This document shows, piece by piece, positions 1 through 64,000 of a DNA stretch of 64,000 nucleotides (its first letter is position 1; each line of letters opens with the position of its first letter). This DNA comes from a phage. The stretch is from assembly GCA_020619395.1 (NCBI GenBank), contig GCA_020619395.1_4860.1. One strand, given 5' to 3'. A model generated the notes under the pieces. The model had not been told where the DNA came from. It ran no database searches and saw only the letters and a list, made by a program, of their open reading frames with translations. The position numbers and the translations under genes are program-made.

Positions 1-3000
1 CTAATGGCTCTGTTGTGTTGGCGTGTGGGTATGCCGACACTACTGGAACCGCCCGGTTTATGGAGTGGAAAGCAGGCAACAATACATTACGTATTGAGTC
101 GACTGGCAGTGCCTTGGGGATGGATAAGCTGACGCTTAATGGTACGACGTTACTGACCACAACTGCTCTCATGGGCTATCAACAAGACCCTGGTACCGGC
201 GGTGGTACCGTTGACCCGGATGACAACAAACTGTACATTAGCGGGGTGAACGGCATTACTTTCACGGGTAAAGGGTCAAAAGCCGATCCCGTCACCGGGA
301 AGGTCACAGCCAAACCCGCGACGACCTCTGAACCTGGCGTTGTGACGCTGACTGATAAGCCGAGCGATGTAGTCAAGGGACAAGCAGTCACCCCAGCTTC
401 GCTCTTACCGTACGAGGGTGATCTGTCTTCGTACGTCAGGAAAACAACGCTGCTGAATAACCAGCCGATGGACACTGGTAGCCGAACGCTAACGAAAAAG
501 GATTTGGGTCTGGACTTGGCTGATAACACAGCTGACGTCGATAAACCACTTTCTGATGCGTTGGCAGAAGCAGTTACCGGTCTTAGTGATAAAGATCACC
601 ATCACAACTTCGCCGATTTACAGATCCCAACGGCTTCTCAAACAGTTCCCGGTATCGCTCGATATTCTACCAACCTAAACGGCTTGTCGGATAATCGCGG
701 CGTTACCCCGAACGTTCTGAACGATTTGTCAAAACGTTTAGACGTAGTTGCAGCTGCGCTAGCAAACGCGAAAGAGGATTCCGTGACCGATTTTGCCGCT
801 GTGCGCGGTAAGACTTGGACTGTGGGATCTACACGTACCACCCTCGCCGTAACGGATTTGAATTATTTCTATCTGTTAAATGGTGCACGTAAAGAGGGGA
901 CGGTATCTGGTTCGATAGACTTGCAAACCACCCCGATGTTCCAGTGGTTCTCTCCAGATAACCGTATGGAAAGAACGTGGCAGAACGCGGTAATTAATAC
1001 CGGTGCCGGTATTGATTTTAGTGGGTTTGAGGTTGCCGTCCCGGAAACGAACTACGGTGCGCAGATTGGGTTAACGACAACCGGAATGGGTGATTTGTCG
1101 GTCGTTAACCTCTTGGCGAAAACGTGGGTTCGTTGCGACTCTGGTAAGCTGCGGATTTGGGTTCGTGGCGGTGGTGCTGTTTCTGTTTATCTGGACGGTG
1201 AAATTATCGGTGCGGGTATTACAGAAGCGGGGTATCTGGAGGCGAAGGTCAAGGAGGGGTGGAAGCAACACTGCTTAGCATTCCGTGCCGAGTGTAACGA
1301 TAGCGCTAAAGCAGCCGCAATTCGTTTCACAATTTACGACGGTGACTTTGCGGTTGGGGCCTCGGATAAAAACACCAAAGTTGCCCGCCTGCAGGAGTTT
1401 GTTAAGACGCCGAACGGTTTAAGGCATTACCTTTACGTGAACATGATAACCGATGCGTTATATTCGCGCGCCGAACCTATTGTGGACACGGAAGGTATTA
1501 ACCTGGAACGTGGGTATATCGGCCACATTGATGTCCCTGACGCGGGATTGGTTGCAGGCACGACTTACGAGTTTGAAACGACGTTTGATTTTGGCATGGC
1601 GTCCGAACTTAAACGGCACTTCGAAACACGTCTAGCACACGGGGTGAGTAACACCGACTGGTCGTTGACGGATAACCCGAAAATGCTGCCGTTGAATAAG
1701 GTTGATCCATTACCTAAACAATGGCTGTATGCGTATCCAACTAACCCGTCTGTTTCTGGGGATAACCTCGTTCGTTTAGATCGTGGGTTATTTGATTATA
1801 AATTCGTAAGTGCCACCTCGCTTAGGATTCTTCTTGCGGCGGTTGTTTCCACTGAAAACGCGTCCCCGTATTGCTGGTTTACACCAAGCAACCCGAAAGA
1901 AAATGGTATGGCGACATTCGAGGGTTCGGTGGTAATCGACACTGATTATCCTGAAGTCCCAAAAACCTCGGACGTCGAAGTTTCATTAAACTTCATGACC
2001 CCTTCTGCTGATGGGAAAGGTAAAACCAGAGTCCTGCGGTGGAGTAACACCAAGACCAGTTTAAATTGTGGCTTTATTGCCGCGCCGTACGATAAACCAA
2101 CCGGAAGAATTGCCAGCACACAATCCAGCGTTACTAATACGCTGGTTGATGCTCCTCGTGTAATCAAGAGCGTGGATGTTCAGTCGCCTGACTGTTTAGA
2201 CTATCTCCCGGTTTCAATCGCTAGCGAGTTCGCAGCCATTGGTTCGCGCTGGCTTATTCGTTATCGCTATATTGTTGATACGCAGATACTGCGAATATCG
2301 ACGATTAGTAAGATAGGTGGCCAGGCTTCGGCAACTGTTCGTGAGATAGAATACGACGTTCCGTTTGACGCGATTGATTATTTTAAAGGTGGCGCTTTAT
2401 CGATTAGTGTTACTGGCATCGAAACTGGTGAAGGCGTCACAATCAACCACGGTTTGATGGACCCCTCCACAACAGAAGTAGATTTAAATCGTTTCCATTA
2501 TCTACGCTCACTATTTGAGTCGTATATTGAGCGTTCTCCAGACAGCCAGTCTTCTGGGCATGAGGAGATGTCGATATCAACCGTCACGTTCGCGAACTTT
2601 GGAGATAACGTCGATAACCCGGTTACGGAATACATCACGATGTCTGCTGCAAGTGAGGGTTATCCGGAACTTGCACCGAACGGTAAACTCCCCGCACCGT
2701 TTTACAAAGGGCTGCAGAAACGTGGTGCTCCGCTACTTGAGTCGGCTCCTGCAGACTATACGTCTAACGGTGGTGAATGGAAGTACGGCTTTATGCGGGC
2801 TTATCGCCCAACTCAAAATGAGCGTTTTGTGTCGGTAAATGGGACAATGCTCTCTAACTACCCTGGATATATCATCGTGGGTAGTGAGAAAATTCCGGGT
2901 AATGTTATACCTTTCAGTGCATCGACAACAGCTGTTCAGATATCTGGGACTCTTGCCCGCACGAAACCGATGCAGCCAATTCACATCGTGTTCGTGCCTC

Positions 3001-3242
3001 CGGAAGGTTCTGTGCCGCCGCTGCAAGCGAAGTTCACTATTAATGGCGTGGGCAGTAGTGGTAATCCGATGTTCGTGATTACTGAAACGACACCGGTGGA
3101 ACTTCGCACTGGTGGCGAGACGATTCTCATTGAGAAGCGTAATCCATTCCACATCCCCACCAGGACATGGGATTGGATTTTACAAACGTTGGATACTGAA
3201 CGTAGAAACGAAGGCAACAACTCGGGTGAGTGGGCCTCTTAG
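1..3242 (+). CDS. Large tail fibre protein, 5' end probably outside window
   Basis: ORF open to window edge (no in-frame stop from nt 3; tracked GTG at 15 has no SD). 1075 codons. DKDHHHNFADL..TVPGIARYS motif recurs in the next gene. Fibre call is by size, composition and context. Confidence 0.6.
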   Translation, partial: NGSVVLACGYADTTGTARFMEWKAGNNTLRIESTGSALGMDKLTLNGTTLLTTTALMGYQQDPGTGGGTVDPDDNKLYISGVNGITFTGKGSKADPVTGKVTAKPATTSEPGVVTLTDKPSDVVKGQAVTPASLLPYEGDLSSYVRKTTLLNNQPMDTGSRTLTKKDLGLDLADNTADVDKPLSDALAEAVTGLSDKDHHHNFADLQIPTASQTVPGIARYSTNLNGLSDNRGVTPNVLNDLSKRLDVVAAALANAKEDSVTDFAAVRGKTWTVGSTRTTLAVTDLNYFYLLNGARKEGTVSGSIDLQTTPMFQWFSPDNRMERTWQNAVINTGAGIDFSGFEVAVPETNYGAQIGLTTTGMGDLSVVNLLAKTWVRCDSGKLRIWVRGGGAVSVYLDGEIIGAGITEAGYLEAKVKEGWKQHCLAFRAECNDSAKAAAIRFTIYDGDFAVGASDKNTKVARLQEFVKTPNGLRHYLYVNMITDALYSRAEPIVDTEGINLERGYIGHIDVPDAGLVAGTTYEFETTFDFGMASELKRHFETRLAHGVSNTDWSLTDNPKMLPLNKVDPLPKQWLYAYPTNPSVSGDNLVRLDRGLFDYKFVSATSLRILLAAVVSTENASPYCWFTPSNPKENGMATFEGSVVIDTDYPEVPKTSDVEVSLNFMTPSADGKGKTRVLRWSNTKTSLNCGFIAAPYDKPTGRIASTQSSVTNTLVDAPRVIKSVDVQSPDCLDYLPVSIASEFAAIGSRWLIRYRYIVDTQILRISTISKIGGQASATVREIEYDVPFDAIDYFKGGALSISVTGIETGEGVTINHGLMDPSTTEVDLNRFHYLRSLFESYIERSPDSQSSGHEEMSISTVTFANFGDNVDNPVTEYITMSAASEGYPELAPNGKLPAPFYKGLQKRGAPLLESAPADYTSNGGEWKYGFMRAYRPTQNERFVSVNGTMLSNYPGYIIVGSEKIPGNVIPFSASTTAVQISGTLARTKPMQPIHIVFVPPEGSVPPLQAKFTINGVGSSGNPMFVITETTPVELRTGGETILIEKRNPFHIPTRTWDWILQTLDTERRNEGNNSGEWAS

Positions 3243-3277
3243 GACGGACTGCCTACGGGCGGGTAGTCCGTAGGTAA

Positions 3278-3317
3278 ACCGCCCTTCCGTTATTGGGAGG
3301 GCGGTCTCCGTTTTATT
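3278..3317 (+). terminator. Rho-independent terminator after fibre gene 1
   Basis: 11-bp stem ACCGCCCTTCC/GGGAGGGCGGT, loop GTTATT, then CTCCGTTTTATT. A second hairpin (ACGGACT..AGTCCGT) lies at 3243-3273. Confidence 0.5.
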
Positions 3318-3337
3318 ACAGATTAGGAGTGTTTGCA

Positions 3338-6300
3338 ATGCCGAGAGAAGATGCGGCGCAGTTTAACGGTACCCTCAGTACCGCTACTTACCCGAACCGT
3401 TATTCGACGGTCATTCCCGTCGAAGCACCGTTCTATCGCATCGGGTTAACGTTAACCGTTACCGATAAAACAACCGGAACCAAACGCAAGTTAATAGAAG
3501 GTCTTGATTATTTCTTAGGACATTACTTCCAGGAATTAGCCGAGGCTGAGAACGATGCAATATACGGCAGCATAATGCTGCTGAACGCCACAGAGGTAGA
3601 ATACGAGTTGTTGTCGGTTGGTCGACAGTATCGCATCCCTGCTTCTGAAATCGGCAAGTATCTGGTTAAGACAGATATGAAAGACCCGCGTAACTGCGAT
3701 TGGTCTGAGCTGATGAAATATCCGCCGATTATCTCGCCAATCGACCCGCCAAAAGATCTCGAAGAAGCCATCCTTCGCGATGAGATTGTAAAGGCGCTGG
3801 AAGATATCCGACTGGGCATTTTAGAACGTGCCCACGAACTGGATGAGGCTTTTGCCGAAGTTACCGATTTGATTTATCAGAACGGTAAACAGGTGTTTGA
3901 TGACGAAATGTATCAACACCACCTGATTAAAAATGCACATGGTTACACCTGTGGCGATATCGGTGCACTCCCTGTGCTCGGTAAGGCCGTGGATGCGACT
4001 AAGGCGTTTGGACGTACACTGGCAGAGCTAGTGACGTTAATGTCTACCAGCGGCATCCAACAGAAACACGTTGACATGCTTCTGGATAATACCCTGGGTG
4101 ATTTACTGGGCCGTATGCGTGTTCTGAATAACGACGCGATTACGTTCCAAACAACGTCTGGTCACGTTATCAGCATGAAGGGTGAGAAGTTCATTATCAC
4201 CTCGACAAAACCGCTGGTATTAAAAGCTGACCAGGATAACAACGAACCGGGTATCGCTACGGAGTTCAGTGCTGGTCTGAACACGCTTTGGGTTCACTCG
4301 GGTAAAGCAGGTGACAAGTGGGGCGCTTATGATGCAGGTGTGCTTGCACCTGTATATAACAGCGTGTATCTCGTTACACCGGATATGGTTAAGATGTACT
4401 TGACCTCGGTGAAGATACTTCCAGCAAACGCCTACTTCAAGTCCAGCGACACGTTGAAGATTTACGGCTCTGGTAAAGAAACAAACAAAGTTTACATGAA
4501 TGCGGAGCTGCCTGCAGCAACCACAACTGTGCAGGGTTTGTTTGCGATTACTAACCTCTCGGCATCCGCTGCAGCGTCCACAGCGATTTCCCAAAAAGCT
4601 GTTACTGACTTGAAGAACAAACTCGACGGATATGTGGACGACACGTATACAGTCAATGGTAAAGGGTTTGTATTAGATTCAAACGGGCAGATGCATCTGA
4701 CCTTAACCGCGGCAGATTTCGGTATTGAGAAGATGAACAATACCGGACCGCTGGAGAAACCGGTTACTAATGCGTTGCGCACCGTGCTATCAGGCAAAGC
4801 GCTTACAACGCACACCCACACCATTGCAGATCTCGATAACGTGCCGTACGCATCCACGTCTGTTACAGGTTTGGCTAAACTGTGGGATGCAATCGACACT
4901 ACCTCGGATAAGATGGTCACTTCGCGTCAGGGCTTCTTGCTTGAACAAAAGATTGACACACTGAATGACAAGATTGCTACGCTGTTGCCCGCATGGACTG
5001 TCGGCGGATCATCGTACGGCAACAATAACTTCTTGCCTATACCTGTCCAGGGGAACTACGAAGGGTATACCAAAAACCAAACCTGGCAGAAAGGTTTGGC
5101 GCGTTACGAGTCTGGTAAGGTTTACTCGCTCCGTAACGGTTCTAACGGGAATCCACCAGGTGACTGGGCTATCTATTACGCCTATGCTGATGTGTCGCCA
5201 AGCAATACGCTGGAAAATATGCAGCAGACGTCCGTACGTTATCGACCCGCTGGAATGTCGGCGTATCCTGGGGTGAATCTGGTTGCTATTGTGATTACCG
5301 GTACCGATGCAATGATCTGCTTAGGCAGTGACGGTGCGTACTACCTGGTCATCTTCGATGGGACGATTGACCATGCAAAACATCATCGTGTTGTTAAAGT
5401 GGTGTTGGGTGATTACAAGAACGGTAATGGTGCGGGCACAGTAACGACAGCACCGTGGGCTCCAAACGCTTCTACAGACGATTTGATTGTTTGTAATGAG
5501 CGTGTCTACCTGTTGCGTACGGTGCTTACCTCCGGTGACTATTTCGTGAGTATGCGTAGCATCGCACTCAACGAACTTAATCCGGGTGGTAGCAACACGT
5601 TTGTGGCGGATGCGTTAACAGGCGGGATATTAACGTCGGGTGAAAACGTTTATCTACGACAGGGACAGAAACGTGCAGCTTCCGATGCGCTCCCAGCACC
5701 AGTTACACAGATCTACGCAGACGCGTTAGCGAAATGGAACAATGCAATCAACTTTGTACATGGCCCTGAGTGTAATCACGCGATTGGTGTTGATGGGCTG
5801 AAATTTCGTGTTGGTTTAACGCCAACAGTCTGGTTTGCCTCCTCCACAGGACAGACGATTAACTTTAAACAGTGGACGTCAAGCTTTGTTGTCGACTGTA
5901 GCGCATTAACGGTAACTCTGGAAGGCGCTGATCGATTCCCTATTGTGGCTGATCTTACCACGGTTCGTTATAACAGTGGTGCTGAGATTGGGATTCCGAG
6001 CCGGAAGTGGGGCGAAGGCCAAGCTAATAACAAAACCTTTGCAACATCGCAAGACAAGTATATTGTTTCGCAAGGACATGCAGGCGATCGCGACCTAATG
6101 CCTTATGTCACGATTACAACGTTAGATGACGGTGTGAGTTGGTACGAGTACCTGTCGTGCGACTACAACTTCACTGCCAGAAGTTTTAGTGCGGTAATGT
6201 TAAACCAAGGTCGTGGTTCTATCTACGAGCTGGGTATGGCGTATCCGCTGACTCTGGGAGCGAATTCCAGACTTATCTGGTTGTCACAACCGCGTTCCCG

Positions 6301-8521
6301 TTTGGCAATTGAAGTTGAGTTTGATCCGAACACCACTTACTCAGGTAAGGCGGGGTATGGCCCAACTAACAATCGTCGTGTAGTAGATTCTATCACGTAT
6401 GAGAATCTGTCGCAGATGTGCCACATTGTTACACCGGCGTCGCCTGGTACAGAGTTAAACGGCTGGTATTGCACAGGACCAGAAACATTCCCTTATCACA
6501 ACGTTTCTGGCACTTTCACGATTCATGCCGATCGGTTGACGCTGTCACAAGCCGAATGGGATAAGATGAAGCAGATGATCATCGACGGTGCACCGGCTGG
6601 CGCTGCGAATGGTTATGCTTCGGAATTTATCCTTGCCGCAAATAACGCAGGAAAGGCATTGTTCTCCGTTTGGTTCATCGGCATTGGTACGGCCACACCG
6701 CTCACGTTAGCACAAGTAGCATGTACGCGTACTGTGAACAACGTTAACGTGTTGGATATCTACTACTTTACACTGAAACCAACAATCAGCAACGGGCAGG
6801 TAACATTCCCCGCAGCGATATTGGCTTTGTTTGACTTCTATAACAACCTCGACTATGGCTTGAACTATGCTACGTTGGGTGAGATAACGGGAGGAAAAAC
6901 ACGCCGGCCGGGACAACCTACACTGGTGTCGGTAGATGGTACTCGGTTCGGGTTGTATCTTCCACACACGTTAACCTTGCGCCTGATTGGCGACTTGGGT
7001 GCGCTTAACTACGCTGTTGGTCTTACGCTGTCTAATGGTACTTGGACGCGTTCTTCTGCTCCACACGGCGTTGGACGTATGGCACCGGCACACACTCCAG
7101 TCAGTCCAGCTTATCTGGCCCATCGCGATCAAGTGATGCTACACAACTCATCTCTCGACTACGTCTACTGTGGTGGTATCGCAACGTCGTCGAGTGATTT
7201 TGTCGCGGCTCCTAATTTTAGTGGCCCGACTGAATCGGTTGTCATTGCTGGTGTGGAAACAGCTGAAGGTTGGCTGGTATATGTGACTGAGGAAGTTGAC
7301 CTGCGTTTCGGCTCGAGCACTTATAAGCTGCCTACGTGGTATATTGACCTCAGCGCAGCATTTCCAACAAACCATCAGAACCGGACATTCTACCTGCACG
7401 CCAAGGTAGAAAATGGTACACCGAAGTACGTAATGGACGTGATTCAACATCCAGACACTGAAACGGAACTCTATATCGGGTATGTTAAAACGGGCTCGTC
7501 GCGAGTCGTCGAGACTAACGTCGAACATGCTAAGCGATTAGGGGCGGTGAAACAACTGTTGGAACATGCGGCGGTTGAGAATAAGCATGATGTGGAGGTG
7601 GGAAGGGATGCAGCAACGGGCAGACTGGCACCATTGCGTAAAGAAGCGATGGGTCCTTTGTCGATCGATGCTACGAAAGGCTATCTGGATAGTCAGTTGC
7701 TTTATACCGTATCCGACGCACAGCGTCGCGGTAAAGCGATGGTGTCCAAACGTTTCGAAGGCTTGAAAACTTTGCCGGCGTTTACTCAGGCAAACAAGTC
7801 GGGGGCGTTTTGGAAACATCCTACAACAATTGCGACGGTAACGGCCGATGAGAACAGTGAAGCGACATCGTTGGGTATGGAGTGGGTAGGTATTCCAACG
7901 CCCGCTTTCGCTCCGACCTCAACAAACCTGATGGTGGTGGTGCAAAGTAAATTCGTCGTCCCAGGTACACCGGGAGTAGAAACGACCTTTAATGTCCACG
8001 TTGCCCCATGGGAGGCGGTGGATGGCTTTTTCTACAACGTCGAGGCGGAAGGTACGGATGTTAACATTGATGAAAATCCAGAAGTGTTATTGCCGTCACC
8101 ACATACCGTGCACCACAAACAGCACTCTCTGCCAGCAGGCGTGCCGTGTACCTTTACATTTGTCGCGGCGGTAAGTTCTTCAGCGCTCGAAACAGCTAAC
8201 CAGCATATTTGCTCTTGGCTTTTCACTGACGCTGGGGGACTACCAATCACCACCGATCTTTCGGATAGTAAGATTCAAATCTTACCACAGCCGGGAGAGA
8301 CCAACGGCACACCAGTTGTTCTGAACAGTCGTAGCTACACGTTTACGAATGTGACAGGTGCAATCCCGGTTGTTACCACGGGCGCTCAGGGTTTATTCCC
8401 ACCACCGATCGTGGCGTGGGATGGCGATGATCTTACGTTAACGATTGCGCACGATTGGGTGAACGAGAGGGGACGTCAACAGCCTGATGTTATCCAGGTC
8501 AATCTTATGTTCCGTACCTAA
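3338..8521 (+). CDS. Very large tail fibre protein (1727 aa)
   Basis: Start moved to ATG 3338 (AGGAG 8 nt upstream) from tracked 3293. TTHTHTIADL..SVTGLAKLW motif shared with upstream gene. Confidence 0.7.
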   Translation: MPREDAAQFNGTLSTATYPNRYSTVIPVEAPFYRIGLTLTVTDKTTGTKRKLIEGLDYFLGHYFQELAEAENDAIYGSIMLLNATEVEYELLSVGRQYRIPASEIGKYLVKTDMKDPRNCDWSELMKYPPIISPIDPPKDLEEAILRDEIVKALEDIRLGILERAHELDEAFAEVTDLIYQNGKQVFDDEMYQHHLIKNAHGYTCGDIGALPVLGKAVDATKAFGRTLAELVTLMSTSGIQQKHVDMLLDNTLGDLLGRMRVLNNDAITFQTTSGHVISMKGEKFIITSTKPLVLKADQDNNEPGIATEFSAGLNTLWVHSGKAGDKWGAYDAGVLAPVYNSVYLVTPDMVKMYLTSVKILPANAYFKSSDTLKIYGSGKETNKVYMNAELPAATTTVQGLFAITNLSASAAASTAISQKAVTDLKNKLDGYVDDTYTVNGKGFVLDSNGQMHLTLTAADFGIEKMNNTGPLEKPVTNALRTVLSGKALTTHTHTIADLDNVPYASTSVTGLAKLWDAIDTTSDKMVTSRQGFLLEQKIDTLNDKIATLLPAWTVGGSSYGNNNFLPIPVQGNYEGYTKNQTWQKGLARYESGKVYSLRNGSNGNPPGDWAIYYAYADVSPSNTLENMQQTSVRYRPAGMSAYPGVNLVAIVITGTDAMICLGSDGAYYLVIFDGTIDHAKHHRVVKVVLGDYKNGNGAGTVTTAPWAPNASTDDLIVCNERVYLLRTVLTSGDYFVSMRSIALNELNPGGSNTFVADALTGGILTSGENVYLRQGQKRAASDALPAPVTQIYADALAKWNNAINFVHGPECNHAIGVDGLKFRVGLTPTVWFASSTGQTINFKQWTSSFVVDCSALTVTLEGADRFPIVADLTTVRYNSGAEIGIPSRKWGEGQANNKTFATSQDKYIVSQGHAGDRDLMPYVTITTLDDGVSWYEYLSCDYNFTARSFSAVMLNQGRGSIYELGMAYPLTLGANSRLIWLSQPRSRLAIEVEFDPNTTYSGKAGYGPTNNRRVVDSITYENLSQMCHIVTPASPGTELNGWYCTGPETFPYHNVSGTFTIHADRLTLSQAEWDKMKQMIIDGAPAGAANGYASEFILAANNAGKALFSVWFIGIGTATPLTLAQVACTRTVNNVNVLDIYYFTLKPTISNGQVTFPAAILALFDFYNNLDYGLNYATLGEITGGKTRRPGQPTLVSVDGTRFGLYLPHTLTLRLIGDLGALNYAVGLTLSNGTWTRSSAPHGVGRMAPAHTPVSPAYLAHRDQVMLHNSSLDYVYCGGIATSSSDFVAAPNFSGPTESVVIAGVETAEGWLVYVTEEVDLRFGSSTYKLPTWYIDLSAAFPTNHQNRTFYLHAKVENGTPKYVMDVIQHPDTETELYIGYVKTGSSRVVETNVEHAKRLGAVKQLLEHAAVENKHDVEVGRDAATGRLAPLRKEAMGPLSIDATKGYLDSQLLYTVSDAQRRGKAMVSKRFEGLKTLPAFTQANKSGAFWKHPTTIATVTADENSEATSLGMEWVGIPTPAFAPTSTNLMVVVQSKFVVPGTPGVETTFNVHVAPWEAVDGFFYNVEAEGTDVNIDENPEVLLPSPHTVHHKQHSLPAGVPCTFTFVAAVSSSALETANQHICSWLFTDAGGLPITTDLSDSKIQILPQPGETNGTPVVLNSRSYTFTNVTGAIPVVTTGAQGLFPPPIVAWDGDDLTLTIAHDWVNERGRQQPDVIQVNLMFRT

Positions 8522-8568
8522 CAGATAGCGCTATGGGGCAAGGAAGCCCCAATCAAAGGAGTTTGGCA

Positions 8569-9771
8569 ATGGCCGAAATCATTTATCAGTACCCGCTTGA
8601 CCTTACCGGGACATTAACGTCGAACGCCGTTACACGGCGTATTACGTTAGGTTCTGGTAAAGTTAACCGGGCTTTTGCTTTTCCTGACGGAGCTTTCTAC
8701 GCGGATACCTTCCGCTTGGCAGCTGCGAATAAACCAGGTGTCTACCCGTACAAACGCGGCACAGACTACGAACTGATTTTTGCACATACTGCATATCAGA
8801 AAATGACCAAGAACCGCGAAGTGGTCATGGGTGTGGTGGTAACTAACTCGGCCATTCCTACTGATATCGAAGTCTCTGCGCAAGTCGTTGGTGGTTTTCA
8901 GTCCGCGAACGTCGAAGGTATCCGACAAGCGATTGCGTCGCTGAAAATTGAAGACCGTGTGGTGGACTTCAAGGATCTTCGAAACGTACCTGATACGTTC
9001 CCATCCGCCCCGACGTATAAAGACCTTGGCGATATCTACGGTTTTGAGTATATCATTACCGTACTCGCTGGGATTAAAGATGCGATTAACTCCGGCTCTG
9101 CAGTACAGCTGGAAGAAATCAAAGGTATTCTGGACGGTCTGAAAAACGACTTCCTCGATGCCTTAAATGCCCACATCAACGCCGAAGGTAACGTACACAA
9201 TCTCGACATTCATCAGGTTAATGGCCTGACGGAGACGGAGATTCGTGCTCTGATTCAAAGTGTACAGACTGCCATTGACGCCACTATCAAAGATATCGGC
9301 GACTTAAGAGCAGCAGACACGGCGTTGGGGCAACGCATCGATGCAATTGTGGCTTCGTTAGCCGCGTGGAACGACCAGCTTAATGTAGTTGCTCAAAATT
9401 ACCAGAAAATGTCGTTAGCATTAGCTAACCTTAATTCTCTGGTGTTGCAATTACAGAAGATGGTTAACGATCTTCAGTCTGCACTGAATGAAACAAATCA
9501 GCGCGTCACGGATCTTGAGAATCAGGGCAAAGACTTCCAACAGCAAATTGATAACCTGCAAGGACAAATCAACAGTCTTAAAACTCAGGTTATAAACAAC
9601 ACCAACGCAATTTCGCAGGCAAACCAGAATCTGGCGAACCATGCGGCTGCGGATAACCCACACCCGAATTACCTCCATAAACAGTATGGCGGTGTTGTGC
9701 AGGCTGCTGTTCACGTCAACAACAGCCTCACCTCGCGCGACGATGTTCAAGCTGAAGCGGGTACTAAGTAA
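8569..9771 (+). CDS. Fibre-associated protein with C-terminal coiled coil
   Basis: ATG 8569 with AAGGAG upstream (tracked start 8533). C-terminal heptad-like region LQKMVNDLQSALNETNQRVTDLENQGKDFQQQIDNLQGQINSLKTQ. Confidence 0.6.
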   Translation: MAEIIYQYPLDLTGTLTSNAVTRRITLGSGKVNRAFAFPDGAFYADTFRLAAANKPGVYPYKRGTDYELIFAHTAYQKMTKNREVVMGVVVTNSAIPTDIEVSAQVVGGFQSANVEGIRQAIASLKIEDRVVDFKDLRNVPDTFPSAPTYKDLGDIYGFEYIITVLAGIKDAINSGSAVQLEEIKGILDGLKNDFLDALNAHINAEGNVHNLDIHQVNGLTETEIRALIQSVQTAIDATIKDIGDLRAADTALGQRIDAIVASLAAWNDQLNVVAQNYQKMSLALANLNSLVLQLQKMVNDLQSALNETNQRVTDLENQGKDFQQQIDNLQGQINSLKTQVINNTNAISQANQNLANHAAADNPHPNYLHKQYGGVVQAAVHVNNSLTSRDDVQAEAGTK

Positions 9772-9784
9772 CTTGTTTACGAGC

Positions 9785-9820
9785 CGGACTATGTTTATGG
9801 ACATAGTCCGCTCGTTCTAC
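9785..9820 (+). promoter_or_regulatory. Hairpin between fibre gene and first Cys-repeat peptide gene (attenuator or terminator-like)
   Basis: CGGACTATGT/ACATAGTCCG 10-bp stem, loop TTATGG, followed by CTCGTTCTACTTTTT. Confidence 0.35.
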
Positions 9821-9836
9821 TTTTTAAGGAAGCGTA

Positions 9837-10229
9837 ATGGCGATATCTATTAAAGACGTCAGAAACCGCGTCCAGATAGTCGAAGCTAACATGGCGACAG
9901 GCCCCCGCATCGAGGCGCAAGTGGCCTCTAAAGCCCATAATGCAGCAGACCGATTTGGGGGTTGGACGAAAGCACAGCTAGATTGCGGCGGGACATGTTC
10001 TTGGACGTGCTCTAACGGTTGCTCGCATGGCTGTTCGAGCTGTTCAGGAAGCTGTTCTGCTTCTTGTATCGGTAGCTGTTCTTCGACGTGTGGCGGTAAC
10101 TGTTCTGGTTGCTCTGGTTGTTCTGGTGGTTGCAGTAGTAGCTGTACCGGTAACTGTTCAGGTGGTTGCGGCGGCTCTTGTTCCGCAAACTGCTCCGGGG
10201 CCTGCTCCGGCGGCTGTTCAGGTCGCTAA
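9837..10229 (+). CDS. Cys-repeat peptide 1 (130 aa): leader plus core with 21 Cys mostly at 4-residue spacing
   Basis: RBS AAGGAAG 5 nt before ATG. Leader MAISIKDVRNRVQIVEAN.., core CSWTCSNGCSHGCSSCSGSC... Candidate radical-SAM substrate. Confidence 0.6.
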   Translation: MAISIKDVRNRVQIVEANMATGPRIEAQVASKAHNAADRFGGWTKAQLDCGGTCSWTCSNGCSHGCSSCSGSCSASCIGSCSSTCGGNCSGCSGCSGGCSSSCTGNCSGGCGGSCSANCSGACSGGCSGR

Positions 10230-10625
10230 GGGGGATTAAATGGCAATTGGATTAAAAGAACTGAATAACCGATTAAACGCGATCGATGCAAACGCTTTAA
10301 AGAACACCACGAATGTGCAAAACTACATTCGCAATAAAGCTACGAATAACGCCGACTTGTTCGCAGGTCAAGGCCGTTCGCACTATGACTGTGGTGGCAC
10401 ATGCTCTTTTAGTTGCTCGAGTTGTTCTGGCGGGTGTACTGGGTCTGCTACGGGCGGTTGTGGGTCGACTTGTTCCGCAAACTGTGTATCGGGCTGTAGC
10501 AGTAGCTGTACGGGCTGTAGCTCTTCGTGCTCGGGTGGTTGTAGCGGAACGTGTACTGGTAACTGTTCTGGGGGTTGTGGTAAATCCTGCTCCGCAAACT
10601 GCTCCGGCGCGTGTTCTGGTGGTTG
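10000..10625 (+). repeat. Low-complexity codon repeats (TGC-TCN-GGN-GGN) within the Cys-repeat peptide genes
   Basis: Reiterated tgctctggttgctctggttgttctggtggttgc-type strings encoding C-S-G-G-C repeats; coding, not an array. Confidence 0.6.
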
Positions 10626-10641
10626 TTCAGGTCCTAACTGA
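10240..10641 (+). CDS. Cys-repeat peptide 2 (133 aa), paralog of peptide 1
   Basis: RBS GGGGGA before ATG. Leader MAIGLKELNNRLNAIDAN.., 20 Cys, CSANCSGACSGGCSG tail shared with peptide 1. Confidence 0.6.
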   Translation: MAIGLKELNNRLNAIDANALKNTTNVQNYIRNKATNNADLFAGQGRSHYDCGGTCSFSCSSCSGGCTGSATGGCGSTCSANCVSGCSSSCTGCSSSCSGGCSGTCTGNCSGGCGKSCSANCSGACSGGCSGPN

Positions 10642-10652
10642 CGGAGGCTTAT

Positions 10653-10859
10653 GTGATCAGTCTCAAGACTATTCGAAACCGTCTCGTTACGGTAGAAGGT
10701 TACATTACAACCGCACAGGCAAACAACTATATCGCTAACCAGGGCACCGTGTCGACCACAAATAACCTGGCTGGCTTACCGCTTTCTCACTATAACTGTA
10801 ATGGTGGGTGTAGCTGGTCCTGCAGCGGAAGCTGTAGCCGTGGAGCGGGGAATCGATAA
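10653..10859 (+). CDS. Cys-repeat peptide 3 (68 aa), short paralog
   Basis: GTG start with GGAGG 5 nt upstream. Homologous leader ISLKTIRNRLVTVE.., core CNGGCSWSCSGSCS (4 Cys). Confidence 0.45.
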   Translation: MISLKTIRNRLVTVEGYITTAQANNYIANQGTVSTTNNLAGLPLSHYNCNGGCSWSCSGSCSRGAGNR

Positions 10860-10881
10860 CAGAAAACGTTCGGAGTATTAA

Positions 10882-11769
10882 ATGAAAAACGATTTGCATC
10901 TTGCGTATAAAACCACATTCAACCACCCGCTGCATCTATCTTCCCCAGATTCAGTGCGTGCGCACCTTGCTGACAAAGTCAGACTGATTGCACAGATTCC
11001 TGGTGAGTGGCCAAAGGTTCGTGGTCGCTTCTTGACCGACAAGAAGAACTACACCGTAGAAAATACGTTTAAGATCCGTGATATGGTTGCAGAGGCCATC
11101 GTTATCTTTAACGGCGATGGTAACTCTCGTGGCGTGTTAGTCGACGGTAAGTATTTCTTCAGTGAAGGGATTTTGAACAACAGCGTCGATTTAGAACTGA
11201 TGTTTACACCGTTTGACGAACTTGAAGCAAAACCGATGGCGCGCCGTTGGTGGAGTCCGGACTATCTGGGCTCGTTCCCTTACTACTTTGTACTGGTACC
11301 TGCCGATACGGAAACGTATTTCGACACCGAACCGTACATCGATATCGAGGGATATAAAGAACTCGGCATCACCCGTTTAGCGGACATGATGGCGTATAGC
11401 TATAAGTTCGTGTGGGATAAAAAGCGTTCTGTCTGGTATGCGTTGACTGACGATTTTGAAATCACCAAACGTATTCGTAAGCCGTGGATGCAACACCTGG
11501 TTCAAACCCGATATGGGGATTACCCGGCGACAGAAGCGGATTTGAGTAAGCTGGTAAGCTTCCTCTTAACGAAGGTGGATTTAACGAAAGAAGAAGCAGA
11601 AGCTGTTTCTGAGATTCGTAGTCGTTCGGTAACGTTGGCCGATTTGAAACGCTTGAACGAAAGACACGCCGACCTGAACAAAATTTTAGCTGCCTATCAC
11701 GACCCGATGTTACTGGTGCCTGGCGCTAATGTAGACGAAGATCCTTTATTCGCCATTGATTATATTTAA
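10882..11769 (+). CDS. Hypothetical protein in Cys-peptide/rSAM cluster (295 aa)
   Basis: ATG with GGAG upstream. No recognisable motif; co-oriented and tightly spaced with the rSAM genes. Confidence 0.6.
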   Translation: MKNDLHLAYKTTFNHPLHLSSPDSVRAHLADKVRLIAQIPGEWPKVRGRFLTDKKNYTVENTFKIRDMVAEAIVIFNGDGNSRGVLVDGKYFFSEGILNNSVDLELMFTPFDELEAKPMARRWWSPDYLGSFPYYFVLVPADTETYFDTEPYIDIEGYKELGITRLADMMAYSYKFVWDKKRSVWYALTDDFEITKRIRKPWMQHLVQTRYGDYPATEADLSKLVSFLLTKVDLTKEEAEAVSEIRSRSVTLADLKRLNERHADLNKILAAYHDPMLLVPGANVDEDPLFAIDYI

Positions 11770-11791
11770 AAATATACTGGAGCAACCTGCA

Positions 11792-12706
11792 ATGACAGAT
11801 CAAGTAGAATCCAGGATCTCGTCTGAACTGTACGACAAACCGTCAATTCTGTCGGTTGTCGCAACTTCTAAGTGTAACTTAGACTGTAGCTTCTGTGGAG
11901 GGGCTTATTACATGGATAGAGAAGATACTTCTCGTGAGTTTCAACGCGAAGAGATTCTCTCGATTTTAGAGAAGAATCCGGATATCGGTGAGATTCATTG
12001 GACGGGCGGTGAGCCGCTGTTAGCGCAGCGTAAGATTGAAGACTTCGTGAACGAGTTGAAGGAGTCTCATCCGAACCTCCGTCATCACATGTACACCAAC
12101 GGTTTAAAGATGCGTAAATCACATCTGCCGTTGCTGAAACAGTTCGACCTTATCTTTGTGTCCATTGACGGCTACAAGAAGTCGGAACGTCCGTTTATGA
12201 ACTTTGTAAACGGTGGTAATCACGAAGCGCTGGAAGTGCTGTACGAGCTGGACAACTATTACACCTGGGGTGTGATGACGCGTGACCAGTTAGGTGATAA
12301 ACGCTGGTACGAAGATTTCATCGAGCTGCACCGAGCAATCTATCATTACCGTCCAGGTGGTGTGTCGTTGTTGTTTGATGCGATGATGCCGAAACCGTTA
12401 TCGCCAGACCACGTCATGAACTTCATGTACGGGTATTGGAAAATACTCGACAATATCGAACGCCTTAACATGCAGAACGATTCTGAATGTGGGCTCGCGA
12501 TCAGTAAAATGTTCGATACCGAGTGCAACACGTGCAGTGAAGTGCTGTGGCTTAACGCCGACGGTACGCAGGAGCAAATTCAGAACGCCCCAGAGATATT
12601 GGAAGTCGGCTGTAATCGCCTGGCGCGTTCTATCGGCGTTGATGCGTATAACTACATCAACCGTGTAATTTCTGCTAAGCGTAAACGGGCGGCGAACAAT
12701 GAGTAA
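11792..12706 (+). CDS. Radical SAM enzyme (304 aa)
   Basis: CNLDCSFCGG CxxxCxxC motif near N-terminus; additional C-terminal Cys cluster (ECNTCSE..VGC). Start moved to ATG 11792 (tracked 11756). Confidence 0.75.
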   Translation: MTDQVESRISSELYDKPSILSVVATSKCNLDCSFCGGAYYMDREDTSREFQREEILSILEKNPDIGEIHWTGGEPLLAQRKIEDFVNELKESHPNLRHHMYTNGLKMRKSHLPLLKQFDLIFVSIDGYKKSERPFMNFVNGGNHEALEVLYELDNYYTWGVMTRDQLGDKRWYEDFIELHRAIYHYRPGGVSLLFDAMMPKPLSPDHVMNFMYGYWKILDNIERLNMQNDSECGLAISKMFDTECNTCSEVLWLNADGTQEQIQNAPEILEVGCNRLARSIGVDAYNYINRVISAKRKRAANNE

Positions 12707-14027
12707 TAGCGAACAGCAAATCCAGTACACACCACGCACGTATCAGGTTGTGACTAACCTGTCATGTAACCTGGACTGCGAATACTGCTACGAGCGTAAA
12801 TATCCGCGTAACAACAAAGTAGCAGACGTGATTGATTTTATCCACGCTTGTTTCGAGCGCGATAAAGATATCCCGAACGTTGAAGTCATCATCGATATCA
12901 TCGGTGGTGAGCCGTTCATGCAGCCTAAACTTCTTTTGGCGGCCTTTGAAACCGCAGAGAAGTTATGCGCAGAACACAATCGCCCGTATATGTTCAGTAT
13001 CTCCACGAACGGTACGCTTCTGGACCGTCCGCTGAACAAAGAAATTATCGAGCGCTGGAAAGACAAACTGTCTATTGGGGTCTCCATCGATGGTTTACCT
13101 GAAGTCCATGACAAATATCGTATCTTTACCACGACGCGTGAAGGGTCGTACGAAGCTGCGGTACGCGGTTACAATTATCTGAAGAGTGTTGGCATCGCTG
13201 AACTGGGCGTAAAAGCGACGTTTACGATCGATACATTGCCGCACTATGCCGCCAGCATGAAATCGTTAATTGACATGTCCGGCGGTGGTACCATTTCTGG
13301 TAATGTAACGTACGAAGATATCCTGCCGCGCCATATGGCGTTGGATATCGCGAACCAGATGATGGACGTGATGGACTACTGGATTGAGAAGGGTCTGCAC
13401 ACCAACCCGCGTAACACGATTACACACATCATCCCGGATGGCCTGAACTTTATGGCAACTTGGGACCCGGATTGGCGTGACAAACTCTTACACGACGACT
13501 CTGTTCGTCTCGACCCAGAACGCCTGAAACCGTACTGCGGTACGTTGACGCACATGACCTGTCTCGGCTTTGATCGCAAGATTTACGGTTGTAACCGTTT
13601 CATGTCCACGGTAACTTCCCGCTCTGCTGTAGCGGAACTGGTCGGTCGTGAGTTTGTGAGTCTGGACGGTGGTAAGCTGTTAGAAGAGATTCAAACGCAG
13701 TACACCAACTACCCAGAAACCTGTTTAGGGTGTCCGATGAAACACAGCTGCGGTAGCTGCGCAGCGGCATCGTACGAAAACGGTGAAGGTACACTGGAAG
13801 ACCGTAAAGCGTATCACGCCGAGCGTCGTCAGTGTGGTTGGACTACTGCGAAGCTGATGGCGGCGGAATATTGGTATCAGAAAACTGGTACGACTCGCGC
13901 ATCAGATTTGCACGATAAATCCATGTGCTATTGTTCACGTTGTGTACGCCAACGTGCCGAAGCAGAAAAATTACAAAACGGAGCCCAGAATGAAGTCAAT
14001 ACTGATTCACAATTTTACGAAGCGTAA
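12699..14027 (+). CDS. Radical SAM enzyme with SPASM/twitch-like C-terminal Cys-rich domain (442 aa)
   Basis: CNLDCEYCYERK CxxxCxxC motif; C-terminal CLGCPMKHSCGSCAAAS..CGW..CYCSRC cluster typical of auxiliary Fe-S domains. Confidence 0.75.
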   Translation: MSNSEQQIQYTPRTYQVVTNLSCNLDCEYCYERKYPRNNKVADVIDFIHACFERDKDIPNVEVIIDIIGGEPFMQPKLLLAAFETAEKLCAEHNRPYMFSISTNGTLLDRPLNKEIIERWKDKLSIGVSIDGLPEVHDKYRIFTTTREGSYEAAVRGYNYLKSVGIAELGVKATFTIDTLPHYAASMKSLIDMSGGGTISGNVTYEDILPRHMALDIANQMMDVMDYWIEKGLHTNPRNTITHIIPDGLNFMATWDPDWRDKLLHDDSVRLDPERLKPYCGTLTHMTCLGFDRKIYGCNRFMSTVTSRSAVAELVGREFVSLDGGKLLEEIQTQYTNYPETCLGCPMKHSCGSCAAASYENGEGTLEDRKAYHAERRQCGWTTAKLMAAEYWYQKTGTTRASDLHDKSMCYCSRCVRQRAEAEKLQNGAQNEVNTDSQFYEA

Positions 14028-14556
14028 ACTGCACTTGGTCGATCGCTTCCTGCGCAAAAGCAAGCTGTACAATGTGCACGCAATTGTGGCAGGGGAAGAC
14101 TTCACTGATGAAATCCAAAGCCTGTTGATTAAATACGGGCTGAATGTGATGATCCCGGTCTACTGCGTTGAGAAAGGACACGAGTCTGTCGCGGAAATCG
14201 AAAAGCGCAACCCTGGCTTTGAGAAGCGACTGCTTGCATACCCACGCCACAAAATCGAACTGCTACGTCACTCTATTGATGAAGCCAGTCCTGAAAGTTT
14301 AGTGGCATTGGGCTTGTCATTCCCGCGGATGCGTATTCGTAACTTACGCTCCAATAACCCGGTTGACGCTTATTACACAGAACGTCAAATCTTCGAAGAA
14401 CACCTGCTCCCGCAGTTGGAAGAAGAAGAGCAACACAACATTTCTCTGTTGTGGGCCGGTAACCTCGATCAGGACTTCCAGATGCTGGACTTCGGTTTGT
14501 TGTTAGAACTTGGCCTGATTGAGGAGGACGAATGTCTGTTACTGACAAAAGCTTAA
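13990..14556 (+). CDS. Hypothetical protein, cluster member (188 aa)
   Basis: ATG 13990 with GGAG upstream (tracked start 13942 overlaps the rSAM gene). No assignable domain. Confidence 0.5.
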   Translation: MKSILIHNFTKRKLHLVDRFLRKSKLYNVHAIVAGEDFTDEIQSLLIKYGLNVMIPVYCVEKGHESVAEIEKRNPGFEKRLLAYPRHKIELLRHSIDEASPESLVALGLSFPRMRIRNLRSNNPVDAYYTERQIFEEHLLPQLEEEEQHNISLLWAGNLDQDFQMLDFGLLLELGLIEEDECLLLTKA

Positions 14557-15203
14557 CGAACGAAGAGATCCGCGCCCGTTATTTCCAGCGTGATTTGCCG
14601 ATTGATCGTCACGGTAATTTCATGGAACGAATCGGTGCGCAGGATCAGGGTCGTACCGGATTTTGTGCATTACTCCATTACCATCTCATCGAAGGGATGT
14701 CTGATAAAGAAGCCCTGGCACGCATGAAGCTGTATGAGATGTCGGAGATTGAAGCTAACTTCACATTGAAACGCACGAAAGAGTTTATTGCTAATGTGCT
14801 GGAGATTGACCTCGACGAAATTCGCGGGAATCTGAAATCTACCGCACGTTACATTTACGAAGACGTGCAGAAGATGCTGTTGGAACTCGACCACCGCTAC
14901 GAAGATGAGCGCCATGGTTATATCGAGTTTGAAGGTAGTCACTTTCAAGCCGATGAATCGTCGCGCACCATCCTCGGTCAATACATTCAGGCAGATACCG
15001 CACCAGAATACTGGCTCGATACGCTGAATACTAAGCACAGTCCGTTTACAGTAGCCCAATGTAAAGCGTTGCTGGCCGCTATTGTTGCACGTGACCAAGT
15101 GTTGCACTCAGCAATGGCAGATAACAAACGCCAAATCCGTGAGTTAGCTGAAAAGCGCGATTACACTGGATTAAAAACATTGTCCGAGTCACTCGGCATG
15201 TAA
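14532..15203 (+). CDS. Hypothetical protein, last gene of cluster (223 aa)
   Basis: GAGGAGG 4 nt before ATG; 25-nt overlap with upstream gene suggests coupling. Confidence 0.6.
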   Translation: MSVTDKSLTNEEIRARYFQRDLPIDRHGNFMERIGAQDQGRTGFCALLHYHLIEGMSDKEALARMKLYEMSEIEANFTLKRTKEFIANVLEIDLDEIRGNLKSTARYIYEDVQKMLLELDHRYEDERHGYIEFEGSHFQADESSRTILGQYIQADTAPEYWLDTLNTKHSPFTVAQCKALLAAIVARDQVLHSAMADNKRQIRELAEKRDYTGLKTLSESLGM

Positions 15204-15217
15204 GCAAAGAAAATAAA

Positions 15218-15258
15218 GGCCCTACCTCCCCGAAGGGAGGTAGGTACCTTTTATTTAT
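15218..15258. terminator. Bidirectional rho-independent terminator at convergent junction
   Basis: CCTACCTCCC-CGAA-GGGAGGTAGG hairpin flanked by A-run (left) and TTTTATTTATTT (right). Confidence 0.75.
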
Positions 15259-15284
15259 TTCTTAGAAACTACTAAGTTGTTTTG

Positions 15285-15812
15285 TTAAACGAATCCGTCC
15301 AGTTCACCGTTGGTGGTGCTCAGGTCAGTTTTAACGATTGGCTGCGTTACAGTATAAACTGCAAGGCTGGCAGGCTGGTATTTAATGTGGCCTTCTTTCA
15401 CCATAACAGTGATGATTTTCTCACCACTGTCGCCGTCCTCGCGTGAAATGGTGAGTTCAGACAATGCAAACGCATCTTCCGTTTTACCGGCGGCAATTAG
15501 ATCTGCGTTGACAAAAGCAAGCACTTCTTCATCGGTATCCCATTCTGCCTGGTCAGCGGTAACTGCTTTCGCACCGATGATGTTCAATGAATCGAGGCGG
15601 GTATAATGCAGCTCTTTCTCGCCAGTAAAGTTAGCGGATTCCGCGGTGGCAGTGATGGTGAGTTTGGAGTTGCGAGTGTCTCCAGAATCTGCTGGTGAAT
15701 AGTCAGCAACAGCGCCGAATGTAACGTCAGCAGAAGTTAACGGACTAGACAGTCCGCTGTTTGCAGCATTAAACAGCGCAACGAGTTGGTCTTTTGCAGA
15801 GATGACTGCCAT
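15285..15812 (-). CDS. Short member of fibre-module family (175 aa)
   Basis: N-terminal module (LVALFNAAN..RNSKLTITA..ELHYTRLDSL) plus C-terminal TNGELDGFV shared with C-type paralogs. Confidence 0.65.
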   Translation of the reverse strand: MAVISAKDQLVALFNAANSGLSSPLTSADVTFGAVADYSPADSGDTRNSKLTITATAESANFTGEKELHYTRLDSLNIIGAKAVTADQAEWDTDEEVLAFVNADLIAAGKTEDAFALSELTISREDGDSGEKIITVMVKEGHIKYQPASLAVYTVTQPIVKTDLSTTNGELDGFV

Positions 15813-15892
15813 GGTTGTTTCCTTATAGTAGGTTTGTGGTGCATACTAAATCGTTCTAAAAACAACATAGTGGGCTTAATATGACAGTAAAG

Positions 15893-15920
15893 TTGGCTGT
15901 TAAACGAGAAATTTTATACC
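15893..15920 (+). promoter_or_regulatory. Possible sigma70-like promoter for lipoprotein gene
   Basis: TTGGCT, 16-nt spacer, TATACC about 15 nt upstream of the RBS. Weak match. Confidence 0.25.
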
Positions 15921-15935
15921 ACTGAAAGGTACTCT

Positions 15936-16427
15936 ATGAAACGTCTATTTATCGTATTCGCGATTATAAACCTGTTGGCCGGTTGTGTTCAGTCGCCAAG
16001 CAACATAGGACAATTTAGCGCCACACCAGTAAAGAATCACGACTTGGTGATTTATACATGCACAGGGACGCAGGAGAAGTTTATAGACTACCGTCCGGTT
16101 CTGGACAATCTACAGATGATGCCGCGGTCAGTAACAGTAATGGATGTGGGTGCAAACTGGGTAGCAACGTGGGACGGTGGCAAACTAGAGTCACCGATGA
16201 TGTTTAAAGATACAATTGGCAAAATCGACGGGAATGTTAACACCACCACAGGTGAGCGTTATTACCGTATTAATAAAACCGTAAACGATAGCCCCACTTA
16301 CTCTTTTTCGGATGTGAACCCGTATACCGGCGAAGGTAAAGGGATGACATTCTTTCGCTGCAGCAGCGGGTTTATCGGTGAAGTTCCTACTCCGATTACG
16401 ATTGTTCCGTTAGAAGAAAATAAATAA
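15936..16427 (+). CDS. Lipoprotein (163 aa)
   Basis: Signal peptide MKRLFIVFAIINLLAGC with lipobox LAGC. Lone plus-strand gene between minus-strand genes, with its own terminator. Confidence 0.7.
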   Translation: MKRLFIVFAIINLLAGCVQSPSNIGQFSATPVKNHDLVIYTCTGTQEKFIDYRPVLDNLQMMPRSVTVMDVGANWVATWDGGKLESPMMFKDTIGKIDGNVNTTTGERYYRINKTVNDSPTYSFSDVNPYTGEGKGMTFFRCSSGFIGEVPTPITIVPLEENK

Positions 16428-16429
16428 TG

Positions 16430-16470
16430 CTTACCCACTCCCGTAAGGGGAGTGGGTAAGGGCTTTATTT
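16430..16470. terminator. Bidirectional terminator
   Basis: 13-bp stem CTTACCCACTCCC/GGGAGTGGGTAAG, loop GTAA, then GGCTTTATTT; A-rich on the other side. Confidence 0.7.
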
Positions 16471-16552
16471 ACCCTCTAAAACGCTCTGTAACGCTCTCTA
16501 AGCGCATTAAACGTATCAAATGATAAATGATATTACTTTTGATTAAAGTGGC

Positions 16553-17068
16553 TTAGATTTTAACTAGCTTGCTCCAATCGATGGGTTGTTGCTTAACCAC
16601 TTTAACGGTACCACGTGTCGGTGACCAGAAGGTGATATCAGGCTGGTTGCGTACGTCAACATGCAACCAGGTAATATCGCACTCGATAAAGTGAATAAAC
16701 GGAAACTCGTTAGGGTTCGCGGCAATATAGTCGTGTACTTTCTGCAACGGAGTATCAAGCATTGTTGCATCAAACGCATTACCGAATTTATGCATACTGC
16801 CTGATTCGGCGTACAGTTTGTTTGCACGAGTTTGCCAATCTCCACCCTTTGGTTTCTCTTGATTAATAAAGAACTGCAGGGTACGCAGACTACGCTGTTG
16901 CTGGGAACTGGTTAAAATCACCATCCGCCCAAAACGATTACGAATCTGTTGGAGCGAGATTAGCAGTAACGGATTAAGGAAACGAATAGCACCTTCACCG
17001 TATTTCGCGATGTACTCCTGCGGCATCAACTCTTTTAACGCGAAGTTGGCAGGATTCGGATGAAACAT
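16553..17068 (-). CDS. Peptidase M15-like (candidate L-Ala-D-Glu / D-Ala-D-Ala peptidase, endolysin-type)
   Basis: SMHKFGNAFD (H-x6-D) and WLHVDV (second His) resemble zinc-ligand motifs of M15/VanY peptidases. AAGGAG RBS. Confidence 0.5.
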   Translation of the reverse strand: MFHPNPANFALKELMPQEYIAKYGEGAIRFLNPLLLISLQQIRNRFGRMVILTSSQQQRSLRTLQFFINQEKPKGGDWQTRANKLYAESGSMHKFGNAFDATMLDTPLQKVHDYIAANPNEFPFIHFIECDITWLHVDVRNQPDITFWSPTRGTVKVVKQQPIDWSKLVKI

Positions 17069-17077
17069 TTTTTCTCC

Positions 17078-17719
17078 TTAAGGGGCAGTCAGGAACGCAC
17101 GTTTGATATTCAAATACTGCACGTTTACCGGTTGCCCATTAGTAATGTCAACACGTTCGTGTTCAGGAATCGCTAACGTACGAGATGTTCTAAAGAACAG
17201 GTAGTTGCGATTATAGGACAACGTCTTTTCTACCGGCCGGCTATAAACCACCTTAGAGTTATCGTCTACATAGGACGGCCAACCAAACTCGTGAACGGCA
17301 TGGTAGAAGGACTTACGAATAAAGGTGTCAACGCCTAATGCCTCCATGATGCGTAAGAACATCAGGTCAGCGAATGTTTTGTCACATGCACGAGATAGAT
17401 TACCTTCGACAGTGTCAGGGTAAAAGCCTACCGATGAACGTTTCTGGTAAAACAAATCATGCACACAAGCGGCAGCGGCCCAAGGCCCATCCGGATGCAG
17501 GATAGGACGTAACGCTTCTGGAATGCTTGCCAGGTCCGTCACAAATCCTCTCGGTACCGTTACCCATAACGGGGTATCCGGATGCACACCTGCTAATGCT
17601 ACCATCGCATCCATTCCGGTCTGTTCACGATAGAGGCTGCGCAACGTAAACTCGAAATGGAAATCATCCGTGAGGATAAACCACGGCTTCTCTAACAACG
17701 TATACTTAAGTGCTTCCAT
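17078..17719 (-). CDS. DUF1353-like protein
   Basis: VPRGFVTDLASIP..AAACVHDLFY matches the DUF1353 signature as recalled. Confidence 0.5.
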   Translation of the reverse strand: MEALKYTLLEKPWFILTDDFHFEFTLRSLYREQTGMDAMVALAGVHPDTPLWVTVPRGFVTDLASIPEALRPILHPDGPWAAAACVHDLFYQKRSSVGFYPDTVEGNLSRACDKTFADLMFLRIMEALGVDTFIRKSFYHAVHEFGWPSYVDDNSKVVYSRPVEKTLSYNRNYLFFRTSRTLAIPEHERVDITNGQPVNVQYLNIKRAFLTAP

Positions 17720-17782
17720 ACTGACCTCACGTCATATAACGCACGAGCATCGTGAGGACCATTAATCCCAGTAAAATGGACA

Positions 17783-17935
17783 TTAAGCCTTTCGGCCAGT
17801 CGTCGTTGTCGTATTGCATGGCTTTACCCTCCGACAGAAGATCGCGCGTAATAGTTTGAAGAACCCAGAATCGTAATACGTTTCCGGAACGGTTTGTACT
17901 TCGGGGAACTTAGGCGGAGTTGGACGGTGGGTCAT
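17783..17935 (-). CDS. Small hypothetical protein (50 aa)
   Basis: ATG with AAGGAG 9 nt upstream; below ORF-track size cutoff. Followed by an 18-codon hydrophobic micro-ORF (17727-17783) overlapping via TAATG. Confidence 0.3.
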   Translation of the reverse strand: MTHRPTPPKFPEVQTVPETYYDSGFFKLLRAIFCRRVKPCNTTTTTGRKA

Positions 17936-18007
17936 TACGTTTTCTCCTTGCGGCAAAAACAAGGGCGCGCCAGATAGCTTTCATTAAGGCAGCAAACCAA
18001 TTCTGTT

Positions 18008-18625
18008 TCATTTGCACATCCCCAACTTAGCCACGTAGTCTGGCATTTCCTGATAGACGCGGCCATACCAGCCGTAAGTAAACTCTTCGTTATCCTCACG
18101 CCCTTCACTGATTTCCGTGTAGTACGCAACCTGATGACAGGTTAAAGCGAACATCAGTCGATTCAGGCCCTCTTCCCCACGGGCTTTGATGAAGCCTTCT
18201 AACGCTGTTAACGTACGTGGCCCGATACCACCATCGGCATCGATATCATCGTATAGTTTACCCTGACGGTTTAATACGTTCAGAATACGTTGCAGGGACT
18301 TGATACAGTTACCGCGTCCTGCGTTGATGCCGAAATCAAACATTCGGTCAGCTAGCAGGACATTCATTTTCATAATCTGGTCTAAACGCATCCGCTGCCA
18401 CCAGAGCTTGTTGTAAATGTCTAACGCGATTTCTAAGCTCAGGTCACGCATATCCCCTTTATAGCCATATTCGCGCGCAGTGAGTTCGGTGACACCACGG
18501 TTCGTTGCTTTGCCCAAATCTTTCGGGTTATTAACGTAACCGGCTTCGATGTTTACTTTGGCACGAATAATGCCCTCTTTACTCCAACGATCGACCACGA
18601 TAACCTCCTGAGTTGATAGGGTCAT
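18008..18625 (-). CDS. GH108-like muramidase with peptidoglycan-binding domain (endolysin or virion lysozyme)
   Basis: EAGYVNNPKDLGKATNRGVT matches the GH108 EGGYVNDPxDxGGxTxxGIT signature; C-terminal DGGIGPRTLTAL region PG-binding-like. Start uncertain: ATG 18625, or GTG 18598 with AGGAGG 5 nt upstream. Confidence 0.6.
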   Translation of the reverse strand: MTLSTQEVIVVDRWSKEGIIRAKVNIEAGYVNNPKDLGKATNRGVTELTAREYGYKGDMRDLSLEIALDIYNKLWWQRMRLDQIMKMNVLLADRMFDFGINAGRGNCIKSLQRILNVLNRQGKLYDDIDADGGIGPRTLTALEGFIKARGEEGLNRLMFALTCHQVAYYTEISEGREDNEEFTYGWYGRVYQEMPDYVAKLGMCK

Positions 18626-18657
18626 AAAAAGAAAGCCTCTTCCCCGTGGGGAAGAGG
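18623..18657 (-). terminator. Hairpin with U-tract after 725-aa gene (leaky terminator or attenuator)
   Basis: CCTCTTCC..GGAAGAGG stem then CTTTCTTTTTAT on minus strand; overlaps the possible lysozyme start. Confidence 0.4.
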
Positions 18658-18703
18658 GCATGGGTTATCTTCAGGCTTTAAACCCGTCAAGTTCCTCGTT
18701 AAA

Positions 18704-20881
18704 TTACGATAACGGTATCGTTGGCCGCACCCACGGTTTAGGGGCAGATTTGGTATACGGATTACATTCCATCATTTTACCGAGATACGCATCGTAATAC
18801 ACGAAGCGATCGACATAGAACCTCTCCACCGGTGTACTACTGGTAGCCGATTTCACCCGGTTGCGTTCCACAGCGAGGCCAATCACCCCGGTAGGCGCGG
18901 GTTTTAGGGTGAACATTACCGCACGGTTGTAACGCCAAGTGTCGTGCACAATATCAAACTCCGATACACTGTGTGCCATGATACCAAACAATGTGGTGGC
19001 TGGTAAGTTGGCTACAGCATCGCCGTATGGTGTTCCCACCAAACCGCCGGGTATGTTTTGCTTTTTGAACAGCGTACCTGAAATAATCGTACCTAAGAAC
19101 TCCACAACTACAGGTTTGGTTGGGTCGGTGACTTTATCTATCCCATCCGCACTGGCCAATCGGTTGGCATCTAAATCTGCGAGGTAGTCGAGGAACTCTT
19201 GGTACTCGTCGGTGACATTCGGTTTCACCGTTCCGACGGATACCCAGTTGACGATACTTTTATTCCCACCGACGGCTTCGCCTGCCATCCCAGGGCGAGT
19301 CCATGACATCCCGTCTTCACGACCGTAGACATAGACCGGCGAGCCGGTAGCCGGGGTGTTCCATTGCTCGAACGCTGTATATCGTCCCGGCTGGCCCCAA
19401 TCGCCACCAGGACCGCCATAGTAGCGACTCTGGTAGCCGGTAAATTGTGCGACGACTAACTGGGTAGCACCGCCTTTGTCACGGGACCCAGCTAAGCCGT
19501 TACGGTTATTGGTGCCGCTGGGTACCGCCGCGCCTGGCCCGAGAGGCGCACCACCAGCTCCACCGATCTTGGTGGTGCTAAACGCATAGTAGTCGCCCCC
19601 ACCCCCACCTCCGGCGATGGTGCCGTAGTTTTCGATGGTGACTTTGCCGCGGAAGGCATCGGTAATGTGGATTGCGTCAGCTCCGTCTGCTGATGTGTTC
19701 GCAGGCAGAGAATAGACCATACCCGAACCACCACGACCAAGAATGGTTCCCCGGTTAACGAAGTTCCAAACCACCTCGCCAATTTGCGGCAATTCGTCGA
19801 TAACGAACGTCGGTTTCAGGTTGCTGTCGCGATAAACGAAAGCCCCCGCATCTACGGTCACGTTAACAAACAAACGCCCGCACGCCGCATGGTTGGTCAA
19901 CGTCGTGGCCCAGTAGCTGTCCGAAACTTGCGACGTAGTTGTGTAGTTCAGGTTAAGGGTTTGCTCGTTATCTTGATAGCGTGCCACATTCAACGTGGCA
20001 CTGCCCATGACTTTGTACGAACCCTCCACAGGTGCCAATTGCACTTGTCTTGGCCACTCGCCTGCCAGGTCCTCTACGGGAGCAATTTCGTTTACATCAA
20101 AAACACTCCGAATGCCGAGTGTCTCGATGGCCAGAGCATCATGCAGGCTACCGGTGAAATCATCCGGGACGTATGTGGTTTTGCCTGCATATGTCTCGAG
20201 TTTGTTACGTGAAAAGAACACATACTTCGTTCCAAACATCCCGCTCCCCGGTCTAGCGGTCAAAGCCACGACGCTGTTATACGCAGAGGTTTGGCCTATA
20301 TCCTCCGGGGACATCGGGGCGCTGACATCGACTTTATCAAGATCCACGATCCGTTTGGTTGCATTAGAGTAGAAGTTAATCCACTGCTGTTTATTCGCAG
20401 CCTTTAGCGTGAGAATGATGTTGGTAACAGTGTAGACGGTGTTGATATCCACGTCACCGTTTATCACATCTAGCGTTTGGCTGCCGTACCAGACAAGACT
20501 TGTCTGTTTCGCCTGGAACGTGATGCGCGCAGCATTGTTTGTCCAAGTGATAGGCAGGTCTTCAAAGTCGTCGGTTAAAAAGGTAATCCCCAGTAAAGTG
20601 TCTAAATGCGGCAACAGTTCGTGAATGGATGCACAAGTGGGAATGGCATCCAACTTAACCTTAGCGAAATAATCAGCAATATTTTGCTTCGTGACTTGGG
20701 CCGTAATTTGACCGTAATTTGAATACCCCGGACCCCCTGTCAGTGTGACGTCTAGGGTTTTTTCGTCACGATGCGCCACGGACACCAGGCGTACGTTAGC
20801 GGGGTCTACTGCTTTGGCGACCGCGTTTTTACGGTTGAGCGACCGAATCACGGTCGCCACTAAATCGGGAGTGTAGGACAT
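18704..20881 (-). CDS. Fibre-module family protein with Gly-rich region (725 aa), candidate receptor-binding protein
   Basis: N-terminal family module (RKNAVAKAVDPANV..YGQITAQV); AGGGGGGDYY..GGAGGAPLGPG Gly-rich block; C-terminal NPYTKSAPKPWVRP shared with 20896-22215. Confidence 0.65.
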   Translation of the reverse strand: MSYTPDLVATVIRSLNRKNAVAKAVDPANVRLVSVAHRDEKTLDVTLTGGPGYSNYGQITAQVTKQNIADYFAKVKLDAIPTCASIHELLPHLDTLLGITFLTDDFEDLPITWTNNAARITFQAKQTSLVWYGSQTLDVINGDVDINTVYTVTNIILTLKAANKQQWINFYSNATKRIVDLDKVDVSAPMSPEDIGQTSAYNSVVALTARPGSGMFGTKYVFFSRNKLETYAGKTTYVPDDFTGSLHDALAIETLGIRSVFDVNEIAPVEDLAGEWPRQVQLAPVEGSYKVMGSATLNVARYQDNEQTLNLNYTTTSQVSDSYWATTLTNHAACGRLFVNVTVDAGAFVYRDSNLKPTFVIDELPQIGEVVWNFVNRGTILGRGGSGMVYSLPANTSADGADAIHITDAFRGKVTIENYGTIAGGGGGGDYYAFSTTKIGGAGGAPLGPGAAVPSGTNNRNGLAGSRDKGGATQLVVAQFTGYQSRYYGGPGGDWGQPGRYTAFEQWNTPATGSPVYVYGREDGMSWTRPGMAGEAVGGNKSIVNWVSVGTVKPNVTDEYQEFLDYLADLDANRLASADGIDKVTDPTKPVVVEFLGTIISGTLFKKQNIPGGLVGTPYGDAVANLPATTLFGIMAHSVSEFDIVHDTWRYNRAVMFTLKPAPTGVIGLAVERNRVKSATSSTPVERFYVDRFVYYDAYLGKMMECNPYTKSAPKPWVRPTIPLS

Positions 20882-20895
20882 GGTGACACCTTAGT

Positions 20896-22215
20896 CTATA
20901 GCGGTGGATACCAAGGGACCGGGGCGGTTTTGCTATATGGACTGTAGACCATATAGCCGCCTTTGCTTGGGTCGTAATAGATGAAATAGTTACAGTAATT
21001 CGAGTAAATGCTCGTCATTTGTTTGGATTGGTATCCGTTACGGTATAGTCCCTGGTAAGTAATAGCTGATGTCGTGGTGGTGTAAGCAGTGTGGTACAGT
21101 ACCCGACGCCGGTTAGCAATACTTTCTTGGAACATTTCTTCGGTCGGAAACGCGTGTTGCATCAGCCGTCGAATACTCCCGGTACAGTATCGAGTGCCAT
21201 ACGGGGAACCCGTTAAATCATCCGCAGTTTCAGGCGATTCTGCCCGAGTCAACACGTACTCGTTTTGATACAACGTGACGCTCATCGAATTTGGGCTGGT
21301 TTCCCGGAAACTCATGTAACGCGCATAACGTTCGACGTCCTCTTCCTGCGCCAAATAGGCCACGTTATTTTTCGGACCAAAGTGCAAGAAGAACGGACGG
21401 CGGAGATTACCCATATCCTCAGGTGGCGTCAACTTCACGCAGTAATTGTACTCCCCACGCATATCAGGGTCTAAGCCTGGGTTGTTATTGCGTGTAGCGA
21501 CATACCCATAGAGGTCATACGGGTTATCAGTAGCAGCATTACCGATAGTGAACGGGATGCCCGACCATGCCGACAGCGCCGCGATGAACTGGGTCATGTA
21601 CGAGTTACTGTTTAGTCGCAGCGGGGTACCCATCGGGATATTGATTATCTGTTGGGTGTACATGCTCCAGTCGAGTCGATAGACCGTGCTGTAAACATCC
21701 ATGGGTTCCCAAGCTCCGGTTTCGGTGGTGTGGTACAAGTCGGCAAAGCTGGGCTCTTCACGAATAAAGCTAATAGGAATGTGACCCGTGAATGCGGGGT
21801 TATCCGATTTAATCGCCACCGTCCGATCGCCCGTTGCCACAGTGATCATTGCAAACTGGCTGTCAGGATACGTTAAATCGTCAGCAGTAAGCACCAGCCC
21901 ACAAGCTGCGGAAATCCGGTCGATGATGTCGCGGTAGGACGTCGCCCGATAAGGTACTTTAACCGGTACGCTGACGCCTTTAAAATACTGCGAAAGGTTT
22001 AAGCGGTCGTAGTAGATGTCCATCTTACCGCTGTAACCGCCACCCTGTAATCCGTTTACCACTATACGGCTGTTGCGGCCATCGCGCAAGGCATTGGTTA
22101 AAGGACCTTGTAATAACGCCACGTTGGTTGCGTTGAGTGGTTTCTTGAGCTGCGGGTTATCACGATTAATCTGATCCCAAACCAGCTGCATGACAGGTTT
22201 GTTATAGTTGATCAT
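20896..22215 (-). CDS. Fibre-module family protein (439 aa)
   Basis: N-terminus MINYNKPVMQLVWDQINRDNPQL..RNSRIVVNG..IYYDRLNLSQYF; C-terminal SPYSKTAPVPWYPPL. Confidence 0.65.
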   Translation of the reverse strand: MINYNKPVMQLVWDQINRDNPQLKKPLNATNVALLQGPLTNALRDGRNSRIVVNGLQGGGYSGKMDIYYDRLNLSQYFKGVSVPVKVPYRATSYRDIIDRISAACGLVLTADDLTYPDSQFAMITVATGDRTVAIKSDNPAFTGHIPISFIREEPSFADLYHTTETGAWEPMDVYSTVYRLDWSMYTQQIINIPMGTPLRLNSNSYMTQFIAALSAWSGIPFTIGNAATDNPYDLYGYVATRNNNPGLDPDMRGEYNYCVKLTPPEDMGNLRRPFFLHFGPKNNVAYLAQEEDVERYARYMSFRETSPNSMSVTLYQNEYVLTRAESPETADDLTGSPYGTRYCTGSIRRLMQHAFPTEEMFQESIANRRRVLYHTAYTTTTSAITYQGLYRNGYQSKQMTSIYSNYCNYFIYYDPSKGGYMVYSPYSKTAPVPWYPPL

Positions 22216-22225
22216 TGCAACGTCC

Positions 22226-22262
22226 TAAAAAAAGAAAATAGGCCCTTCAGGGCCTATTTTTA
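22226..22262. terminator. Bidirectional terminator
   Basis: TAGGCCC-TTCA-GGGCCTA hairpin flanked by A-run and TTTTT. Confidence 0.6.
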
Positions 22263-22289
22263 GCTGTTATGGTGAAGTACGCTATCCCT

Positions 22290-22382
22290 TTAACTCCAGC
22301 TGATTCGACCTGCGTGTTGGGGATTATCCCGCTGAATGAGCCGACACAACAGCTCAAGTGCAGTGGATGAGTAAAACCCCAT
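22290..22382 (-). pseudogene. 30-codon remnant of a C-type fibre-module gene
   Basis: Translates to MGFYSSTALELLCRLIQRDNPQHAGRISWS*, matching the N-termini of the C genes (MGLYSAPELELLCQQVVRDNPELAGRIS..). AGGAG RBS retained; stop after codon 30. Confidence 0.6.
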
Positions 22383-22393
22383 ATTAGCTCCTG

Positions 22394-23296
22394 TTAGCTA
22401 AGAACCAGTTCGATAACGTGGACTACCGACGCGCTATTGGTCGAAGAGGTGTACGATGGTGTGTCTGGTGAGTTGCTGCGATAGTACCAGGGGGTGGCGT
22501 TGTCATAACCGTTGGCAAACAATGTTGCGCTTGAATCGGTTGGACTACCGCCGGAGCGCGCCGGTAAGTCGCCAAAACGTCTTACGACGCCCGCGTAGCG
22601 GAACAAGCTTGCGAACGTGTTGTGCCACTCGCCATCTTGAAAATAACCACCGCTGCTTAGGTAGGTGCTGTGCCCATAACTGTAGTCTCCGAGTCGAGGC
22701 AAACGTACCACATACTCGTAACCGTCTTTATTAAATGTCCGACGCTGGTTAGTGGTAGCGACGCCCCGTGGCGGGAAACCGTAGTCATCTGTTCCCCAGG
22801 CCAGACCTTGCTGGTATTGTTCGTTCCACGTCGTCCCTAAACGGGTCACCGTGTCAGGAATGAACAGAATGCGTCCTTTGAAAACGAATTTATGGAACAA
22901 TGTTGGAGCTTGGTTCCAGGCATTAAAGCCAATTAAACCATTCAGCTCGGCATGGTTAAGAATAAATTCTTCGTTTGTCAGTGTGCCAAAGTAGCCACGA
23001 TGCCAATCGCCACGAATAAGTTCCTGTGGGCCGGGCCCTGTCATTGGAAAGTCGCCCTGTACAATCGGCAGCCCCATAACCTTTTCAGTGCCCTTTACCG
23101 CCACGATGCGATATTGATACGTTTTATACGCCTCGGTGGTCGTGTCCTCGTACGTCGTTGTGTTACCTGGTAGTGTTACAATAGGTTCCCCCGGTGCTAC
23201 TGGGTTAACACTTTGTCTGGGGTTGTCGTAACGATAGATTTCAATGGAATCTAAAGTCTGACCTGGCTGTTGTTTCCAGTTTAAGATAATCGACAT
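22394..23296 (-). CDS. Fibre-module paralog type A, triad 3 (300 aa)
   Basis: FN3-like N-terminus (TTYEDTTTEAYKTYQYRIVAV) and central GPGPQELIRGDWHRGYFG..ELF..HKFVFKGRILF domain. Confidence 0.7.
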   Translation of the reverse strand: MSIILNWKQQPGQTLDSIEIYRYDNPRQSVNPVAPGEPIVTLPGNTTTYEDTTTEAYKTYQYRIVAVKGTEKVMGLPIVQGDFPMTGPGPQELIRGDWHRGYFGTLTNEEFILNHAELNGLIGFNAWNQAPTLFHKFVFKGRILFIPDTVTRLGTTWNEQYQQGLAWGTDDYGFPPRGVATTNQRRTFNKDGYEYVVRLPRLGDYSYGHSTYLSSGGYFQDGEWHNTFASLFRYAGVVRRFGDLPARSGGSPTDSSATLFANGYDNATPWYYRSNSPDTPSYTSSTNSASVVHVIELVLS

Positions 23297-23299
23297 GTT

Positions 23300-24298
23300 T
23301 TACTCCACTAACTCGATAACGAATGCGTACAAACCGACCTTCTCAGCACTGTCAATTAACGTAACTTGGGAGAGGTTACGTTTCGACGTATTGGTTATGC
23401 TTGAATCGATAGGCGCAGACCCGCGAACCAGAACTAATCCCGATTCAGGATCACGTTCTTGGCACAAGAAACCTTTGCCTTGGTAAGCGCTACCGCTCCC
23501 ATAAATGGACGCTGGACTAATATTAGTCCAGTTAGGGAGCATTTGTTTGTTAGGGATACAATCTCCGAACGGATAAACAAAATCGTTATATTCGCAGCGA
23601 CCATATTCCAAGTCATCATGGTCTGCGTTTCGCAACGATTCATCCAATGTCATTACTGTCGGTTCGTCCCCGTCGGTTAAACCGCGCAGCAATCGCATCC
23701 GATAGGTGTCGCCTTGCCATTCAAACAACCCACTCTGGTCAACACCTGCCAAATCCCCACGTCCGTTATCAGGACCAAATCCATCAACACCGTACACAAG
23801 CCCCGCGTTATAAATGTCATTCCACGAGTAAAGTGTAGAGTTAAATCGTCCGCCGCTGTTCATCATGTAGTAAACTTTACCATGTCGATAAAACTTGTTC
23901 ATGATTAGCGTGCCCGTGCCCGATATCCCTGTTAATGCACGAAAGCCTGCAGGCAACGCGTCATAGGTCATCTGTTCTTCGAACGGCAACTGCCCCAGAA
24001 ACGCCAAGTCGTCAGTATCGGAATAGTTAATCTGGTCGACGCCACCCACACCACGACGGTTTTTAATGACAATGGATTTTTGTGGACTACCTACGGTACG
24101 GCCGTTAACAGTTACTGTTAAAAGATACCAGTAACGGGTGTTAAGAATAACGGTTTCGTCCGTCCATTCCGTTTCGCCATTACTTAAAGTTGCAATAGGG
24201 GCTGGTAATGCGGCTGTATTTATTTTAGCCGTGCCCCGATAAATGTTAACAATTGAACCTGCCGGATTTTCATTTTTCCAGCGTAGTGTGAATGCCAT
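23300..24298 (-). CDS. Fibre-module paralog type B, triad 3 (332 aa)
   Basis: MAFTLRWKNENPAGSIVNIYRG.. N-terminus; AAGGAG RBS; 3-nt gap to A gene. Confidence 0.7.
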   Translation of the reverse strand: MAFTLRWKNENPAGSIVNIYRGTAKINTAALPAPIATLSNGETEWTDETVILNTRYWYLLTVTVNGRTVGSPQKSIVIKNRRGVGGVDQINYSDTDDLAFLGQLPFEEQMTYDALPAGFRALTGISGTGTLIMNKFYRHGKVYYMMNSGGRFNSTLYSWNDIYNAGLVYGVDGFGPDNGRGDLAGVDQSGLFEWQGDTYRMRLLRGLTDGDEPTVMTLDESLRNADHDDLEYGRCEYNDFVYPFGDCIPNKQMLPNWTNISPASIYGSGSAYQGKGFLCQERDPESGLVLVRGSAPIDSSITNTSKRNLSQVTLIDSAEKVGLYAFVIELVE

Positions 24299-24308
24299 CT
24301 GTTACTCC

Positions 24309-25751
24309 TTAGAAGCCGTTCAACTCACCGTTCGCGGTTGCTAAATCTGTTTTAAGTGGAGGTTCTGCCTGAGTAGGCGGTAGTGGACGCGGTGCGTCGA
24401 CGTGTGGTTCAAGTACAACCATCGGCCTAACTGTACCTACGCTGTTCGACACTGTCGATAACGGCAGCGCAGTATCGACGTTTGGTTCACCCACCACAAT
24501 CGGGCTGATAGGTTCTTCCACCTGTTCCGCAGTTGTTGCTAGAGGTCTCGGCGCATCTGTTGTCGCAACCTCGACTGCAAGAGGGCGAATGCTATCAGGT
24601 TGTGGTGATGGTACATTAGGAATAACCCTAACGCGCCACACAACATCCCCTTCCACATCAGCTAAAGATAAGACGATGTCGTCCTTATTGATTTCCTCTA
24701 AAACAGGCCACCAGTAAGTGGTATCTGTAAGGGTTACCCATTCAACTGAGCCACCGCGCATATTGCAACGTTGTACTTTAACAGGGTTACCCCCGGTTAA
24801 CAGTTGTTGCGTGAAGAAGACGGTGGTTCTGGTTAACGTGGTGTCATTTGCCCAGTCGCCGCCCGTAGAACCGTCACCGAGTTGTGAAATAAGCCACAAC
24901 GGTGTGGCCTTTGATAAATCAGGGCTAACCGGAACGGAGACGCGGTAATAATGCGTCTTGTTATTCTCAGTTTTCGTGACAATCAAAGCCTGGTCAACAG
25001 GTTCGATACCGTCTGGATACGGACCAGTGTCACCTGTACCGAAAATGGCACCCGCTTGATAAAGGGCCGTCCAGGTTGCTGTTAACGTTCCGGTAGTCGG
25101 TAGATAAACAATCTTACCATCCTTGAAAAATTTCAACCATTCGAAAGTCATTTTCGTTGGGGCAACATCAGGACGAATTAGGTTGTTTAGTTCAGCAAAG
25201 GTAAATAACTCTTGCTGAGAAACGTGGCCGAAGTATCCGTTTGTGCTGTCCCCTGCCAACAAATATTTATTGCCTGGCCCAGAATCTGGATAGTAGCCCA
25301 CGGCTTCATTCAAATAATCGACCGGGATATAGCCGCGATAGCATACGCTATTATACGCGGTTAAATTAATACGTGTTGGCGTTGCCAGCGATTTGATAGG
25401 CGCGTCTACCGACTGTACACTGCTATCAGATAACCAAACACCGTATAAATCGCGTAGAGCTGGGAGAAGATCCCGCACGGTCTTGGCCGTTTGTGGTACG
25501 TAGACGCGCGGAGCTATTTTAAATAGATCTGATAATGTTAAACGGTCGTAATAAACCGTGCACTCCCCAGAGAAACCTTTACCGGGTTTACCTACCAACG
25601 TAATTACCGTGTTACGACCATTCTTAGTGGTCTCGGCAGGAATACCCCTCACCCCAATCGAATCAGCGCTGATTCTTCCTGCGAGTTCAGGGTTATCCCT
25701 TACGACTTGTTGGCAGAGCAATTCCAGTTCGGGTGCGCTATACAATCCCAT
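24309..25751 (-). CDS. Fibre-module paralog type C, triad 3 (480 aa)
   Basis: N-terminal family module (VRDNPELAG..GRNTVITLVGKPGKGF..VYYDRLTLSDLF), central GPG..GYFG..ELF domain, DAPRPL repeats, C-terminal TANGELNGF. Confidence 0.7.
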   Translation of the reverse strand: MGLYSAPELELLCQQVVRDNPELAGRISADSIGVRGIPAETTKNGRNTVITLVGKPGKGFSGECTVYYDRLTLSDLFKIAPRVYVPQTAKTVRDLLPALRDLYGVWLSDSSVQSVDAPIKSLATPTRINLTAYNSVCYRGYIPVDYLNEAVGYYPDSGPGNKYLLAGDSTNGYFGHVSQQELFTFAELNNLIRPDVAPTKMTFEWLKFFKDGKIVYLPTTGTLTATWTALYQAGAIFGTGDTGPYPDGIEPVDQALIVTKTENNKTHYYRVSVPVSPDLSKATPLWLISQLGDGSTGGDWANDTTLTRTTVFFTQQLLTGGNPVKVQRCNMRGGSVEWVTLTDTTYWWPVLEEINKDDIVLSLADVEGDVVWRVRVIPNVPSPQPDSIRPLAVEVATTDAPRPLATTAEQVEEPISPIVVGEPNVDTALPLSTVSNSVGTVRPMVVLEPHVDAPRPLPPTQAEPPLKTDLATANGELNGF

Positions 25752-25762
25752 GAAGTCTCCTG

Positions 25763-26662
25763 TTAAGGCAGAACGAGTTCAAGTACCGCAATGGAGCGTA
25801 TTGTAGTGGTACCGTAGTTACTCCATGCCGGCGACTCAGGGTAAGGTGGACGGTTGTACCACTGACTGGACGTGTTATTCATAGCCGCAAAGAATGCAGA
25901 TTGTTGGGCAGTAACCGAATCGATTGAACCGACCGGAAGGTCGTCAAAGCGCGGAAACTGCCCACTGTAGTTGTACAGGCGCGCGAAGGTGTTAAACCAC
26001 TCACCGTCGAGATACAACTCAGTGTTACCGCTTCCAACGTAAGACGTCCAGTATTTGTAGTCGAACAAATACGGCAAGCGCACCACGTATTCGTAACCGT
26101 TCTTCGCCACCGTGCGGCGTTGGTTACGTGCAGTAGCCCAGCCCGGTACATATCCATTGCCATCCTGGCCGTACATCATCCCCTGGTTATAAATGAACTG
26201 CGGGCTAGCGTTTATTATCGAGTTATCGGACATAAACAGAATACGGTTTTTGTAAATGAATTTATGCCAGGCACCAACGGCGGAACTGAACATATTCACC
26301 ACGAGGCCGTTCAGTTCCGTGTTAGTGAATAACTCTGCTGGCGTTACTGTTCCAAAGTATCCAGCGTGCCAGTCGCCGTATAACAGTTTCTGGGGGCCAG
26401 GCCCGGTGTCTAAAAAGAACCCTTGGGCGGTAGGGGTGTTGAAGACACGCTCACCGTCTTTAACCGCAGCTATCCAATAACGGTAAGTGGTGTTGTTTTC
26501 CACAGCGTTGTCTTCGTACGATGTAGCGTCACCCGGAAGGGTTGCCAGAGGCGTTCCCGGTGCATTAACATCAATTGTGGCGTTGCCCGGCGTCTTGCGA
26601 TAGATTTCGATGTTATCGAGCGCCTGTGGCTTCCGTTGTGCAAAGTGTAATGTAATAGGCAT
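25763..26662 (-). CDS. Fibre-module paralog type A, triad 2 (299 aa)
   Basis: Start set to ATG 26662 (MPITLHF..), 2 nt after upstream stop; tracked 26698 start overlaps. About 60% identity to the other A copies in the central domain. Confidence 0.7.
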   Translation of the reverse strand: MPITLHFAQRKPQALDNIEIYRKTPGNATIDVNAPGTPLATLPGDATSYEDNAVENNTTYRYWIAAVKDGERVFNTPTAQGFFLDTGPGPQKLLYGDWHAGYFGTVTPAELFTNTELNGLVVNMFSSAVGAWHKFIYKNRILFMSDNSIINASPQFIYNQGMMYGQDGNGYVPGWATARNQRRTVAKNGYEYVVRLPYLFDYKYWTSYVGSGNTELYLDGEWFNTFARLYNYSGQFPRFDDLPVGSIDSVTAQQSAFFAAMNNTSSQWYNRPPYPESPAWSNYGTTTIRSIAVLELVLP

Positions 26663-26664
26663 GA

Positions 26665-27654
26665 TTAATCCTCGATAAGCTCGATTACTGGAATCCAAAT
26701 ACCGCCCACGGTCGCACCAGGGACATGTTGTATACGCTGGAGGTTATCCACGGTATCAGTGGAATCCGCCGCCGCCAATCCGCGCGTCAGCCCCAACTTA
26801 CGTTCTGGGTCAAACTCCTGACAATGCGCCCCACGGCCTGCCACCAGCGATCCATTTCCGAATATGCTGGAGTTCGACCACTTTATCAGGGACATCACTT
26901 TTTTCTTTTCTGGGAACCAGCTACTTATCCCATAGATGAGTCGGTTGTATTCGCTATCGGCAGTATACGGTGACGCGTCATGGAGTTTACCGTCCCACTG
27001 TGCATCGAGTGTCATGACCGGGCTTTCACTGTCGAGTGTTAAACCGCGCAGCAGGCGCATCCGATAGCGGTCACCCAACCACGTAAACTCCCCAGCCTGG
27101 TCAACGTCAGGTAAATCGCCATGACCGCCTTCCGGACCAGGTCCCGCCACACCGTACAGCAAACCCGCGTTATAAATCGCATCACGGCTATACAGCGTGT
27201 TGCCGTTCACACGAAGACCACTAAACAGATACAGAATTTTACCGTCTAGCTGGAACTTCATCAAGCCCGGCTTAACAGTTGGGTCGTATCCAGAAAGGGC
27301 CACAAACCCTGGCGGATAATCACCCGCGCTAGGTAATTCACCGTACGCCACGTACCCGTAATACGCAAAGCGGTCATCACCGTACTGTGGAGCCACGATG
27401 CCGATACCGCGACGGTTCTGAATTAGAATTGATTTCTGCGGACTGAACAGTGTCCGACTTCCCACTGTCACGGTGGTCATGTAGTAATACGTTGTCCCCA
27501 GTATCGCTGTTCGGTCAGTATACTCAGTTTCCCCGTTAGTGAACGTTGCCAGGGGTTCAGGTAATGCCGTACGCACCAGAGGTTTGGTGTCGCGGTACAG
27601 CTTCACGGTCGAAGCCCCAGGGTTATTGTTCGTCCAACGAATTGTAAAAGCCAT
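26665..27654 (-). CDS. Fibre-module paralog type B, triad 2 (329 aa)
   Basis: MAFTIRWTNNNPGASTVKLYRD.. homologous to the other B copies. Confidence 0.7.
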   Translation of the reverse strand: MAFTIRWTNNNPGASTVKLYRDTKPLVRTALPEPLATFTNGETEYTDRTAILGTTYYYMTTVTVGSRTLFSPQKSILIQNRRGIGIVAPQYGDDRFAYYGYVAYGELPSAGDYPPGFVALSGYDPTVKPGLMKFQLDGKILYLFSGLRVNGNTLYSRDAIYNAGLLYGVAGPGPEGGHGDLPDVDQAGEFTWLGDRYRMRLLRGLTLDSESPVMTLDAQWDGKLHDASPYTADSEYNRLIYGISSWFPEKKKVMSLIKWSNSSIFGNGSLVAGRGAHCQEFDPERKLGLTRGLAAADSTDTVDNLQRIQHVPGATVGGIWIPVIELIED

Positions 27655-27666
27655 TGTCGTTACCTC

Positions 27667-29163
27667 TTATTGGAATCCATCCAACTCACCGTTAGTATCG
27701 CCCAGAGTAATTTTTGAAGGTTGGGCGATTTGGTCAGTCGTGAGAATAATCGGTCTAATCTTAACGCTAGCCATGCCTGTTACCGCGACGGAATATGCAC
27801 GTTCATCATTGTCCGTCGTGGCAAGCAGAGGACGTGGTGAGTCTGATGACGCTTCCCGCAGCCAGGCAGGGGTGGCAGTTTCGGTGTTGTCGGTGTTGAA
27901 AACTAACGGACGTGGATTCGCTGCGGCGGAGGTTTCCGTAATAGGCACCACACGAAGCGATTCATTTTGGTCGATGTCCGTCAGAGTAACCACGGACGGT
28001 GCCCATGTTAGCTCTGCACCTTCGTCAATCAACGGCACAGGTTCATTGGCAACATCAAACATCTCCAGGATTGGCCAAAAGCCAGAAGAGGTGTAGATGT
28101 AGGTGTTTGAACGATAGCTCGCGCTGATAGACTGGTAATACGCTTGGTCGGCACCGAACTGGTGTCGTAACCACACGTAATCCAGGAAGTTAGCATCAGT
28201 CGTGCTAAGAGTTCCCCACTCCCCATATACGTTCACCGACCCCAATTTGCTGGTCAGTGACAGGATAGAGGTGATTGACGGCGGTTTACTCCAATCAGGC
28301 GCGGCGGCGTTCTCGGTGTAATACGGGATAGACATTCTGAAATAATGCGTTCCTTCATCATCCCGTTTTACCATGTATTTCAACTGTTCAACATCGACAG
28401 GTGTGTAAGTCGACTTCGGGCGAGGTCCTGCGTCTCCGGAATCAAATATTGCACCCTTGTTGTACAGGTCTGCCCAGGTAACGTTGCAAATCGCACGGGT
28501 CGGAACAAACACTACCGCCCCATTCAGAAAGAATTTGAGCCACTTGATAGCGTAGCGGTTAGGCCAGTTGGTGCCGTTATAAAGGGCATACACCATTTCA
28601 TCAGATGTGAATAACTCTTCCGCGCTTACCAGCCCAAAGAATCCGTATAACTCATTACCAGCCATTAATCCTTTTGGCCCAGGACCCGACTTCGGATACA
28701 TCGCAATCGGTTCGTAAACATAGGTCATCTTGCATGACCCGGTATAGCACAAGGAGTTAGCGTGCGCCGTCAGAGTTACAGTTTCCGGCGTAGCGTATTT
28801 CATTAATGCAACGTTTGGACTGGTGATATCACTCGCGGTTAAGTTCAACCCGTTCAATTCATTGAACGCCGGTAACGCTTCCGCATGGGTTTGTGCGCTA
28901 CGTGGAATACTCACCATATTCGGGCCAGACTTAAATAGACTGGCCAGATTCAACCGGTCGTAATATACCGTTATTTCCCCAGCAAATCCTTTACCGGGTT
29001 TTCCTACCAACGTAATCTGAGTGTTTCGTCCGTTAACGTTTTTCGCAACAGGAACACCCCTGACCCCAATGGAGTCAGGGGTGATTTTTCCTGCTAAACC
29101 GGGATTGTCACGCACAATTTGTTGGCAGAGCAGTTCCATTGAAGGTTCTGTATACAACCCCAT
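27667..29163 (-). CDS. Fibre-module paralog type C, triad 2 (498 aa)
   Basis: N-terminus about 75% identical to the triad-3 C copy; NPRPL/SPRPL repeats; C-terminal TNGELDGFQ. Confidence 0.7.
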   Translation of the reverse strand: MGLYTEPSMELLCQQIVRDNPGLAGKITPDSIGVRGVPVAKNVNGRNTQITLVGKPGKGFAGEITVYYDRLNLASLFKSGPNMVSIPRSAQTHAEALPAFNELNGLNLTASDITSPNVALMKYATPETVTLTAHANSLCYTGSCKMTYVYEPIAMYPKSGPGPKGLMAGNELYGFFGLVSAEELFTSDEMVYALYNGTNWPNRYAIKWLKFFLNGAVVFVPTRAICNVTWADLYNKGAIFDSGDAGPRPKSTYTPVDVEQLKYMVKRDDEGTHYFRMSIPYYTENAAAPDWSKPPSITSILSLTSKLGSVNVYGEWGTLSTTDANFLDYVWLRHQFGADQAYYQSISASYRSNTYIYTSSGFWPILEMFDVANEPVPLIDEGAELTWAPSVVTLTDIDQNESLRVVPITETSAAANPRPLVFNTDNTETATPAWLREASSDSPRPLLATTDNDERAYSVAVTGMASVKIRPIILTTDQIAQPSKITLGDTNGELDGFQ

Positions 29164-29176
29164 GGTATTTACTCCA

Positions 29177-30100
29177 TTACGGTAAGACTAATTCAAAAGC
29201 AAAGAATATCGTGGCCGAGTTCCCGACACCTGCGGTGTTACTAATCCCCATAGGCACGGTGCCATACGCATAAGCGAATATGTTGTTGCTCCACAAAGGA
29301 GCTAATACAGCGGCACCTGACTCATTCGGCTGCGCAGTCGCGCCTTGTCTTTCAAGTGAGTCAATCGCACCAAGACCGAGGGCTGCGTACTGTGCACCGA
29401 CAGGATACAAACGGCCCATTGTGTTTCGCCATTCACCGTTGTTGTAATCCTGTCCTGAGAGTGCCGCGTCGTACGGGACTGCGTAAGGTAATCGGATACG
29501 GTACGTACGACCATCCTTCGTGACCTTACAATCTTGTTTAGTCGCCGTGGCTCCCTGCGGAACAATACTTCCGACATCATCGGTCCCGTACATCATGCCG
29601 TACTGATACGCCATTTGTACCGAGTTGCTTTTCGAATGCATCGTCGCTGGGAAGAAGACAATTCGCCCACGGAAAATAAACTTGTGCCATTCCTGAGGGT
29701 CGTAAGTAAACATGTTTCCCTGCTGCGCGGTTAACATGAGTTTTAACTCGGCAGTATTAAAGAACTCGGTATTAGATACCGTACCGAAATAGCCTGACGC
29801 CCAATCGCCACGCAAAATAGTTTGTGGCCCCGGTCCAGTGTCCGGATAGAACCCTTGCGTAATCGGATTGCCGATAAGTCGTTCACTATCTTTCACAGCA
29901 GCTACCCAGTAACGATAAGTTGTATTCTTCGTCAGGGTATCGATATTATCTACGAACTCTACCGCGCTACCGGATAAGGTGGCGTGGGGTGTACCTGGGT
30001 TGTAAACGTCGATTGTTGCGTTCCATCCTTCCTTGCGGTAGATTTCAATCGCGGTAAGACCTTTGCTGGCTTGGGACGGCCAGCTTAACCGTATAGTCAT
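29177..30100 (-). CDS. Fibre-module paralog type A, triad 1 (307 aa)
   Basis: GPGPQTILRGDWASGYFG..EFF..HKFIFRGRIVFF central domain; AAGGGG RBS. Confidence 0.7.
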   Translation of the reverse strand: MTIRLSWPSQASKGLTAIEIYRKEGWNATIDVYNPGTPHATLSGSAVEFVDNIDTLTKNTTYRYWVAAVKDSERLIGNPITQGFYPDTGPGPQTILRGDWASGYFGTVSNTEFFNTAELKLMLTAQQGNMFTYDPQEWHKFIFRGRIVFFPATMHSKSNSVQMAYQYGMMYGTDDVGSIVPQGATATKQDCKVTKDGRTYRIRLPYAVPYDAALSGQDYNNGEWRNTMGRLYPVGAQYAALGLGAIDSLERQGATAQPNESGAAVLAPLWSNNIFAYAYGTVPMGISNTAGVGNSATIFFAFELVLP

Positions 30101-30109
30101 GACTGCCCC

Positions 30110-31108
30110 TTACTCGACCAGTTCAAAGATAGGGTAGTAGCGCCCTTTCGTGGTGGGTGATAAATAGTTTATACGCTGAATCGTGGATACGGGTGTTCCA
30201 CCGGCATTGTTAAAAATACCACGATGGAGCACACGGTCTTCCGCGGTATCGTGTTCCATACAGAGAACACCACCGCCGAAATACTGTGCCAAGGTTCCCA
30301 AAGTACCTTGCCCCAGATAAGTATAACCGATTGTTGCCCAGTTAGCCCAACGCTGTTTCTTCGGCACCTCGTTAACCATCGTGTAAAGTAAATCGTTATA
30401 CTCACACGGGTTGGTTAGAGAAGCGATTTCATCATGGGTTTTCCCATTATAGTCAGCTACGAAAGGATACGCAGGAGGCTCGCTAGACATCGTCAGGCCG
30501 CGAGGAAGACGCATGATGTACGTATCCCCTTTGTGGACTATCTTAGCGTCTTGTGGAGTGGCCGGTAGCGTTCCATGGCCGTTCTCTGGACCAGCATCGC
30601 CCGTACCATAGACTAAACCAGCTTGATAGAGGGAAGCCCAGTCCACAGGCGTATTCGGGAACTGCGACGTGCTAGATAGCATGTAATAGATCTTCCCGTT
30701 TCGGGTAAATTTATACAACGCCACACGATCGGTTAGTAGGTTAGGGAACATCGCCAAAAATGCAGGTGGCATTTGCGACGGAAGCCACTGTTCGTCGTAA
30801 GGAACCGCACCCATAAACCCTAAACGGTCGTCACCGTTTAGAATAGTCATTGGACCGATCCCACGCTTTATCTCAATGGTGTATTTCTGGCTAGACGATG
30901 CCACTGTTTTACCGTTGGCGGTTACCGTCAGAAGGTAATAATAGGTTGCGCCTGGTGTGGCGGTGGTATCACGCCATTCTGTCTCGCCATTTGAGAGCGT
31001 TGCAATCGGTTCAGGCAAAGCGCTTGGTGTGATATCTTTAACATCACGGTAGATTTTTACTACCGTAGGGATTACGTTTGGATTTTTCCAACGCAAAGTA
31101 AAAGACAT
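30110..31108 (-). CDS. Fibre-module paralog type B, triad 1 (332 aa)
   Basis: MSFTLRWKNPNVIPTVVKIYRD.. homologous to the other B copies. Confidence 0.7.
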   Translation of the reverse strand: MSFTLRWKNPNVIPTVVKIYRDVKDITPSALPEPIATLSNGETEWRDTTATPGATYYYLLTVTANGKTVASSSQKYTIEIKRGIGPMTILNGDDRLGFMGAVPYDEQWLPSQMPPAFLAMFPNLLTDRVALYKFTRNGKIYYMLSSTSQFPNTPVDWASLYQAGLVYGTGDAGPENGHGTLPATPQDAKIVHKGDTYIMRLPRGLTMSSEPPAYPFVADYNGKTHDEIASLTNPCEYNDLLYTMVNEVPKKQRWANWATIGYTYLGQGTLGTLAQYFGGGVLCMEHDTAEDRVLHRGIFNNAGGTPVSTIQRINYLSPTTKGRYYPIFELVE

Positions 31109-31119
31109 AGATGATACCT

Positions 31120-32532
31120 CTACTTAAAGCCGTCCAGTTCACCGTTAAGAGACGTTAACGTTGTCTTGTCAGGGGGCGTATACATTTCAGCGGTAGCCGC
31201 AATAGGTTGGAAGTCGACTGTCTTCGGCAGCATTAAAGCAGGCGGATGCAGTGCGAAACTGTTTTCTGAAGTAACAACTACCGGTTCGAAATCGGTAGTA
31301 TCCGGATTACCGAGCACTAACGGCTTGAGACTAAATGTGTTTTCTGCGGACACGCTGCACGGTTGGAGACTGTAATCTGCCGTACCGTGGATATCTTCTA
31401 AACCCAAGGTAACTGTGGACTTATCCACCAACTCCAGCACCGGGAACCAGTAGTAGTTGCCCGCACTCGATGATTTTTCTAAGTTTGTCCAACTTGCTCC
31501 AGACAACGTCGCCATGCGATGATTGGCGACGTTGGTCTTCAGTGTATCTTTCAATAAACAGAACAGCGTCCAGTAACTGTTAATCGGTTTGTCCCACGTT
31601 CCATTATACAGAAAGTTGAACATCTCAAACTCACTACCTGCTAACTCAGCGGCAGTTGGGGTGCCGCTGACGTATGGGTCTTTCCCGGCACTAGGTAGAC
31701 GAACGCGGAAGTAAAACCTTTTGTTGTCTGCGCCTGTAAAGCTAATGATGCGTCCCTGGTTAACGGGCGTCGCCGCAGGGTATTTACCATTATCGTCTGT
31801 TCCGTAAACGAGTCCGTTTGTATATAACGTATTCCAGGAGATGGAGCTAGCGACAGGACTGATCGGAAGGTAAATAACCCTACCCTGGTAAAAGAACTTG
31901 TACCAACCTTCGGCACCAGAATGTACCGGTGGTAACGCACCGGCCGATATAGTGGCATTAAGAAGTTGAGAGTGTGTAAACAACTCTGCAGTTCTGGTTG
32001 TTCCGAAATAACCCGCGATAGTGTTACCTTGCAGCAACGTTTTAGGGCCAGGTCCAGAATCGGGGTAAATTGCACCACTCGGGACGGTATAACGTATCGT
32101 TAAGCTGCCTGTAAACGCAGGGCAATTGCCTGAGATATTTAATTTCAACGTCTGCGGCGAAACGCTCGGTTTAGGTAAACTTGCGTCAGGTGACTGCAAA
32201 TCAGAAGCAACTAATGTAAGCCCCAATGCGTCGTTTATTGCAGGTAGCGCGTCTCGTACCGTTAAGACTGTATCTTTGATAGCCACAGTCGGCACAAAAT
32301 TAAATAAAGTGGCCAGGTTAATCCGGTCGTAGTACACGGTAACATTACCTTGTACACCTGTCCCTGGATACCCGGTGAAAACAGCTTTGGTGTTACGTTG
32401 GTTTAACGTAACTGAAGTTGGGCCACTGGTTAAAGCAGCGATAGCCGGCGTCAGCTTAACAACTAAATCAGGGTTATCCCGATTGACTTGGTCGTATACA
32501 AGCAGTGCCGACTCCTTCGAGTAAAATAGCAT
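31120..32532 (-). CDS. Fibre-module paralog type C, triad 1 (470 aa)
   Basis: VNRDNPDL..RNTKAVFTGYPGTG..VYYDRINLATLF N-terminal module; C-terminal LNGELDGFK. Confidence 0.7.
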   Translation of the reverse strand: MLFYSKESALLVYDQVNRDNPDLVVKLTPAIAALTSGPTSVTLNQRNTKAVFTGYPGTGVQGNVTVYYDRINLATLFNFVPTVAIKDTVLTVRDALPAINDALGLTLVASDLQSPDASLPKPSVSPQTLKLNISGNCPAFTGSLTIRYTVPSGAIYPDSGPGPKTLLQGNTIAGYFGTTRTAELFTHSQLLNATISAGALPPVHSGAEGWYKFFYQGRVIYLPISPVASSISWNTLYTNGLVYGTDDNGKYPAATPVNQGRIISFTGADNKRFYFRVRLPSAGKDPYVSGTPTAAELAGSEFEMFNFLYNGTWDKPINSYWTLFCLLKDTLKTNVANHRMATLSGASWTNLEKSSSAGNYYWFPVLELVDKSTVTLGLEDIHGTADYSLQPCSVSAENTFSLKPLVLGNPDTTDFEPVVVTSENSFALHPPALMLPKTVDFQPIAATAEMYTPPDKTTLTSLNGELDGFK

Positions 32533-32545
32533 AGGGACTCCGCAT

Positions 32546-32576
32546 CGCCAAAAGAGGGGGGCTCCGAAGAGCCCCT
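32546..32576 (-). terminator. Hairpin terminator between short-paralog genes and triad 1
   Basis: Minus-strand GGGGCTC-TTCG-GAGCCCC followed by CCTCTTTTGG. Confidence 0.45.
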
Positions 32577-32580
32577 ACAC

Positions 32581-33408
32581 TTAGCTGTTATAGTGGTAGT
32601 ACGCCACGCCTTTCACGCCTTCCTCATCGATACCCGTTTGGATAACCACGCGGTCGTACGATTTGTTAGCGAACTGAGCGGTGGATGTCGGCACATCCTG
32701 AACGGTGTTACTGTTCAGTGGCCCCGCGTAGTTCGGAATACCCAGGTCATCCAACACCTTACGCAAACCAGCCCACTGCGGTAGGCCAGAAGCATCTACT
32801 GTCAGTAGGTTTTTATACGCGGTAAAGTCAATACCGTACGTCAACAAATCAATACACTTCTTACCGAGAGACGGTGAAATAGGCTCTTGAATCGCATTCA
32901 AGACATCTGATTTCACCGAAGTGTCTAGTACCGGTAAACCACGGTTATAACGCAACGTCGCAGAACCGATATAAGCCGGAGATGTCGATAGCGCTGCAAT
33001 GGTCTGTGTATTGGTGTAATTTGGGGTATTGGCACCAAACAGTGAGTAGTTTTGGATATCGATTGCGGAGAAGTTTACTCCGTAAGTATCCAAGAGCACC
33101 GAAAAGGCTGAGTGGAGGTTGGGCGCGTCAAACGTGACGAACTGCGCCTGGACAGAAGGACCCCACGGCAATAACCGCGCTAAGTTCACACGGTCGTAGT
33201 AAACGGTGATTGCGTCTCGAAATCCGGAACCCTGAATACCGCGCAAGCGTGCCGACGTATTGCGGTTGTTGGAAGCTGCATTAACGGGAACCTGCGTCAC
33301 TTTCTCCACGTAGCAGTTTGCCGGCGACGCTTTAATAGGTAGGTTTGGGTTATCCCGGTTAATGAGGTCAAAGACCAACTCGTTTGACGGCTTAGCATAG
33401 TTGATCAT
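32581..33408 (-). CDS. Fibre-module family short paralog (275 aa)
   Basis: ATG 33408 (tracked TTG 33411). N-terminal module INRDNPNL..RNTSARLRGIQGSGF..VYYDRVNLARLL; C-terminal YYHYNS. Confidence 0.65.
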   Translation of the reverse strand: MINYAKPSNELVFDLINRDNPNLPIKASPANCYVEKVTQVPVNAASNNRNTSARLRGIQGSGFRDAITVYYDRVNLARLLPWGPSVQAQFVTFDAPNLHSAFSVLLDTYGVNFSAIDIQNYSLFGANTPNYTNTQTIAALSTSPAYIGSATLRYNRGLPVLDTSVKSDVLNAIQEPISPSLGKKCIDLLTYGIDFTAYKNLLTVDASGLPQWAGLRKVLDDLGIPNYAGPLNSNTVQDVPTSTAQFANKSYDRVVIQTGIDEEGVKGVAYYHYNS

Positions 33409-33411
33409 CAA

Positions 33412-34299
33412 TTATACCTCGCTTGGATCGTCCAGATCGTTGAACTGGAGATACAACGTTCCGACGATGGTGGTACAGGTAACAGGCAGTTTCAACACCA
33501 GCGCATACTTGTACTTCGCGTTTGTCGGCATTGCAACAGGGTCATTCAGACCAACGCTGATAACCTCCGCGCCCGCCAAACCGTAGGAAGCGGAGGTGGT
33601 CGCTACCCATGCAGTACCCGTGATATCTTTCAGCAGGTTAACCATATCCGTTAACGGCTGTCCGGACAGAATACCCGGCACGTATGCCAGCAACTCATCA
33701 CGGTATTTGGTGAAGTTGTACGGGTAGGAATAAACCTCTGCAATGACCGCAGTAACGGTTTCGGAACCCATCTGACCGTTCGGGTATTTCAGACCGGTCA
33801 GGACGTTAGTGGTGACCGCAGAGACTAACGACTCATCGCCTTTCACGACTTTAAATGTCGCCTGTCCAACCCAACCGATAGACTCAGGATGTGCAACAAC
33901 ACGCACAGTTCCTTCGGTCTTATCACCGTTCCATTCGATATCTGCGTCCTGCAGGTCAGCTTCTTCCAGAACAAAACCGTAACGTTGGTTCAGTCCAGGA
34001 ATGGCCGCATACAAGGTTTCGTTGGATGGGCCGATCGCCAACGTGTCACCAATCAGCACTAACAAGTCTTCGATTTTCATGCGGTTGTAGAAGACATTTT
34101 TCTTACCCGACCAGGTAGAGCCCGTTACCCCATCTGCCGTAATTTTAATTTGCGTGTTACGGTTAGTCAGCGTTTCCTTCTCCGTACCACGGATGTCCTT
34201 TGGCGAGGACCAGATGATGTCAGTCATCTTAACAGCAAGCGAGTTCTGTGCGTTCACTGCTGCCAACAGGACGTCTTTAGAAGGTTGATAAATAGCCAT
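33412..34299 (-). CDS. Fibre-module family short paralog (295 aa)
   Basis: N-terminal module (NRNTQIKITADGVTG..FYNRMKIEDLL); C-terminus LYLQFNDLDDPSEV. Confidence 0.65.
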   Translation of the reverse strand: MAIYQPSKDVLLAAVNAQNSLAVKMTDIIWSSPKDIRGTEKETLTNRNTQIKITADGVTGSTWSGKKNVFYNRMKIEDLLVLIGDTLAIGPSNETLYAAIPGLNQRYGFVLEEADLQDADIEWNGDKTEGTVRVVAHPESIGWVGQATFKVVKGDESLVSAVTTNVLTGLKYPNGQMGSETVTAVIAEVYSYPYNFTKYRDELLAYVPGILSGQPLTDMVNLLKDITGTAWVATTSASYGLAGAEVISVGLNDPVAMPTNAKYKYALVLKLPVTCTTIVGTLYLQFNDLDDPSEV

Positions 34300-34309
34300 T
34301 CGCTAATTC

Positions 34310-35149
34310 CTAGTTGTTGTAGTGCAACATACACTCGCCGATTACTTTCGGGTCGTTCTGAATGCCGGTAATCAGCAATACGTTATCGTACGCTTTATTG
34401 GCGGTCGCCAACTCACTCGTTTTGTAGCGGGTAATTGTGCAGTTCGTCGGATCAAACGACGGTACCCCACGTGCGACCAATGTGGCCATCAGATTGGACG
34501 TGTAACCCAAATCAAAGTTACTTCCTACGTCCATTCGCCCGTTCTTAAACGAGGCCATAACCTGCACTTCATCAGTAAAGTCTTCCCCGTACGTCAAGAA
34601 GCCCATGTATTTCTTACCAGTGCTTGCTGCTGCAGGGTGGTTCAAAGCCGACAAGATGTCGTTTACCACGAGGTCTTCGAGACTATTCTTACCCCGGATA
34701 GACATAAAGGTGATGCTGCCAGTGTATTGGATACAGCTAGCGTTAATGCGCATCGTGTTGTTTACGTTCAGATAAACGTATTGTTCTGGGATATCGTCTG
34801 CAACCAGGTTTAATCCATAACGACCGTTCAGGTTCTGCGCAAACGCAGTACGTTTCGACTCCACGTTCAACCAACCGTAGGCATTCGGTGCAGTTACCTG
34901 AGGTGTCATGTTCTTAAATAAGTCGTTCAGCGACAAGCGCTTATAACGGAACGTCTGAGGACCGATATAGCCACGACCTTGACGACCACGAATGATAATC
35001 TCAGTATTGGCACCGCTTGCTGTCGGTGTGATTGCTTTCGGCGTACCGATGATAGCATTGTCTAAACCCATCGGTAGAACAGCATCCGGGTTTTCGGCAT
35101 TAATCGCATCGTACAGATATTGTCGCTGAGACAGACTATATAAAGCCAT
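34310..35149 (-). CDS. Fibre-module family short paralog (279 aa)
   Basis: ATG 35149 (MALYSLSQ..) with GAGGAGG 5 nt upstream; tracked 35167 start would translate the RBS. C-terminal MLHYNN. Confidence 0.65.
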   Translation of the reverse strand: MALYSLSQRQYLYDAINAENPDAVLPMGLDNAIIGTPKAITPTASGANTEIIIRGRQGRGYIGPQTFRYKRLSLNDLFKNMTPQVTAPNAYGWLNVESKRTAFAQNLNGRYGLNLVADDIPEQYVYLNVNNTMRINASCIQYTGSITFMSIRGKNSLEDLVVNDILSALNHPAAASTGKKYMGFLTYGEDFTDEVQVMASFKNGRMDVGSNFDLGYTSNLMATLVARGVPSFDPTNCTITRYKTSELATANKAYDNVLLITGIQNDPKVIGECMLHYNN

Positions 35150-35167
35150 AATAGCCTCCTCGGCCAA

Positions 35168-35206
35168 AAAAGAAAGGAGTAGCCAGGAGGAGGATTTCCT
35201 CCTCCC
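35168..35206 (-). terminator. Hairpin terminator-like element
   Basis: GGAGGAGG-ATTT-CCTCCTCC stem-loop; U-run begins 9 nt downstream on minus strand. Confidence 0.35.
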
Positions 35207-35218
35207 AGCGAGGCCTAA

Positions 35219-36130
35219 TTAGGCATTAAAGTGCAGGTACATGACGCCCTGGAAGTTGGTGCACAGAGTGTCATCCAGCTGCAGCAGCAGAACCTGGTTG
35301 TAAGCAGTGTTTGCACCTTCAACCGGTTTCTTAGGATCGTCGCCTGAAGCAGTGCCATCGTCAGTAGTAGAACCAACGTACAACACGTTAGCACCTTTCA
35401 GGTTATAATCCGCAGGCTCATCAGATGCAACCCACAGTTCCGGCACAACTTTATTCAGCTCAACCGGGAATGCAGAGTCGCCAGCGATAACACCTTTCGC
35501 CTGTACTTTCAGGAATGCTGCGATTGCTGTGCAGTCTACACCGTAAGAGTAGATGTAGCCCTGACCCTTCGCTTCGCTTGGACCATCTGGGTAAACCAGG
35601 CCGTCGAGCTTGGTTTGTGTTACCACCAGACTCAGACGTTCACCAACCTGAGGCTTAGCACCGATTTTAACCGGGATGCTGCCCAGATATGCGTAGCAGT
35701 CTTCTTTGAAGGTAATGACATGGTCAACCGGTGCTGGGTCCGGATCGTTCGGGTTAGTCAGCGGCGGGTTGGTATTTTCCGGAATAGCCGCCGGAACGAT
35801 ATCGTCTTCGGTCAGCTTCAATCCATATTGGTTGTTCAGGGTCGTCAGCAGGTCTGTGGTGGTTTTCGGCAGTTTAACGTCGAGGTATGCTGTTACGTTA
35901 CGGAACAGCGCACCGCCTTCCAGGCGATTATAAGTCACGTCCTGAGTACCGATGTACCCGGAGTTCTTTTTCGCAGTCAGGGTCATGCTGGTATTGCGAT
36001 CGGCACCTCCATCGATAATAGGGGTCGGTGTGCCGAGCGTTATTTTAGAAAGTTCCAGTTCTGCGTCTGGGTTTTTCTCATTAATAAAATCCAGAACCAG
36101 CTGATCGGACGTTTTGTTTAAAGGTTTCAT
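35219..36130 (-). CDS. Fibre-module family short paralog (303 aa)
   Basis: N-terminal module (INEKNPDAEL..DRNTSMTLTAKKNSGYIG..TYNRLEGGALF); C-terminal MYLHFNA. Confidence 0.65.
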   Translation of the reverse strand: MKPLNKTSDQLVLDFINEKNPDAELELSKITLGTPTPIIDGGADRNTSMTLTAKKNSGYIGTQDVTYNRLEGGALFRNVTAYLDVKLPKTTTDLLTTLNNQYGLKLTEDDIVPAAIPENTNPPLTNPNDPDPAPVDHVITFKEDCYAYLGSIPVKIGAKPQVGERLSLVVTQTKLDGLVYPDGPSEAKGQGYIYSYGVDCTAIAAFLKVQAKGVIAGDSAFPVELNKVVPELWVASDEPADYNLKGANVLYVGSTTDDGTASGDDPKKPVEGANTAYNQVLLLQLDDTLCTNFQGVMYLHFNA

Positions 36131-36151
36131 TCTTACTTCCTTTACTCAGGA

Positions 36152-36997
36152 TTAATCAGGGTCGTTGTAGTGCAAATACAAACGCCCGCCAAAATTCAGA
36201 CAGTACAACGACAGCTCCACAATCAGCACGTTGTCGACTGCTGGGTTGGTTGGTAATTCCGCTTTGTTACGCCCGTTATAGACGACGACGGCTTCACGAA
36301 GGTTAAAGTCGATTGGGTTACGGTACGTTGTCCAGTTATCACCGGTGACCGTTTTGAGAATCTGTGCCAGACGTTCTGCGGTTATCGCAGCACCTAGTCG
36401 TTGAAATTCCTCCGCGAAATTATCAAAGCGCCAGGGATACGAATAAACTGCACCTTGACCGACCTTGATGTTAAAATACGGATACTCGTAAGGTGTTACT
36501 GTTAAGGGTTCGAAGTTTGCAGGAAGCAACGCATCGCCTGGTAACAGCTGTACCTGTTGTTGCCCTATCCAACCTAAAGAAGTGGGCGTGGCAATCAGAT
36601 CCACACGCCATGTCTTCCTGTCGATTTCGGTATTCACCACATCTGCAGGTTTAAGGCTGAGACCGTAATACTGGTTAATTAACCCGACCACGTCATGCAT
36701 CTGGTAAACGGCATCGAGACGTGCAGGAACACGTAGAGGTTGAATCCCGTCTGGGTCGGTAAACATGTCTGCGAAGTCAACACGATCGTAATACACGGTA
36801 GTGGCACCGATAGCATTAGCGGTGGCCAATGCCTGAATGCGCACCATCGCGTTATGACCATTGGCTTTTGCCAGGTCTTCGTCAGACGTCGGAATCGCAG
36901 GGACACCGAAAACCACATCTTCGACTTTTAAATCGAGATTGTTTTCGACGTTAACCTCCGCGATAATAATCTTTTCAGCAGTGGCTAAAAGTGGCAT
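36152..36997 (-). CDS. Fibre-module family short paralog (281 aa)
   Basis: Divergent N-terminal module ..TTVYYDRVDFADMF; C-terminal LYLHYNDPD. Confidence 0.6.
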   Translation of the reverse strand: MPLLATAEKIIIAEVNVENNLDLKVEDVVFGVPAIPTSDEDLAKANGHNAMVRIQALATANAIGATTVYYDRVDFADMFTDPDGIQPLRVPARLDAVYQMHDVVGLINQYYGLSLKPADVVNTEIDRKTWRVDLIATPTSLGWIGQQQVQLLPGDALLPANFEPLTVTPYEYPYFNIKVGQGAVYSYPWRFDNFAEEFQRLGAAITAERLAQILKTVTGDNWTTYRNPIDFNLREAVVVYNGRNKAELPTNPAVDNVLIVELSLYCLNFGGRLYLHYNDPD

Positions 36998-37007
36998 GTC
37001 AAAATCC

Positions 37008-37850
37008 TTATATCGGGAGATAGTGAAGGATGAGATTACCGGCGTAGTTGCTGTCCGCAGCTAGCTTGATAATCGCCACACGCTGATAATCGGGGTTGTA
37101 ACTATCGTTCGGTGTGACTGAAGTTATCCCCATAAATCGCGCACCTTGGAGTGCAATTTGTTCAGGTTGCGCAGTCGCCCCCGTCACATATGCAAACTTT
37201 AATGGCACCACTTCGTTCAGCAATTCAACATCCGCCGCGGTGATTGCGCGGTTGTAAGCCCAATCGGTAGTGAACTGTTTTTGCAGTTCAGTCCAATCGT
37301 AACCATACGCCACATACTCAGCCTGTGGTTTACTAGCAACCACGAACGGCGCGATAATTGCGCTGAGGTCAACATCCGTCACCACATCCGCCAAGTTCGG
37401 GAAGAACTTCGCAAAGCGTAAACGGAAACCACCTTGCCAGGCCAAGCAACCAGGCTTAATAGTCACATCGATTAACCAGCTTTCTCCCAAATCTTTTACT
37501 GACTGGTCAACGATATCGTCGGCAACTAAAGACAAGCCGTATTTCGCATTCAGAAACGGCAACAACTCAGAGAGTTTATTTACCGGGTCGGCAACGACTA
37601 CCGGTATTACGTTCCTGAACAGAATTTCCATTTCGATACGGTCGTATTCGAGCGTAACGTTGCCTTTGTAGCCCTTGCCGTTCAACCCGTATAAGAGCAC
37701 ACGCGTATTCCGGTCAGCGCCAGGCGTTTGGACAGACTCAGGGAAGCCAGTTGCAACCTGCTCCCATGTGAGTGGATTGGCCGTTAATCCGTTCTGTCGG
37801 TTAATAGCATCTAACAACATCTCTTTCGAGGGCTTATCGTAAATAGACAC
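37008..37850 (-). CDS. Fibre-module family short paralog (280 aa)
   Basis: GTG start with AGGAGG 8 nt upstream. INRQNGL..DRNTRVLLYGLNGKGYKG..EYDRIEMEILF; C-terminal LILHYLPI. Confidence 0.65.
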   Translation of the reverse strand: MSIYDKPSKEMLLDAINRQNGLTANPLTWEQVATGFPESVQTPGADRNTRVLLYGLNGKGYKGNVTLEYDRIEMEILFRNVIPVVVADPVNKLSELLPFLNAKYGLSLVADDIVDQSVKDLGESWLIDVTIKPGCLAWQGGFRLRFAKFFPNLADVVTDVDLSAIIAPFVVASKPQAEYVAYGYDWTELQKQFTTDWAYNRAITAADVELLNEVVPLKFAYVTGATAQPEQIALQGARFMGITSVTPNDSYNPDYQRVAIIKLAADSNYAGNLILHYLPI

Positions 37851-37860
37851 CTATACCCTC

Positions 37861-38658
37861 CTAGTTGTTAAAGTGTAGGTTGAGGCTGCCCTGGAAGTTC
37901 GTACATTTATCGGTCAGTTGCACTGACACGACTTTCGCGAACGCCGTATTTGCTCCCGGCAAGTCTGCAGGTACGCCGTCGAATACGACAGTGGCACCAC
38001 GCAGGTTATACGGGGATGGGGTATCTTCAGCTACCCAAATCTCAGGAACACATTTGTTGAGTTCGATTGCCAACGCCGTGTCATCTACCTCGATACCGAC
38101 CGCTAAGAGGCTCAGGAAACGAGAGATGTGGCTACAATCGATGTCACGCGAATAGATATACGCCTGACCCAACTGGATGTCCTGGTGATCCGGGTACAGA
38201 AGACCGCTCAACTCTGTATTGGTTACTACTTCTGCCAGAGGTGTAGCAGGTTTCAGCTCGATGACCGCTTGACTTCGCCACTCGTGGGAAGTTTCAACAG
38301 CAACGACTGTGTGCGTCTGTCCATCAATGGGGTTATCTTCGATATCCTCAGGTAAGATAGACAGATTAAAACGCTCGTTAATCGCCGCGAGTAAGTCGTG
38401 CGTGGTTTGCACGTCCTCGTCTCCAAAGGCAACATCGCCTTTAAGGTAGTCCTCTAATGGACGACGATGGTAGTCCACAATCACTTGCGTACCTTCATCA
38501 CCGCGCATCTTCGAGGTAAGGACTACCTCCGAATCACGACCGTCTACTGACACAACCTCCGGCAGTCCGATATCAACATCGTCAAAGGTAAGCGGTGGGC
38601 TTATCTTATTCTCTTCGTTGATGAGTTTTAGCAGATTCTGTTTTGAAGTAAAAGACAT
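37861..38658 (-). CDS. Fibre-module family short paralog, first gene of array (265 aa)
   Basis: ATG 38658 preceded by palindrome TTAACTCGAGTTAA and no clear SD; C-terminal LNLHFNN. Confidence 0.6.
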   Translation of the reverse strand: MSFTSKQNLLKLINEENKISPPLTFDDVDIGLPEVVSVDGRDSEVVLTSKMRGDEGTQVIVDYHRRPLEDYLKGDVAFGDEDVQTTHDLLAAINERFNLSILPEDIEDNPIDGQTHTVVAVETSHEWRSQAVIELKPATPLAEVVTNTELSGLLYPDHQDIQLGQAYIYSRDIDCSHISRFLSLLAVGIEVDDTALAIELNKCVPEIWVAEDTPSPYNLRGATVVFDGVPADLPGANTAFAKVVSVQLTDKCTNFQGSLNLHFNN

Positions 38659-38760
38659 CGCGTTAACTCGAGTTAAGGGATTATTGAGGTCGTAAGATTT
38701 TTAGACCCCCTGCCAGCATATTAAAAGCGTAGTGCGTACCAGAATCTGAACAAGAGCAAA

Positions 38761-38810
38761 CAAAAAAAAAGAAAAGGAAACAAAAAAAGAAGGGGAGCCG
38801 AAGCTCCCTT
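38761..38810 (-). terminator. Strong rho-independent terminator upstream of the paralog array
   Basis: Minus-strand GGGAGC-TTCG-GCTCCC hairpin followed by a long T-rich run (CTTCTTTTTTTGTTTCCTTTTCTTTTTTTTT). Confidence 0.7.
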
Positions 38811-38814
38811 TTCT

Positions 38815-39246
38815 TCACGACTTCGACTGCTCCCATTCAGGATAGACGAAGTTTCCATTGTGTTCTTTGTAGTGTTTGTAGAGTTCCTGGACAAGATCAG
38901 AAATCTTATCCCCGCAATCATGAAACCAACTATCCCAGCAAAAGTGCGGGAAGTCGTTCCACGAATAAGATACCTTGTCATTGAAAGCTTCCCAACTGAC
39001 ATACCACCAATAGCCCTTCTGCAGTTCATAGGCATCCCAGAACTTATACCCACTAGACGTTTCGTATACCACGATAATCCATTTGACATCGTTCGTCCCT
39101 TCGTCGCAGATACCGAATGCGTGGTCGGTGGTGTCGAACGTGTAGTCCGTCTTATAGGGTTTGTTTTTGTTGTTTATCCGAATACGTGCACCCTTCGGCA
39201 TCAGAGCATGGAAAGTATCGCCGTTCAGCTTTTTGATTACGTTCAC
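38815..39246 (-). CDS. Hypothetical protein (143 aa), Trp/Tyr-rich
   Basis: GTG start with GAGGA 9 nt upstream; no recognisable domain. Confidence 0.5.
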   Translation of the reverse strand: MNVIKKLNGDTFHALMPKGARIRINNKNKPYKTDYTFDTTDHAFGICDEGTNDVKWIIVVYETSSGYKFWDAYELQKGYWWYVSWEAFNDKVSYSWNDFPHFCWDSWFHDCGDKISDLVQELYKHYKEHNGNFVYPEWEQSKS

Positions 39247-39267
39247 GACTTTATCCTCAATCGTCGA

Positions 39268-39486
39268 TTAACAGACCCACACAAGGCCGTTATTCTTTGG
39301 GCGGTCTTTAACACCGTAGGTTACTTCAACATTGTCAATCATTTTATCGCCGTCTTTCATTGTTTTCATGAAAGCTTTGGCTTCTGCTGCAGACATTTTC
39401 AGCAGCAGGTCAATCATGTCAGGCTTACGTTTGGCGGTGGTTTCAACAACAGGTTTGATTTCAGATTTGGAGAAGAGGTTGCGCAT
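39268..39486 (-). CDS. Hypothetical small protein (72 aa)
   Basis: ATG with AAGGA 9 nt upstream. Confidence 0.45.
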   Translation of the reverse strand: MRNLFSKSEIKPVVETTAKRKPDMIDLLLKMSAAEAKAFMKTMKDGDKMIDNVEVTYGVKDRPKNNGLVWVC

Positions 39487-39547
39487 GGGATATTCCTTTT
39501 TTGTAGATTGCAGGTTGATTGGCGGGACTTTGCCCGCCGAGTTATTA

Positions 39548-39994
39548 TTAGTGTACTTCTTTTTCTAAACGCAGGCGATGTGTTGCTAAGGCAACCGCGC
39601 GGTTTTCGAATTCAAGACTGAATGGGCTGATTTGTGCCATGTATTTCTTTACGATGTCGTCAGAGACAACTTGACGACGATAATCACGAATCATTTCAGC
39701 AAAGCTGCTAGTAGGAAGTTCATCGTATTCGATTTCCATACCACGTCTATTGATGTAGTACGAAGCAACCATGTCGTTAAACATTACATCGCCGGCTTCA
39801 CCTAGGGGGAACTCGTCGCGGGTAGGTTCTGTGGTCTGGAACGTGGCTTCTTTGGCGTTAGCGATAATCTCTTCGAAGACCTCAGTAGTGAATTCGCTAG
39901 GGTCTTGTTTGTTGGCCGCCATCACGATTAGGAAAGAAATCATAATCGGGTTTTTGCTAGCGTACTTAGTAAGTTCGTTATTCAGAATGTACAT
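39548..39994 (-). CDS. Hypothetical protein (148 aa)
   Basis: AAGGAG 8 nt before ATG; preceded by the conserved leader cassette. Confidence 0.6.
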   Translation of the reverse strand: MYILNNELTKYASKNPIMISFLIVMAANKQDPSEFTTEVFEEIIANAKEATFQTTEPTRDEFPLGEAGDVMFNDMVASYYINRRGMEIEYDELPTSSFAEMIRDYRRQVVSDDIVKKYMAQISPFSLEFENRAVALATHRLRLEKEVH

Positions 39995-40025
39995 GTTAAA
40001 ACTCCTTAAGATAATGGTCGAGTAA

Positions 40026-40072
40026 GAGAGTTAATGGTTAACTCTCACCTAAGTAATATATATCTGAAAATT
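40026..40072 (-). promoter_or_regulatory. Conserved upstream motif plus leader hairpin (copy 1 of duplicated leader cassette)
   Basis: Plus-strand AACTCTCACCTAAGTAATATATATCTGAAAA and hairpin GAGAGTTAA-TGG-TTAACTCTC; about 75 nt near-identical to 58103-58180. Confidence 0.45.
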
Positions 40073-40087
40073 ATTGTAATCGGACTA

Positions 40088-40127
40088 GACAAAAAAAGAA
40101 GAAACCCTACTCCCGAAGGAGTAGGGT
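40088..40127 (-). terminator. Rho-independent terminator
   Basis: Minus-strand CCCTACTCC-TTCG-GGAGTAGGG followed by TTTCTTCTTTTTTTG. Confidence 0.7.
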
Positions 40128-40167
40128 GCTGCTTTATTGACCGCTTTTGGGATAAGTGCCTCTCAAG

Positions 40168-40608
40168 TCAATCGGCCACGTAATCACGTAAGAGTTTCCG
40201 GGCTGCTACTGTAGCAGAAACTTGCTCTTTATTAGCGTTAATGCCGATACCATTAAAACGTTTTAGTTTGTCTAAGAAAACGCTAATGTTTTCTTTCGGC
40301 ATAGGGCGTGGGAACTTACGCAGAAAATAAAGTTGTTCGCGGCCAGGCACCCAACTGAGTACCCAGCACGCTTTCAGTGTACGGAAGATATCACGGTAGG
40401 GTTTCTTCTCTTGAAAGAAGTCCCCTTTTAACTGACAACGGTCTTCAACCATTGCCTGGAGTTGAGTGGCTACGTTGGCCATTGCCGGCCAGGTGATAAG
40501 ACGACTACGGTGTTTACCCACGTAGAGACGTCCACCTGTAATACGACGAGACTGTGGATGTACTATTTTGACAAACTGTAATCTTTTCTGTTTGCGTGGC
40601 TTTAACAT
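40168..40608 (-). CDS. Hypothetical basic protein (146 aa)
   Basis: AAGGAG 8 nt before ATG; Lys/Arg-rich; no confident domain. Confidence 0.55.
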   Translation of the reverse strand: MLKPRKQKRLQFVKIVHPQSRRITGGRLYVGKHRSRLITWPAMANVATQLQAMVEDRCQLKGDFFQEKKPYRDIFRTLKACWVLSWVPGREQLYFLRKFPRPMPKENISVFLDKLKRFNGIGINANKEQVSATVAARKLLRDYVAD

Positions 40609-40635
40609 TTAAATACTCCTTAAGGGGCTATGACA

Positions 40636-40968
40636 CTACGGCCGTACAGTTAACATTTCTCTCAGATCGGTCACATCGAGCTTAGCAATCATGGGTGACG
40701 TCGTGATGTGTGCGCAACGAGGCTGTACTCGGTACGCCTCAAGTGGAAAAGGTTTGTTAAATGCTTTTATCTGGTCGCGGCGGAGCTTCTCCATCGCACG
40801 TTTGGCTAATGTCCTTTTTAAAGGTGACCACTTCGCTGCTAAACCGAGAATGATAACATCGACGATTAGCTGGTTCTCTTGATACTCGAATGTACCAATG
40901 AGTTTCTTACCTTTATAGAGTCGCGCACGTCCCTGCTGGAACACGACTGACGTTCGTTTCGTTTTCAT
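40636..40968 (-). CDS. Hypothetical protein (110 aa)
   Basis: ORF in operon orientation; weak RBS. Confidence 0.45.
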   Translation of the reverse strand: MKTKRTSVVFQQGRARLYKGKKLIGTFEYQENQLIVDVIILGLAAKWSPLKRTLAKRAMEKLRRDQIKAFNKPFPLEAYRVQPRCAHITTSPMIAKLDVTDLREMLTVRP

Positions 40969-41011
40969 TGCTTGTGGTTTCCATGGTTAAAGGGAAAACA
41001 AACTGTTATTT

Positions 41012-41413
41012 TTACTCATCTTTTACCTCGAAACCGTGACTACGAAAATACTCGATGGCCGCAGAACGTCTACCTACGCAGGAGAGTTTTTCATAGAGTA
41101 ACTCAAGGAGTGTCTTTGGTTCCCAACGCTGCTCTATGAAATAGATTAGGGCACCCAGGTTCCATCCCAACATCTTATCACGCAGATCCGCATCTCGTCG
41201 GGCATCTCGTAGCTCGTCTTCGAGTTTCCGGTTCTTAGACTGTTCCTCAGAAAGTAATCGTGTAAGCTTACGGCGTTCTTCGAAAGATTCATCGAGATTT
41301 CTCTTCCACGCTTCTTTCGAAATTTCCAACTCAGTCTTTGAGAGGCTGAGTTCCAATTCCAGTATTTCTAATTGGCGACGCAATTGTTTTTTCTCCTGAA
41401 ACAGGCCGAACAT
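41012..41413 (-). CDS. Hypothetical coiled-coil protein (133 aa)
   Basis: ATG 41413 with AAGGAG 7 nt upstream (tracked 41428). Heptad-rich LRRQLEILELELSLSKTELEISKEAWKR. Confidence 0.55.
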   Translation of the reverse strand: MFGLFQEKKQLRRQLEILELELSLSKTELEISKEAWKRNLDESFEERRKLTRLLSEEQSKNRKLEDELRDARRDADLRDKMLGWNLGALIYFIEQRWEPKTLLELLYEKLSCVGRRSAAIEYFRSHGFEVKDE

Positions 41414-41478
41414 GTTTTCTCCTTGCAATAGCTCTATCGATTCTGTTACGAACTTCTGCTAACGATAATGGTTCCCAC

Positions 41479-41799
41479 TTAAAATCCATTGCGACCTCCC
41501 TGTGCGATGTATAACGCACATTTCGCATTGAGTGCTTCGATATTAGCGATAAGTATCATCACCCCGCCGAGTGTGCGCGGTACGCGAACTGCTTCGTATT
41601 CACGCCCTTGCGTGCGGACACAATATTCATCGCCCAGGAACGCGATTTCGTAATACTCAGCACGTAACGGTACAAATGACTGTAGCAACATATCTGCGGT
41701 TTGATAGTCGTCAGTCAGTTTCCCGCCCTCGAGTAAATATTTCTGAATCTCGTGAATGGTCAATCCCTGTAATGAAATAGACACCGGCTTCTCCTTCAT
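41479..41799 (-). CDS. Hypothetical protein (106 aa); start uncertain
   Basis: Overlaps upstream ORF by 89 nt in a different frame; no SD at either candidate start. Confidence 0.35.
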   Translation of the reverse strand: MKEKPVSISLQGLTIHEIQKYLLEGGKLTDDYQTADMLLQSFVPLRAEYYEIAFLGDEYCVRTQGREYEAVRVPRTLGGVMILIANIEALNAKCALYIAQGGRNGF

Positions 41800-42136
41800 G
41801 GTCGATTAATAACAGTTCAGGTGGCACGTCATAGTCGATGGGTGCGGACTCCTCCATCGCGCTATATAATCGCTGATAGAACTCTCTGGAAGTTTCCAGG
41901 TGCCCTCTTGACACATGTCTGACATGCGGTATGTTAGGATGATAAAACTCGCCGTAGGTTATCGCTAACTCAACAAACCATAGACACAGTTCTCTTGGCC
42001 CGTACCGGTTATAAAACTTTATCACCCCAACATCAAACATCTTGTTGTAATGCGGTAAATCACGATAACGAAGTTTTAGTGTACCTACGCCGATGCGTTG
42101 AAGCTCGATAGAGATAGCTACGTCTATGGTTACCAT
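41711..42136 (-). CDS. Hypothetical protein (141 aa)
   Basis: ORF with weak AAGGG RBS. Confidence 0.45.
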   Translation of the reverse strand: MVTIDVAISIELQRIGVGTLKLRYRDLPHYNKMFDVGVIKFYNRYGPRELCLWFVELAITYGEFYHPNIPHVRHVSRGHLETSREFYQRLYSAMEESAPIDYDVPPELLLIDHEGEAGVYFITGIDHSRDSEIFTRGRETD

Positions 42137-42159
42137 TCACAATTACCCTTATCTACCGA

Positions 42160-42543
42160 TCAGTTAAATCCGGTATATTCGTTGATGCTACCGTCCTTGA
42201 TATACACGCCTGGCGTCAGTGCAACTTTACGTGGATCGTTATCAGCACGCTCGCCGTTACACTGAACGTTCCACTCGTTGACTAAGCGCTCCATTTCGCG
42301 CGATGCATATAGGCGCACGTCTGTAACCAGCTCGCTGGCCTCACCCAGATGCGTTGCGTGAAGCACGCTATTCTCCAGGCCGTAGAGTTTAGCGAGCAGG
42401 ATTTTGTTAAGTTCTAACGCTGCTTTTGCAACGAGCGCGTACCCTTGACGTTGTCCATCTATGTCTGCGTTCAGTAACGTCAGCTGATGATTTTTCATGT
42501 GCTCGATAGCCAGTGCTAAATCGGTGTTCGGTGGTGTTTCCAT
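42160..42543 (-). CDS. Hypothetical protein (127 aa)
   Basis: Start overlaps upstream stop (TAATG coupling). Confidence 0.55.
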   Translation of the reverse strand: METPPNTDLALAIEHMKNHQLTLLNADIDGQRQGYALVAKAALELNKILLAKLYGLENSVLHATHLGEASELVTDVRLYASREMERLVNEWNVQCNGERADNDPRKVALTPGVYIKDGSINEYTGFN

Positions 42544-42863
42544 TAGTCTTTATCCTCACGTTTACTAAATTCTTCTAACATCTCGTCGTACGCACTCCTG
42601 GTATCTTTTAATCCCTGAACGGCCGCGTCATAGGCACGCCGCGCAGGGGACGTAAGATGGTAGTGCCCAATACGTTCGATAATGTCGTGACAGCGACTTA
42701 TGTGCGTGCAGAGCCTACTCGCATTAACGCCCAGTTCCGCGAGGTCGTGTCTTAACTGCAAGTTATCGGCCTGTACACGACGGTTAGCGGCAGCTAATTC
42801 TCGGTTTTCTTCGTACAGTTGTTTTTGTCGCTTGTTAATCAGCGCCAGTAACCAGTTCAACAT
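42543..42863 (-). CDS. Hypothetical coiled-coil protein (106 aa)
   Basis: AAGGGGGA RBS before ATG. Confidence 0.55.
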   Translation of the reverse strand: MLNWLLALINKRQKQLYEENRELAAANRRVQADNLQLRHDLAELGVNASRLCTHISRCHDIIERIGHYHLTSPARRAYDAAVQGLKDTRSAYDEMLEEFSKREDKD

Positions 42864-42873
42864 CCTGTCCCCC

Positions 42874-43392
42874 TTAACGCTTCAGATAGATAACGTTATG
42901 GTTTTCGTACTTCGCGTCTACCCAGGAAAATTCCCAGTAATGTCTCGGACGATCGGCGATTTTCATGTCCAGTTCCAGTATACCGTCCATAGGTACCTGT
43001 CTGAGCACCTCTACGATGCTCTGCAGCTCGTTACGAGGCCGGTCGTGGATTAGCTCCAGATAACGCTCCAAACGCGCAGGCGTCGCTACAGTGCGAATAT
43101 GAGTACGTTTATCATCGTCGTGCAGGTAAAGGAAGTTTGGTGTGCGTGGAACGTACCAGTGCCAGGTACCGATATACGGACCAGGCTGATAATCAGACAG
43201 TTGTTTGATTGCATTTAATACCGACGAACAACGGAAATACCAGATGTCCCATTCATCACGAGGGAACAGTTCCGCGACTTTCACTTTCAATGGGTCGATA
43301 CTAATATCCCCCGCAGCCAATACTTCCGGGGCAACGCCAGATTCTAAAACGTTACGTTCCCGTTTGGTATACAGGTTCATGATAATATTCAC
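42874..43392 (-). CDS. Hypothetical protein (172 aa)
   Basis: GTG 43392 with AAGGAG 8 nt upstream. Confidence 0.55.
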   Translation of the reverse strand: MNIIMNLYTKRERNVLESGVAPEVLAAGDISIDPLKVKVAELFPRDEWDIWYFRCSSVLNAIKQLSDYQPGPYIGTWHWYVPRTPNFLYLHDDDKRTHIRTVATPARLERYLELIHDRPRNELQSIVEVLRQVPMDGILELDMKIADRPRHYWEFSWVDAKYENHNVIYLKR

Positions 43393-43419
43393 TTAATGCT
43401 CCTTAGGATTTAAAATAGC

Positions 43420-43704
43420 TTACTGTTTAGCCCAGTATTCGGCTAACGTTTGGTCACCTTTACCGATGCGAGCATGAATGCCCATTTTACGCAGCCGGTA
43501 CAGTTCAAGGGACATGGTGTTTAGTTTGATAAGATTTACGTCTGTTGGACTCTTAAGGCAATCGTCTAATACATTAACGAATTTATCCAGCGCCTCTTGC
43601 GGAACTTTACCTTCTGGGTAGTCGTACAGTGTTATCACTTTAAAGGTGTAACCGTCGATATTCGACAACTGTTTTACAGCTTCACCGATATCACGATTTA
43701 TCAT
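43420..43704 (-). CDS. Hypothetical protein (94 aa)
   Basis: ATG 43704 with AGGA 7 nt upstream chosen over tracked 43773, which overlaps the upstream gene. Confidence 0.4.
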   Translation of the reverse strand: MINRDIGEAVKQLSNIDGYTFKVITLYDYPEGKVPQEALDKFVNVLDDCLKSPTDVNLIKLNTMSLELYRLRKMGIHARIGKGDQTLAEYWAKQ

Positions 43705-43747
43705 TGGTGTCCTATTGAGACGCATTGGTCTGGCAACACCGATTACT

Positions 43748-44080
43748 CTACTCATTGACCACCCCCAAACCACTTACAGTGGATGCTGCGGGGACATCCA
43801 GGTTATTCATCCATAGCGACAGCTTGTTCATCTTCGCTGCGGTCTCTGGGCTAGGGTTATTGCGCAATTCACTTAAAGCCATCGCATACTGGGTTGCCAG
43901 TATTTGACTGCCGTAGAAAGCACCACGGCTTACAGGCAGCGCTTCGAAGCGTGCATCGAAATTGTTTGCTTGGTTAAGTTCTTTAACAGTGCTCAGAATG
44001 GCTTCTTGCATTCGAAGTTCACCGTCGCCTTCAAGGTCAGTTGCCTGACGCAATACCGCAATGTGATAGACTTTAGACAT
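43748..44080 (-). CDS. Hypothetical protein (110 aa)
   Basis: AAGGAG RBS; preceded by conserved upstream motif and terminator. Confidence 0.6.
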   Translation of the reverse strand: MSKVYHIAVLRQATDLEGDGELRMQEAILSTVKELNQANNFDARFEALPVSRGAFYGSQILATQYAMALSELRNNPSPETAAKMNKLSLWMNNLDVPAASTVSGLGVVNE

Positions 44081-44140
44081 TTTAATTGCTCCTTAATACA
44101 TGACATAAGTTCTGATTGAAACGTAAATTTCAGAGGTTCA

Positions 44141-44162
44141 CTGAGATAACATCTATCTGAAA
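44141..44162 (-). promoter_or_regulatory. Conserved upstream motif (GAGATAACATCTATCTGAAA class)
   Basis: Plus-strand CTGAGATAACATCTATCTGAAA 60-80 nt upstream of the ATG at 44080; same core at 51581, 59856, 40040, 58148. Confidence 0.4.
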
Positions 44163-44202
44163 TAAAATAAAGCGTACCAGCCACCCCGAAGGATAGCTGG
44201 TA
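44163..44202 (-). terminator. Rho-independent terminator
   Basis: Minus-strand CCAGCTATCC-TTCG-GGGTGGCTGG (two G-U pairs) followed by TACGCTTTATTTTATTT. Confidence 0.6.
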
Positions 44203-44207
44203 TACAC

Positions 44208-45020
44208 TTAGTTAGTTTCGAGTGGATCGTCTGGAATAGTAAACGTTATATCAAGTGAAGCTGTTGTGTGGTTGGGGATTGCCAAGTCGTGATAGATATC
44301 ATGCCCTGCACCATGTTCTTTATAGAGGAGATACAACCCGATTGCACGCATCGCTTCCCCGGTATAAAACCCAAAGGCTTGACCGTTATCCGTAGTAGGG
44401 TTTGCCCACGGAGACCAGGCACCGTTAATGGCTTTTCCTGGAATGTCTGTGACGGTGAAGTTGTCACCCATCTCTTTCATCCCCATATCCATAATTCGGT
44501 CTAACCCATCCACCGTACAACCGGCCATTGCTGCGTAAGCACTGCCTGCTATCCAGAGCGCACACATATGTGCTGTGAAATCATTCTCTACCCATACCGG
44601 TTTATTTGGTGCCGTAGGGAATTCATTCGGGGTGTGGTTGTCAAAGCGGTCTAAGAACCCTACGAGCCACTTAGCCCAATTTTCAACGTACACTACTAGC
44701 TCAGGTGGAACCTCTTTACCACGCACCACCAACTCGTACCAACAACGCGCAGCGGCGTTATACGCGCGCGGCTGATAACCTGCCCACGGATGTCCATCGC
44801 CCCAATGGAACGTTGTCCACGTATCTGCCGGACCGTAAGGGTAGTTATCCCAACGGTTCCAAATATACGCCGCACAACCTGGACCTAACTCACCTATCTG
44901 CGTTTGGTAGTTGGTTTGTGAATCGTGCATAAACCGAATCTGATTTAAGAGCCAGTCTTTGTAGCGATCATCGGTGTGTATGGTGTACATAAACGGATAC
45001 TGATAGCCGGGATACGGCAT
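44208..45020 (-). CDS. Hypothetical protein (270 aa), Trp/His-rich
   Basis: Long ORF in operon orientation; no assignable motif. Confidence 0.55.
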   Translation of the reverse strand: MPYPGYQYPFMYTIHTDDRYKDWLLNQIRFMHDSQTNYQTQIGELGPGCAAYIWNRWDNYPYGPADTWTTFHWGDGHPWAGYQPRAYNAAARCWYELVVRGKEVPPELVVYVENWAKWLVGFLDRFDNHTPNEFPTAPNKPVWVENDFTAHMCALWIAGSAYAAMAGCTVDGLDRIMDMGMKEMGDNFTVTDIPGKAINGAWSPWANPTTDNGQAFGFYTGEAMRAIGLYLLYKEHGAGHDIYHDLAIPNHTTASLDITFTIPDDPLETN

Positions 45021-45034
45021 CCCGTGCCATGCAC

Positions 45035-45313
45035 CTAGCTGATACGTTCCTTCCGAATAAATGTTCGAGAACGGTATCGTACCTGGACAATACGCGAGCG
45101 AGTCAAGACGGTAATCTTCTTACCGTTAGGTTTACGTGCTTTCGCAATGTACGCTTGCGAGGTACGGGCACTTTCAACACCTAAGTCGATTGGCCCTACT
45201 CCGCTTATCACAATCTCGTCAGGCGATAATGACAAGCCGTTATCGTGATTAATCAACGCCACGACAAGCGCTTTCGACGAGAGTGTTAGGTCGGGCTGAT
45301 AGCGGTCTGCCAT
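45035..45313 (-). CDS. Hypothetical protein (92 aa)
   Basis: ATG 45313 with GGAGG 6 nt upstream, immediately after a terminator; tracked 45349 start lies inside the hairpin. Confidence 0.45.
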   Translation of the reverse strand: MADRYQPDLTLSSKALVVALINHDNGLSLSPDEIVISGVGPIDLGVESARTSQAYIAKARKPNGKKITVLTRSRIVQVRYRSRTFIRKERIS

Positions 45314-45326
45314 TAACGCCTCCAGA

Positions 45327-45370
45327 AACAAAAAAAAATAAGCTACCACACATATGATCGTGTGGTAGCC
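45327..45370 (-). terminator. Rho-independent terminator
   Basis: Minus-strand GCTACCACAC..GTGTGGTAGC 10-bp stem followed by TTATTTTTTTTTG. Confidence 0.75.
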
Positions 45371-45383
45371 TACTCGTACGGTG

Positions 45384-45779
45384 TTAGTGCAGTGTAGCGC
45401 TGTGCACTACAGTTAACCCGCGACGTCCGATTTCATCCGCGATGGATTGCAACAGCTTATCGTAACCCACCTTTACAAATTCAGGTAAGCCGCGGTCAAC
45501 CATCTCCATCTCGGTGATTTCTTCACGGAAAACTTGACAACAGCCTTCTAAATAACGTTTAGCTTCTGTCACGTCATCGACATACCGCGCATAACTCAGG
45601 GCGATCGCGTAACCTTCTGCAATAAACGCATACTTCATGAAGACTTCAGGGTCGAGTTCTTCAACTGCCACGTCTAGACGTGAAGCGGTCTGACGTACAG
45701 AGTTACGTAATGATTCAGAAAACAGTGTAGTCGTAACCATATCCTGATTAGGAACGGTTTTAGGCATAATCAATTTCAC
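45384..45779 (-). CDS. Hypothetical protein (131 aa)
   Basis: GTG start with AAGGAG about 9 nt upstream. Confidence 0.55.
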   Translation of the reverse strand: MKLIMPKTVPNQDMVTTTLFSESLRNSVRQTASRLDVAVEELDPEVFMKYAFIAEGYAIALSYARYVDDVTEAKRYLEGCCQVFREEITEMEMVDRGLPEFVKVGYDKLLQSIADEIGRRGLTVVHSATLH

Positions 45780-45790
45780 GAGGACTCTCC

Positions 45791-46174
45791 TTACGATAAC
45801 TCGCCCATGTAAATTACTTCATAACCGAACCACTCACCGATTTCAATAAGGTAAGAAACTAGCAAGTGGCGATGACAGAATTTCCCCGGTGGGCAATAGC
45901 ACATTAGTACGACCTCGCCCTGGCGGAGAATCTCTATCAACTTATCAGTGTCTTCATCAAACAACCGACTAAGTTTCTGCAGGTAGCGTTTGGTATACGC
46001 AGCTTCTGCGTCGGGGCCTTTGTCAGACTTCTTGTAGTCCATCAGAAAGTCCCAGTCAGGTGCCAAATATTTCAGCCCCGACTTAACCGTTATATCCAGC
46101 TTTGGCAAATTCCGTTTTTCAGCTATCCGCCACTTCGCCAGTTGGAGCGTCCACAGCTTTACTTGCTTTGGCAT
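45791..46174 (-). CDS. Hypothetical protein with CYCPPGKFCHRH motif (127 aa)
   Basis: Start set to ATG 46174 (MPKQVKLW); Cys/His cluster near C-terminus; overlaps 3' end of upstream gene by 56 nt. Confidence 0.45.
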   Translation of the reverse strand: MPKQVKLWTLQLAKWRIAEKRNLPKLDITVKSGLKYLAPDWDFLMDYKKSDKGPDAEAAYTKRYLQKLSRLFDEDTDKLIEILRQGEVVLMCYCPPGKFCHRHLLVSYLIEIGEWFGYEVIYMGELS

Positions 46175-47126
46175 TTTTCGCTCTCTCTTTTTCTTTCTCC
46201 TGAAGCGCTTTAAAATGCGGTGCATATTCGCACCACTCTTCTGCTGTAAATGACGTGATAAACAGTCTTTCGGTATCTTCAGTTACCGTAAAGGTTGTGT
46301 GATTTCTTTTCGGGTCCTTAAAGTTAGCAAAAGTCGGTACGTCCAAACCCATAGCAGAAATAGCACCACCAAGAGCAGAGCACCATACCCGTCTGTAAGC
46401 ATCGTTGATTTTAATCTCCCATCCCACAGACGGTGTAATACCAAGACTACGATAATTCTGCGACTTTGCCGACGGATGGGCATAAACGATGAGCATGTTA
46501 TTCTCACGGTCTATCGCGAATTCGTAGTTGTTGTAGTTACTGACCTGCACCAATCTACGAATGTCTTCCGGCAACTCCTGCCACATTTCCAGTTTCTCTT
46601 TATCCCACGCAGGTGTTAGAAGCGGTGGAACGCGGCCGGCATGATCTTGGAAATACATCAGTTCGCTATAAAGGTTCTTTAAGCGAGCGTACTCGTCTAA
46701 TGTCCAATCTCCCAGCTCTAGACTATTCTCCAACGCATCTAGCTTATTCCAGCCAACAACTGCATAGGCGTGGTGCTGTTTGCGTGTAATGTCGCACATC
46801 AGTTTAGCGAGACCGTTAACAACATTGCCTTGCTGAACCAGAGGCGACCAGCCGTTAGCGTAGCCGGCGCTAACGACAGGCGGAAAGTTCTCTTCCCCGA
46901 GCACCGCCCATGTAACACGATCGGTTTGTGCGTGGTATCTGTCCATTAACCGTTCAACAATGGCCACACTACAAAGAATTTCCATGAAGTTCGCGTTACC
47001 TCCATTCCACATGGAGAAATATGCAGGACGGACATGTCGCGCTTCATTGGCCGGTGCTTTGCACAACAGCTGATACATTATCCAGGTGGAATCCAACCCT
47101 GCTGAAAACGAAACGAGCTTCGTCAT
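46119..47126 (-). CDS. PP-loop superfamily ATP pyrophosphatase-like enzyme (335 aa)
   Basis: N-terminal SFSAGLDST resembles the SGGxDS PP-loop (QueC / PAPS-reductase-like families); GAGG RBS. Confidence 0.55.
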   Translation of the reverse strand: MTKLVSFSAGLDSTWIMYQLLCKAPANEARHVRPAYFSMWNGGNANFMEILCSVAIVERLMDRYHAQTDRVTWAVLGEENFPPVVSAGYANGWSPLVQQGNVVNGLAKLMCDITRKQHHAYAVVGWNKLDALENSLELGDWTLDEYARLKNLYSELMYFQDHAGRVPPLLTPAWDKEKLEMWQELPEDIRRLVQVSNYNNYEFAIDRENNMLIVYAHPSAKSQNYRSLGITPSVGWEIKINDAYRRVWCSALGGAISAMGLDVPTFANFKDPKRNHTTFTVTEDTERLFITSFTAEEWCEYAPHFKALQEKEKERAKNAKASKAVDAPTGEVADS

Positions 47127-47134
47127 CCTTTACC

Positions 47135-47467
47135 TCACTTTTGTTTCTGTTTTTCTTCACGCATCAACTTAGCGTTCAGGTCGACCATGTAACCCGGTTT
47201 TTCCATCACCTGCACTTCTTCCCAGTTGCTTCCCACCGTCATTTTGAGTGTTCCTTGACGTACCGCGATTTCTTTTGCAGTGTCACGGCAGACCTCTAAC
47301 GCTTCGTCCAAATCGTTAAAGGTTGTCTTCTGTGGTCCGTTAAAGGTTTTAGCGCATTCCAGGAATACACGTTCGTAAACATCCTGGTCGAGTAAGAGTG
47401 GTTTGTCCGCAGCGTGGGCAACCATAGGCGCAACGAGTGCGCCTAACAGAACTAAAACTTTCTTCAT
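47135..47467 (-). CDS. Secreted/periplasmic small protein (110 aa)
   Basis: Start set to ATG 47467: MKKVLVLLGALVAPMVAHA signal peptide with AHA-A cleavage-like site. Confidence 0.55.
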   Translation of the reverse strand: MKKVLVLLGALVAPMVAHAADKPLLLDQDVYERVFLECAKTFNGPQKTTFNDLDEALEVCRDTAKEIAVRQGTLKMTVGSNWEEVQVMEKPGYMVDLNAKLMREEKQKQK

Positions 47468-47557
47468 TGTTTCACCGTGCGTATAAGTTGATAACGTAGG
47501 GTTAAAATTAAATCCATGTAACCTAGGGTCAATAGCGCACATGCGGCGCTATTAGCA

Positions 47558-49318
47558 CTATGCTTTCTCTGTCCAAGCGTGACCACGCAGCGTTTCACCA
47601 CGTATGTCGTATTGCTTATATTTCGAAGAGTCGTAAGACGCAGGTAAGAAGATCTGATGAACAATATCCGCCAGTCGACGAGCACCAAGGTTCTCTACAG
47701 CATTGGCTTCCATTGTTTTCTCAGCGATGAACGTATAGGTGTCCATGTCGTACTGCGTTTCCACCCCTTCGGTTTTCAACAACTTAATCATGCCGTGGAA
47801 CTCACTGTTATCCAACTTACAGATAGCAATCAGTGCCTCGGTATCCAGCGAAGACATTTTCGCCCTTAACGGAAAACGTCCCTGGAGTTCTGCCATGAGT
47901 TTAGAAACAGGCGCTTGAGCAAACGACCCAGCAGCGACAAAAAGCACATTGGTTGTGTCAACGCCATGATAAATACCTCCTTCAACCATTTTCAACAAGC
48001 TACGCTGCACACCACTACGGGATACACGTGCAGAGTGTTGCGTGTCAACCTCGATAAGTTTGTCAAACTCATCCAGGAACACCACCGCAAAGTTCTCAAC
48101 GAAATCATGCCCATTACAGTTGGGTAGTTTCTTGAGGTCTTTGCGGCTGACTGTTTCTTTTTCTGGTGCAACTGTTTCAGGTATCTCGTAATGCCAGAGT
48201 CGTTCATCAGCGTATTTGGTAAATTCTGGAGAACCTTCGAACACGTCATCCCACCAACGACACCACTTCTCAGGATCTTCCAAACGAGACAACATGCGAA
48301 TAGTAAACGCTGCAGCGTCGATCGGGAACCAATTAATGCCCACCGGCTCGGCGTCCTCGTCGTCGCCGTTAAACGTGTCGAACAAATCGTAGAAATCTGA
48401 GCCATCGGCACATGAGAGCGGAAGGTTATTCGACATCAACTTTTGACCAGCATCAACGTATAAGTCAATCTGTTCGCCTAAAGCCATCAGCGACATAAAC
48501 TCACCCATATACCCAATCGTGCCCGGTATATCGCCACCCATTAACTCATCGACTTGACTTTCAAGTTCTTCACTATTTAACAGTTCAGAAATTGACGAGA
48601 CACCGAGCAGACTCCTTGCGATTTCCGACATCTTATCTATCCATTCCTGCACAGTACGACCACCGAGCGCAACAGAATAAATATCGAAGTCTTCGTAGGT
48701 TAAATTATGTTGACGGCAATAGCCAACCATAAACGCGCGAAGACAATAGATGTCTTGGTATTCTTCGTACAACTCCTTCGGATCGAGTATACCCTGACGC
48801 CGTAATAGTTCGGTGTGTTCACGTTTAGCTTGATACCGCAGCTGGCGCTCAGCGGCGCGCTCGTCTAGTTCACGTTCAACTTCCTTGCGGGATTCACGCT
48901 CCCACTCTTCTCGAGTAAGACGATTACCGTCTACTTCCGACTCGACACGACGTTTGGTACGCAGTTCGATATACCAGTCGGGCAATTCGACAGAACGCGC
49001 TAAGTCGGCTAAGTCCTTGCCGATTGATGTAACTTCCCGGCCTACGTAGCCCGATTCTGTAAACGCGGTCATGTCGAGTTCCAGTACGGGTAAACCGAAT
49101 TTAGTTTTCAGTACCCGCATCAACGCCGTTTTACCCGTGCCTGTTGGACCTTCTATTAAAAGGTTCTGTTTGTGGACCGACATACGGTCCACTACGTTGA
49201 GTTTGTTGGCACGATATCGATTACGTAGCGCAATCGCCAGCATTTTCTTTGCCTGCGTTTGTCCGTATACGTAACGGTCGAATAGCGCCACTATCTCAAT
49301 CGGCGTAAGGTTTTCCAT
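47558..49318 (-). CDS. HslU/ClpX-family AAA+ ATPase (586 aa)
   Basis: N-terminus TPIEIVALFDRYVYGQTQAKKMLAIALRNRYR..LIEGPTGTGKTALMR..FTESGYVGREV and C-terminus VFLDEFDK..GVQRSLLKMVEG..ENLGARRL parallel E. coli HslU block by block (from memory). Confidence 0.75.
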   Translation of the reverse strand: MENLTPIEIVALFDRYVYGQTQAKKMLAIALRNRYRANKLNVVDRMSVHKQNLLIEGPTGTGKTALMRVLKTKFGLPVLELDMTAFTESGYVGREVTSIGKDLADLARSVELPDWYIELRTKRRVESEVDGNRLTREEWERESRKEVERELDERAAERQLRYQAKREHTELLRRQGILDPKELYEEYQDIYCLRAFMVGYCRQHNLTYEDFDIYSVALGGRTVQEWIDKMSEIARSLLGVSSISELLNSEELESQVDELMGGDIPGTIGYMGEFMSLMALGEQIDLYVDAGQKLMSNNLPLSCADGSDFYDLFDTFNGDDEDAEPVGINWFPIDAAAFTIRMLSRLEDPEKWCRWWDDVFEGSPEFTKYADERLWHYEIPETVAPEKETVSRKDLKKLPNCNGHDFVENFAVVFLDEFDKLIEVDTQHSARVSRSGVQRSLLKMVEGGIYHGVDTTNVLFVAAGSFAQAPVSKLMAELQGRFPLRAKMSSLDTEALIAICKLDNSEFHGMIKLLKTEGVETQYDMDTYTFIAEKTMEANAVENLGARRLADIVHQIFLPASYDSSKYKQYDIRGETLRGHAWTEKA

Positions 49319-49527
49319 TATTTTTCCTCTTTCAATATCTCAGCAACCGCTTTGCGACACGCGTTCACCGCGTCAGGATAAGTGCTATTGTTCGGGTCTA
49401 CTCGATCAATACACATTCTGAACGTACTGGTTGCGGTCTCGCGACGTTCTGCAGTGCGGGTACTGGTACTGACGGCGATATAAATACAGAACAACACAGC
49501 AGCTGCAATCGGCCAACGTAAGTTCAT
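49318..49527 (-). CDS. Small membrane-anchored protein (69 aa)
   Basis: Hydrophobic N-terminus WPIAAAVLFCIYIAVS; start and stop overlap neighbours by TAATG-type coupling. Confidence 0.45.
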   Translation of the reverse strand: MNLRWPIAAAVLFCIYIAVSTSTRTAERRETATSTFRMCIDRVDPNNSTYPDAVNACRKAVAEILKEEK

Positions 49528-50225
49528 CAGTAATCCCCCGTTGCCCCTATCGCAGTCGCTACTTTACTGGCAACCTCGTCAACCGGAAGCACCACCTCGT
49601 CTTTCTTGCTCACAATCTCTGGCACTTCTTTGACATGTTCAACGGTCACGTCAAATTTCCGAGTATAACCAACAAGTAACTTTGCCATTTCTGCACGACT
49701 AACGAACTGTTGTTCTTCTGACAGATGCAACGACGTATCAAGTAGTCCGGAATGCATGAAGTTTTCAATGAGTTGGTCTTCTTCTGCTTTGAAGTCGTAC
49801 CGCTCGTTCGGTGCAGCCACAAATGCATAACCGAAATACTTCCCCTCTTCCTGTTCAGGGCGTAACGATTTAACTAACTCCTCAGCGTGTTCACAGAAGT
49901 CCGCCAAAGTATAATCGTCAAGTGTGGCAACTGCGGTTTCTGTTACAATTTCACCGCTGTCGAGTTCGGTGAGGTGCATCACCCACAGGTGCCATGGGCG
50001 CGGTTGGTCGAACAGCCCACCGACTAACATGTCTGTGGCGATAGCACGAATACGTGGACTTGCTGTAAAGTGAAAACCGCGGCCCGCGTACGGGCCGAGA
50101 CGGCGAATGGAGCTGCCAATAAAGGTGATGCGGTTCAGCGCGTTTTCAGCGATGGTGTGCGCTGTACGCTCTGTAGCAGCTTTTGGGTTATACTTTTTGT
50201 TACGGGGTTTCTTTTGCTTAGCCAT
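49527..50225 (-). CDS. Hypothetical protein (232 aa)
   Basis: ORF directly upstream of the HslU-like gene; no HslV-like motifs. Confidence 0.55.
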   Translation of the reverse strand: MAKQKKPRNKKYNPKAATERTAHTIAENALNRITFIGSSIRRLGPYAGRGFHFTASPRIRAIATDMLVGGLFDQPRPWHLWVMHLTELDSGEIVTETAVATLDDYTLADFCEHAEELVKSLRPEQEEGKYFGYAFVAAPNERYDFKAEEDQLIENFMHSGLLDTSLHLSEEQQFVSRAEMAKLLVGYTRKFDVTVEHVKEVPEIVSKKDEVVLPVDEVASKVATAIGATGDY

Positions 50226-50695
50226 TACTTAAAAACCTTTTTGCAAACTGTGTGGAATACTTTACGAATTTCACGAAGGGATTGTTCGGTGTGCAGATAA
50301 CGATACGTTATCTTCCACGCGTTATACGTGTTTTTCAGGGTGATTTCGCTGAGGTCATAAACGAAATCATCATCAGGGTACATGAGTCTCGCCATGGATA
50401 AATCCCACAATGGTGGAATATCCGCTTTCATTAACTCAGCGACAAGCTCATGTGCTTTGTGTTCAAAGCCGATGCCAAGAACGAACACCACATGAAATTC
50501 CCCCGGTGTGTTCTTTTTAGAATATGGTCCGTGTCCATGACACGACCAGATTGTCGTGGCACCAGGATAACTACAAATGACCTCACACGCATCCCGTACG
50601 CCTTTCTCAACCCAACCGTTTACGAGCGCCTTAGACGTTCGTAGTTTAAACCGACCCAGAACATCCAGGTCCACGCCACCGTATAAAACTGGCAT
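50225..50695 (-). CDS. Hypothetical protein (156 aa)
   Basis: AAGGAG RBS; no assignable domain. Confidence 0.55.
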   Translation of the reverse strand: MPVLYGGVDLDVLGRFKLRTSKALVNGWVEKGVRDACEVICSYPGATTIWSCHGHGPYSKKNTPGEFHVVFVLGIGFEHKAHELVAELMKADIPPLWDLSMARLMYPDDDFVYDLSEITLKNTYNAWKITYRYLHTEQSLREIRKVFHTVCKKVFK

Positions 50696-50723
50696 CTTTA
50701 ATTCTCCTTAAGGGTGTCTTCAT

Positions 50724-51176
50724 TTAATGGTTATGTTCTGTAAAAATTGCGAGTGCGAGCCAGTGCTCCATCACTCTTTCCATCACATCCGGGTCAGGTC
50801 GATAGTTGAGTCTAAACGTCCAGCTTGGATAACAGAGGTTCGCGTTGCCTTCTTGACGCAGCCAAGTAAAGTTTAACTGAAAACGTTTCCCGTATTCGTG
50901 CGGCTGCCATCCTTCTAATAAATGATTAATGTCTTTAAGACCCGCCTCGGTTGCCACAAATGTTAAGCTGTGGTGTCTACGTGTACGAAGCTTGTCTCCG
51001 TCTTTGCGAACTTCTCCCGTGAATGCCCAAACGGTTGCGATATTCGGCCATTCGCTAAATGCCCTAATGATTGCACGCGTTTTAACATCGACTGGTTTTT
51101 CAGCATCCAGCGCCCGGATTGTGCGCTGCTTGTACGCGGCCAATTCCGCATCATTGACGACTGAACATTGAAACAT
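50724..51176 (-). CDS. Hypothetical protein (150 aa)
   Basis: ORF with G-rich RBS. Confidence 0.5.
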   Translation of the reverse strand: MFQCSVVNDAELAAYKQRTIRALDAEKPVDVKTRAIIRAFSEWPNIATVWAFTGEVRKDGDKLRTRRHHSLTFVATEAGLKDINHLLEGWQPHEYGKRFQLNFTWLRQEGNANLCYPSWTFRLNYRPDPDVMERVMEHWLALAIFTEHNH

Positions 51177-51196
51177 GGTATACCCCCCAAAGGGTT

Positions 51197-51237
51197 AAAA
51201 ATAAAAAGAACCCTACCTAACCGAAGTTAGGTAGGGG
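51197..51237 (-). terminator. Rho-independent terminator
   Basis: Minus-strand CCCTACCTAAC-TTCG-GTTAGGTAGGG followed by TTCTTTTTATTTTT. Confidence 0.75.
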
Positions 51238-51242
51238 ACTAC

Positions 51243-51548
51243 TTAAGCGACAGCGCGTTTGCGTTTATCGACGACTTTCTTGGTTGCTTTCGCTGCCTTC
51301 TTACTGGCAGGGATAGTATCAACCGGGGTGTCGGCTACCAAGGCACGCTCTACACCGTCTGCACGTACGACGCGCAGATTCTTCGCCTGTGGTAAGCCTT
51401 TGAAAGTGATGGTCAAACCCGCGCGGAGACCTTGATACAGAAACCCTTGCAGGTTCAGTTTCTTGGCGGTTGCAGTGTTCTCACAACCTTTCTCCACGTA
51501 CAGCAGAGTCGTACCTGCGCGTTTAACAATTGTGTATTGTTTAGCCAT
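51243..51548 (-). CDS. Small basic protein (101 aa), possible nucleic-acid-binding
   Basis: Lys-rich C-terminus KKAAKATKKVVDKRKRAVA; preceded by conserved upstream motif. Confidence 0.55.
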   Translation of the reverse strand: MAKQYTIVKRAGTTLLYVEKGCENTATAKKLNLQGFLYQGLRAGLTITFKGLPQAKNLRVVRADGVERALVADTPVDTIPASKKAAKATKKVVDKRKRAVA

Positions 51549-51580
51549 CTACTTTTTCCTTTCTTTACAGTTAGGTTCAG

Positions 51581-51602
51581 TAAAATAACATCTATCTGAA
51601 AA
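51581..51602 (-). promoter_or_regulatory. Conserved upstream motif
   Basis: Plus-strand TAAAATAACATCTATCTGAAAA about 35-55 nt upstream of the ATG at 51548. Confidence 0.4.
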
Positions 51603-51610
51603 GTCGTGCG

Positions 51611-51943
51611 TTAGACCATCATCTCTAAGCGCACATACTCTTTACGGCTAGGATGTACCTGCGCCATAATCCGATGATGTACACGGTCGATGAGCAGCGT
51701 TTCGTTTACGCGCGGAATAAACCGAAATACGTTTAACGGTAACGTGAACTCAACACCCGTCACAATATTAGACAGTGTCATTAGTTCTTCGCCGATACCT
51801 TTAACTTCTGCAACCACGGAACGATCGTGTACCTCACCACCTAACGGGGGTGTGAACGCCCGAATAAAGCGGACGTGCAGTTCCTGGTGCGTCAGTGTGG
51901 GCTCAATGGGGTTTAGGTTCGACATGAAGCTGTCCTGGGGCAT
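51611..51943 (-). CDS. Hypothetical protein (about 110 aa); start uncertain
   Basis: Tracked 183-aa ORF overlaps 51903-52220 in another frame; only the C-terminal part looks protein-like. Start at MPQDSF (51943) or MSNL (51925). Confidence 0.35.
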   Translation of the reverse strand: MPQDSFMSNLNPIEPTLTHQELHVRFIRAFTPPLGGEVHDRSVVAEVKGIGEELMTLSNIVTGVEFTLPLNVFRFIPRVNETLLIDRVHHRIMAQVHPSRKEYVRLEMMV

Positions 51944-52220
51944 ACGCGGTACCTTTTTCATTGGTTGTGTTAGCAACGCACCACATCCACTGTTTAGTTT
52001 CTTTGTCTTGCCAAGAAAACAAGATAGAACCCTCGCGGATTTCAGACGCATCAACTTCGGGATGGAATAACATGAATTCGTTTTCATCGTTGTCCACCAC
52101 GACATACTGCCCTTCTTCCATACGGTCGAAGTTAGCGACACCAACGGTAATCGGTTCCGCATCGACAGAAAGAGTCACTTCACGTTTTGGCAGGTCACGA
52201 TGAATAGCACTTAACCACAT
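51903..52220 (-). CDS. Hypothetical acidic protein (105 aa)
   Basis: AGAGGA RBS; downstream of terminator. Confidence 0.5.
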   Translation of the reverse strand: MWLSAIHRDLPKREVTLSVDAEPITVGVANFDRMEEGQYVVVDNDENEFMLFHPEVDASEIREGSILFSWQDKETKQWMWCVANTTNEKGTAYAPGQLHVEPKPH

Positions 52221-52271
52221 TCTCTTAATTCCTCTTTACGTGGGTTGTTTCACATAAGTTAGTGGACTGAT

Positions 52272-52310
52272 GTAAATAAAAAGGGACCTCCTTACCCGTG
52301 GGCAAGGAGG
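52272..52310 (-). terminator. Rho-independent terminator
   Basis: CCTCCTT..AAGGAGG interrupted stem followed by TCCCTTTTTATTT on minus strand. Confidence 0.55.
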
Positions 52311-52316
52311 CAAACC

Positions 52317-52799
52317 TTACAGTTGGTTTTCTTCGCGGTCGTCTGTCAGGACGGCTGCGCAGATAAAGCGCGCGAGTTTCAATTTCGCAGCCGCCGTCTC
52401 CTCTGCAGTCGGATTCGGGTCAACCGGCGCAGCCAAATCGACATCTGCCAGCTCTTCCGCGTATTTCTCAGCAGCTTCATCGAAGCCTGCACGGATACCT
52501 GCCAGAAGGTCTTGTACTTCATCGCTTGGCACAGGACCATCGATAAGAATCTTCTGAGCGTCAGACGGCTCTACATCGGCAAAGTTCATTTCGTTCAACA
52601 TGCCAATGCGTTCTGCGTTAGAGGTGATGAGTTGTGCCAACAGTTTTTCAAAACGGTTGATGTGTTCATCGTCCAACGGTTGACCGGTCAGTAGCTCGTA
52701 GTAGCGGGCCATAAGTGTGTTCGCGTCGGCCCCTTCCTCATGACGCACGCCTAAATCAAAATCGTGCTGAGGGAGCTGACCTAATTCGATCATATCCAT
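52317..52799 (-). CDS. Hypothetical highly acidic protein (160 aa)
   Basis: ATG 52799 with GAGG 7 nt upstream (tracked TTG 52811). Asp/Glu-rich. Confidence 0.55.
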   Translation of the reverse strand: MDMIELGQLPQHDFDLGVRHEEGADANTLMARYYELLTGQPLDDEHINRFEKLLAQLITSNAERIGMLNEMNFADVEPSDAQKILIDGPVPSDEVQDLLAGIRAGFDEAAEKYAEELADVDLAAPVDPNPTAEETAAAKLKLARFICAAVLTDDREENQL

Positions 52800-52839
52800 A
52801 GTTAACCTCAACGGTGTTTAAGGGTCATACAATGGCGAA

Positions 52840-53118
52840 TTACGCCGTTACCGGAACAGGGGTGATTAACAGCTCCCCTTCCACCTCACGTAACTGATAA
52901 CCGTACATAACGTTGTAGGATTTAATGCCGTCGCGTTGTTTGGCTTTCGCGACGAGCTTTTCCAACACGCGGCTATGTGCGCGAGTCATTTCTTCTTTCG
53001 AATAAACGACTTGGAGTACGTGCTGTTCGTCAATAACGGCACGGAACTGCATTACGTCGCCGTCCTCAACGTTGTAAACGACTTCTTTAGACTTCGACAC
53101 TGTACGATTAATTTGCAT
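52840..53118 (-). CDS. Hypothetical protein (92 aa)
   Basis: ATG 53118 with GGAG 8 nt upstream (tracked 53130 lacks SD). Confidence 0.5.
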   Translation of the reverse strand: MQINRTVSKSKEVVYNVEDGDVMQFRAVIDEQHVLQVVYSKEEMTRAHSRVLEKLVAKAKQRDGIKSYNVMYGYQLREVEGELLITPVPVTA

Positions 53119-53920
53119 TATTTTCTCCATTAGTAGTTTTCAGGGCACGTCCGTACACATAACTTTCGGGTAGCCAACCATTTTCTAATAACCACATTGC
53201 GGCTGGTCCCCCAGTATATTGGTGGTAAGTGTAAACTAATTCATCCCCCACCGGTAATTCAGACTGGATACAGTGCATCAACAGTCCGAACTCCTCTCGA
53301 GTTAGAGTAACCACCCCTTCTGCGGTAAACCATCCACCAATAACCCAGCGTCGTCCACGATGTGAGAGCACTGTCAGTTTGTAACTATCGCTGCTCCGCC
53401 ATGACATCATCCTCCCGCCCATGACAAGCGTTGAGTAGATAGAGCTTGTACCGTAAAGCATCCTAACCCAATCCAAGAACGCTTTCTTACTATCGAACAA
53501 CGAACTGACATCCCCACAGAAATCCTCATCGTGGCTAGGCACCGATGTATTAATTTTGCGGTAGTTTATCGTTTCGCAACAAAAGCCCATGCGCGAATAT
53601 TCGTCCCCTTCCGAACGAGTAAAATGCATCGCGTAGTTACACCCCGCTGAGCGGAGTAAAGCATCCGCAAGCGAGGTTAACTGGGCGTCTAAAGCACGAA
53701 CCATATTGATAACTTCTAACATGTATCCGTGGTCCAGACAGAGCACGATCGCATCAGGCGCAACTGTGTCCCGACTGAATACTTCAAAGATTCGGTAGTA
53801 AAGACGACGTTCATCTTGTAACGTGGAAGGATCGATATCATTTAACAACGATAACGCTTTACGGTCTTCCAACCACGTTCGGTCCAGAATCCTCTCCGTG
53901 CGTTCGATAACTCTCAGCAT
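53108..53920 (-). CDS. Hypothetical protein (270 aa)
   Basis: AAGGAGAG RBS. Confidence 0.6.
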   Translation of the reverse strand: MLRVIERTERILDRTWLEDRKALSLLNDIDPSTLQDERRLYYRIFEVFSRDTVAPDAIVLCLDHGYMLEVINMVRALDAQLTSLADALLRSAGCNYAMHFTRSEGDEYSRMGFCCETINYRKINTSVPSHDEDFCGDVSSLFDSKKAFLDWVRMLYGTSSIYSTLVMGGRMMSWRSSDSYKLTVLSHRGRRWVIGGWFTAEGVVTLTREEFGLLMHCIQSELPVGDELVYTYHQYTGGPAAMWLLENGWLPESYVYGRALKTTNGENNAN

Positions 53921-53929
53921 ATTCTCTCC

Positions 53930-54733
53930 TTACGCAAGGGTGTAGTGATGCGTGATTACACGATACTCTAACCCTTCGATAGAAGGAAACTCGTGCTCTA
54001 TCGCAACGCCCATGTTGACCTTCTTACCTTTCTGTCCCGCCAAATGCAAAATGGCGTGGTAGTGTTTTAGAAACTCTACCGAGTAGGCAATCGGGTCAAA
54101 ACTTTGGCAGCAGAATTGCTCAGTAATGATGCTCTTCGGGAACTCCTTATAGAGCATTAATGAAAACGGTTTCTGGCCGTGTAACCCTACAAACGCGGAA
54201 ACAAAACCATTTGCTAATTCACCCAACATCTCACGCGTTCCTGCGTCTTTTAGCGTGGGCCGCATTAGATAGCAAACATCTTGGGTTTGTTCTAATGACA
54301 ATGTCTCCAACGGGACAACTGATGGGTCTGACGTAAAGCCGTATTTCGGACTAACAGTAATCTCCACACGCTTCGTTACAGCTTCGAACCCCAGACGTTG
54401 GTACAATGCCGCATGTTCGGTGTCATGCGGAAAACAGGTAATATCAAGCATCTGCACTTCCAGGAGTCGCGTTAAACGCTTCCACTCGTGGAACAGGGGC
54501 TCGGAAAGCACGTGCAACTCGTAGATGTAGTAAACAATACCTGAACGACATCCACGAAAATACATTTGCGCACGACCGCTATTGCTCAACACTAACCAAT
54601 GATCATCTTCTTGGTCTGCGACGGGTCGCAAATCTTGAATCCGTTCACGGAGTTGCCCCAAGGTGGTCAATCGACCACTAAACTCTACGGTCAGGTCATT
54701 ATTGTCCATACCGTATAGATTAAATAGTTGCAT
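53930..54733 (-). CDS. Hypothetical protein (267 aa)
   Basis: ORF tightly packed in operon. Confidence 0.6.
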   Translation of the reverse strand: MQLFNLYGMDNNDLTVEFSGRLTTLGQLRERIQDLRPVADQEDDHWLVLSNSGRAQMYFRGCRSGIVYYIYELHVLSEPLFHEWKRLTRLLEVQMLDITCFPHDTEHAALYQRLGFEAVTKRVEITVSPKYGFTSDPSVVPLETLSLEQTQDVCYLMRPTLKDAGTREMLGELANGFVSAFVGLHGQKPFSLMLYKEFPKSIITEQFCCQSFDPIAYSVEFLKHYHAILHLAGQKGKKVNMGVAIEHEFPSIEGLEYRVITHHYTLA

Positions 54734-54743
54734 GTAAGGTACC

Positions 54744-55562
54744 TTATAAGGTGCCGATTAGCTCTGTCACTGATTTACGTTTATTCGCGTCGGCGGACAT
54801 ATATCGACCTACCTGAACTTCACGCCAGGTAAAACCGTAGTAGATGTCACGTGTGAGTAACGTATCTGCGTTTGACAGAACGACCTTATTGCCATCGGCA
54901 GCTTGTTGTTTTAAAAGTTTCGCTAACTCGCGGTGGTCAGCTTGTGAAAATTCCTTGCTGTGATACTGCGCATGTTTAGCCGTATCCGAAAGTGGGATGT
55001 ATGGCGGGTCAGCGTATATCACTGCGTTAGATGGGCACTTATTTAGGATGTCGCGGAAGTCGGCGCAGAGCAGCTCGACGTTGGTTTCCGAACAACGTTT
55101 TGCCCACGCCAGAATTTCCTCTTCAGGGAAATAGACACCGTTCGGATGTTGACCATAGGGCACGTTAAACCCACCCGACCGATTGTATCTGCACAAGCCG
55201 TTGTAACCATGACGTGTAAGATACAGGAACATCGCAGCGCGCTGGAGATTAGGTTTCCCCGTGGTTGTCTCGCTGTTAAATTCCTCACGCCGTTTCATGT
55301 ACAGACCGCGGTCCAGCCCATTTGCAAAGAGCGCCTTTGCTTCCAGTATCAACGCCTCCGGACGATCACGCGCCATGGTCAATAACTCGATTAAGTCCGG
55401 GTTCGTGTCGCCGAGAATATAGTTCGGGTATTTAGTGTTTAAAAACACTGACCCTGCACCCACAAACGGTTCAACGAAATACTCAGCATCCGGAAGCACC
55501 TGTAGAAGCTCGGGCAGTACACGACTCTTACCACCCATCCATTTTAAAATTGGTCTTATCAC
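54744..55562 (-). CDS. dam: DNA adenine methyltransferase (Dam family, GATC-type N6-adenine MTase)
   Basis: LKWMGGK, VEPFVGAGSVFLNT, FLYLTRHGYNGLCRYNRSGGFNVPYG, DPPYIPLS: near-collinear with E. coli Dam motifs (from memory). GTG start. Confidence 0.85.
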   Translation of the reverse strand: MIRPILKWMGGKSRVLPELLQVLPDAEYFVEPFVGAGSVFLNTKYPNYILGDTNPDLIELLTMARDRPEALILEAKALFANGLDRGLYMKRREEFNSETTTGKPNLQRAAMFLYLTRHGYNGLCRYNRSGGFNVPYGQHPNGVYFPEEEILAWAKRCSETNVELLCADFRDILNKCPSNAVIYADPPYIPLSDTAKHAQYHSKEFSQADHRELAKLLKQQAADGNKVVLSNADTLLTRDIYYGFTWREVQVGRYMSADANKRKSVTELIGTL

Positions 55563-55565
55563 CCG

Positions 55566-56567
55566 TTAGCATCCTCTCATGCCAGATTGAAACATGTCAT
55601 TAATCGTTGGTCTGGGGTTGGTCTCCACCGGGAGGCTAGGTTCTTCTTTCAGCACTCGGTCGGCGCGGTTCCCTTTTACGCGTTTCCAGCTAATAAGCTC
55701 AGGGTCGCGTTTCAACGTTAGTGTACGCAGTACCTGTTTGCAACGTAGGATGTTGCCATACAGGTGATTTGCTGGATTATTATCAGCAGCTGTTTCAATA
55801 TAGACTTGGTCGGAATGACGTTGTGCGAAATCGAATAGCGCGCCCATTAACCGGCGACCAATGTCACGTTTACGATGCGTAGGTGCAACCGTCAAGCCAG
55901 AAAGTTCAACGACGCCTGGTGTAACCAAGCGCATCTGGGCAATACCGACGATATCGCGGCCGTCTCGCCAAATTGCAGTCTCCACATTAGCGTGCTGAAT
56001 TCTTGCTATTACTGTTTCTGCTAACGGACCAATGTGCGTATAGTGGCCGCGCACATCGTACTCTAGCTCTTCGCAAATTGCACCACTGACCAGATTCAGG
56101 ATAACGTCTTTGTCGTCCTTGGAAAGTTCTGCGTATGCGTCACCAGAAATAATCTTGATTTCCGATGCAGTTATTACTTTATCAAACAGTTTAGAATGAC
56201 ATGCCCAGACGATATCTGAAAGAACAAACCCTTTTTCGACCAGTTTTTGTTCAACATCGTCAGTAGGTGCTGGACATGACATATATTCGAATCCGGTATG
56301 GTCTAGCACAAGGGATAAACCAACTTTATCGAATGCCCCAGGTACAAACTCCTCAAAATAGTGACAGGTTAGTGTGGGGTCACCGTGTCGATAAGTGGCC
56401 ACTAAATAACCCTCCCAGGTTTCTTTATTCTGTACCACGTAAACAGAATAAGTCTCGTCCTTTAGAAACTCTTTTAGGCGGCGTGCTCGTACAGTATCGG
56501 TACCGACGTTATTTTGGAACTCGGCAGAGCGAATGCTGCTGCGGAACAATTTAGCCACAGTTTTCAT
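55566..56567 (-). CDS. GNAT-family acetyltransferase-like protein (333 aa)
   Basis: ATG 56567 with GAGGG 8 nt upstream (tracked GTG 56597 lacks SD). C-terminal VELSGLTVAPTHRKRDIGRRLMGALFDFA resembles GNAT acetyl-CoA motif A. Confidence 0.6.
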   Translation of the reverse strand: MKTVAKLFRSSIRSAEFQNNVGTDTVRARRLKEFLKDETYSVYVVQNKETWEGYLVATYRHGDPTLTCHYFEEFVPGAFDKVGLSLVLDHTGFEYMSCPAPTDDVEQKLVEKGFVLSDIVWACHSKLFDKVITASEIKIISGDAYAELSKDDKDVILNLVSGAICEELEYDVRGHYTHIGPLAETVIARIQHANVETAIWRDGRDIVGIAQMRLVTPGVVELSGLTVAPTHRKRDIGRRLMGALFDFAQRHSDQVYIETAADNNPANHLYGNILRCKQVLRTLTLKRDPELISWKRVKGNRADRVLKEEPSLPVETNPRPTINDMFQSGMRGC

Positions 56568-56613
56568 TGTAATGCCCTCAAAAGGTAATGCTGTCACAAC
56601 ATGAGGATAACGC

Positions 56614-56654
56614 GTAAAAAGACAAAAAATTAAGGGGTCCGAAGACCCCTTAAT
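56614..56654 (-). terminator. Rho-independent terminator
   Basis: Minus-strand TTAAGGGGTC-TTCG-GACCCCTTAA followed by TTTTTTGTCTTTTT. Confidence 0.75.
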
Positions 56655-56656
56655 GA

Positions 56657-57313
56657 TTACAGTTCAGGTTTGGAGACAAGCGCCGTCCAAGTTTCAGAAT
56701 GTTTGACACTGACGTGCGCCAAGCGATTCACCATGAACGCAAATTTGTCCATATGCTTCTGCACTTCGTTATCAGTCAGATTACCAGCGATAACTTTACC
56801 GTCTTTGGTCAGCACGATATAACCGTGGTTGTTGTCTACCGTAGTAAACGCCACGTCAATCGTAACTGGGTACAGTTTCACCAGCGTCGGCAGAATATGA
56901 CCAACACGATCCGCCATACCCGCAAGCTGACCACAAAGGTCGGCTTTATCCTGCATAAACAAACGCAACATCGCTACTGCAAACACCGGATAGATGTTTT
57001 CGATTTGCGTGTCGTAACGAGACAGACCGATAACTTCATCACCACGTGTTAGCACCATGTTGTTCAGATGCGCGCCTTTATAGATGGTAAAGCGTACGTC
57101 GCTACCAAGGTTAACCGCAACGATTTCCTGACCAAGGTCAATCGGATATTCGCGCTCGATGTGAATTGTTTTCAGACGTTCACTGATTGGTACAATTACA
57201 TCCGGTTTAGGAATGGTAGGTGAACGCGGAGATTCGGTAGTACGCGTTTTTGTGGCTTTAATCGCGTTGCTTGCCATTGAATCTTTTGCTACAGTTTTAG
57301 GGGCCTTCGCCAT
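56657..57313 (-). CDS. Hypothetical protein (218 aa)
   Basis: ATG 57313 with AAGGAG 7 nt upstream (tracked 57391 overlaps upstream gene). Confidence 0.55.
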   Translation of the reverse strand: MAKAPKTVAKDSMASNAIKATKTRTTESPRSPTIPKPDVIVPISERLKTIHIEREYPIDLGQEIVAVNLGSDVRFTIYKGAHLNNMVLTRGDEVIGLSRYDTQIENIYPVFAVAMLRLFMQDKADLCGQLAGMADRVGHILPTLVKLYPVTIDVAFTTVDNNHGYIVLTKDGKVIAGNLTDNEVQKHMDKFAFMVNRLAHVSVKHSETWTALVSKPEL

Positions 57314-57335
57314 GATATACTCCTTAAGGGTTATA

Positions 57336-57725
57336 TTAGTTATCCCAGAAAGCTGCTTCTGGAAAGTCGTGTTCAAATGCCCGACGGTCATTCTCTACAC
57401 GGTTTAAATGTGTCGGTAAAGACACGCAGTTATTACAGATACAAAGTTCTTTATCCCCTTGACTGGGGTCAAAGTCGTACCATTTCCACTCAACAGTATC
57501 CCGTTTCGGGAAGGTACCTTTGCAATCGTCGCAGACCACTTCTTCAGCTGCAATTTCAGCCTGCAGCTTTTCCCAGCAGTTCTCGCACATGTAATACGTT
57601 TCGCGGCCCCATGGGTCGCACTCTGCCGTATAACGTGGAGCTATAGACCCCACTTTAAGATGTTTACATCGATCATCCTCTTCCGTCATTACACGACGGG
57701 TGATACCATTTACAAACCAATTCAT
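57336..57725 (-). CDS. Cys-rich zinc-ribbon-like protein (129 aa)
   Basis: Paired Cys motifs CENCWEK, CDDCKG, CICNNC. Confidence 0.55.
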   Translation of the reverse strand: MNWFVNGITRRVMTEEDDRCKHLKVGSIAPRYTAECDPWGRETYYMCENCWEKLQAEIAAEEVVCDDCKGTFPKRDTVEWKWYDFDPSQGDKELCICNNCVSLPTHLNRVENDRRAFEHDFPEAAFWDN

Positions 57726-57736
57726 ACGTTTGCTCC

Positions 57737-58102
57737 CTACATCACTGCAGAAGGTTTACGTGCCATGACTTTAAGTCCTGTTTCTCGTACCCGGATAGGA
57801 CAGTTATTCATGTAGTCGATGCAGGATTCAATTTTGAAGCTATGGCGGCATTTGCCGTTGATGGAACGGTAAACGATTTCGTAATTCAGGCGCAGTGTAT
57901 CGGCAACACGCATCAGAGTTTCGATAGTCACGGCTTTCTCGCGTTCATTTTTAATCGCAGAGATTTGTGACGGTGAGCAGCCTACCAACAATGCAATGTC
58001 TTTCTGCGTAACATCCTTCGCAGTGACACGAGTAATAATGTAAGAGAGACGAACCAGAAATGCTTTCTTTGCCAACACAACAGTTTGATGTTTAAAACGC
58101 AT
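57737..58102 (-). CDS. HTH (XRE-like) transcriptional regulator
   Basis: KDIALLVGCSPSQISAIKNEREKAVTIETLMRVADTL fits helix-turn-helix_3 pattern; AAGGAG RBS; first gene after the conserved leader cassette. Confidence 0.65.
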   Translation of the reverse strand: MRFKHQTVVLAKKAFLVRLSYIITRVTAKDVTQKDIALLVGCSPSQISAIKNEREKAVTIETLMRVADTLRLNYEIVYRSINGKCRHSFKIESCIDYMNNCPIRVRETGLKVMARKPSAVM

Positions 58103-58133
58103 TAGAATACTCCTTTAGATTAATAGTCGATTA

Positions 58134-58177
58134 GAGAGTTTAACGACAACTCTCACTAAGGTAATATATATCTGAAA
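58134..58177 (-). promoter_or_regulatory. Conserved upstream motif plus leader hairpin (copy 2 of duplicated leader cassette)
   Basis: Hairpin GAGAGTT-TAACGAC-AACTCTC and AACTCTCACTAAGGTAATATATATCTGAAA; 58103-58180 near-identical to 39995-40072. Confidence 0.45.
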
Positions 58178-58217
58178 TTTAGTGGACTGGAAGCAAAAAG
58201 CATAGGACTGTTCTGAT

Positions 58218-58259
58218 CTGTAAAAAAGACAATGCCCTCTTACCCGAAGGTAAGAGGGG
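58218..58259 (-). terminator. Rho-independent terminator
   Basis: Minus-strand CCCTCTTACC-TTCG-GGTAAGAGGG followed by CATTGTCTTTTTTACAG. Confidence 0.7.
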
Positions 58260-58264
58260 TACAA

Positions 58265-58888
58265 CTAACCTGCCAGAATACGTTCAACGATACGGGCGGC
58301 CTGTAACGCCATATCGTCGTCTGCTGTAATTCGCATCAGTGGAAACTTATCACCACCGTCTGTAGTGATGTGGAACGCAAAACGGTAATGGTCGCGTAAG
58401 GCGTCCCAATCGGTCTGTGAGCGCAGATACTTCGCTGTCAGTACCTCATCATCCCAGTGCTTACCTTGTGCTTCTACGCGCTTCTTAAAGCGTTCTGTGG
58501 CGGTTTCGTAAGATACATCGGTTGCCACGTAAAGCTTTGGTGCGTTAATGTGGTCTAATACTCGCGAACGGAAAACTTCCCCTTTACCATCTACGCCCTG
58601 GTAGACAATGGTCGATTGACAAAAACGGTCAAAAATAACGACATCGTGCTCTGGTACAACGAAATCCATTGTATATTGGAAATCCAGACACATCGCTTTG
58701 GCAATACGTTCATTAGAGGCGTGCTGGATAACCAGAGAGCGTGCACTAATACCGGCTTCAGTGGTATTCGTCGGGTGATTGACGATGGTGACATTAACGC
58801 CAGCGGAGCGCAACATCGCTTGAATCATTTTCGCGAGTGTTGATTTGCCAGAAAAGTCCGGACCATCCAGCGCCACTGAGTTTAACAT
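58265..58888 (-). CDS. tmk: Thymidylate kinase-like dNMP kinase (207 aa)
   Basis: P-loop ALDGPDFSGKST and DRFCQSTIVYQG (DRY..AYQG-like) typical of dTMP kinases. ATG 58888 with GGGGAAG upstream (tracked GTG 58930 lacks SD). Confidence 0.65.
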   Translation of the reverse strand: MLNSVALDGPDFSGKSTLAKMIQAMLRSAGVNVTIVNHPTNTTEAGISARSLVIQHASNERIAKAMCLDFQYTMDFVVPEHDVVIFDRFCQSTIVYQGVDGKGEVFRSRVLDHINAPKLYVATDVSYETATERFKKRVEAQGKHWDDEVLTAKYLRSQTDWDALRDHYRFAFHITTDGGDKFPLMRITADDDMALQAARIVERILAG

Positions 58889-58948
58889 TTTATTCTTCCC
58901 CAAAAGTTTAATTAATTGTAGTGGTGTCACAATATAGCGAGCATACGT

Positions 58949-58986
58949 AAAGAAAAAAAATAATAGGCACTCCGAAGAGTGCCTAG
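58949..58986 (-). terminator. Rho-independent terminator
   Basis: Minus-strand TAGGCACTC-TTCG-GAGTGCCTA followed by TTATTTTTTTTCTTT. Confidence 0.75.
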
Positions 58987-58991
58987 CTTAC

Positions 58992-59756
58992 TTAGAAGTC
59001 AACTCGCGTTTTCGATTTTTCCTCAATGCCTTCTGGCCATGAATCAATCCACGCCTGCAGCACCGCAGCTACACGGGGCTCAGCTAAGAACTTCTTCAAC
59101 AACGGCCATGACTGGAGAGGATATAAAAACTTCAACGAAACTTGACCTGGGTCAAACTCATTCCGAACAGTAAACGGTAAACGGAAATCATAAGTTACCT
59201 GAACAACTGGCTCACTGAAAGGCTGGCCAAAGAAACTCAGGTTCCGAGTTACCGAAAGGACGTGCCCTGCAAACTCACCCCGAATCAGTTCGCTGCTCTT
59301 AACGGAGACAAACGAATAACCGTCGGTGTTCGGCTTACGCAGTCGTTCGGTTTTCATCACGTTAGCGAAGAAGTTATCAATCACTTCTTCGACCAATACG
59401 TAATTCAGACACTCCCCACGCAACGCCTCGAGATTGTGTTGAGACCATGCATCCCATAGCGCCGGTTTTCTGGCAATCAGCTTAAAGAACAGACGTGCAG
59501 AAACCGCCCGGAGTTCGCCGAGCATTTTCTTGGTCAGTTCAGTTTGATCCCAACTAGGGGCACAAAAGATTGTCCTTCCGCCGGAACCTACTAAGGTGGC
59601 ACCGGTCACGCTGTTAATCAGTTTGTGACTTAACATGTGCGGAATACCTTTTGGTGTCAGGTCATTTTCGTTATACGTGAATACGTAGCGATACTGACCA
59701 TCTGCGGTAGGTACGGAAAGCCATTCTTTGGTTGCTGCTTTATTGAGTTTTGACAT
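58992..59756 (-). CDS. Hypothetical protein (254 aa)
   Basis: ORF following conserved upstream motif. Confidence 0.55.
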   Translation of the reverse strand: MSKLNKAATKEWLSVPTADGQYRYVFTYNENDLTPKGIPHMLSHKLINSVTGATLVGSGGRTIFCAPSWDQTELTKKMLGELRAVSARLFFKLIARKPALWDAWSQHNLEALRGECLNYVLVEEVIDNFFANVMKTERLRKPNTDGYSFVSVKSSELIRGEFAGHVLSVTRNLSFFGQPFSEPVVQVTYDFRLPFTVRNEFDPGQVSLKFLYPLQSWPLLKKFLAEPRVAAVLQAWIDSWPEGIEEKSKTRVDF

Positions 59757-59855
59757 TTTGTTTACTCGCTTTTAAGTTTAAGTTGGTGAGTTTTAACCGA
59801 CTCACAACGGCTTCTAGCATATGCTAAGGATGAAACGTAATTTTTGCACGTCTCC

Positions 59856-59879
59856 CTAAGATAACATCTATCCAAAAAA
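59856..59879 (-). promoter_or_regulatory. Conserved upstream motif
   Basis: Plus-strand CTAAGATAACATCTATCCAAAAAA, with TGAAACGTAATTT shared with the 44101-44140 copy. Confidence 0.35.
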
Positions 59880-59880
59880 G

Positions 59881-59913
59881 AATAGAGTCGACCCACTCCC
59901 GAAGGAGTGGGTA
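59881..59913 (-). terminator. Rho-independent terminator
   Basis: Minus-strand ACCCACTCC-TTCG-GGAGTGGGT followed by CGACTCTATTCTTTTTTGG. Confidence 0.6.
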
Positions 59914-59917
59914 TAAC

Positions 59918-60514
59918 TCACTGATGATCAACTGTCGGTTCAGACCACTCGGGAACTGTCGGAAGTTTAATATCAGCTGCGTATTCTGAAGGTACTGCAA
60001 GTGTGGTAAATCCACGACATGCTAAATAGTGCTGCATTCGTGCTGCCTGGTTTGGTGTGTCAGTAATCACCAAATGGGTCTTACGCATAAGTGCGAGTAC
60101 CGCCTGTCCTTCTTGCGGTGTAGGCGTACGTGGATGCTTACTGATAATGCTCATTAACCAGTCACGTGCAATACCACCTACATTACAACTGGCCTCACGC
60201 AAATCAACCACACCTTCTCCCTCACCGACCACCTGTTTGGTGGAGTTAGGATAAAAGCGATACGGTGCACGACGACGCTTACGACGTACTTCTGAAATAG
60301 CACGCCCGAGTATCATCTGTGCATGTTTAACGCTACAGCCTTCCACCGGTCTACGCATGTTCGTTACTAAACAGGCAATCTCTAGTACCTTACCGATTTG
60401 ATAACGACGCTTAAAGCCATGACGACTTATGTCTACGTATTCTGGAAGATTGCCGTTTTTATTGATGTTTGCAACCGTAATCAAAAACAGCGAATCGAGA
60501 ATCATCTCAGACAT
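59918..60514 (-). CDS. Hypothetical protein (198 aa)
   Basis: ATG 60514 with AAGGGGAG 6 nt upstream. Confidence 0.55.
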   Translation of the reverse strand: MSEMILDSLFLITVANINKNGNLPEYVDISRHGFKRRYQIGKVLEIACLVTNMRRPVEGCSVKHAQMILGRAISEVRRKRRRAPYRFYPNSTKQVVGEGEGVVDLREASCNVGGIARDWLMSIISKHPRTPTPQEGQAVLALMRKTHLVITDTPNQAARMQHYLACRGFTTLAVPSEYAADIKLPTVPEWSEPTVDHQ

Positions 60515-60526
60515 CACAGTCTCCCC

Positions 60527-60898
60527 TTAAAACCCCGCAACGACTGCAGCCATAAAGTCATGCACGACTTTACGTTGTTCTGCAAGCGGGTAGCCAAATT
60601 TAGTAATGTCGTGCATCCACCGAACCCGGTGAGTCCGACCATCGTGACTGAATGTGGAGCGCAGTACCAGGAAATAATCCGCACTGACTCGAAAATGTAA
60701 CGAGCAGCTGCCATGTTTGGCTCGCACGGTCAACTGAATACGCTTTACACCGCCGCCTAAATACTTAGCGTCGATGTCGACCTGGTCAACCTCCGACACA
60801 GCCCGTAAGGCTTGCGCGACGTCTTCCAGGTCCCCGTTCTTGCTCACATTAGCGCCATGGAGCGCTGCGGTACAGAGTTGAAGCTCTCGATAGAACAT
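60527..60898 (-). CDS. Hypothetical protein (123 aa)
   Basis: AGGAGA RBS; 55-nt overlap with upstream gene. Confidence 0.5.
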   Translation of the reverse strand: MFYRELQLCTAALHGANVSKNGDLEDVAQALRAVSEVDQVDIDAKYLGGGVKRIQLTVRAKHGSCSLHFRVSADYFLVLRSTFSHDGRTHRVRWMHDITKFGYPLAEQRKVVHDFMAAVVAGF

Positions 60899-61452
60899 CC
60901 TTCTAGTCTCCTGTCCCTCCCATAGTTCAAGGGATTTTTATAATACCAATCTTCATGCACAGGAGTCACGCGGATATACCGGCTGTAAAACAACAAGTAT
61001 TTGTAGAAGGTATCAATACTGACGTCTTTGTCTACCGATAGAAAGTAGTTTAAAGACGGGTCGTCTGGGAACGACACAAAGATACCGGTGAAGTACGCAT
61101 CGGCATAGGGGCCATTAAACGGCGTCACTTCACACCTCAGGCAAGGTAAGCCAACCTGAAACGCGTTCTGTCCTGTCCAGTAAATTCCACGTGTGGTTGC
61201 ATCGCGTGTTTTCCCATCGGGACGACAAACAACCCCTGCTATAAAACTGGACCGTTGACTTGGGTCAGCCGCATTTAAGAACTGGGCTATTCTGTCTACT
61301 GAAAAATATTTTAACGTGCCGGGCGGTAATTGCCAGAACTGTCCCATCGCACGTACCACCTTCCAACCAGGGCGATTTCTTGCCCCAAAACGCTTTACAC
61401 AAAAAGTATATCGCGAGCCAGTCTGATGTGGCACGCTGCGGACAGCTACCAT
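60844..61452 (-). CDS. Hypothetical protein (202 aa)
   Basis: ORF coupled to upstream GNAT gene. Confidence 0.55.
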   Translation of the reverse strand: MVAVRSVPHQTGSRYTFCVKRFGARNRPGWKVVRAMGQFWQLPPGTLKYFSVDRIAQFLNAADPSQRSSFIAGVVCRPDGKTRDATTRGIYWTGQNAFQVGLPCLRCEVTPFNGPYADAYFTGIFVSFPDDPSLNYFLSVDKDVSIDTFYKYLLFYSRYIRVTPVHEDWYYKNPLNYGRDRRLEGCSIESFNSVPQRSMALM

Positions 61453-61453
61453 G

Positions 61454-61921
61454 TTAAAGCTCCTTTACCATATCCTGGTATTCAGTTCGGAATCCGAAAC
61501 GTTCATAAAACGCAATAGCACGGTCGTTATTACCGAGCACGTTAAGCTGCATCCATGCGCAGCCTTTTGATTTGCCATAGTTCTCTACGGCTTCGATCAG
61601 TTCATGACCAACGCCTTGTGAACGAACCGATTCATCTACAAAAAAGTTATATACCCAGAGGAAACGTTGTCCCTTTTTGGTGTAGCCAAAGGTGATGAAG
61701 CCAACAGCCACATCACGGTCATCAACGGCGCAAGCGCACAGCGTACCTTCACCCCAAACCTCCTCCAGTTTTGAGATTTGATTAAACCCTTCACGACCGT
61801 TTAAGTCGGCAAGTTTTATTTTCTGATCGTCGTATAACTTGTTGTGTAGTCCTAACAAGTCGGCGTAATATTTCTTTCCATACGGAGAGTTGGGCTTGGT
61901 GACAAAAACAATTTTCATCAT
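61454..61921 (-). CDS. GNAT-family N-acetyltransferase (155 aa)
   Basis: FFVDESVRSQGVGHELIEAVENYGKSKGCAWMQLNV..AIAFYERFGF matches GNAT motifs A/B. Confidence 0.75.
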   Translation of the reverse strand: MMKIVFVTKPNSPYGKKYYADLLGLHNKLYDDQKIKLADLNGREGFNQISKLEEVWGEGTLCACAVDDRDVAVGFITFGYTKKGQRFLWVYNFFVDESVRSQGVGHELIEAVENYGKSKGCAWMQLNVLGNNDRAIAFYERFGFRTEYQDMVKEL

Positions 61922-63051
61922 TTCACCTCAGCCAACGATTGCTTCGTCCACTCCATTAGACCCTCCGCCACACGTACCAACGCCGTGGTGAAAGCGTCTT
62001 CCATCGCCATTGCATTACGGTAACGTAACGTGGCCTCCTTCAGCTCATCCCCTTCTAGGTTCTTAAGCTCGGACTTCATCGCTTCCACTTCTTCGTAAAT
62101 GCCGGTGTAGCCCACAACACGGTTCTTTGTTCCACGTGCAGCAATAGATTTGATAAGTGCTTCCACAGCCTCTATTGCTTTCCCACACTGATGCATATCC
62201 AGCGATTTAATGGTTTCACCATACTCACCGTCACGCGCAATTGCCCAACTGACCTTACCACTATGGTGCTCAACCACAACGATATTTCCAGGGACAGGAA
62301 AAGCTTCCACCTTTTTAAAGGGATCGATGATGCCAAGCAACCCAGCAGCACGCTTAACTGCCCAGTTCGTGGACTTGCTGATTTGTTTTAAGCCCGGCCC
62401 TTCGAATGCTTTGCTTTTCTTCAGAGCGGTGCGTGTGTAAACCGTGTACTTTTGCACGACGCCTTCGTACGCATTTGTTTGTTTAGAAAACTTAACACAC
62501 GCTTCAAAATCGGGTCGATCTTCAAAGCAAATTTTAGACGTCCAGCTACTCGTGTGAACGTCGACCGCAGCGAGTGTTTTGTGGTCATCTAACAGCGACA
62601 TTCGCGTTTTAAGCTTATTGAGCTTACGTTCCATGAAAGCAGCTTTCGAAGTTATTTCTTTCAAACGGTCGGCTTGTTCTTTCGCTAGCGCTTCCGCGAA
62701 ATCGTAAAAGCGTAATGCGAGCTTTTTCGAAAGTTTACCCGCGCCCTTTGCGGTTGCACCTAGTCCAGCACCCACTAACTTTCCAGTACCTTTAACAGCT
62801 TTCGCAGTAATGCGCCCTGCTGCGCGATGGATGCCAGCCCGCGGGTCAGTATCAGTCATAAACTGAGCACGCTCCATCGCTTCGCGCGATTCACGAGCAA
62901 CCAACATATCTTCACCGTCGTCGGTTAAGCACCAACGCTGACGAATCGCGCAAACCGCAGGGAAGTCGGGCTTAACTCCCAGACCTTCGAGTGCGACCAG
63001 GCGATCGTAGTCGTCAGTCAGGACTTCTAAATCTAAATCGAGCGTCGACAT
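61918..63051 (-). CDS. Hypothetical protein (377 aa)
   Basis: Long ORF; Lys/Ala-rich central segment. Confidence 0.55.
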   Translation of the reverse strand: MSTLDLDLEVLTDDYDRLVALEGLGVKPDFPAVCAIRQRWCLTDDGEDMLVARESREAMERAQFMTDTDPRAGIHRAAGRITAKAVKGTGKLVGAGLGATAKGAGKLSKKLALRFYDFAEALAKEQADRLKEITSKAAFMERKLNKLKTRMSLLDDHKTLAAVDVHTSSWTSKICFEDRPDFEACVKFSKQTNAYEGVVQKYTVYTRTALKKSKAFEGPGLKQISKSTNWAVKRAAGLLGIIDPFKKVEAFPVPGNIVVVEHHSGKVSWAIARDGEYGETIKSLDMHQCGKAIEAVEALIKSIAARGTKNRVVGYTGIYEEVEAMKSELKNLEGDELKEATLRYRNAMAMEDAFTTALVRVAEGLMEWTKQSLAEVK

Positions 63052-63061
63052 CCCCTGCTCC

Positions 63062-63334
63062 TTACATCTGCGTCAAAGTATAGTAGTAGTTGCGATGTGG
63101 CCATCGAACACACAAGGCAAATATCTCTCCCGTATCCGGCGTGGTGTAAACTGTCTGAATTGGGTCATTTTCTTGTGGTGCGACTTTCGAATCAAAACCG
63201 TGGCGTTCCAGGTAATCGAAGAACTCATCCTCGGAGCCTGGGAACAAGCGAAGGCTAGTCACCTTCTTAATCGGTTTTGACGGCGTAGGGAAGAATGCTT
63301 CCCACAAACGACGAGCTAAACTGGTAGTTTGCAT
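63062..63334 (-). CDS. Hypothetical protein (90 aa)
   Basis: ORF in operon orientation. Confidence 0.5.
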   Translation of the reverse strand: MQTTSLARRLWEAFFPTPSKPIKKVTSLRLFPGSEDEFFDYLERHGFDSKVAPQENDPIQTVYTTPDTGEIFALCVRWPHRNYYYTLTQM

Positions 63335-63364
63335 AATAGCGACCTCTGATTAAAGGCAACGTGG

Positions 63365-63964
63365 TCATAATAAGCACAAGCTCTCAAGCCACAGATGTCC
63401 TTCAAGCGCATGGTGGTAACAAGGAATACCACACTGCTTAGCGTATTTCACGCCCATGGCAGTACCGCCGGTCGGATTACCTTGTTTATCTAAAGGCGCA
63501 GAGTAATAAACTGCGTCTACAGGCGTTGCTAAATCATCGCCCATAATTATATTCAGATTACGGCCATGAAGCGCCCAGGCGAACTCCTGGAGCTTTTCTG
63601 GCGCGGGATGAAGCTTACCTACTATCTCACGATAGCGGTCATCCTGAGGGATTACACGGAACTCTACGTTGGGATTCTGTTTCTTGAGCCAGAGCTTTTT
63701 CTCATCGGGTAGGTAACAAATGAACTCATCATCCCACACCACTTTCTTGCCGGTATCTTGGTCGATTGTATTCGCCCACTGTCGGGCAAATCGGAATTGC
63801 AATTGGTCTGGACCACACCAGCAGCCGCCAGAGGAAAAATGAATCGTGTAATCTTTGGCGTGCAGCGCATTAAACCCACGTAACAGTCGCATGTACATTT
63901 CAGACATGGTATCTTCATCAGTCTTCCGAGAACCGATTACCGCAATTTTATAAATCTTTTTCAT
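63365..63964 (-). CDS. Hypothetical protein, possible Rossmann-like nucleotide-binding fold (199 aa)
   Basis: N-terminal KIAVIGSRKTDE..FSSGGCWCGPDQ pattern; fold assignment tentative. Confidence 0.4.
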   Translation of the reverse strand: MKKIYKIAVIGSRKTDEDTMSEMYMRLLRGFNALHAKDYTIHFSSGGCWCGPDQLQFRFARQWANTIDQDTGKKVVWDDEFICYLPDEKKLWLKKQNPNVEFRVIPQDDRYREIVGKLHPAPEKLQEFAWALHGRNLNIIMGDDLATPVDAVYYSAPLDKQGNPTGGTAMGVKYAKQCGIPCYHHALEGHLWLESLCLL

Positions 63965-64000
63965 GGACTTACCTCCTATACGGAGTGGACGATTCGTAAG

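What the first reader, a model, noticed from the sequence alone, without database searches (positions are those of the whole stretch)
47558..49318. Phage-encoded HslU-like AAA+ unfoldase with no HslV protease partner
The 586-aa protein parallels bacterial HslU (ClpY) at both ends (GQ..AK..AIALRNR, GPTGTGKT, ..ENLGARRL) with a long divergent intermediate domain, but neighbouring genes show no HslV-like sequence. The phage may hijack host HslV or another protease, or use the ATPase as a stand-alone remodeller.
Basis: partly seen in the sequence, partly recalled or inferred. Interest (0 to 1): 0.6.

Follow-up and report, generated by a model that had tools for sequence, protein, structure and literature searches.

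The report
Tail-less HslU-type unfoldase of a jumbo phage
A Salmonella jumbo phage carries a real, apparently active relative of the bacterial protein-unfolding motor HslU that has lost the tail HslU uses to dock onto its protease HslV and has gained a large domain found nowhere else; the phage genome is not protease-less, because its closest sequenced relative encodes an HslV-family peptidase far outside this window.

Summary
Window 47558-49318 (-) encodes a 586-aa AAA+ protein whose two ends match HslU by sequence (PDB HslU E=8.6e-49) and by fold (all top 50 PDB matches are HslU/ClpY). All ATPase and pore motifs are intact. It is not MoxR and not ClpX.

- There is no HslV-like gene in the 64-kb window. 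The closest complete genome (Salmonella phage 1252, 97-98% identical) has an HslV-family peptidase (phrog_1040, E=2e-37) at 194552-195043.
- In related genera a second, divergent HslV-family gene starts about 1.6-3 kb upstream of the HslU-like gene.
- The whole phage clade (0/34) lacks the ...[FY]IL C-terminal tail that ends 85/86 cellular HslU sequences and docks into HslV, so hijacking host HslV is unlikely.
- The ~290-aa insert is an orphan all-helical domain with no relatives by fold or sequence outside this family.
- The gene is accessory. It is under purifying selection (dN/dS ~0.11), yet it was deleted at least twice independently in Seoulvirus, including in SPN3US itself.

Most likely it is a substrate-selective unfoldase that is independent of host HslV. 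It either works alone or feeds the phage's own peptidase through a non-canonical contact. It is a new variant of a known kind, of moderate interest.

The parts
47558..49318 (-). HslU-like AAA+ unfoldase gene (586 aa, family phrog_4339)
   Evidence: ORF; phrog_4339 E=1.8e-148 over the full length; HslU is the best hit by sequence and fold; 100% identical to XAN61431.1 of Salmonella phage 1252
48992..49318 (-). N-terminal part of the AAA+ large domain (residues 1-109), with Walker A GPTGTGKT (49127-49150) and the pore-1 loop GYVG (49040-49051)
   Evidence: Aligned to HslU residues 1-109; G57, T59, G60, G62, K63, T64, G90 and G93 are invariant across 46 sequences; motifs present in 32/32 full-length clade members
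48119..48991 (-). Expanded insert at the position of the HslU I domain (residues 110-400): an all-helical orphan domain, presumed to select substrates
47561..48118 (-). C-terminal AAA+ part (residues 401-586): Walker B VVFLDEFDK (48059-48085), Arg-finger motif ELQGR (47876-47890), sensor-2 GARR (47675-47686)
   Evidence: Aligned to HslU residues 242-414; D416, E417, R481, R547 and R548 are invariant; 32/32 clade members keep each motif
47561..47590 (-). C-terminus ...LRGHAWTEKA, which lacks the HslV-docking tail (cellular HslU ends ...D-L-S-R-[FY]-I-L)
   Evidence: Alignment; 0/34 phage-clade sequences against 85/86 cellular homologues end in [FYWA]IL; pLDDT below 50 for residues 583-586
47159..49114 (-). 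Segment missing from the EC001, JN03, Lh1B and SPLA1a type of Seoulvirus (1,956 bp, in frame, 9-nt microhomology encoding LMR); they keep only a 75-codon remnant
49318..50225 (-). Two upstream genes whose stop codons overlap the next start codon: a 69-aa protein (phrog_28359) at 49318-49527 and a 232-aa protein (phrog_6965) at 49527-50225. phrog_6965 is syntenic with the HslU-like gene in Machina (gp127), Kwan (gp142) and CR5 (CR5_123)
   Evidence: One-base overlaps; TAATG junction with GAGG upstream
50225..51176 (-). Two tandem phrog_7413 paralogues in the syntenic slot where Machina has gp125 (HslV-family type 2) and gp126; the linked peptidase gene is absent here
47135..47542 (-). Small downstream gene (phrog_10627); its sequence starts MKKVLVLLGALVAPMVAHA from residue 26, which looks like a signal peptide by eye. 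It was co-deleted with the HslU-like gene in EC001-type phages and retained in SPN3US
45336..51236 (-). Probable transcription unit of nine genes bounded by two strong terminator-like hairpins (51211-51236, 11 bp; 45336-45375, 17 bp)
   Evidence: This is an inference, because the total number of terminator-like sites in the region is not above the shuffled expectation

Best explanation
The gene encodes a working HslU-lineage AAA+ unfoldase of a phage-specific clade (phrog_4339). By analogy with HslU it should form a hexameric ring that grips polypeptides with its GYVG pore loops and pulls them through the pore using ATP (inferred, not tested). Three features separate it from cellular HslU. First, it has lost the C-terminal tail that HslU inserts between HslV subunits to dock and activate the peptidase, so it should not couple to host HslV in the canonical way. 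Second, the ~130-aa I domain is replaced by a ~290-aa all-helical domain found only in this family. That domain sits on the substrate-entry side, evolves about five times faster than the motor, and is still under purifying selection, so it most likely chooses the substrates. Third, it is an accessory gene of Seoul-like nucleus-forming jumbo phages: it is maintained by selection where present but has been deleted repeatedly. The clade seems to have started as part of a phage-private module with a proteasome-like (HslV-family) peptidase gene about 1.6-3 kb upstream. That module survives in Derbicusvirus, part of Machinavirus and two metagenomic contigs. In this phage the linked peptidase gene is gone and only an unlinked HslV-family peptidase remains. 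I therefore think that here it acts mainly as a stand-alone, substrate-selective unfoldase or remodeller, with hand-over to the phage's own peptidase as the main alternative. Shown: family, motifs, missing tail, orphan insert, selection, losses and linkage patterns. Inferred: hexamer, unfolding activity, role of the insert and choice of partner.
Against: Nothing here is biochemical. Hexamer formation, ATPase activity and unfolding are inferred from conserved motifs and a monomer model. The closest complete genome does encode an HslV-family peptidase with intact catalytic residues, and the conserved type-2 linkage in sister lineages argues that the clade can work with a peptidase even without the tail. 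RAY gp116 is not in this clade (28% core identity to our protein, 36% to Salmonella HslU), so its nuclear location transfers only weakly. Absence of HslV-like genes from the Kwan and RAY types rests on tblastn, not on profile scans of their whole genomes.
Confidence: 0.6

Rival explanations
1. It is the unfoldase half of a phage-private two-component protease. The hexamer docks, through a contact that does not use the canonical C-terminal tail, onto rings of the phage's own HslV-family (PPH-like) peptidase, which is encoded about 100-140 kb away in this phage, and feeds it unfolded substrates.
For: The closest genome encodes a phrog_1040 peptidase with Thr1, Asp, Lys and GSG retained. In Derbicusvirus, the Machina subgroup and contigs L020 and L022, a second HslV-family gene starts about 1.6-3 kb upstream of the HslU-like gene in a conserved gene order, and it is never seen without the HslU-like gene (19/19 records). 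Among the cultured phrog_4339 lineages examined, only Wellingtonvirus lacks a detectable HslV-family gene.
Against: The docking tail is absent in all 34 clade members, including those with the linked peptidase. The type-1 peptidase is present in hundreds of small siphoviruses and in SPN3US-type phages that lack the unfoldase, so it does not need it. The linked type-2 gene is absent from this phage. The two genes lie in different parts of the genome. In Fuchs et al. [quoted passage not shown]
Confidence: 0.3
2. The phage ATPase hijacks the host HslV peptidase, or another host protease such as ClpP.
For: The AAA+ core is 33% identical to Salmonella HslU. The host encodes hslVU.
Against: There is no C-terminal ...[FY]IL tail. 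From established HslUV structural work (Sousa 2000; Ramachandran 2002; my knowledge), this tail is the element that binds and activates HslV. Only 12 residues separate sensor-1 (AAGSF) from the Arg-finger motif, as in HslU, so there is no room for a ClpX-type IGF loop that would dock ClpP (my knowledge of ClpX). If the protein is nuclear like RAY gp116 (an inference that transfers only weakly), host proteases may not reach it, because the phage nucleus is described as excluding host defence factors (PMC10299810; PMC9365700).
Confidence: 0.05
3. It is a decaying, functionless relic on its way to being lost.
For: The gene was deleted at least twice in the genus. SPN3US itself, the type phage of the species and an isolated phage, lacks it.
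Against: dN/dS is 0.11-0.12 between three intact alleles, with dS of 0.10-0.16. All catalytic motifs are intact. There are 135 distinct intact sequences in the 90% cluster; the exact window sequence was seen on 10 contigs and the other listed members on 1-5 each, mostly about 240 kb long.
Confidence: 0.03

Closest known systems
Bacterial HslU (ClpY), the ATPase of the HslUV protease (TIGR00390; PDB 1g4a, 1do0, 5ji3)
   Same: Same AAA+ fold and domain order. It has Walker A and B, the GYVG pore-1 loop, the Arg finger and sensor-2, and an inserted domain at the same point between the pore loop and Walker B.
   Different: It scores 209.6 bits, below the equivalog cut-off of 362, with 33% core identity. 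It lacks the C-terminal HslV-docking tail and has a 4-residue deletion after VEGG. The insert is about 290 aa, unrelated in sequence and fold to the HslU I domain. There is no adjacent hslV gene.
Erwinia phage RAY gp116 ('HslUV-like protease', an accessory gene that localises in the phage nucleus; Prichard et al. 2023, PMC10299810)
   Same: It is an HslU-like protein of a nucleus-forming jumbo phage, also tail-less, with a large insert and an accessory distribution.
   Different: It is a different lineage: 28% core identity to our protein and 36% to Salmonella HslU. In an NJ tree it groups with the cellular sequences. Its pore loop is GYYG and it has a long pore-2 insertion. Its localisation therefore cannot simply be transferred.
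phrog_4339 / 'putative heat shock protein' of Erwinia, Cronobacter and Salmonella jumbo phages (Machina gp129, Kwan gp148, CR5_127, SPAsTU)
   Same: This is the same family (E=1.8e-148). Identity is 42-72% and the neighbours are syntenic: phrog_6965 upstream, and the 335-aa and DUF488 genes downstream.
   Different: Machina-subgroup and CR5-type phages keep an HslV-family peptidase gene starting about 2.3-3 kb upstream, and this phage does not. CR5-type proteins have a ~420-430-aa insert and a long charged C-terminal extension.
ClpX acting without ClpP (for example in remodelling the MuA transpososome; my knowledge)
   Same: It is the sister AAA+ family and the second-best match (127.9 bits; PDB E=1.6e-26). 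It shows that this kind of motor can act as a stand-alone remodeller.
   Different: There is no N-terminal zinc-binding domain, since matches to ClpX begin at ClpX residues ~60-68, and no IGF-loop insertion.
[quoted passage not shown] 2021, PMC8665760) / phrog_1040 'peptidase HslV family'
   Same: The candidate phage partner (163 aa in phage 1252) is a small Ntn-type peptidase with Thr1 that is widespread in tailed phages.
   Different: No unfoldase partner has been described for PPH. The peptidase is not in this window. I did not test whether phrog_1040 and PPH are the same family; that is an inference from size and distribution.

Membership tests
HslU (TIGR00390 equivalog) | Score at or above the curated equivalog cut-off (362.45 bits) | tested here: not met
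   209.6 bits in two stretches
HslU (TIGR00390 equivalog) | HslU/ClpX-type AAA+ fold with Walker A and B, GYVG pore-1 loop, Arg finger and sensor-2 | tested here: met
HslU (TIGR00390 equivalog) | I domain inserted between the pore-1 loop and Walker B | tested here: inconclusive
   There is an insert at the same position, but it is about 290 aa against about 130 and shows no sequence or fold similarity to the HslU I domain
HslU (TIGR00390 equivalog) | C-terminal tail ...D-L-S-R-[FY]-I-L that docks into and activates HslV | tested here: not met
   0/34 phage-clade sequences against 85/86 cellular homologues
HslU (TIGR00390 equivalog) | Encoded next to hslV (hslVU operon) | tested here: not met
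   No HslV-like ORF in the 64-kb window. The host Salmonella locus shows the canonical hslV-hslU pair
HslU (TIGR00390 equivalog) | Forms hexamers and activates HslV proteolysis | not testable with these tools
   Needs biochemistry or multimer modelling
ClpX | Curated score, N-terminal zinc-binding domain and IGF loops for ClpP | tested here: not met
   127.9 bits against a cut-off of 359, and the match starts at ClpX residue ~60. Only 12 residues lie between sensor-1 and the Arg finger, as in HslU
   bpMoxR scores 18.4 against 27 and AAA_5 scores 18.9 against 22, both P-loop-only matches of about 40 residues
phrog_4339 (jumbo-phage HslU-like clade) | Full-length profile match | tested here: met
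   E=1.8e-148, residues 1-580 on profile positions 2-529 of 552
HslV / proteasome-like Ntn peptidase (for the phage 1252 protein at 194552-195043, outside the window) | Family profile match plus N-terminal Thr nucleophile, Asp17 and Lys33 equivalents and the GSG motif | tested here: met
   phrog_1040 E=2e-37; in-house HslV profile E=3e-5; residues confirmed in the alignment. Pfam Proteasome scores only 13.3 bits against a cut-off of 22.4, so it is a divergent member

The most novel reading that the evidence does not exclude
Nucleus-forming jumbo phages carry a private, proteasome-like ATP-dependent protease. It would consist of a tail-less HslU-derived unfoldase with a lineage-specific substrate-selecting cap, working with phage HslV-family (PPH-type) peptidase rings through a docking mode unlike any known HslUV contact. 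It would be used for a conditional task such as destroying host defence or regulatory proteins, or sustaining the persistent (carrier-state) infections in which Seoul-like phages are found in Salmonella isolates.
Probability: 0.25. Interest if true: 0.75.

Novelty: new variant of a known kind. Interest (0 to 1): 0.5.

Why it matters
HslU is a textbook unfoldase whose only known job is to feed HslV. This is a virus-borne branch that has dropped the docking tail and swapped in a private substrate-entry domain. In sister phages it still travels with a divergent proteasome-like peptidase. That gives two testable leads. One is an AAA+ motor that has been re-targeted by a virus. The other is the first candidate unfoldase partner for the phage proteasome homologues, for which the literature checked here names none. 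Natural deletion alleles within one genus (SPN3US against phage 1252 or SPLA3) provide closely related phages that differ at this locus and could be compared for phenotype. It also corrects the record: the gene is annotated variously as hypothetical, heat shock protein, DnaA or HslU, and the 'HslV without HslU' statement for pSal-SNUABM-04 is an annotation artefact.

Tried and rejected
- **Single-sequence tblastn with E. coli HslV.** At E<=1 against all phages it found nothing in these jumbo phages. This would have wrongly confirmed 'no HslV'; only a profile search found the gene.
- **Phage records carrying true hslVU.** The records with 52-97% matches to HslV (Listeria phage LM, Enterococcus phage Efs, Staphylococcus phage SA 1306, S.Kent and similar) are unverified, unannotated or bacterial contigs, so I treated them as probable bacterial DNA and used some only as HslV references.
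- **The ~150-aa 'head maturation protease' genes** next to the HslU-like gene in Machina, Kwan, SPN3US and SPLA3. I tested them as possible HslV-like partners. They are not HslV-like (phrog_7478) and are absent from the window and from phage 1252.
- **ClpP.** phmmer with E. coli ClpP (sequence recalled from memory) against the whole phage genome gave no hit.
- **Nuclear localisation of RAY gp116.** It cannot be transferred with confidence, because gp116 is a different lineage.
- **My first tail regex** was too strict (29/86). I recounted with the [FYWA]IL$ rule and got 85/86.
- **My first deletion size** (1,948 bp, as written in the notebook) was a miscount. The correct figure is 1,956 bp.
- **Literature searches** on 'phage nucleus + AAA+ + unfoldase' and 'SPN3US + heat shock protein' returned nothing useful.
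- **Sigma-70 promoter and terminator scan.** It is not above chance overall. Only the two long hairpins are mentioned, and only as an inference.
Full report
**What is there**

Window 47558-49318 (minus strand) is a 586-codon ORF. It is 100% identical to a 'hypothetical protein' of Salmonella phage 1252 (PP695294.1, 243 kb). The window is not that genome but a close relative. It is 97-98% identical and collinear with record positions 39273-106358, except that a 2.9-kb segment of the record is missing from the window. The genus is Seoulvirus (taxonomy lines). Seoulvirus belongs to the nucleus-forming Chimalliviridae, and SPN3US gp244 is a chimallin homologue (PMC9365700 and bioRxiv 10.1101/2024.12.31.630880).

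**Family**

Every library places the protein closest to HslU.
- NCBIfam hslU scores 209.6 bits against 127.9 for ClpX.
- PDB HslU gives E=8.6e-49 in two stretches, residues 1-109 and 402-568, against 1.6e-26 for ClpX.
- With an AlphaFold model of mean pLDDT 85.4, all 50 best Foldseek matches in the PDB are HslU/ClpY.
- The protein matches phrog_4339 (unknown function) over its full length at E=1.8e-148.

A search of 5.8 billion proteins gives a discrete clade of 34 sequences, P0001-P0034; the 32 full-length ones are 553-742 aa. The named members come from jumbo phages or Salmonella isolate assemblies and the unnamed ones from contigs of up to 184 kb. The clade is followed by ordinary cellular HslU of 440-498 aa.

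**Anatomy**

An alignment with host Salmonella HslU (locus) and other homologues shows that the catalytic parts are kept. These are Walker A GPTGTGKT, pore-1 loop GYVG, Walker B VVFLDEFDK, Arg-finger motif ELQGR and sensor-2 GARR. Each is present in 32/32 full-length clade members. Two things differ.

First, the spacing from GYxG to Walker B is 262-436 residues in the clade and 156-213 in cellular HslU. In this protein, residues ~110-400 form the insert.

Second, 85 of 86 cellular homologues end in [FYWA]-I-L (typically D-L-S-R-F/Y-I-L), and none of the 34 clade members does. This protein ends ...LRGHAWTEKA. From established HslUV work (Sousa 2000, Ramachandran 2002; my knowledge, both cited in PMC8665760), that tail inserts between HslV subunits and is what docks and activates the peptidase.

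**The insert**

- Modelled alone (pLDDT 81.5, pTM 0.73) it is all-helical.
- Foldseek against viral models finds only another member of the same family.
- phmmer of the insert against 1.84 billion representatives finds a single protein, P0019, also of the same family.
- It diverges faster than the motor: 64% against 72% identity to SPAsTU, about 32% against 50% to Machina-like proteins, and about 21% against 42% to Kwan-like proteins.
- Among 15 near-identical alleles, 47 of 56 variable positions lie in the insert.
- Its dN/dS is still only 0.14-0.16.

I infer that it is a functional domain that determines specificity, as the I domain does in HslU.

**Is there a protease partner?**

Within the window there is none. 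Two HslV profiles run with all filters off, and a ClpP query, find nothing. The neighbours match only PHROGs of unknown function plus a DUF488 protein.

At genome level the answer changes. A profile built from five HslV sequences picked out one ORF in phage 1252, at 194552-195043 (E=3e-5). It encodes 163 aa starting MTTIAF and matches phrog_1040 'peptidase HslV family' at E=2e-37. It retains Thr1, the ADGQ aspartate, a lysine aligned with Lys33 and the GSG motif. Pfam Proteasome is below threshold at 13.3 bits, and plain tblastn with E. coli HslV missed it. I call this the type-1 gene. It is present at 97-100% identity in every good-quality Seoulvirus record listed, so the window's phage almost certainly has it.

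It also occurs in 468 phage records, most of them ~42-kb Salmonella siphoviruses. None of those appears among the records with an HslU-like match in the listed rows. Type 1 therefore does not depend on this ATPase. It probably corresponds to the phage proteasome homologues (PPH) of Fuchs et al. 2021. [quoted passage not shown]

**A second, linked peptidase in sister lineages**

In Cronobacter phage CR5 a 'peptidase HslV family' gene (CR5_121, starting MTTVF...) begins about 2.8 kb upstream of the HslU-like gene. It is only 22% identical to type 1 but matches phrog_1040 at 1.6e-22. I call this type 2.

Searches with CR5_121 and with its Machina counterpart gp125 each find the same 19 records. 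These are Derbicusvirus (CR5, Derbicus, EarlPhillipIV, Phobos, pEa_SNUABM_38) and the Machina subgroup (Machina, Huxley, Parshik, pEa_SNUABM_6, _10, _42 and _43, and pSal-SNUABM-04). In every record the gene starts about 2.3-3 kb upstream of an HslU-like gene. Two metagenomic contigs, L020 and L022, have the same arrangement at 1.6-2.1 kb. This probably explains the published statement that pSal-SNUABM-04 has 'HslV at ORF 1 and 116 but no HslU'. Those two ORFs would be types 1 and 2, and its HslU-like gene is annotated 'putative DnaA'.

The gene order in Machina is gp123, gp124, gp125 (type 2), gp126, gp127 (phrog_6965), gp128, then the HslU-like gene. The window has homologues of gp123, gp124 and gp127, but between them it has two phrog_7413 paralogues and no peptidase gene.

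Type 2 is not detected in Seoulvirus, SPAsTU, Caitlin/ChrisDB, Kwan/Wellington or RAY-type phages. No HslV-like gene of any kind was detected in Kwan/Wellington or RAY-type phages by three tblastn queries. The pattern is a module that looks ancestral to the clade and has since been eroded. It is neither an obligate pair nor a true orphan.

**Dispensability and selection**

Across Seoulvirus records the locus has four states.

| Phages | State of the locus |
|---|---|
| SPLA3, MET_P1_082_240 | HslU-like gene, 161-aa phrog_7478 gene, small gene |
| Window, phage 1252 | HslU-like gene, small gene |
| SPN3US, ten good-quality SPFM records, Proteus phage 7 | ~1.75-kb deletion from about codon 13 to just past the stop codon, across an 8-nt microhomology; phrog_7478 gene left intact |
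| EC001, JN03, Lh1B, SPLA1a | In-frame 1,956-bp deletion (window 47159-49114) joining codon 68 to the last seven codons of the small downstream gene across a 9-nt microhomology; a 75-codon remnant remains |

The gene has therefore been lost at least twice independently, and SPN3US itself lacks it. The intact alleles are nevertheless under purifying selection, with dN/dS of 0.11-0.12 at dS of 0.10-0.16.

The 90%-identity cluster of the intact protein holds 135 members. Forty were read and 14 of those carry names; 13 of the 14 are from Salmonella enterica isolate assemblies of many serovars and one is from phage SPLA3. Most listed members sit on contigs of about 240 kb. The exact window sequence occurs on 10 contigs. 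This fits the report that Seoul-like phages persist in bacterial isolates. Whether the intact allele is enriched in such persistent phages could not be tested here.

**Expression context**

The gene's ATG overlaps the stop codon of the upstream 69-aa gene (TAATG) and is preceded by GAGG. The three genes upstream are chained in the same way. Two long terminator-like hairpins bracket a nine-gene block at 45336-51236. This last point is an inference only.

**Related experimental knowledge**

Erwinia phage RAY gp116 is an 'HslUV-like' accessory protein. [quoted passage not shown] I confirmed that gp116 is the RAY hit. It is a separate lineage, with 28% core identity to our protein and 36% to Salmonella HslU, a GYYG pore loop and a long pore-2 insertion. 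It too lacks the tail. At least two jumbo-phage lineages therefore carry tail-less HslU derivatives with large inserts.

**Verdict**

The protein is an HslU-type unfoldase without an adjacent HslV, but the genome is not peptidase-less, and hijacking host HslV is unlikely because the docking tail is gone.

The most likely mechanism is an ATP-driven, substrate-selective unfoldase whose specificity comes from the orphan insert. In this phage it acts alone (about 0.45) or with the phage's own HslV-family peptidase through a non-canonical contact (about 0.3). The confidence of 0.6 on the best explanation covers the broader claim that it is a host-HslV-independent, substrate-selective unfoldase, whichever of those two holds.

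It is a new variant of a known kind. The family is already annotated in related phages as 'putative heat shock protein' or 'HslU-like'. I did not find the missing tail, the orphan insert, the linked peptidase or the recurrent deletions described in the literature I could search.

Noticed in passing
Outside the window: Salmonella phage 1252 record PP695294.1 194552-195043 (locus L006 44552-45043): A 163-aa HslV-family (phrog_1040) peptidase gene with intact Thr1, Asp, Lys and GSG, annotated 'hypothetical'. A tRNA-Trp lies about 100 nt downstream (L006 45137-45212), and unannotated stretches of 1.2-1.8 kb lie close by on both sides of the gene cluster.
   Followed up: yes
L016 673-1176 (CR5_121); L014 1175-1702 (Machina gp125); L020 7930-8415; L022 7412-7897: A second, divergent HslV-family peptidase ('type 2', about 22% identical to type 1). 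It is found only in genomes that also carry the HslU-like gene and always starts about 1.6-3 kb upstream of it, in the conserved order peptidase, ~182-188-aa gene, phrog_6965 gene ... HslU-like gene.
   Followed up: yes
window 47159-49114; L012 4001-4228 (EC001); L017 2083-2172 (SPN3US): Two independent microhomology-mediated deletions (9 nt and 8 nt) removed the HslU-like gene in most sequenced Seoulvirus isolates. The slot also gains or loses a 161-aa phrog_7478 gene annotated 'head maturation protease', which looks like a truncated paralogue of the prohead protease (weak match to phrog_3014).
   Followed up: yes
window ~45106-45126 (junction); the ORF at 44208-45020 matches only positions 807-1070 of the tail-protein profile phrog_2871: Relative to phage 1252 the window lacks 2.9 kb (record 58655-61553). 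That removes part of one small gene, all of another, and the first ~2.1 kb of a 1005-aa gene whose EC001 homologue is annotated 'tail-associated protein'. This may be a real deletion, possibly a defective or host-range variant, or an assembly artefact.
   Followed up: partly
window 45791-46225 and 46119-47126 (both minus strand): A DUF488-N3a protein (Pfam E=6e-12) overlaps the end of a 335-aa protein (phrog_8825) whose N-terminus has an SFSAGLDS motif that resembles a PP-loop by eye. The pair stays downstream of the HslU-like gene in Machina (gp134, gp135). The DUF488 gene does the same in CR5 (CR5_129), L020, L022 and SPN3US, each time behind a gene of similar size (315-346 aa).
   Followed up: partly
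window 50225-50695 and 50724-51176 (minus strand): Two tandem paralogues of phrog_7413 (unknown function) occupy the syntenic slot that holds the type-2 peptidase and its neighbour in Machina.
   Followed up: partly
Protein cluster of the window gene (P0001, P0121-P0134): The 90%-identity cluster of the intact allele has 135 members. Of the 14 named members read, 13 come from Salmonella enterica isolate assemblies of many serovars, mostly on ~240-kb contigs. This fits the reported persistence of Seoul-like phages in bacterial cultures. Most plaque-isolated phages of the genus carry deletions. A link between the intact allele and persistence is untested.
   Followed up: partly
L020 5095-6480; L022 4755-6191: The metagenomic jumbo-phage contigs with CR5-type HslU-like genes also encode a Bcs1-like AAA protein (PF08740 BCS1_N plus AAA) about 3.5-5 kb upstream, so they carry a second AAA+ gene in the same neighbourhood.
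   Followed up: no
Public annotations of homologues: The same gene family is annotated as hypothetical protein, putative heat shock protein, putative DnaA protein, HslU or ATP-dependent protease. The published statement that pSal-SNUABM-04 has HslV but no HslU is an annotation artefact.
   Followed up: yes
'phages' collection records such as OR849163, OR847286, OR846616, OR844988, AFYI01000005: Several records labelled as phages that carry canonical hslVU are unverified, unannotated or plainly bacterial contigs, so they look like bacterial DNA and would give false 'phage HslUV' hits.
   Followed up: partly
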